Origin: Bugula neritina | Lineage: Eukaryota; Animalia; Bryozoa | NCBI GenBank assembly: GCA_964035545.1 | Contig: OZ037773.1 | Location: 4,245,751 to 4,309,750 of the forward strand | DNA length: 64,000 nucleotides | Reading direction: 5' to 3' | Shown: positions 1 through 64,000 of the stretch, in pieces | How the letters are laid out: the number at the start of each line of letters is the position of its first letter | How positions within the stretch are numbered: position 1 is the first letter of the stretch | The notes under the pieces: generated by a model | Database searches by the model: none | Told to the model about the DNA's origin: nothing | Seen by the model: only the letters and a program-made list of their open reading frames with translations | Position numbers and translations under genes: made by a program

Positions 1-2542
1 TTTTATCAACTATTTAGTATTAACTATAACTCTGGGTATAACTAAACTAAATTTAAAAATAATACTTGGTATTGATCTTATAATAAATAATATTATTTAA
101 TTATATTGATAATATTAATACTATGACTATTACCTATTGGCTATTAGTCAGATCAAATCAGATTAATTATTCTTGATGAGCGCCTCTGGCTCTTAACAGG
201 GGTATATTGCGCAAGAACTCTTCACTTTGAATTTAATATATTTTTTATATACCTACAATTTTAGCTTGAATTTCGTCTTTTTTTTCCTTTCCCTTCCTTC
301 TCTTTATTCTCTAAACACTGCAACTTGTCGACATCATTTTTTATTACTACTACAGATTACTAGTAGTACTACTACTATTACTACTACTAGTGTTACTAGT
401 ACTGAATCTTAAACTTAAAGACAAAGTGAATGTTTATCTGCCAGTGTCACTGTCAGTGTGCCAATAGGCTACTACTTAAAATACGACTATCACTTATAGT
501 TATTTGTGATAAATATAGTAAGACCTAGTGGTAACTGCTATAAGTACAAATTTCACTGCAACTACAAATAGTAATACTACTAGTACTCTTATTATTAGTC
601 ACTCTACACTCAGTCTTAAAATATGAGTAATGAGCAGAGTACTACTACTAGTATTATTTAGATTTACTTTAAGTATAGTAGTATTAGTACTATAAAATAT
701 TAGATAGTCTTCAACTTCAAGTCATAGTAATGCTGATAGTAATGAGAGACACACATGATTTAGTGCTATTTCTAGATCTAGTATAAAAGATAGTAAATTG
801 TCATTATCATATTTATAGGCTTAATTAGTAATACTTGTATTGACAGTCAACATTTAGCTACTGAGTATCAATGTTATCACCATGAGTATAATTATTGTTA
901 CTATTAATATTAGGCCAACTATTTGCTTAGTGTAGAATTAGTGTTGTAACTCCAAGTTAAAGCAGGTAAACTGAATGTATCTTGTTACATGCTAAGGTTA
1001 ATATATATTCATACTTATGCCATTATTAACAATATTCATTCTTTTCAATAGTTGAATTTGATAACAAATAATAATATGCCATAAAAATGGTTAAATTTAG
1101 GTTAAATTTTCTTTTAGTAGGCTGCTAATTTTCATAATTTCAATTTGACTATTTCCTTGTGATTTATTTATGTTGTGGTTTTAAATAGTTCTGGACCATT
1201 AGTATATTTAATAAGTTAGATGAGAGGGTATTCTCACTGACTCAGTCAGAGTCACACTCATTCGGTCTGCACACTTTAGAAATCTGACGTTTAGTAGCCT
1301 ATAGCTTCAATGTAAATGTAGTATTCAAATGATAAGGCATACACCATGCAGGTAGGACGTGATTCAACATAAGCATCAATTGTTCACAAAAGTAGTTGGT
1401 TAATAATAAAATCTTGTTGTAAAGAAATTCCTGTGTCAAAGGAAGAAGGAAAATATTTTCAAAATGGTTTGCTAACCAGTACTAAATATTTTGTGATTTA
1501 AATGCAAAAATCTTACTGCAAAGAACAGTAGCAATTTTTTTCTTGTTTGCTAAAAGCATTGCTTCACACACCATTTCAGTTTTTTTCTCCAGTAAAGAAA
1601 ATGTTAGCTTTAGGCTTTCTTAAAACATTTAATTTCGTGATTATTCAAGTTCTACATTATGGGTAACATTGATTAGGGTTCTACTTGTGCTCTGTACTAA
1701 TTTTTATAAGTGTGAAGTATAGATAAGACCGTTTGGAATTGTTGATAAGACTGTATTTGCCTCCCCCAAGTTATTAGATTTTATTATGGCTTTTTGCTAT
1801 CCGCAGCTTGCTTTCGATTTAAGCGCTTTATTATATATGGTGGTCTCACTTTTTATTATAATGATAAACTTTATTAGCTTGATTTTCCATTTATATTATT
1901 TTTGCTTAAAGTTGATCGAAAAGCTTCACAAAATATTTAAAATATTAAAAAAAGCTTAAAGCAGTTGTAAAATAATCCTGTAAAGCTTTAGAAAATCATA
2001 AAGGCTACAGTTACTAGCTCGTTATCTAGATTTCTTATAATATAATTCTGAAAGCTTACTAATCAAACAAGAGGATAAAAATATCATTTCTCAGCAAATT
2101 ATGTAATGTTAAATAATACTTTAGTGGTACCTTTTTACTGACATTGTGTTCTTATGTTGTATTTATAATACCCTGGGCCCAAGTTGATTAGTAAACATCC
2201 CACCTACCTATACTAGAATGTTATAGTGAACAAAAATACTAAAACAAACATAGTTGGCCAGTTAATTTAGGGCTCAAAAATCACTTCAGCTTTCAACTTT
2301 TCAAAAGAGATTTTTTGGTCGAAGCTGTAACCAACTCAGATCCTAATAAGAATGGAGTCGGGTCTAAATATGTGACTGAGAGGAGTAGCTGGGGCTGCTA
2401 GTACTTTCTGAGCTGTCGGCATTCTATCATTGTTGATACTGGAGTTTTAGACTATTTGCTGCTAGTCATTATTTCCTCACTTCTTTGGAAGCTAGATGCT
2501 TGTTTTACCTAATTTACCTAATTGTGTTGTACACCACAACAT

Positions 2543-2755
2543 AGGGAGCAGCCTAGGTTAGAGGGGTTAGAGCGTTTTCTCAGTAAAGTCATAGGTTCCA
2601 ACCCCACGAAGGCCATTAGTGATGTTAGGAAGAGCATCTAGTCATAATTGCTCCTGTGCCCCATCTAAATAAGTTCTTAGCCCTATTTAACAAAAAACCC
2701 TTTCTATCAGGGGTTTCTCACAAGATGGCGACTATAAACTTGCGTGAGTTTTGAG
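2543..2755 (+). mobile_element. tRNA-derived SINE, copy 1
   Basis: Collinear with 40292-40505 (shared GGCCATxxGTGATGTTAG, AATTGCTCxTGTGCCCCAT and GCGACTATAAACTTGCGTGAGTTTTG). The 5' end has a degenerate A-box/B-box-like head. Confidence 0.7.
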
Positions 2756-3889
2756 TGTCGTACTGAGCATAGTTATGCCATCGGAAAGCTAGTCATAGTA
2801 AATTTGTACCAATGGTTAGCCTACTATAATGGTGCACTAAGCCTCTGAGCTGTAGTTTCTAACATTAATTAAAATTATCGATAATCAATATGCAAATGAG
2901 GCTGAGACACTACCTGTATGAGCCTTCATGTTGAACGGTGACTCAGTCACATGCCTGACTGAGTCATGTTTCAGGATCATGGTGGCACCACTTGAAATGA
3001 ATACTTATATTCTGATTATTCAAATCAATGAAAGGTTCTTTTAATAATCAACCAACTAGGGTCCAAGCTGCCATTAGAAATATATCAATGCAGTTAACTT
3101 TAAGTTTAAGAAACATTTTTATTTATATATTTATTTCGTATTATCTCTGAGATAAGAATTTTGATATAATATATACAGACTATATTTGTCGATTCGATGG
3201 TTTGCACTTGAAAAGCATTGCGTCAAGCTTCTCCATTAGTTAATCATGTGGAAACTACTACCTACTGAGTGACGGATCTTTAACTCAAGTCGTTGACTCA
3301 ACTAGTTGGCTGATCACCCTTGAAAGTTGCTCTGTCTAGCATCTCTAAGCTGTAGTTTTAATGGGATCAATGCTATTCGATTAGCTTGAACTGAAAGAGC
3401 AAAGGTTGTGAAGGCAAAGTTATATTTCCTGTCGGGTGACCTCTCTCAATGGGCTGCGGCTAGCCTAGAACTCTGTTAACGTTGGTGAAGGTTGTTGTTG
3501 CTCTTTTGTTGAACATTTTTCTATGTCTGCTTTTGCTACTGTTTTCGCTTGAATTTGCTGATTCTTGCTGCATCTACATTTTTTAAAACTGGAAATTATT
3601 ACTAGATGCAACCTATAAAAGTTAAAGCTTGAATATTGTTTATTTGACTACATGCAGACCAGATGTGTTAACTGAGATCCAACTCCTGCTGTTATATCAA
3701 GAACTAATCCATTACTAATCTTTATCGTATTGCACCAGCATGCACAGCATTGCGGGCAGATGTAGGCTGTATTATAATGATAAATTATACTATTTCAATT
3801 GAAGTAGACAGATATAGAATGATAAATCTATAATAATATAGTAGTGTATAGAGTAAACAGCCACCCTTGTCAGTGTAAGTGAGATAGAA

Positions 3890-4040
3890 TATAGAGTATG
3901 AGTATATACTATAGGGCATAGGCTACAGAGTATGGAATATAGGCTACAGAGTATAGAATATAGGCTATAGAGTATAGAATATAGGCTATAGAGTATAGAA
4001 TATAGGCTATAGAGTATAGAATATAGGCAATAGACTATAG
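3890..4040. repeat. 21-bp minisatellite (AATATAGGCTATAGAGTATAG)n
   Basis: Tandem copies are directly visible. Confidence 0.85.
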
Positions 4041-4971
4041 ATCATACATGTGTTAGGTAAGTTTTAATGGATTTTATTCTAGCATGTTCCAATTCCACTA
4101 CAGCTGATGTAAAATTAGTTCCTCCACACTGCATAAGTAGATTTCCTTTTTCCTATGCTCCAAATACGAGCGAACCTATTAGACTGGAATGGTACGCTGT
4201 ACATGATGTAACCTCTCTATGATTGGTCACTCATTCCATCACTTTCGGTTGTGAATCAATCTCAACTACATTTATTATATATTTATTAATAACATCCAGT
4301 TTAATGCAATTATCTTTAGTTATGATTAAATTGAGTAGATGTGCTGGTCTCATGCTTCAAAGATTCCATAAACCACTCGAATTTCCTATGACTTTTATTA
4401 TTCTATAATAATTAGTTTCACATGTACATAATTGGTGTGACTGTACAAATTGGTGACACTCAGAATATTATGGTGGTGGCATTTTATTGCAACATAACAT
4501 ACAAATCATATAGTTGTACTGTACAATATATTCATTGAACTCATGGTATACGTAAATGGTCAAGCAAGGCTTTACTTGCACCCATTACTTTCACCCATTA
4601 CTTTCACTTCCCTTTTTCTACTAAATCCTTACAGCCGCCTACTAAATGTTTTGTACATTTTACAATAGGCAACATTGTATTATATTTACTTGAAAAGTGA
4701 ATTAGAAATAGTAGTTTATTCATGAATTAACTTTTTTACTTGAAAGTATGAGAAATCATAATATTTTTTTCTTAGTTATTGCCATTGTATTATTTAAATC
4801 ATGGGAAACATCATTTCTTCAGTTTTCTAAGTGTGATTTCTTAGAATATTAGTGATATGTTGCTCTACGTTTTGTTTCAGTCTCTCTCTTACGTATTAAT
4901 ATCCCATGAGTCAGCTGAAGGAAATGTTTCACTGATATTGCTGATGGTAGTTGGTGCATACAGCCTGCATC

Positions 4972-40721
<35,750 letters not shown>

Positions 40722-41660
40722 TGTAGACTCAAACCTTCTATTCAACAGCAAAACGGGGCGCTAGGAATACGGTCCGCTCTATTGGAACACTGGTTTGGTT
40801 TCTGGCAATTACTCAAAACTTACCATACATAACACAGGAGAGCTATGGAAACGCTCTGTAAAATTGTCAGCAATCCTAAGGCTAAACTTTACATGGCCTT
40901 GTTCTAGACATTTCGTAATATTTATTTTGGCCATTGCTTTGTTTGTGTTAGTTATCTTCTCTCTACCATATACAAAGACTGTATATTTTCTACATACATT
41001 CCGTTTAGCCAAGGCTCTGGTTATATTGATTTTTGTATTTTATATTCCTGGTGTATCCTGGCATTCTTGTTCAGGTGGTGATGATGTGTTTAGCTAGGCT
41101 GGAATGGCAATATGGTGGCATGTAGTTATATATTACATATATAATACATGTACATCAATACATATGATATTAGCTTTGCTGATCCACTCGTATCTCTAGT
41201 CGCTAGCAAATTTATAGAATTATCATGTATAAATAAATACTTTTATTTATTTTGCTTACTAGAATATTTTATCTAGAAAAGAATAAATTACATTAATTTT
41301 CTCTACATTAGTTCTTGTAGTAAAATGCAATTTCAAGTATTTCAAATATTTGTCTAGCATTTCAACATCTATGCAGTTTGTGTTACTCAGTGCCTAATGT
41401 AAACAATTATTTCAATAAAAACTGTAAAAATTATTTGCCATTAAAGAGCATTAGAGTAAAATAAATTGCTTTAGTCGGTCTCATGATTTTTCATCCTAAA
41501 CAAGTGAAAACATCAGCTTAAAGACATACCTTTCCGTCGCAGGGTCATTTCAAATTATATTTATAACTAGATAGATGTGATATGCACAAGAATGAGTACT
41601 CAATGTGATAAACTTTAATTCAACTACTGAACAAGTCTACGCTGCTAGCACACTGTCACC

Positions 41661-44600
41661 ATGCCACCTAAAGTTAAAAACAAGGGAAAGAAACTCCAAA
41701 AACTCTGTGCTAATAAACTAGAGGATGACAACTCTGAAGACCAGGATGATGAGATTGCTCTCAATGGAACAGATGATGACGGTGATGCCAGTACAAGCTC
41801 GCTGTCATTTGCTAGTGAAAACTTCATAAACAGTAAAGCAGCCTCATTGGCAGCTAAGAACAGTTTTGCTTTGAGCAAGCAAAAGCGATGCAAGAAGAAA
41901 AAGAAAGCATCCATTGGAAAAAAGTTGGATGTTAACACTTGCACAATCAGTGCTCTTAAGAAGGTAGTTTAATTTAAGGAGTGTTTGCTATGTTTATATT
42001 ATAAGGTTGGTTGATATTAATAATTTTCATAGTAGAAGTTTGGCACCTAATGAATTATCACTTGTTTAATTCTTATACATCCATTTCTGTTCAAATGTTT
42101 GAAGGTTTAAACTGAGCCTTATTATTATCAGCTACAACAAGTCACATATCTAGCTGTTACATATAATAGATTCTTTTGCAAATAAATTGTACATTGCATT
42201 AAACTTTTATGAATTGTATGAGTTTGTAGCAATTTAATTTGACTCAGTCAGTATATTATAGAGCTGCATATACTACAAACATTTTAGACTGGGGTGCCAC
42301 ATGCTGTAGCTCAGAAAATTGTACGGTATAGAAAGAAACACAAGTGTTTCGTACACATCAATGAGTTGTTGAGAGTTCAAGGGGTCAAAGGTGAACTCTT
42401 TAGTCTCCTGGCTAAGTTGGTGTTTGTCGGATCAAATGCCGAAGAACTCAACACCCTATTAAGATCGTGAGTAGGCTGAGTATAAGATTTGATGCATTAT
42501 GGGCAATTAGTTTTAGAGTATGGAAGTTTTCTAATTCGTTTCAAGTTTCTGTAGCATTCTTATAAGTATACTTGTAACTACAGTGCTCCTTCCATATCTC
42601 CCAAATCTATTTTTAACGGAATTTCATAGGTCACAAGAAGGGCTTGAACCCCCATTCCGTCGTCTATGTATGGGTGTGACAAAAAAACTGAATTTAGCGA
42701 GTCCATAAGTTATAAATCTGGTATTCTACTATGTCACGAATTGAGGGTTGAATACTGAAGCTTAGTGAGATACGGAGGGAGCATTGTTATGCCTTAACAG
42801 AGATGCTAAATTTTGCCTGCATCTGCAGCTACACTCACTTATTGGTCTAAATTTACAGTAGAAAACCGGCAAACTCGAAATCAAATGTCAAGGCCAACAA
42901 AGGTAAAAGCAAAATTAGCTCGAGAACTCAGAAATTAAAGCTTCCTAACAAAACTGGACCAAGGAAGAGTAAATCAGCAAACTCCATAGCTGGCACAGAG
43001 AGAGACAACCCCCGCAGCTATGATCTTGTAGGTTGATCACATCACTGCTTCAGTACACTATTGATTTTACTGATTAACCTAAACAGCGTGTAATATTTCA
43101 TGTGCCATGTGTATAGATATAAGCCAGTATTGTGGGCTCATTATGAGCTTCCTAAATTTGGAAAACTATTTAGCATCTTTTATGAAAATATTCAACAAGT
43201 TCGACATGTTTTGCTTGGCAAAAGTCAATGAAATAGTATATCAAATGACATTTTACCAAGTTTTAAGGTTCTAATCCAGGGGTGTCCAACCTTTTCAGAC
43301 CGAGGGCCAGTCTGCAAGTTTCAGCTTGAGCTGGGGGCCACAACATTTTTTCTGTTTTTAAAATCAATTTTCAAGATTCATTAAACATCTGCAGGCTATA
43401 TGTAGTGTAATTATAAGCGCGGGCTAGGCTTTGCATGTTTATTAAAATCATAACATATTTAAATAGATATATATTATTTACGTGTGTGTATGTGTGTATA
43501 TATGCATTTAGTTAAAATAGGTAAACAAGAAACATTTCATTTTTATTACTTTAATAATCAATAATTATATATATGCATTTATGTTTGTGCATAAAAAATT
43601 ATACATATATACATACAAAGTATATATTCATGATTGTAAATGCAAATGTAAACAAGATGTGCCAGTGCTAAGAGTCTGTACTCATACCAGTATAGTTATA
43701 GTTTACAACCATCAGTGAAACACTTGTGAGTACACAGTGAGTACTGTTTGCCTGGAACAATTCTGTTAATATCTGGTTTCGTATCAAAACATATAACCCT
43801 TAGTTGCTGGACTAAGTGCTGACTAGTGAGTGAAGTGTAGTATATATTTTGTGTATTTCATTTGACTGAAAATTAAAAGTTCAAAGTTCAAACCTTCAAG
43901 CCATCTCAGTGCAGCATCTAACAAGTAGTCAAAGGTCAAAGGTCAAGGCGATCACAAACCCCTAATCATTTCAGTACATACTCGCACAATATTCAATCAC
44001 GGGCTTTCCATGTACCGATCTCAGATCGATCTCGCTGAGATCGATCTGAGCACGTTTCTCAGATCGATCGTTTTTCCATGAGAGTGTCAGATCGATCTTG
44101 CGAAGTTGCCTCCTCTTAAGTGAAGGATACTTTAAAAGTACAATTTGTTCGCCTATTTGAGTGATTAAAGCTACTACTGTTGAAAACAAGATGGTAGTAG
44201 TCTAAAATTTAATCCCAGCTATAAAATATACGCAGCAAAGCTTTCAGTGTATGGTAATTTGGCCAATTTAAAATAATTAATTTTAATTTTTAAGCTTGAC
44301 AGCTTATATAAAATTAATGGCTGTCTTGCAGATTATTAATAAAAGTACAGGACTGTTTGTTACCTGCAAGTGCAAATTAATATGAGAGTCAAACTCAAAA
44401 CAAATAACGGAGACTAGCAGTAACTTATAATAATGATTATAATAATAATTATAATAATAATACGAATAATAATATATCGACAGCCCCAAGCTGTCACCGT
44501 GACCTCCAAACCACCCCTTAGTCACCCCAATCTCCACCCGTGATCTGCCCAGCAAATCACCGTATTCGCCCAGAATACAATGACCAGAAACTTGAATTTG

Positions 44601-47600
44601 CTAAACTCTCTAATAGATATAAACGTTCTCAGTCCAACACTGTCACACGATTGATAGAGGCTTTTATTTCGCAGCGCAGCACGAGGAGAAGTCCTTGACC
44701 CCTGCTGTGTACCTAAGCACTCTATCTTGCTGCGCCGCTAACGGCATCGGCATACTTACAGCCCACATCTCCCCTAGCTTCTTACAAAGCTACTATGGAG
44801 ACGCCACGACCTCTGGCCAATCAACATAATCAGCCAAGTACGCAGGTCGCCGCCGCACACGTTGCGGCCGTCCATGATGGAGCAGCGGCACATCTGCATT
44901 CTCGCTCTCCTCAGCATCAACTCCAACCTGTTCGGTGGGGCGTTCTGGACACCTTACACCATTCACATCAGCATCGGGTTGGGCTGGGTCTTCCCGAATA
45001 GCATACTGACCCGCATTGGCCTCCTCGCCATGCTCCTCGCTCAACACTAACGGCAGATCCCCTGGAGGCCCAGCATAGGGTATATGCTGATCATCAACAC
45101 GAGCAGAGAGGCCACCCTGATGGCGCCTTCCACCGTGCTGAGCAAGCTCTCCACCATGGCGACGCTTTCGCACGTCTCTGACATGCCGTGGTACCCCATT
45201 CACACACACTGTGTGTCTTGATACAACCCCGGTGACCTCACCGAGTGCCCACTGCCTGGTGCACGAGGGTGTTGGTGGCTTCAGCCAGACTTCATCGCCA
45301 ATGGCGAAGTTACAGTCACCACAAACGCCAGCTTCTGTGGTATTAATATCAAATGGTACCCGCCAAGGGTATCGAAAGAGTACGTTAGAAGGCACCGAAC
45401 CTTCATCTGCGTCCTTCCTGGGTGTCACATTATACCAGAATGTGGCTTCTTCGGGAGAAATCCCCCCTCTCTCCGCAATCCTTTTGATTGTCCGGTGGTT
45501 TCTCTCGACAATCCCGTTGCCGCTCGGGGCGTAAGCGGCTCTGAATCGAAGAGATATTCCCCACTCGTCAGCAAACTCCTCAACAGATGCTGACCTGAAT
45601 GCCATGGAGTTGTCCAAGAGCAACTCTTCACATGGCCCTCGCTCAATCACAACGCTGCGCAATTGAGCAACAATTTTTTCTGCAGACTCACTCTGAAGAC
45701 GTCGCCAGATGGCCAGTCGCGACGGACCACAGTCGACCATCGACAGAAACAGTCTGCCATCGTAGTGGGTTACATCAATCGCAACTCTCTGCCAATTTCC
45801 TTCTACTGACAAGCTTCCTGTCGGGACAATGTTCTCAGACCTTAAGGCGGGGTCGACCCTCTGGCATGTCTCACACCCAGCCAACTCGCGCTTCACTTGC
45901 TCTCTGGACAGATCTCTACGAATTTGTCGAGCAAGGTAAAGCGTCCGATCAACGCCTAAATGATGAGGCAGGTGCGCCGCCCAAATGGCATCTTCCACAC
46001 TTTCCCCTGTTGAAAGTGCTGCAATCACCTGCATGTCGGTGCTGCCAAGTCCACGGCTCCCAAGCCACTGCTTAGCCACCCTAGTCATGCAATCAGCTTT
46101 GTTTTCTGCCGTCGGCACAAAACGAACTGATATTTCAAGGTCGAACTCGGTGATCGTGTCTCGGATTACACCCAAACGACGCTTTATGAGCATCTCTGCA
46201 GCACTCTTTGTTCTTACGCGACTACGGGCGTCAACAGTGTTTCCCATCCAGTTGACGACCGTGAGCGAGTCGATTGCTAGCGTGAAGGTTTTAAACCCCC
46301 ACGTGACCGCCAGGTTGATTCCTCTAGCCACAGCCTCCAACTCGGCAACATTGATATGGGAATGATCGGACTCCTTCCGTAGCCATGACGCATCCTCTAC
46401 AACATTGCCATCTACCTCCAGGACCACGCCTATCCCTATGGAGCTAGCATCTGTCCACACTGTAACAGATCCCCCTGGATTCACTCGCCAGCACCCCCGC
46501 ACAGGGTCCTCTCGCTTAGCTCTGTTCAGCAACTCTGCAGCCAGATTGCTGACAGCATTTCCAACAGGAGCATCCCAACCCCCACCACATCCTAATCGTT
46601 TGAGGAAGCTGCAGTGCATACGGAGCCATCCGGCCACCGGATAGTGACCGACCAACCGACCACAAAGGGAGAAGAGGCCACGCTTTGTGAGGCTTTTTGG
46701 CTTCAAGTGGATCTCTGAGAGGGCTGTTGCCCTCATCATTCGTAGTTCTCCGCGACTGTCGCTTTTAAGGGCAATTCCCAACAGTCGACCTCCATCAAGA
46801 CTTTCCGGCTCTTTAGTCTCGAGCCCATACTTGGCTAGATGCTTTCGTACTTCCTCAGCACCGACAACAGACTCCTGCACCACTATGTCATCAATGTAGT
46901 GGTCCGTTGCCCGACGAACCCGGTCGTCCATCGACAGTACTTTACCAAGAATCGAAGTCATAATTCTGGGAGCGCACGACAGTCCAAAACCGAGCCGAGT
47001 CAGGGCGTAGTGCACCCCCTTATGTCTAACGACCTGGTACTTCCACAGATCTTTGGCTATGTGAATTTGAAGATAGGCTGACTTCAGATCCACAACTCGG
47101 AGGTTACCTTTCAACTGTCTCCACTTTCTAATCTTTTCACTACACACCGCAACCTTGTCATCGCCAGTGTGAGATTCCACGTAGTTGTTCAGCTCACGGT
47201 AGTCCATGACCGGCCGCACCTTGTCCTTAGTTGGCTGGAACACTGCAAGCAAAGGGATAACCCCTTCAACTGGGCCATCCCATCGCTTTAACCAACCCTT
47301 GGAGATCCAGCTCTCCAGCTCTGCGCAGTAGCGTTCATGAATCTGAGGCGCCTGAGTACACCTGTACTCTGACACACGAGTTTGGAGCTTTGATGGAGAC
47401 TCCCCGGTCCACCGCCAACTGACGGTCCATCGACCATTGTCGAAATTGGCCACGAAATCGGGATCCTCCACTCGCAGCGACCCCAAGTCACTGCTACGAC
47501 TATCATTGACAGCTGTCGTAGCCCCACAGGCCAGGCCTGGGCTGGCAACTTTCTGACGAGGAAAGTCACAGCAGCCAGCTGAACTCTGCTTTCCCCAGAC

Positions 47601-50600
47601 AACAGAGTATCGCGAGTCAGAGCCTCTCCTGACAGTCACACCTCCCATATGGTCGATGGCATCACCACCAATGAGGCAATCAACGCCAAGGTTCCCCAAC
47701 TCGCTCATGACAGGAGCCGAGACACTGAAGCAGTGTCCCTGCAGTCCAACGGTAACTCGGCAAGTGCCCTCCACGTGAGAGGCACTGCCATCAGCCGTTA
47801 ATAACGGCCGGCCTGCTTTGAGCCGTTTCCCACCAACCACCCGCGGACTTACCAGAGTCCGCTCGCTTCCAGTGTCGACAAGACACGAGAAACAACGGCC
47901 GTTCAGCACTGCCTGAATGACGGGCATACGGCTACTTGTGGTAGTCCTACTAATTGCCCCAGATAGCGCCAAGCTATCCCGCGGTACGCATGCACCGCTC
48001 AGAACCTCGCTCATCGATAAAGAGCAAGGCCCTCGGCGGTTAACGCCTAAACTGTGGTATCCATGCTGGAGGATGCGGCGCCCCGAGTTGCATCCTCCGC
48101 CTGAAAACCCGGCTGGTTACCTTCCAGCCCTGCAGCTACTGCAGGCGGTTTCGGGCAGTCCCGAACCCAGTGGTCGATGCCTCCGCACCGGAAGCATCCA
48201 GCTCTCTTCCCAGAAGAGTTTCTCACGGGCCGCTTGTTGAAAGAAGCCCGCCTGCTCTCGGTGCAATCCTTTACCCGGTGTGCACCGCCACACCGATAGC
48301 AGGAACTGGCACCTGACTGCTGCTGCGCTCTTCCAGAAGCAGCAGCGACTTCCCCCGACTGTTGCCCAGATCTAGAACGGCGTGCAACAGCCCTGCGCGA
48401 GACCACTCTTTCTCGCACACGTGCCAAAACTGACCCAAAGTCGGCCTTGTAGGCACTTTCGAGGGTTACTGCCCACTCGTAGACAGAGGCCGGCAAGCCT
48501 TCATAAAACTGAGCTCGAAAACTCAGATCATTGCAGGTCATGCCGACTCGCCCACCGAACCGCTCCAAGCGGTCCAGGTACACGTCAATCGTGTCCCCGT
48601 CTTCCATGCGGCAGGTAGTGAACCTACGCCATGCTTCCTGCATAGGCATGGCGTACTCGGCCACCAAGGCCGCTTTTACTACATCCCATTGGGATGCTTC
48701 GGCCACACGCATCCTGCTGTAGACACGAGCAGCATTGCCACCCAACATGTAGATGAGGATTTCCGTTGGGGCAATCTGTTCTACCTCGCAGAGTCCCTCA
48801 AACTCCCTGATCCACGCAGTGACATCTACACTGCCATCGCCAGTAAACTGGGGCGTGGCTTGTCGAATTCTCGACAGAATCGGGCCCTTTGCCTGATTGA
48901 GGATGCTAGCCAAGACCCTCGCATCCAACAGAACTGGAGCTGCAAGCCCAGTGCCCGCAGATGATGGCCCGCCAAGGTCGGAAGCGCCACCAACTGCCGA
49001 ACTCTCCCCAGGAGAGTCCTTGCCTTCAATTTTCTCTCCTTCCCGTGACATTCCGTTCTCCACAGTCAACAAGTATGAGTAATAAACTATTTGACTGAGA
49101 ACCAGAATGCACAAGCTTACTAACTACGTTTAAGTAGTAGTAAGAAACAGCAGTAATATTATGATTATATCACGTTGTTACTAACCATAAAGTAATAATA
49201 GTAATAATAGTAATAATAGCAATAATAATGATAATGCTGCCGAAATAGCTTGTTACCTGCAAGTGCAAATTAATATGAGAGTCAAACTCAAAACAAATAA
49301 CGGAGACTAGCAGTAACTTATAATAATGATTATAATAATAATTATAATAATAATACGAATAATAATATATCGACAGCCCCAAGCTGTCACCGTGACCTCC
49401 AAACCACCCCTTAGTCACCCCAATCTCCACCCGTGATCTGCCCAGCAAATCACCGTATTCGCCCAGAATACAATGACCAGAAACTTGAATTTGCTAAACT
49501 CTCTAATAGATATAAACGTTCTCAGTCCAACACTGTCACACGATTGATAGAGGCTTTTATTTCGCAGCGCAGCACGAGGAGAAGTCCTTGACCCCTGCTG
49601 TGTACCTAAGCACTCTATCTTGCTGCGCCGCTAACGGCATCGGCATACTTACAGCCCACACTGTTGGGCTTAAAATTACAAAGAAAATAGCTAATGAAAC
49701 TAAGTTTTGATAGTCATTTAAATTCAATTTAAATTTTCCCATTTTTTTACTTTCTACTGCATATAATTGAGTTTTCTTAATCATCGTACTGAAAGTCAAA
49801 ATTTTGGCATCTGAAAAAGTGGCTATCATAATTATTTAACACTTTGCTTAGTAATTATCAATAAGTTATCATTTTTATTAGCAGACAACATTGTAGCGCG
49901 CAGTCTTTTTCTACTTCTCAGATCGATCTGGCGTCTTTCCATGGTCTTATTGACAGTCCTGTAAGTTTATTAATAATCTGCAAGACAGCCATTAATTTTA
50001 TATAAGCTGTCAAGCTAAAAAATTAAAATTAATTATTTTAAATTGGCCAAATTACCATACACTGAAAGCTTTGCTGCGTATAGTTTATAGCTGGGATTAA
50101 ATTTTAGACTACTACCATCTTGTTTTCAACAGTAGTAGCTTTAATCACTCAAACAGGTGAACAAATTTTACTTTTAAAGTATCCTTCACTTAAGAGGAGG
50201 CAACTTCGCGAGATCGATCTGACACTCTCATGGAAAAACGATCGATCTGAGCACATTTCTCAGATCGATCTCGGCGAGATCGATCTGAGATCGGTACATG
50301 GAAAGCCCGTGATTGACATGAGATCGATCTAAGTTCGAGCTCTACAGACCGACCAGCTCAGATCGACGGAGATCGATCTTTGGCGTCTTTCCATGGATCG
50401 ATCTCGCTGAGATCGATCTGAGATCGGTACATGGAAAGCCGGTGATTATAAAACAAAATTGTTTAGGCATCTAACCTTAAAACAGTATGTAAATGAAAAC
50501 TAACATATAGATAAGAATATTTTAGTACTGCATAAGTGAAGTGTGCCAGGGATTCTTCAACTACTTATCTTTCACAATACAATCAATAAAAATGAGATCT

Positions 50601-52217
50601 TAGTTATATACTTTTAAAAAAGTCTTGTCTCTATATGGCCTGTCCTGATTAAATGTCTTTGAAATATCTGTCTGTGCAGGATAGCTAAGGGCAACTTTTT
50701 AGCTGCAACTGCCTTGCTGAGGTTTGCATTGTAACTGTGTAAAAATTCAGTACCAATAAAAACAATCTCATTTGATTGAAGGCTACTAGAATCAAAATTT
50801 AAAAACTATATGGTGTGAATCTTATTTTTCTCATTGCAGCTTTTTTGGAATTTTTTCATTCTTTTGCAAAGTTGTAGGAAAAAAAACTGCACATTTTTGG
50901 CTAATTTTGCTTCAAAGTTGATTTTTGTAGTACCAGTAAAATATCTTAGCAGGAAAACATGATATCTGAATAAAAAAGCAATGACTTTTAAATTTTATAT
51001 AAATTGTGGATTTATACACTGGTCCAGTATTATAACATTAATACATATTATAATGTATCACATTTATTATGAATAATGCAATAAACTATTATAAATTTGT
51101 TTCACATTTATGATGGATAATACACTATTATAATATATCAAATGCATTATAACATAAATTAAAAAAAACAAGTCTATACGCAGCATCAATAGTCATATAT
51201 TTCCTGTTTCCTGTTTATAGTCAGAGAGATGGCCAAGAGGAAGCGCATCACTCAGTAGCGTTTTGACGATCTCACCTCGAATTCATAGGTCAAGGTCACA
51301 GTATAGAGACCGATATGAATACCCTCGCAGTTCAAGTAGAGGGCACAGTGAGTGCATATAAATGATCAACTGCTTTGCGTTTTGGTTTTTAGATAGTGTT
51401 ATTACTAATTTACATAATATACAACAAGATCTATACATACACTTATATATAACATTTAATGATTTTAAAAAATTTAACGTAATATATTAAGTTCAGTATA
51501 CTACTTCATTAGAAAAATATTTTACTTTTTAAAAACACTAATAAACTTAATGACTGACTTGGCCTTTGCCTGTGATTCTATAGGAATGATAAAATATGAT
51601 GTGAGAATACCAGAGGGACGGTCACGCTCCCCCCTTAAATATCATGATGACAGGTTGTATTCGGAGTTCCTCAAAAGTCATAGGAATGCAAAGTTTAACC
51701 CCCAGGGTTATGGTGAAAGTAGTCAAAGTGGATATCCTTCCCACCCTGAGCCTACAGCCTCAAGTGTAAGTCAGTTTGAATATGAAATCAGCAGACAAAT
51801 TTGGTTTCAATTTGAGGCACTAAGATAATCATTGAACAAAGAATTTCTCTCTCCATTTACTACAGCAACTGCACAAGTTTATACTTGATATGTTTATAAT
51901 AAGTCAAAGAAAAACAATGTTCTAGATTAAAAATTGTAGCAAAAGAAGTTTTGTTTGAATAAGAATTTTAACCAGCACCTTAAACTAAGGTACACGTCAA
52001 TATTTGACCAGGATTACCACCCTAGTCGAGTATTAGCATATATTTTGAGGAATTTCATCAGTCTATTAGTATCATATGTGAAATAAAATCAAGTTTGAAA
52101 GTGAAAGTCGTCAAATTGTAGCATGGAAATGTTTGTACAATTCAATTATTTTAGGTAGAGAAAGTAGCTGCTGCAACTAAGGTGGACCAAGACATGATAT
52201 CATGCATTATATTGTAA
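41661..52217 (+). CDS. Unrecognised 340-aa protein with a ComEA/EEPD1-type helix-hairpin-helix domain and a C-terminal CaaX (CIIL); exons 41661-41963, 42288-42466, 42859-43027, 51221-51347, 51584-51765, 52155-52217
   Basis: Six GT-AG exons with compatible phases (0,2,0,1,0) sum to 1023 nt. LDVNTCTISALKK|TGVPHAVAQKIVRYRKKHKCFVHINELLRVQGVKGELFSLLAKLVFV fits the ComEA HhH pattern. The protein ends DMISCIIL*, and AATAAA lies at 52256. Confidence 0.78.
42581..42786. mobile_element. Tc1/mariner-pogo-type MITE family B, copy 2 (inverted relative to copy 1)
   Basis: TA|CAGTGCTCCTTCCATATCTC...GAGATACGGAGGGAGCATTG. The internal segment matches the reverse complement of 31441-31520. Confidence 0.75.
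43277..43872 (-). mobile_element. Decayed hAT (Charlie/Buster-like) transposon end with frameshifted transposase C-terminus
   Basis: TIR-like CAGGGGTGTCCAACCTTTT at 43277. The minus strand at 43870-43712 reads FSQMKYTK/(frameshift)LTSQHLVQQLRVICFDTKPDINRIVPGKQ...QVFH*, resembling the hAT dimerisation tail (FSxMKxxKxxxRxxLTDxHLxxxLR...PDIxxL...QxSH). Confidence 0.7.
44358..44767 (-). repeat. 3' LTR
   Basis: Direct repeat of 49251-49660 with TGT...ACA ends. Confidence 0.95.
44793..48110 (-). CDS. pol: Pol polyprotein (aspartic protease, RT, RNase H, integrase), reached by -1 frameshift from gag (first ATG 48014)
   Basis: Motifs: LVDTGS (PR); RPVMDYRELN, DLKSAYLQ and YIDD (RT); TDASSIGIG and HINVAELEA (RH); H-H...CETC zinc finger and D-D-E (DVTH, DNSMAF, ERNHR) (IN). 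The frame stays open upstream to the slippery site. Confidence 0.93.
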   Translation of the reverse strand, partial: GFSGGGCNSGRRILQHGYHSLGVNRRGPCSLSMSEVLSGACVPRDSLALSGAISRTTTSSRMPVIQAVLNGRCFSCLVDTGSERTLVSPRVVGGKRLKAGRPLLTADGSASHVEGTCRVTVGLQGHCFSVSAPVMSELGNLGVDCLIGGDAIDHMGGVTVRRGSDSRYSVVWGKQSSAGCCDFPRQKVASPGLACGATTAVNDSRSSDLGSLRVEDPDFVANFDNGRWTVSWRWTGESPSKLQTRVSEYRCTQAPQIHERYCAELESWISKGWLKRWDGPVEGVIPLLAVFQPTKDKVRPVMDYRELNNYVESHTGDDKVAVCSEKIRKWRQLKGNLRVVDLKSAYLQIHIAKDLWKYQVVRHKGVHYALTRLGFGLSCAPRIMTSILGKVLSMDDRVRRATDHYIDDIVVQESVVGAEEVRKHLAKYGLETKEPESLDGGRLLGIALKSDSRGELRMMRATALSEIHLKPKSLTKRGLFSLCGRLVGHYPVAGWLRMHCSFLKRLGCGGGWDAPVGNAVSNLAAELLNRAKREDPVRGCWRVNPGGSVTVWTDASSIGIGVVLEVDGNVVEDASWLRKESDHSHINVAELEAVARGINLAVTWGFKTFTLAIDSLTVVNWMGNTVDARSRVRTKSAAEMLIKRRLGVIRDTITEFDLEISVRFVPTAENKADCMTRVAKQWLGSRGLGSTDMQVIAALSTGESVEDAIWAAHLPHHLGVDRTLYLARQIRRDLSREQVKRELAGCETCQRVDPALRSENIVPTGSLSVEGNWQRVAIDVTHYDGRLFLSMVDCGPSRLAIWRRLQSESAEKIVAQLRSVVIERGPCEELLLDNSMAFRSASVEEFADEWGISLRFRAAYAPSGNGIVERNHRTIKRIAERGGISPEEATFWYNVTPRKDADEGSVPSNVLFRYPWRVPFDINTTEAGVCGDCNFAIGDEVWLKPPTPSCTRQWALGEVTGVVSRHTVCVNGVPRHVRDVRKRRHGGELAQHGGRRHQGGLSARVDDQHIPYAGPPGDLPLVLSEEHGEEANAGQYAIREDPAQPDADVNGVRCPERPTEQVGVDAEESENADVPLLHHGRPQRVRRRPAYLADYVDWPEVVASP
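48047..49114 (-). CDS. gag: Gag (probable start MSREG at 49051) with two CCHC-type zinc knuckles
   Basis: Capsid-like region FTGDGSVDVTAWIREFE and knuckles CYRCGGAHRVKDC and CFRCGGIDHWVRDC. Confidence 0.92.
   Translation of the reverse strand: MCILVLSQIVYYSYLLTVENGMSREGEKIEGKDSPGESSAVGGASDLGGPSSAGTGLAAPVLLDARVLASILNQAKGPILSRIRQATPQFTGDGSVDVTAWIREFEGLCEVEQIAPTEILIYMLGGNAARVYSRMRVAEASQWDVVKAALVAEYAMPMQEAWRRFTTCRMEDGDTIDVYLDRLERFGGRVGMTCNDLSFRAQFYEGLPASVYEWAVTLESAYKADFGSVLARVRERVVSRRAVARRSRSGQQSGEVAAASGRAQQQSGASSCYRCGGAHRVKDCTESRRASFNKRPVRNSSGKRAGCFRCGGIDHWVRDCPKPPAVAAGLEGNQPGFQAEDATRGAASSSMDTTV
48068..48110 (-). promoter_or_regulatory. -1 programmed ribosomal frameshift signal
   Basis: G GGU UUU heptamer in the gag frame, a 5-nt spacer, then a perfect 9-bp stem GGAGGAUGC/GCAUCCUCC. 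Pol is in the -1 frame and is open from this point. Confidence 0.85.
49251..49660 (-). repeat. 5' LTR
   Basis: Direct repeat of 44358-44767. Contains AATAAA on the minus strand at ~49556-49561. Confidence 0.95.
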
Positions 52218-52352
52218 TTTTGGCTTGTATGTGTAAATACAAATAGTATATTTCCAATAAAATATGATACACTACTTATTATAGCACTTATTCTGCAGTG
52301 ACAGTTACTGGATTTTTATGTGCAACAGAACAACTCTTTCGAAGAACATAGT

Positions 52353-52368
52353 GGCCCTGAAAAGGGCC
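52353..52368 (-). terminator. Histone 3' stem-loop (H2B)
   Basis: GGCCCTTTTCAGGGCC on minus, followed by a purine-rich HDE GAAAGAG. Confidence 0.95.
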
Positions 52369-52398
52369 GTTGGGGTATGAATCAGGGATTTAAGACGT

Positions 52399-52767
52399 CT
52401 ACTTGGAGCTGGTGTATTTGGTGACTGCCTTTGTACCCTCAGATACAGCGTGTTTGGCTAATTCTCCTGGGAGAATTAGTCTTACTGCGGTCTGAACTTC
52501 TCGGCTGGTAATGGTGGATCTTTTATTGTAATGAGCAAGTCTTGATGCTTCACCAGCAATTCTCTCAAAAACATCATTGACGAAACTGTTCATGATTGAC
52601 ATTGCCTTGCTGGAGACACCAGTGTCAGGATGGACCTGCTTTAAGACCTTATAAATGTAGATTCCATAGCTTTCTTTCCTTTTCCTCTTCTTTTTCTTAT
52701 CGCCAGTGCGGGCTGCCTTAGCCTTTCCTGCTTTCTTTGCACCTTTAGAGCTAACTTTAGGAGGCAT
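52399..52767 (-). CDS. H2B: Histone H2B (replication-dependent)
   Basis: [12 protein letters not shown]...[22 protein letters not shown]...[10 protein letters not shown]; intronless; has a 3' stem-loop. Confidence 0.98.
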
Positions 52768-53072
52768 GGTACTTCGAGTCCGTAATTTACAATGTTGAAT
52801 GATTCCCATTACAGTTGCGCGTCATTATATCATGCAAAATATGTAAATTAGATAGTTCTACGCTTTTCATTGGCCAACGGTAAATAGCTCATTGTTTATT
52901 GTAATCATTAGGGCGCGCATATTTGAATAAACTCTACTAAGACGTCCGTTAAACAGCCGTTATATGATTGGATAATGTCTAACTACTGTTTATGCATATA
53001 AAAACAAACCACGTTGTTTTCGAATGATCATTCAGCATCAAAGTATCGTTGCTACTATTAAATTACTATAAA

Positions 53073-53450
53073 ATGTCTGGACGTGGAAAAGGAGGAAAGG
53101 CCAAAGGCAAGAGCAAGACTAGATCTTCGAGGGCTGGACTGCAATTCCCAGTCGGAAGAATACACAGGCTGCTCCGTAAGGGCAACTATGCCGAGCGAGT
53201 TGGTGCCGGTGCCCCAGTTTATCTTGCAGCTGTAATGGAATACTTGGCTGCTGAAGTTTTGGAGTTGGCAGGAAATGCTGCCAGAGATAACAAAAAGACC
53301 AGAATTATCCCCCGTCACCTGCAACTAGCCATCAGGAATGATGAGGAGTTGAACCGACTCCTGGGAGGTGTCACCATTGCTCAAGGTGGTGTGTTGCCAA
53401 ACATACAAGCTGTGCTGCTGCCCAGCAAGACCAAGAAAGCTGCAGCCTAA
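53073..53450 (+). CDS. H2A: Histone H2A (replication-dependent)
   Basis: [32 protein letters not shown]...; divergent from H2B. Confidence 0.98.
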
Positions 53451-53479
53451 CTGTCGACTAGAACCCAACTAAACCCAAT

Positions 53480-53495
53480 GGCCCTTTTCAGGGCC
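53480..53495 (+). terminator. Histone 3' stem-loop (H2A)
   Basis: GGCCCTTTTCAGGGCC followed by ACCAA and AAAGAG. Confidence 0.95.
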
Positions 53496-54203
53496 ACCAA
53501 TTGATTCCTAAAGAGTGTTCATTATCATTGCTATTACAAATAGCATAACATGTCACATTGTTGCTAAATTTTACAATTTTAGGATATTCACTCATGCTTG
53601 TAGAGGAGGTATTTCGCCTCAGATACGTTACAGTAGCGACTTGATTTGTTAAATTATTGTACGCGCATGTAGCAAATCTTACTACTACTAGCACTATTAC
53701 TACCACTAGCAGTTTAGGTTGTAAGAGGATAGGAGTTATCTCATGAAAACGTCGACTATAGAGTATAGTATAAGTATTTGAATACAATCGCAGTTCTCAG
53801 CTGTGGACAGTCATTAAAATTATCAGTTAGCCTTATGTGTTCTGCAAATCATTGGAATACCCACAGCACGTAACAGCAGATTTGAAACGTGTAGATTGTT
53901 ACATACACCACCGAGAACTTTTCAGTATAATTATATTGCGGATAAGTTAAGGTTATCTGTATTATTATAACTATTTGCCCCTCCTACTTGACAAATTTAT
54001 TTACCTCAACTCGTTATCGCTATGATATTAGGCAATTATTGCAGCTGCCCCACCCCACAATCAACCTTGGTGTTATTCAATCTATGTAGTATGTACAATA
54101 CGGGTAATCATTCAAGGATATTTAACTTTTGAAAACTAAGTTATGTACAATTACTATAAACTACAAGATTGAGAACATGAACTACACTTTGGTAGGAGAT
54201 GGT

Positions 54204-54219
54204 GGCCCTGAAAAGGGCC
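54204..54219 (-). terminator. Histone 3' stem-loop (H4)
   Basis: Reverse complement of GGCCCTTTTCAGGGCC. Confidence 0.95.
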
Positions 54220-54248
54220 GTTGGGGTTATTGAAATGCTACATCTAGT

Positions 54249-54581
<333 letters not shown>

Positions 54582-54752
54582 CTAAAGCGAATGATGAGCG
54601 ATCCCGCGGTACCAAGATATATATTGTCACAAAACGAACGTCTTAGTGCTTTGCCCAACAAATCAACTTTTCATAGGAGTATTTGCATTCATTGTTTCGC
54701 TCACTTAGTTAGAATAATTTAGTAGTTGACCTATATCTATACTAACCAATAG

Positions 54753-55244
<492 letters not shown>

Positions 55245-55270
55245 ATTACTTGAAGCTATACAACCCCAAC

Positions 55271-55286
55271 GGCCCTTTTCAGGGCC
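55271..55286 (+). terminator. Histone 3' stem-loop (H3)
   Basis: GGCCCTTTTCAGGGCC followed by ACCAA and CAAGAG. Confidence 0.95.
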
Positions 55287-55771
55287 ACCAATATTATCAA
55301 GAGTCATTACTGTTCAAATCCTAATATTTGTAGTTGTTAGTATTACTCTTCCTAGTTTCTTGTTGCCATTAGCACTTAGTTCTATTAGTATTAGTCTGTA
55401 AAAGCAACACTGTAAGTTGCACTTTCAATTAATCTTGGCTAGGAATGCAGACAGTTATTTTTTAAATGTAAACCTGCAGCTGCTACTCAAGTTTGGCTAA
55501 CTGAGTAAGTCCCTGGTCTACTTGACAGTAGCTGCCTATGAAATCCACTATGTGCATTATTTATTAATGAGAACCATTTTTAATAATAAAAGGGTATGCA
55601 GTGTCTTATAATTGAACAAATAATAAAAATACATGTACGTATATAATGTGTAGAATAAATTTCCCTTCACCTAGTGTTGAGTTAGGACAAGTAAAACAAC
55701 AGAATTGATTGAAATACAGTCACTACATGATATACTTATACTAGTCTACTGTCACTACTAGCTGTGGTACT

Positions 55772-56860
55772 CTATTTACTAATTAGGCACAGGCTTTCCT
55801 TTATCTCATCTGGTGTGCAAGTAGCCTCAGGTCTACAGCAATGACACACAATGTCTCTGAAAATAGACAACCTCTCCTCCGTGGCTTCTGCTTCTACCAC
55901 TACAAGCATAATGGTTCTTAATGGCAGACAAATACAAGGCTATTGGCTTTTGTAATGACTCGAATTGTTCTATACGCAGCACAGAGTTGGAGTAACTAGT
56001 CCCAACTCCAACTCCAATCCCGAGAAGCCGAAACTACTGCACTCACTCACCCCCTAATTGGAGCTGCATATAGAACAATTCCCACAATAGCAACTCGTCT
56101 AAAACTTGTAAGTGACTGAGTAACTTTTATCATGACATGACCTAAAAATACCCGATGCATAATACGTTTTACTCTACTAAACATAATTCAAAAGCTTAAA
56201 TAACATAATACATCATAAATGTCATGAGAGCATAACTCTATGCTGCACAACTTGACATAAATATTATAGCAACTTGAGGTCCTGAATGAATAATCTCATG
56301 CATACCTCCATCCCAGGGGCAAACAGCGAAGAGATCGTTGATAATCTGATGCTTGCAGGCGTCATGCGCTTCTCCAAAGTCACATATTATGACTGGAAGC
56401 TGTCGACTTGGAAACCACTCGTTAAATACATTTGCTCCAACTTGACTCAACAAGAGAAAGAACGCAACTCCTATTAGTACTCCTCTATAACAAAATATAT
56501 GACAGTTTACCATTTGGAAATAGCCAAAAGCAGGATGTTGATTGCCAACCGCAATTGCTCTTTCTGTGTGGTTTATACATTTGACTGCATATTTCTTTAT
56601 TTAAATTCAAATCATGATTAAGTTTATTGCTACTTTAATTGCAGCGAGCAAGGTTGCACTAAAACAATTTAAAAACTTGTATATATAACTTAATAATATG
56701 TGTAGTAAAAAATATATCTAATATTATGTACTATATATAAAGAAATAACGTACATCATATATATATTTTCAATATATATTACAGGTATATAATATTACAT
56801 TATTACAATATAATAGGATATCATCAATAAAAAATTACATTTCTCTCCTCACCTTTTCAT
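55772..56860 (-). CDS. Insulin-like peptide precursor, 104 aa, 8 Cys; exons 56860-56853, 56484-56306, 55899-55772
   Basis: Signal peptide MKRGVLIGVAFFLLLSQVGA. B-like region IICDFGEAHDACKHQIINDLFAVCPWD (C-x11-C plus an extra Cys). A phase-1 intron follows the B region, as in insulin-family genes. A-like region DIVCHCCRPEATCTPDEIKESLC. TATAAAA at 56923-56929 (minus). The exons total 315 nt in frame. Confidence 0.85.
55962..56081. mobile_element. Palindromic MITE family A, copy 3 (in intron 2 of the insulin-like gene)
   Basis: Inverted ends GAATTGTTCTATACGCAGC...GCTGCATATAGAACAATTC. Confidence 0.75.
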
Positions 56861-57616
56861 TGTGTTCCTTCTTGTACAACTATGTTACTTTCTAGTCATA
56901 CAACCATTTTATGCTTGCGTGCTTTTATACTCATAATTGAGGTTTCCAGTCTAAAAATAGTTGAGATAAAATCTTAAATACTTATCCTAAATCAAGTGGT
57001 GGAGAAGAAATAATATAGATTAATAGCATCTGATTACTTAGAGCTAACAAGCACTTATCTGTCTAGTCATGCGCCAGTGTAGCACTTGCCAGATAACTGG
57101 TTGCCAAAATAGAGTAAGTTTCAATGTGAGTTATAAATTTCAGCAGTGTAATATCTGTGTAAATTGTATATTTACCATGCACCTTACCATCTCACAGGCT
57201 CTGATATAACTTTCAGACCACACTAAACTTAATACATGACTAAACGCAGCACAAGCTCCATATTATGTTATGTCTAGGTACGAGCGGTTAGAGCTGCTAG
57301 TTTATATGATCTTTTCAAACAAAGAGCTGATTCTTATCACTTATCATTTGGAAAGAGAATGAATAGCAGAATGTGCTGCAGACAAATCTAGTCATTTATT
57401 TATAGGATAAAACTGTATTTAAATAATTTTTTAATTAGTCTGATGCAAATGGCAATTATAATTATTGATCATATTGTTTGTTGTAGAACTTAGAGTCTAA
57501 TTGTTGTAAGCATTATCGATCTTGAAATCAATAGATATATTATATATATAGTACAATTAATGTAATACGTAATGTCTGTGGTGTCTGTATCAGAACGCTT
57601 GTAACTGGTTACTGAT

Positions 57617-57862
<246 letters not shown>

Positions 57863-57909
57863 TCTGTGTACAGCAGCTGTTTCGAGATTTGCCCCCTCAT
57901 CAGCACAGA
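57863..57909 (-). ncRNA. Minimal type I hammerhead ribozyme
   Basis: Minus-strand RNA reads UCUGUG-CUGAUGA-GGGG gcaaa UCUC-GAA-ACAGC u GCUGU-A-CACAGA. The core CUGAUGA/GAAA/GUA is intact and stems I, II and III all pair. Confidence 0.88.
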
Positions 57910-58134
57910 ACAGAGTACCATGGCTCATACAGTGGCAATAGTAGAAACTTATAGTTTTACTAAAGCATATTTAAAAGGTGTGCAAAACTAAGCCGGAGAG
58001 CTCAGTGACTCTAGGGGTCACCTAGGAGTCACAAGCCTTGCTAAATGCTAGCAGCTTGAGTTTGTGACCATGGTGAGAGTGCTCAATCACTTAGTGCCAT
58101 TGCTAAGCATTAAATAAGAGCATAAGATCTTAAT

Positions 58135-58180
58135 TTGTGTAAAGCAGCTGTTTTGGGATTTGTCCCCTCATCAGCACAGA
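58135..58180 (-). ncRNA. Second, degenerate hammerhead copy
   Basis: CUGUG-CUGAUGA-GGGG acaaa UCCC-AAAA-CAGC u GCUUUA-CACAA. GAAA is mutated to AAAA and stem III has a mismatch. Confidence 0.7.
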
Positions 58181-59891
58181 ACAGAGTACCATGGCCCACA
58201 CCTTCGCGATAGTAGAAACTTATAGTTTTACTAAAGCATATTTAAAATGTGTGTAAAACCAAGTCAGATAGCTTAAATGGCTCTAAGGGTCACCTAGGAG
58301 TCACGAGCATGTGTGAAATTTATGAACTTCGATCAATATTGTAACACGATATTATAGCAGGTGAAAGGTGAGTATTTGCAGAGAGAAAAAGGAAAAAGAA
58401 ATAGTTATAAATTGATATGGAAAAGATAATAATATGGTACCATATATAGAGTAGTATTATATAACAAGTCATATTACATAGTCTGAGTGATGGTGTGCTA
58501 TAGCCCAAAACAGTTCACATTAGGTAGATGATGTGAGCATGTTAAGAGAAATCAAATTTTATTTTGACGGATTCGGAGTTGTTCATCGATATTTTAATAA
58601 GAGTTTATTTAAAAAAGTGGTATTTGATAAGATGCACCTTTTGTTCAGTATAAATAATGAATACTATAACACATGCAATAGGTGTTTAGATATGCATGTT
58701 TGCGATGTGTGCTAGCATACACAATTCTTACTTAAAAAGGTGATATTCAGTTTATCTCTAAATACTGCATGTTTTAAGACAAAAGCTGATATAATGTATT
58801 ATTCTAGAAGGATGCAGGGTTCGGTTTAAATCATGAAGATCAATCTGCAAACTTTCAAATTCCTACTGTACATAAGTATCTGTATATAACATATAACTTG
58901 AATTTGTGCTTCTTAACCAATGCCATAGATCCTTGTCATAAATTATTTCGCTCTTAATTTCCTTTTTATTTTTTACCAAATATAACAAAAAAAACAATCA
59001 AACTAGGTACTATGTAAGTGTAAATCTGCATATATGTCTTTTTATTTTTGATCTAATATAAATGAATAATTGTGGTCTACATGAAACTGCAAGAGATTTA
59101 GAGTCAACAGCAGAAATCACTTCATTTTTGCGAATGGAACTCTGAAGGCTGATAATGAGAGTTTATTGGCACCTTTCTAATATGAATCTAACGCAATCCT
59201 TAAATAGGTGAACAAGAGAAGACAACTCTGACAGTTGAAAGAGATTAAGTTAAAACTTTGTAACCCCTACCACCTAACTTCTTACAAAATTGTGCTCAGA
59301 CTTATCACCCATACAATACTTAGTTGTTAACTAGGCTATGTAATTTTACCTAACCCAATTTAATTAGCAAAGGTAAATCAGCTTTTCATGGGCATGGATG
59401 GAGTCCAGTGTTGAATAGTTAGAGTAAAGTGAGTGCATGAATACTGTTATAGCAGAACCATATCCTTATATAATATAATCACATTATATAAGGACTTTAA
59501 CAAAATTGATCGTTTTAATAAGATATGTTTGTGCTAGCACAATAGTATACCTTTCATATTGTTTTGCAATTTTATTAACTAAAGGTTTGTTTTCATGTTT
59601 TTGTATTCTTACTTAGGCCTACTAGCTTACTTCTTTACAAACTTTTGTTCTCCTGTTTGGCCACAACGGTTTGTTATGTAATAAGGGTTGTTGACTATTC
59701 ACAAAAATTATTTTAGCGTTGCTAAGCTATGTATCTTGCCTTATATGGGTGTTAGAAGCCTTATGTTTTATATGGATATTAGAAGGGTTTTGTACAAGTA
59801 GGTTGTTTCTATGAAATATATTATGTCTATGAACTGTAGGCTATATAAAACTCTAGTTTCTATGCATTATACTGTTTTTGTTTATGTTAAG

Positions 59892-59950
59892 CAACGGTTC
59901 CCAACCTGTGGGGAATTTCCCTGTTGGGGAATTTCCCTGTTGGGGAAATT
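59892..59950. mobile_element. hAT-like TIR remnant with internal 16-bp repeat
   Basis: CAACGGTTCCCAACCTGTGGGG resembles hAT ends, and CCTGTTGGGGAATTTC is repeated. The partner end was not found. Confidence 0.4.
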
Positions 59951-61023
59951 TGAGCTTTTCAGATGAGGGATTTCAAATTTCTAAAACTATTTGCGCAGTT
60001 TGTTACTGCTGTTTAAGTGTTGCCATGTTTGCCAAGTTGCATTTACATATACATATATAACCCTTTCACCTATGTGTCTGCATGACACTTTACGATCTAC
60101 GTCTGCTTCTACATGCATACATGTTTTTTAATTACTTTACCCCATAACTGCTACTTGCGTTAATTGAATGGAAATTGAAAAATTCATTGAAAACAAAAAC
60201 CAACAGAAACTTTAAGCAATCATAATGCAAGCTGATCCCAATCAGCAATATACTTCATGTACCTATATTAAATAATATATTTGCTATACTAAATATTCTG
60301 AACCTATGAAAATTCATAGTACACTGATTATACATCATTGCTGTTCATATAGCAGCATTACAGCTTGTAAAGATAAACTGAAGTTGCAAGTTGCATCAGA
60401 CACGCCCATATAAAAGATGTGGTGCCTTTCCCCATTCTATGTAGAGTAAGTAATGTTTAATATAATATAATATAGAATATATGGTACAATGTGCAATATA
60501 TGAAGTATAATAATATAGTATATAGAGTATAATCTATAGTGCACAGTATGGAATATAGAGTATATAGTATATACTCTATATATTATATACTCTATACTTT
60601 AGAGCATAGAGAATATAGTATAATATATACTGTAAAGTATATTGAGTTTGTAGTATGAAGCGATAGTTTGAGCTAATATTGCATAAACAAGTAACGGTCT
60701 ATTATGTATCGAAGAATCTTCATTGCTATATATTTAAAACTTTAAATTCGCAATCAACAAGTAGTATGGCACATGAAAACTGAAATAAATATCAATTTCA
60801 TTATACTTAATTGTTATGCATGCATAAAAAGAGCTCACAATCACAGCAAAAGCACATCTATTTACTTATGCTAATAATATAGTTATATAATATAAGACCA
60901 ATAAGAACTATCAAATTGTTGTACACGAAAGCATACCTTCGACCAAGCAGGTAAAGTCGTTCAATGAGCAGTCAGCGTGTTACAAGTAATTTATAAGTTA
61001 ATACGAGAAACTGGTTGAACCAT

Positions 61024-63521
<2,498 letters not shown>

Positions 63522-63813
63522 TATTGAACATTTGGAATATTTTTTACATTTTATAAGTTAGTTACAGGTATTATCTGGAAAGTAGAGAGGTAATACTGGT
63601 CCCCTTGTGTAATGCTTTATATTTTATAGCTGTAGTTTATTAGCTAATAATAGTAAACAATAGTTTTCTCTCCATGGAGAACCAACAAACGCTGATAATC
63701 TCATTGGTTATTAGTAAACAATAGGTTTCTCTCCAATAAACCAGTTACATTGCTCACCTTTTTATCGAGTGGCGGAATCAGTTATTTAATGGCGTTTTGA
63801 TTCGCCCACATAA

Positions 63814-64000
63814 ATGCTTTCACTCCATGCTCAACAATGACATTCAGCAATTGAGCTCTCTCACCATGGTCACAAATTCAAGCTGTAAGCATTATGCAAG
63901 ACTTGTGACTCCTATAGAGCGTTACTTGAGCTCTCTGGTTTTACACACCTTTTAAGTATGCTTCAATAGAAACATAAGTTTTTTCTACTTCGAAGGTGTA
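63814..64000 (+). mobile_element. Third, diverged copy of the hammerhead-associated repeat, truncated by the window end
   Basis: Matches the reverse complement of ~57935-58120 (CTCTCACCATGGTCACAAA.TCAAGCTG...CTTGTGACTCCTA...CACACCTTTTAA.TATGCTT). Confidence 0.75.

Follow-up and report, generated by a model that had tools for sequence, protein, structure and literature searches.

Within the window, by which we mean the whole 64-kb stretch of Bugula neritina DNA that was analysed, six exons on the forward strand join into a single reading frame that ends a short distance from a convergent histone H2B gene. Their positions, and those of the mobile elements and histone features around them, are as follows.

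41661-41963, plus strand: exon 1, 101 codons; donor AAG/gtagtt, phase 0
41661-41672, plus strand: MPPK N-terminus, followed in exon 1 by an acidic patch
41877-41906, plus strand: basic cluster KQKRCKKKKK
41919-41963, plus strand: 3' end of exon 1, first 15 residues of the helix-hairpin-helix (HhH) module
42288-42466, plus strand: exon 2, 179 nt, end phase 2; (HhH)2 core
42859-43027, plus strand: exon 3, 169 nt, end phase 0; Lys/Ser-rich, basic
43028-51220, plus strand: intron 3, 8193 nt, filled with mobile elements
43993-50316, no strand assigned: foldback/MITE-like element into which the LTR element is inserted
44358-49660, minus strand: intact LTR retrotransposon, antisense to the gene
48047-49114, minus strand: retrotransposon gag
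44793-48014, minus strand: retrotransposon pol (protease, RT, RNase H, integrase)
51221-51347, plus strand: exon 4, 127 nt, end phase 1; RS-rich stretch after a conserved motif
51230-51277, plus strand: the conserved motif of exon 4
51584-51765, plus strand: exon 5, 182 nt, end phase 0; Arg/Ser/Tyr-rich, predicted disordered
52155-52217, plus strand: exon 6, 20 codons and TAA
52203-52214, plus strand: CaaX box CIIL
52256-52261, plus strand: polyadenylation signal AATAAA, 39 nt past the stop
52327-52373, minus strand: H2B 3' stem-loop (Rfam match)
52399-52767, minus strand: histone H2B coding sequence, the convergent neighbour

Every intron border has GT/AG, the phases are compatible (0, 2, 0, 1, 0), and the acceptor of exon 3 is of the NAGNAG type (cag/tag/). 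Joined, exons 1-6 give 1023 nt, or 340 amino acids and a stop, just as a preliminary description had proposed from the DNA letters. That description was also right that open reading frame tracks miss the gene, since the six-frame list of the locus holds only exon 1, as an ORF of 103 aa, and an ORF that reads through across exon 5. The encoded protein would be roughly 38 kDa, with a pI of about 10 and mostly disordered, and one residue in five (20%) is Lys or Arg. All of the features listed for it beforehand are present: the N-terminus MPPKVKNKGKK, the acidic patch (residues 17-45; 12 Asp/Glu, pI 4.1), KQKRCKKKKK (residues 73-82), a single HhH module matching Pfam HHH_3 (approximately residues 87-145), a Lys-rich and then an Arg/Ser-rich segment, and a terminal CIIL directly before the stop. 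A Pfam search of all exons found no domain besides HHH_3 (no EEP, RRM, S1, coiled coil or catalytic domain), in agreement with the earlier statement that no nuclease domain is present.

H2B opens a quartet of histone genes (H2B/H2A/H4/H3), and the B. neritina reference has the same arrangement. The distance from AATAAA to the edge of the Rfam stem-loop match is 66 nt and to the stem itself about 90 nt, the latter being the value given previously. On the other hand, the weight that had been placed on the H2B-like MPPKV start was overstated. Only 19 nt of DNA are shared, and the alignment score of 17 is not significant against shuffled sequences (12.3 +/- 1.6, maximum 18), so we reject the idea that the start of the gene was copied from H2B.

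Conservation of the exon chain and its public records

The B. neritina reference contig L003 and the window are collinear, which places the window in the B. neritina complex and rules out a human origin. L003 keeps all six exons with their lengths (exon 6 being one codon shorter), GT/AG sites, reading frame and terminal CIIL and stop, and without frameshifts. Identity between the two sequences is 94.3% in exons and 82.6% in introns, and gap positions number 3 in exons (one in-frame codon) as against 116 in introns (p = 8e-20). Exon 1 (counterpart at L003 10001-10303), exon 3 and exon 4 align without indels at 94%, 95% and 94.5% identity, respectively. Ka/Ks is 0.30 for the whole coding sequence (p = 2e-5) and 0.10 for the HhH part, and the polyadenylation block ttccaataaaatatg is conserved as well. 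That the same chain is open and free of frameshifts in the reference argues that it is more than a chance arrangement of exons.

Intron 3 is 701 nt long in the reference, compared with 8193 nt in the window, and about 7.7 kb of the latter (43277-51018) has no counterpart there. Its earlier characterization as a transposon-filled intron of ~8.2 kb is fully accurate, as the excess sequence includes one element nested in another. The two LTRs of the retrotransposon (44358-44767 and 49251-49660) are 100% identical and its target duplication is 5 bp, CTGTT; the foldback element has inverted arms of 364 nt (43993-44356 and 49953-50316) that are 96% complementary. The LTR retrotransposon is a recent, intact insertion nested in the foldback and absent from the reference.

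Relatives of the gene were found on metagenome and Logan contigs in three further, more diverged lineages (L006/L013, L012 and the L014 group), which excludes a single-species orphan. All three share the exon order, the intron phases and the 179-nt length of the HhH exon, which is also 179 nt in L003; the counterparts of exon 3 in L012 (169 nt) and L006 (160 nt) have unchanged phases. An exon 1 homologue lies at L013 3969-4286. The conserved motif of exon 4, WPRGSASLSSVLTISP in the window and WPRGSASxSSVxTISP in general form, recurs on the strand of the HhH exon and downstream of it, 1.5 kb away in L006 (65% identity) and 0.75 kb away in L012 (55% identity). The join across the 8.2-kb intron, which had been put forward from the window, is thus supported by exon lengths, phases, purifying selection and the collinear exons of the relatives.

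With these observations, the locus is very probably a real protein-coding gene whose exons are chained as modelled. It is highly improbable that the model is partly wrong, with exons 1-3 and 4-6 belonging to separate units, or with the locus being a decaying or non-coding remnant that holds a fortuitous ORF. GenBank does annotate exon 1 only, and the 5.3-kb antisense retrotransposon could disturb splicing in the window haplotype. However, exon 4 contains no in-frame ATG, the compatible phases are conserved in four lineages, L006 and L012 carry the HhH and WPRGSAS exons in collinear order, the intron in question is short in the reference, and exons 4-6 are frameshift-free with a Ka/Ks of 0.18 (Fisher p = 6e-5).

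The GenBank record is KAF6027872.1 (P0001/P0002 in our searches), a 103-aa hypothetical protein that consists of exon 1 only and is 90% identical in protein sequence to the exon 1 product of the window. An exact look-up of the window's exon-1 ORF matched no record, and a word search with exon 1 matched only 103-aa exon-1 ORFs of B. neritina. An exon-1 variant with another C-terminus (P0003/L005) sits on a 589-bp metagenome scaffold and diverges after KAS; we reject it as a splice variant and regard it as a probable assembly artefact. When exon 2 was searched against 1.84 billion cluster representatives, 296 matches were returned. Among those listed, all but P0006 and P0122 are multi-HhH repeat proteins, nearly all of bacterial type, and no CaaX or family motif occurs in the multi-HhH matches within the 150 listed of the 296. 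No full-length or spliced product turned up among the representatives searched, and none of the public records gives the protein in full. The family-specific relatives are P0006, P0122 and P0154 with their contigs, none of them annotated. A B. neritina-like scaffold traces back to a marine-biofilm study, and a search with a neighbouring 320-aa ORF gave no named relative.

A JGI metagenome scan gave two further candidates, L024 and L025, and otherwise the same contigs again. Both candidates are bacterial secreted ComEA-type genes with ordinary signal peptides, and we reject them as family members and likewise reject the horizontal transfer that they might suggest. They have the octapeptide YRKKHKCF in common with the family.

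Thus, "orphan gene", as the preliminary description had it, is too strong a term, given relatives in at least three diverged lineages and an exon 1 that is already on record. The gene is of bryozoan type and public annotation cuts it down to exon 1, while the family is unannotated and apparently taxon-restricted rather than unique. The loss of a conserved gene from annotation is explained by its short exons, its low-complexity sequence and, in the window haplotype, an intron swollen by nested transposons.

The HhH module, the CaaX box and the N-terminus

The HhH module was searched for with exon 2 alone and with a 77-residue stretch spanning the exon 1/2 join, the latter also serving as query against PDB. 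Exon 2 alone scores 36.1 bits against HHH_3, already above the curated cut-off of 27 bits, and joining it to the end of exon 1 raises the score to 51.7 bits (E = 9e-14), with the match covering profile positions 4-63 of 65 and stopping at about 42419 in exon 2. This climb in score supports the exon 1/2 join. By profile comparison the HhH module claimed earlier is real, and it straddles the exon 1/2 junction; its family signature in exon 2 is YRKKHKCFVHINEL.

Both hairpins deviate from the G-h-G consensus in Bugula (G-V-P and G-V-K), and the relatives have G-I-S/G-I-P and G-V-K (L006/L012) or K-I-P and S-V-D (L014 group). Such G-h-x variants are found in EEPD1 and KIF22 also. EEPD1 is the best PDB match (9yi2, E = 1.5e-6), the others being ComEA (8dss, 8dfk) and, weakly, the KIF22 HhH (2edu, E = 0.12); all of these are DNA-associated modules. 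The (HhH)2 domains of EEPD1 show no stable DNA binding in isolation (PMC12988330). We judge it slightly more likely than not that the window protein binds nucleic acid or chromatin.

For the C-terminus we took as a CaaX box a Cys at position -4, an aliphatic a2, X = L (GGTase-I) or M/S/A/Q (FTase), and a stop directly after it. The sequence C-I-I-L-stop occupies 52203-52217. In six frames, SCIIL followed by a stop occurs a single time each in the window, L003 and L012, always in the corresponding place. The L003 protein ends in ISCIIL after one in-frame 3-nt deletion in exon 6, and the L012 protein ends in DVSCIIL although its HhH exon is only 60% identical. In the L014 group (L014/L015/L016) a 22-codon phase-0 mini-exon ends in DTCILM and a stop; it is the weaker case because it was assigned by position and phase only, and a CaaX-like end would turn up by chance about 0.2-0.6 times in 2.6 kb. 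The box is therefore terminal and kept, as had been claimed, with X varying between L and M among relatives. Orthologues without a CaaX, named in advance as the finding that would speak against the proposal, were not seen in L003, L012 or, by the positional assignment, the L014 group. From these comparisons we judge that the C-terminus is probably prenylated. The last 20 residues of the protein are neutral to acidic, over 120 residues separate the box from the basic clusters, and a polybasic or palmitoylation "second signal" beside the box is missing from the Bugula sequence.

The MPPK start of the window and L003 is present in a second lineage too (L013, MPPKTKRG) and fits the X-P-K motif for N-terminal methylation by NTMT, so this part of the earlier proposal holds at the level of motif; the L014 group starts with MPQTKR, which lies outside the motif. 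X-P-K is used by H2B, RCC1 and CENP-A/B, the Drosophila H2B (PPKTSG) is methylated on it, and methylation of RCC1 gives stronger contact with chromatin or DNA (PMC6465133, PMC3287205). With the known NTMT1/dNTMT substrates (H2B, RCC1, CENP-A/B, DDB2) the window protein has only the tripeptide motif in common.

Possible roles of a probable lipid-anchored HhH protein

The landmarks of the protein are (M)PPK, the basic NLS-like cluster, one (HhH)2 of the ComEA/EEPD1 type, WPRGSASxSSVxTISP in the Arg/Ser-rich tail, and the CaaX box. Our best overall explanation, a tentative one, is that the locus is a bryozoan gene for a prenylated, chromatin-tethering HhH protein. Its Cys would be prenylated in the cytosol, with geranylgeranyl where X = L, as in Bugula, and with farnesyl where X = M, as in one relative, and the tail would next be trimmed and methylated at the ER. 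Afterwards the protein could travel to the inner nuclear membrane, either imported by way of its basic cluster or diffusing in the membrane of the pore, and might be retained there through sequence-independent binding of the HhH and its Lys/Arg-rich flanks to DNA or chromatin. Methylation of the N-terminus at PPK may strengthen that hold, and phosphorylation of the Ser/Thr-Pro and RS sites, which are conserved, could release the protein at mitosis.

B-type lamins resemble the window protein in having a basic NLS-like cluster and a C-terminal CaaX, and in newly made lamins both the NLS and farnesylation are needed for inner nuclear membrane targeting (PMC2120380). We nevertheless reject membership in the lamins, as the intermediate-filament rod and the Ig-fold tail are absent and only the cluster and the box are common to both. 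In addition, with X = L the predicted lipid is geranylgeranyl and not farnesyl, and contact with chromatin would be made by the HhH instead of a lamina meshwork. A tether at the inner nuclear membrane is a possible role on sequence grounds, but a doubtful one. It is somewhat unlikely, further, that the protein represents an undescribed class of tether that is geranylgeranylated, N-methylated and built on a single (HhH)2, with no transmembrane segment, LEM/BAF or lamin scaffold, and released by phosphorylation at mitosis through the WPRGSASxSSVxTISP/RS region.

The closest known system is EEPD1, which like the window protein is metazoan, lipid-anchored (in our case by prediction) and equipped with (HhH)2 of the ComEA type, and whose first hairpin region PGVTRAVARSIVEYR resembles TGVPHAVAQKIVRYR of the window protein. 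It works at the plasma membrane and in the nucleus. EEPD1 differs in having two (HhH)2 domains and a dimerising EEP domain, with myristate and palmitate on an N-terminal Gly2/Cys (PMC12988330, PMC12209743), whereas the window protein has a single module without EEP, begins with MPPK and carries its predicted prenylation box at the C-terminus. We reject orthology with EEPD1, given a single HHH_3, no EEP in any exon, and MPPK in place of the Gly2 site. The comparison does raise the possibility that the lipid anchor is real but serves plasma or endomembranes, where the HhH and basic regions would bind acidic phospholipid, protein or cytosolic nucleic acid, as for the membrane pool of EEPD1. EEPD1 being the best match of solved structure, the degenerate hairpins, and the myristoylation, palmitoylation and plasma-membrane activity of EEPD1 (PMC5321112, PMC12209743, PMC11733280) all favour this. 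Nevertheless, MPPK points to chromatin-associated NTMT substrates (PMC6465133) and the protein is without a catalytic domain. The combination of a basic cluster with a prenyl group, itself in favour, is a classic plasma-membrane signal, best known from Ras and Rho proteins; here, however, the clusters lie far from the CaaX (see above), next to which the residues are acidic or neutral. We consider a site at non-nuclear membranes unlikely.

KIF22 (Kid) likewise carries a single eukaryotic ComEA-like HhH, with which it grips chromosome arms, but it has a kinesin motor and a coiled coil that are absent from the window protein, and KIF22 is not known to be prenylated; the sole paper in which both terms occur (PMC9302971) employs CAAX as a tool. 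A soluble protein of chromatin or mitotic chromosomes, with its HhH acting as in the KIF22 tail and its prenyl group used for protein-protein targeting or regulated solubility and not as a membrane anchor, is quite unlikely. CENP-E, CENP-F and Spindly, all farnesylated kinetochore proteins, do use their prenyl group in this manner, the PDB matches include the KIF22 HhH, and a highly basic protein with conserved Ser/Thr-Pro and RS sites would suit mitotic kinases. Against it, geranylgeranyl (X = L) grips membranes harder than farnesyl, and the protein lacks a coiled coil or other interaction domain.

Exons 4-5 and the relatives contain RS, RSRS and RDRY repeats, and HhH modules are known from RNA-associated proteins of the Tex/SRBD1/Spt6 type. 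The Arg/Ser-rich tail and HhH might then bind RNA or splicing-speckle components, with the CaaX incidental or otherwise used. This is very unlikely, as the CaaX is kept between lineages in which the sequence around it has strongly diverged, and neither RRM nor S1 nor any other RNA-binding domain is present.

Bacterial ComEA belongs to the same Pfam family, HHH_3, and is a membrane-attached protein that binds DNA without sequence specificity. Its anchor, however, is an N-terminal transmembrane or signal segment and it acts outside the cytoplasm, whereas the window gene is eukaryotic and spliced, an intron interrupts its HhH domain, the hairpins are non-canonical and the predicted anchor is a lipid.

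The preliminary description called the architecture one that it did not recognise, and in this it missed EEPD1, a lipid-anchored protein with a ComEA-type HhH, as a partial precedent. With that qualification, the combination of an HhH module and a conserved C-terminal lipid-anchor signal in one small basic protein is not previously described. Its biological reach is limited for now, since the family is seen only in Bugula and a few marine relatives. If our preferred reading of a prenylated chromatin tether is true, a DNA-binding-type fold would be joined straight to a prenyl lipid within ~340 residues, and the protein would be a second lipid-anchored HhH protein, assembled independently of EEPD1. 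It would offer a minimal, lamin-independent route for holding chromatin or other nucleic acid at a membrane.

Gene structure and evidence for a coding gene

The preliminary description proposed six phase-compatible exons that encode 340 amino acids. The model holds, since all exon borders are GT/AG, the intron phases are 0, 2, 0, 1 and 0, and the joined exons form a 340-codon frame that stays open to CIIL-TAA and contains every protein motif listed there. Features of the gene and its surroundings are as follows (window positions).

41661-41963, + strand, exon 1, GT/AG borders
42288-42466, + strand, exon 2, GT/AG borders
42859-43027, + strand, exon 3, GT/AG borders
43993-44356 and 49953-50316, inverted arms (364 nt each, 96% complementary) of a foldback/MITE-like element
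44358-49660, - strand, 5.3-kb LTR retrotransposon inside intron 3
51221-51347, + strand, exon 4, GT/AG borders, without an in-frame ATG
51584-51765, + strand, exon 5, GT/AG borders
52155-52217, + strand, exon 6, ending CIIL-TAA
52256, + strand, polyA signal AATAAA, downstream of the stop codon
52327-55311, histone quartet, H2B (-), H2A (+), H4 (-), H3 (+), two divergent pairs
52327-52373, - strand, H2B stem-loop (Rfam match), convergent to the gene
52327-52373, 53475-53519, 54180-54224 and 55266-55311, Histone3 stem-loops (Rfam matches), one per histone gene

The predicted protein is basic overall (pI 10.1, 20% K+R, 17% S+T). As had been supposed, a simple ORF track misses the gene: the six-frame list contains only exon 1, as a 103-aa ORF. 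The gene is mis-annotated in the public genome, which shows the same truncation. KAF6027872.1 (EB796_013819, 103 aa, a B. neritina hypothetical protein 90% identical to the exon-1 ORF) lies at 10001-10312 of contig VXIV02002010.1 (assembly GCA_010799875.2; hereafter the reference) and consists of exon 1 followed by two read-through codons (VV*); that assembly has no annotation for exons 2-6, and exon 1 is all that GenBank contains, with no full-length product on record. Window 31402-57559 is collinear with the reference, which excludes a human origin; synonymous divergence is about 0.13, and the window therefore comes either from a sibling lineage within the B. neritina complex or from a highly diverged haplotype of it.

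Four independent lines of evidence leave us highly confident that the gene model is real. The HHH_3 (Pfam) profile scores 36.1 bits on exon 2 alone, with the match beginning at profile position 21, and 51.7 bits (profile positions 4-63) once it is extended by the final residues of exon 1; thus, intron 1 splits the HhH domain and the proposed splice restores it. In the reference every GT and AG is retained, exon lengths are equal except in exon 6, where a single codon is deleted in frame, the frame is open through to ...ISCIIL*, and the block around the polyA signal is conserved. Exons are 94.3% identical between the two with 3 gap positions, against 82.6% and 116 gap positions in aligned introns (p = 8e-20), and Ka/Ks, which amounts to 0.30 over all exons (p = 2e-5), falls to 0.10 within the HhH part and to 0.18 across exons 4-6 (p = 6e-5). 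Exon 4 lacks an in-frame ATG and so has to be joined by splicing to coding sequence farther 5', where exons 1-3, in matching phase, are the only conserved ones; this and the layout kept in diverged relatives argue that exons 1-3 and 4-6 form one gene. That same shared layout in more diverged relatives (L006/L013, L012 and the L014 type, below) is the fourth line. Set against this evidence, a partly wrong model or a non-functional locus is very improbable.

Several further observations concern this region. Exon 3 has a NAGNAG acceptor (42853-42861, tttacag/tag/AAAACC; the same sequence is in the reference), and use of its second AG would remove one codon (SRKP to SKP) without changing the frame. 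Over the 660 nt 5' of the ATG (41000-41660), identity to the reference is 92.7%, well above the 73-88% of introns, which points to conservation of a promoter or 5' UTR. Residues 33-75 (41757-41885; ALNGTDDDGD...NSFALSKQK), 43 in all, are invariant between the two Bugula lineages among variable neighbours; their counterpart is not recognisably conserved in L013.

Intron 3 and the surrounding locus

Intron 3 measures 701 nt in the reference; in the window it is about 7.7 kb longer, the additional sequence lying at 43277-51018. The retrotransposon, an animal LTR element, sits within the foldback/MITE-like element, whose flanks of about 0.7 kb each (43277-43992 and 50317-51018) likewise lack a counterpart in the reference. 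Its LTRs are 100% identical, it is bordered by a 5-bp target duplication (CTGTT), and both gag (355 aa, with a CCHC knuckle) and pol (1073 aa, with protease, RT, DUF7047, RNase H and integrase) are open; together with the short reference intron, these features indicate a recent, lineage-specific insertion. Given that the orthologous reference intron lacks it, the apparently intact retrotransposon is very recent and possibly still active.

The histone quartet is arranged identically in the reference; neither H1 nor a second histone repeat unit is present in the 64-kb window. The same-strand upstream neighbour (window 31402-40700, reference 1-9064) is a multi-exon gene whose product has a DIL domain (myosin-V-type tail) according to the reference annotation. 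A dispersed repeat of about 215 bp (window 2540-2758 and 40290-40504; reference 8625-8843, 18444-18660 and 18773-18992; copies 73-84% identical) is probably a SINE/MITE family of Bugula.

Relatives and conserved features

A word search with exon 1 matched only B. neritina exon-1 ORFs. An exhaustive exon-2 search of 1.84 billion representatives gave 296 matches, and among the matches listed nearly all are bacterial-type multi-HhH repeat proteins; P0006 (57% identity) and P0122 (41%) are single-module fragments with the family signature YR(K/R)K.KCF.HINEL, and a profile word search added a third fragment, P0154. The three fragments come from short contigs (metagenome or Logan) whose GC content is about 37-39%. 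Exon 1 of contig L013 starts MPPKTKRG, has the basic cluster KRRKGKK and ends KLDVNLCTITAMKK in phase 0; in its companion L006 an HhH exon of 179 nt is followed by a K/S-rich exon 3 and an exon carrying EYWPRGSASMSSVVTISP (phases 2, 0, 1). In L012 the HhH exon is likewise 179 nt long and exon 3 169 nt; a WPRGSASLSSVVTISP exon follows, and the last exon ends ...PKQDVSCIIL*. A third type (L014/L015/L016/L007) has an exon 1 reading MPQTKRQ...KVDINTCSMTSMRK, a 179-nt HhH exon, an RS-rich exon and, about 2.6 kb downstream, a phase-0 mini-exon VPLRGVRRRRADKDDGDTCILM*. This mini-exon was assigned by position, phase and splice sites; since chance alone would yield about 0.2-0.6 CaaX-like ends over such a distance, it counts only as a candidate. 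SCIIL*, in contrast, occurs just once among all six reading frames in each of three sequences (the window, the reference and L012), and the CIIL that directly precedes TAA in the window is kept in the other two.

Given this shared exon layout and these shared motifs, the gene is not the orphan it was first taken for; it belongs to a small conserved family, unannotated except for B. neritina's truncated exon-1 entry. Our guess is that the other carriers are marine fouling invertebrates, plausibly bryozoans. Conserved in the protein are the N-terminal (M)PPK, a basic cluster immediately N-terminal to the HhH, the core of the (HhH)2 module (above all its connector YRKKHKCFVHINEL), SN..ELN.LL+.RK C-terminal to the module, WPRGSASxSSVxTISP(K/R), an Arg/Ser-rich tail and the terminal S/T-C-I-(I/L)-(L/M); the rest is low in complexity and fast-evolving.

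Two low-GC JGI metagenome contigs, L024 (9905-10159) and L025 (12-113), encode small secreted bacterial ComEA-like proteins in which the octapeptide YRKKHKCF of the Bugula HhH recurs unchanged, within 33-47 aligned residues of 40-48% identity; we judge this a compositional coincidence rather than a sign of horizontal transfer. A 589-bp marine-biofilm metagenome scaffold (L005, 44-319) carries a B. neritina-type exon 1 followed by unrelated sequence after ...KKEKAS (P0003), and is probably a chimeric assembly.

Predicted function and known systems

The locus is a conserved coding gene whose product carries the signature of an HHH_3 fold and ends in a conserved CaaX. GGTase-I acts on CaaL boxes and FTase on CaaM boxes, and the binding of ComEA-type modules to dsDNA is not sequence-specific. 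From its sequence, the protein is quite likely to be prenylated, and we lean slightly towards its binding nucleic acid or chromatin. Lamins reach the inner nuclear membrane through an NLS and prenylation (PMC2120380), and NTMT substrates with X-P-K N-termini are typically chromatin proteins (PMC6465133, PMC3287205). A nuclear-envelope tether is a reading we put forward only tentatively: once prenylated, the protein would reach the inner nuclear membrane either via its basic cluster or by diffusing there and being retained, and there the HhH and basic flanks would hold DNA or chromatin, with the conserved Ser/Thr-Pro and RS sites as a possible release switch. This reading is attractive but is weakened by the degenerate hairpins (the module belongs to HHH_3 by score, and both hairpins depart from the canonical G-h-G) and by the lack of a second membrane signal.

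The best PDB match to the module is EEPD1, itself a lipid-anchored HhH protein, and an EEPD1-like role at membranes other than the nuclear envelope is an unlikely but appreciable alternative; the single HhH module and the missing EEP domain and Gly2 rule out an EEPD1 orthologue. Lamin, ComEA and KIF22 identities were also rejected. The prenyl group might instead serve targeting of a soluble chromosome protein, as in farnesylated kinetochore proteins, which we think distinctly unlikely, and an RS protein associated with RNA, which the Arg/Ser-rich tail could recall, is improbable. Returning to the proposed tether, its architecture had been called unrecognised, and this stands for the combination: a full-text literature search found no paper on a protein uniting a helix-hairpin-helix module with a CaaX box. 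It does not stand for lipid anchoring of HhH proteins, which EEPD1 already shows. The gene is real and conserved and its domain combination undescribed, while lipid-anchored HhH proteins and NLS+CaaX nuclear proteins are kinds already known, and EEPD1 provides a precedent for a lipid-anchored HhH protein already in use in animals.
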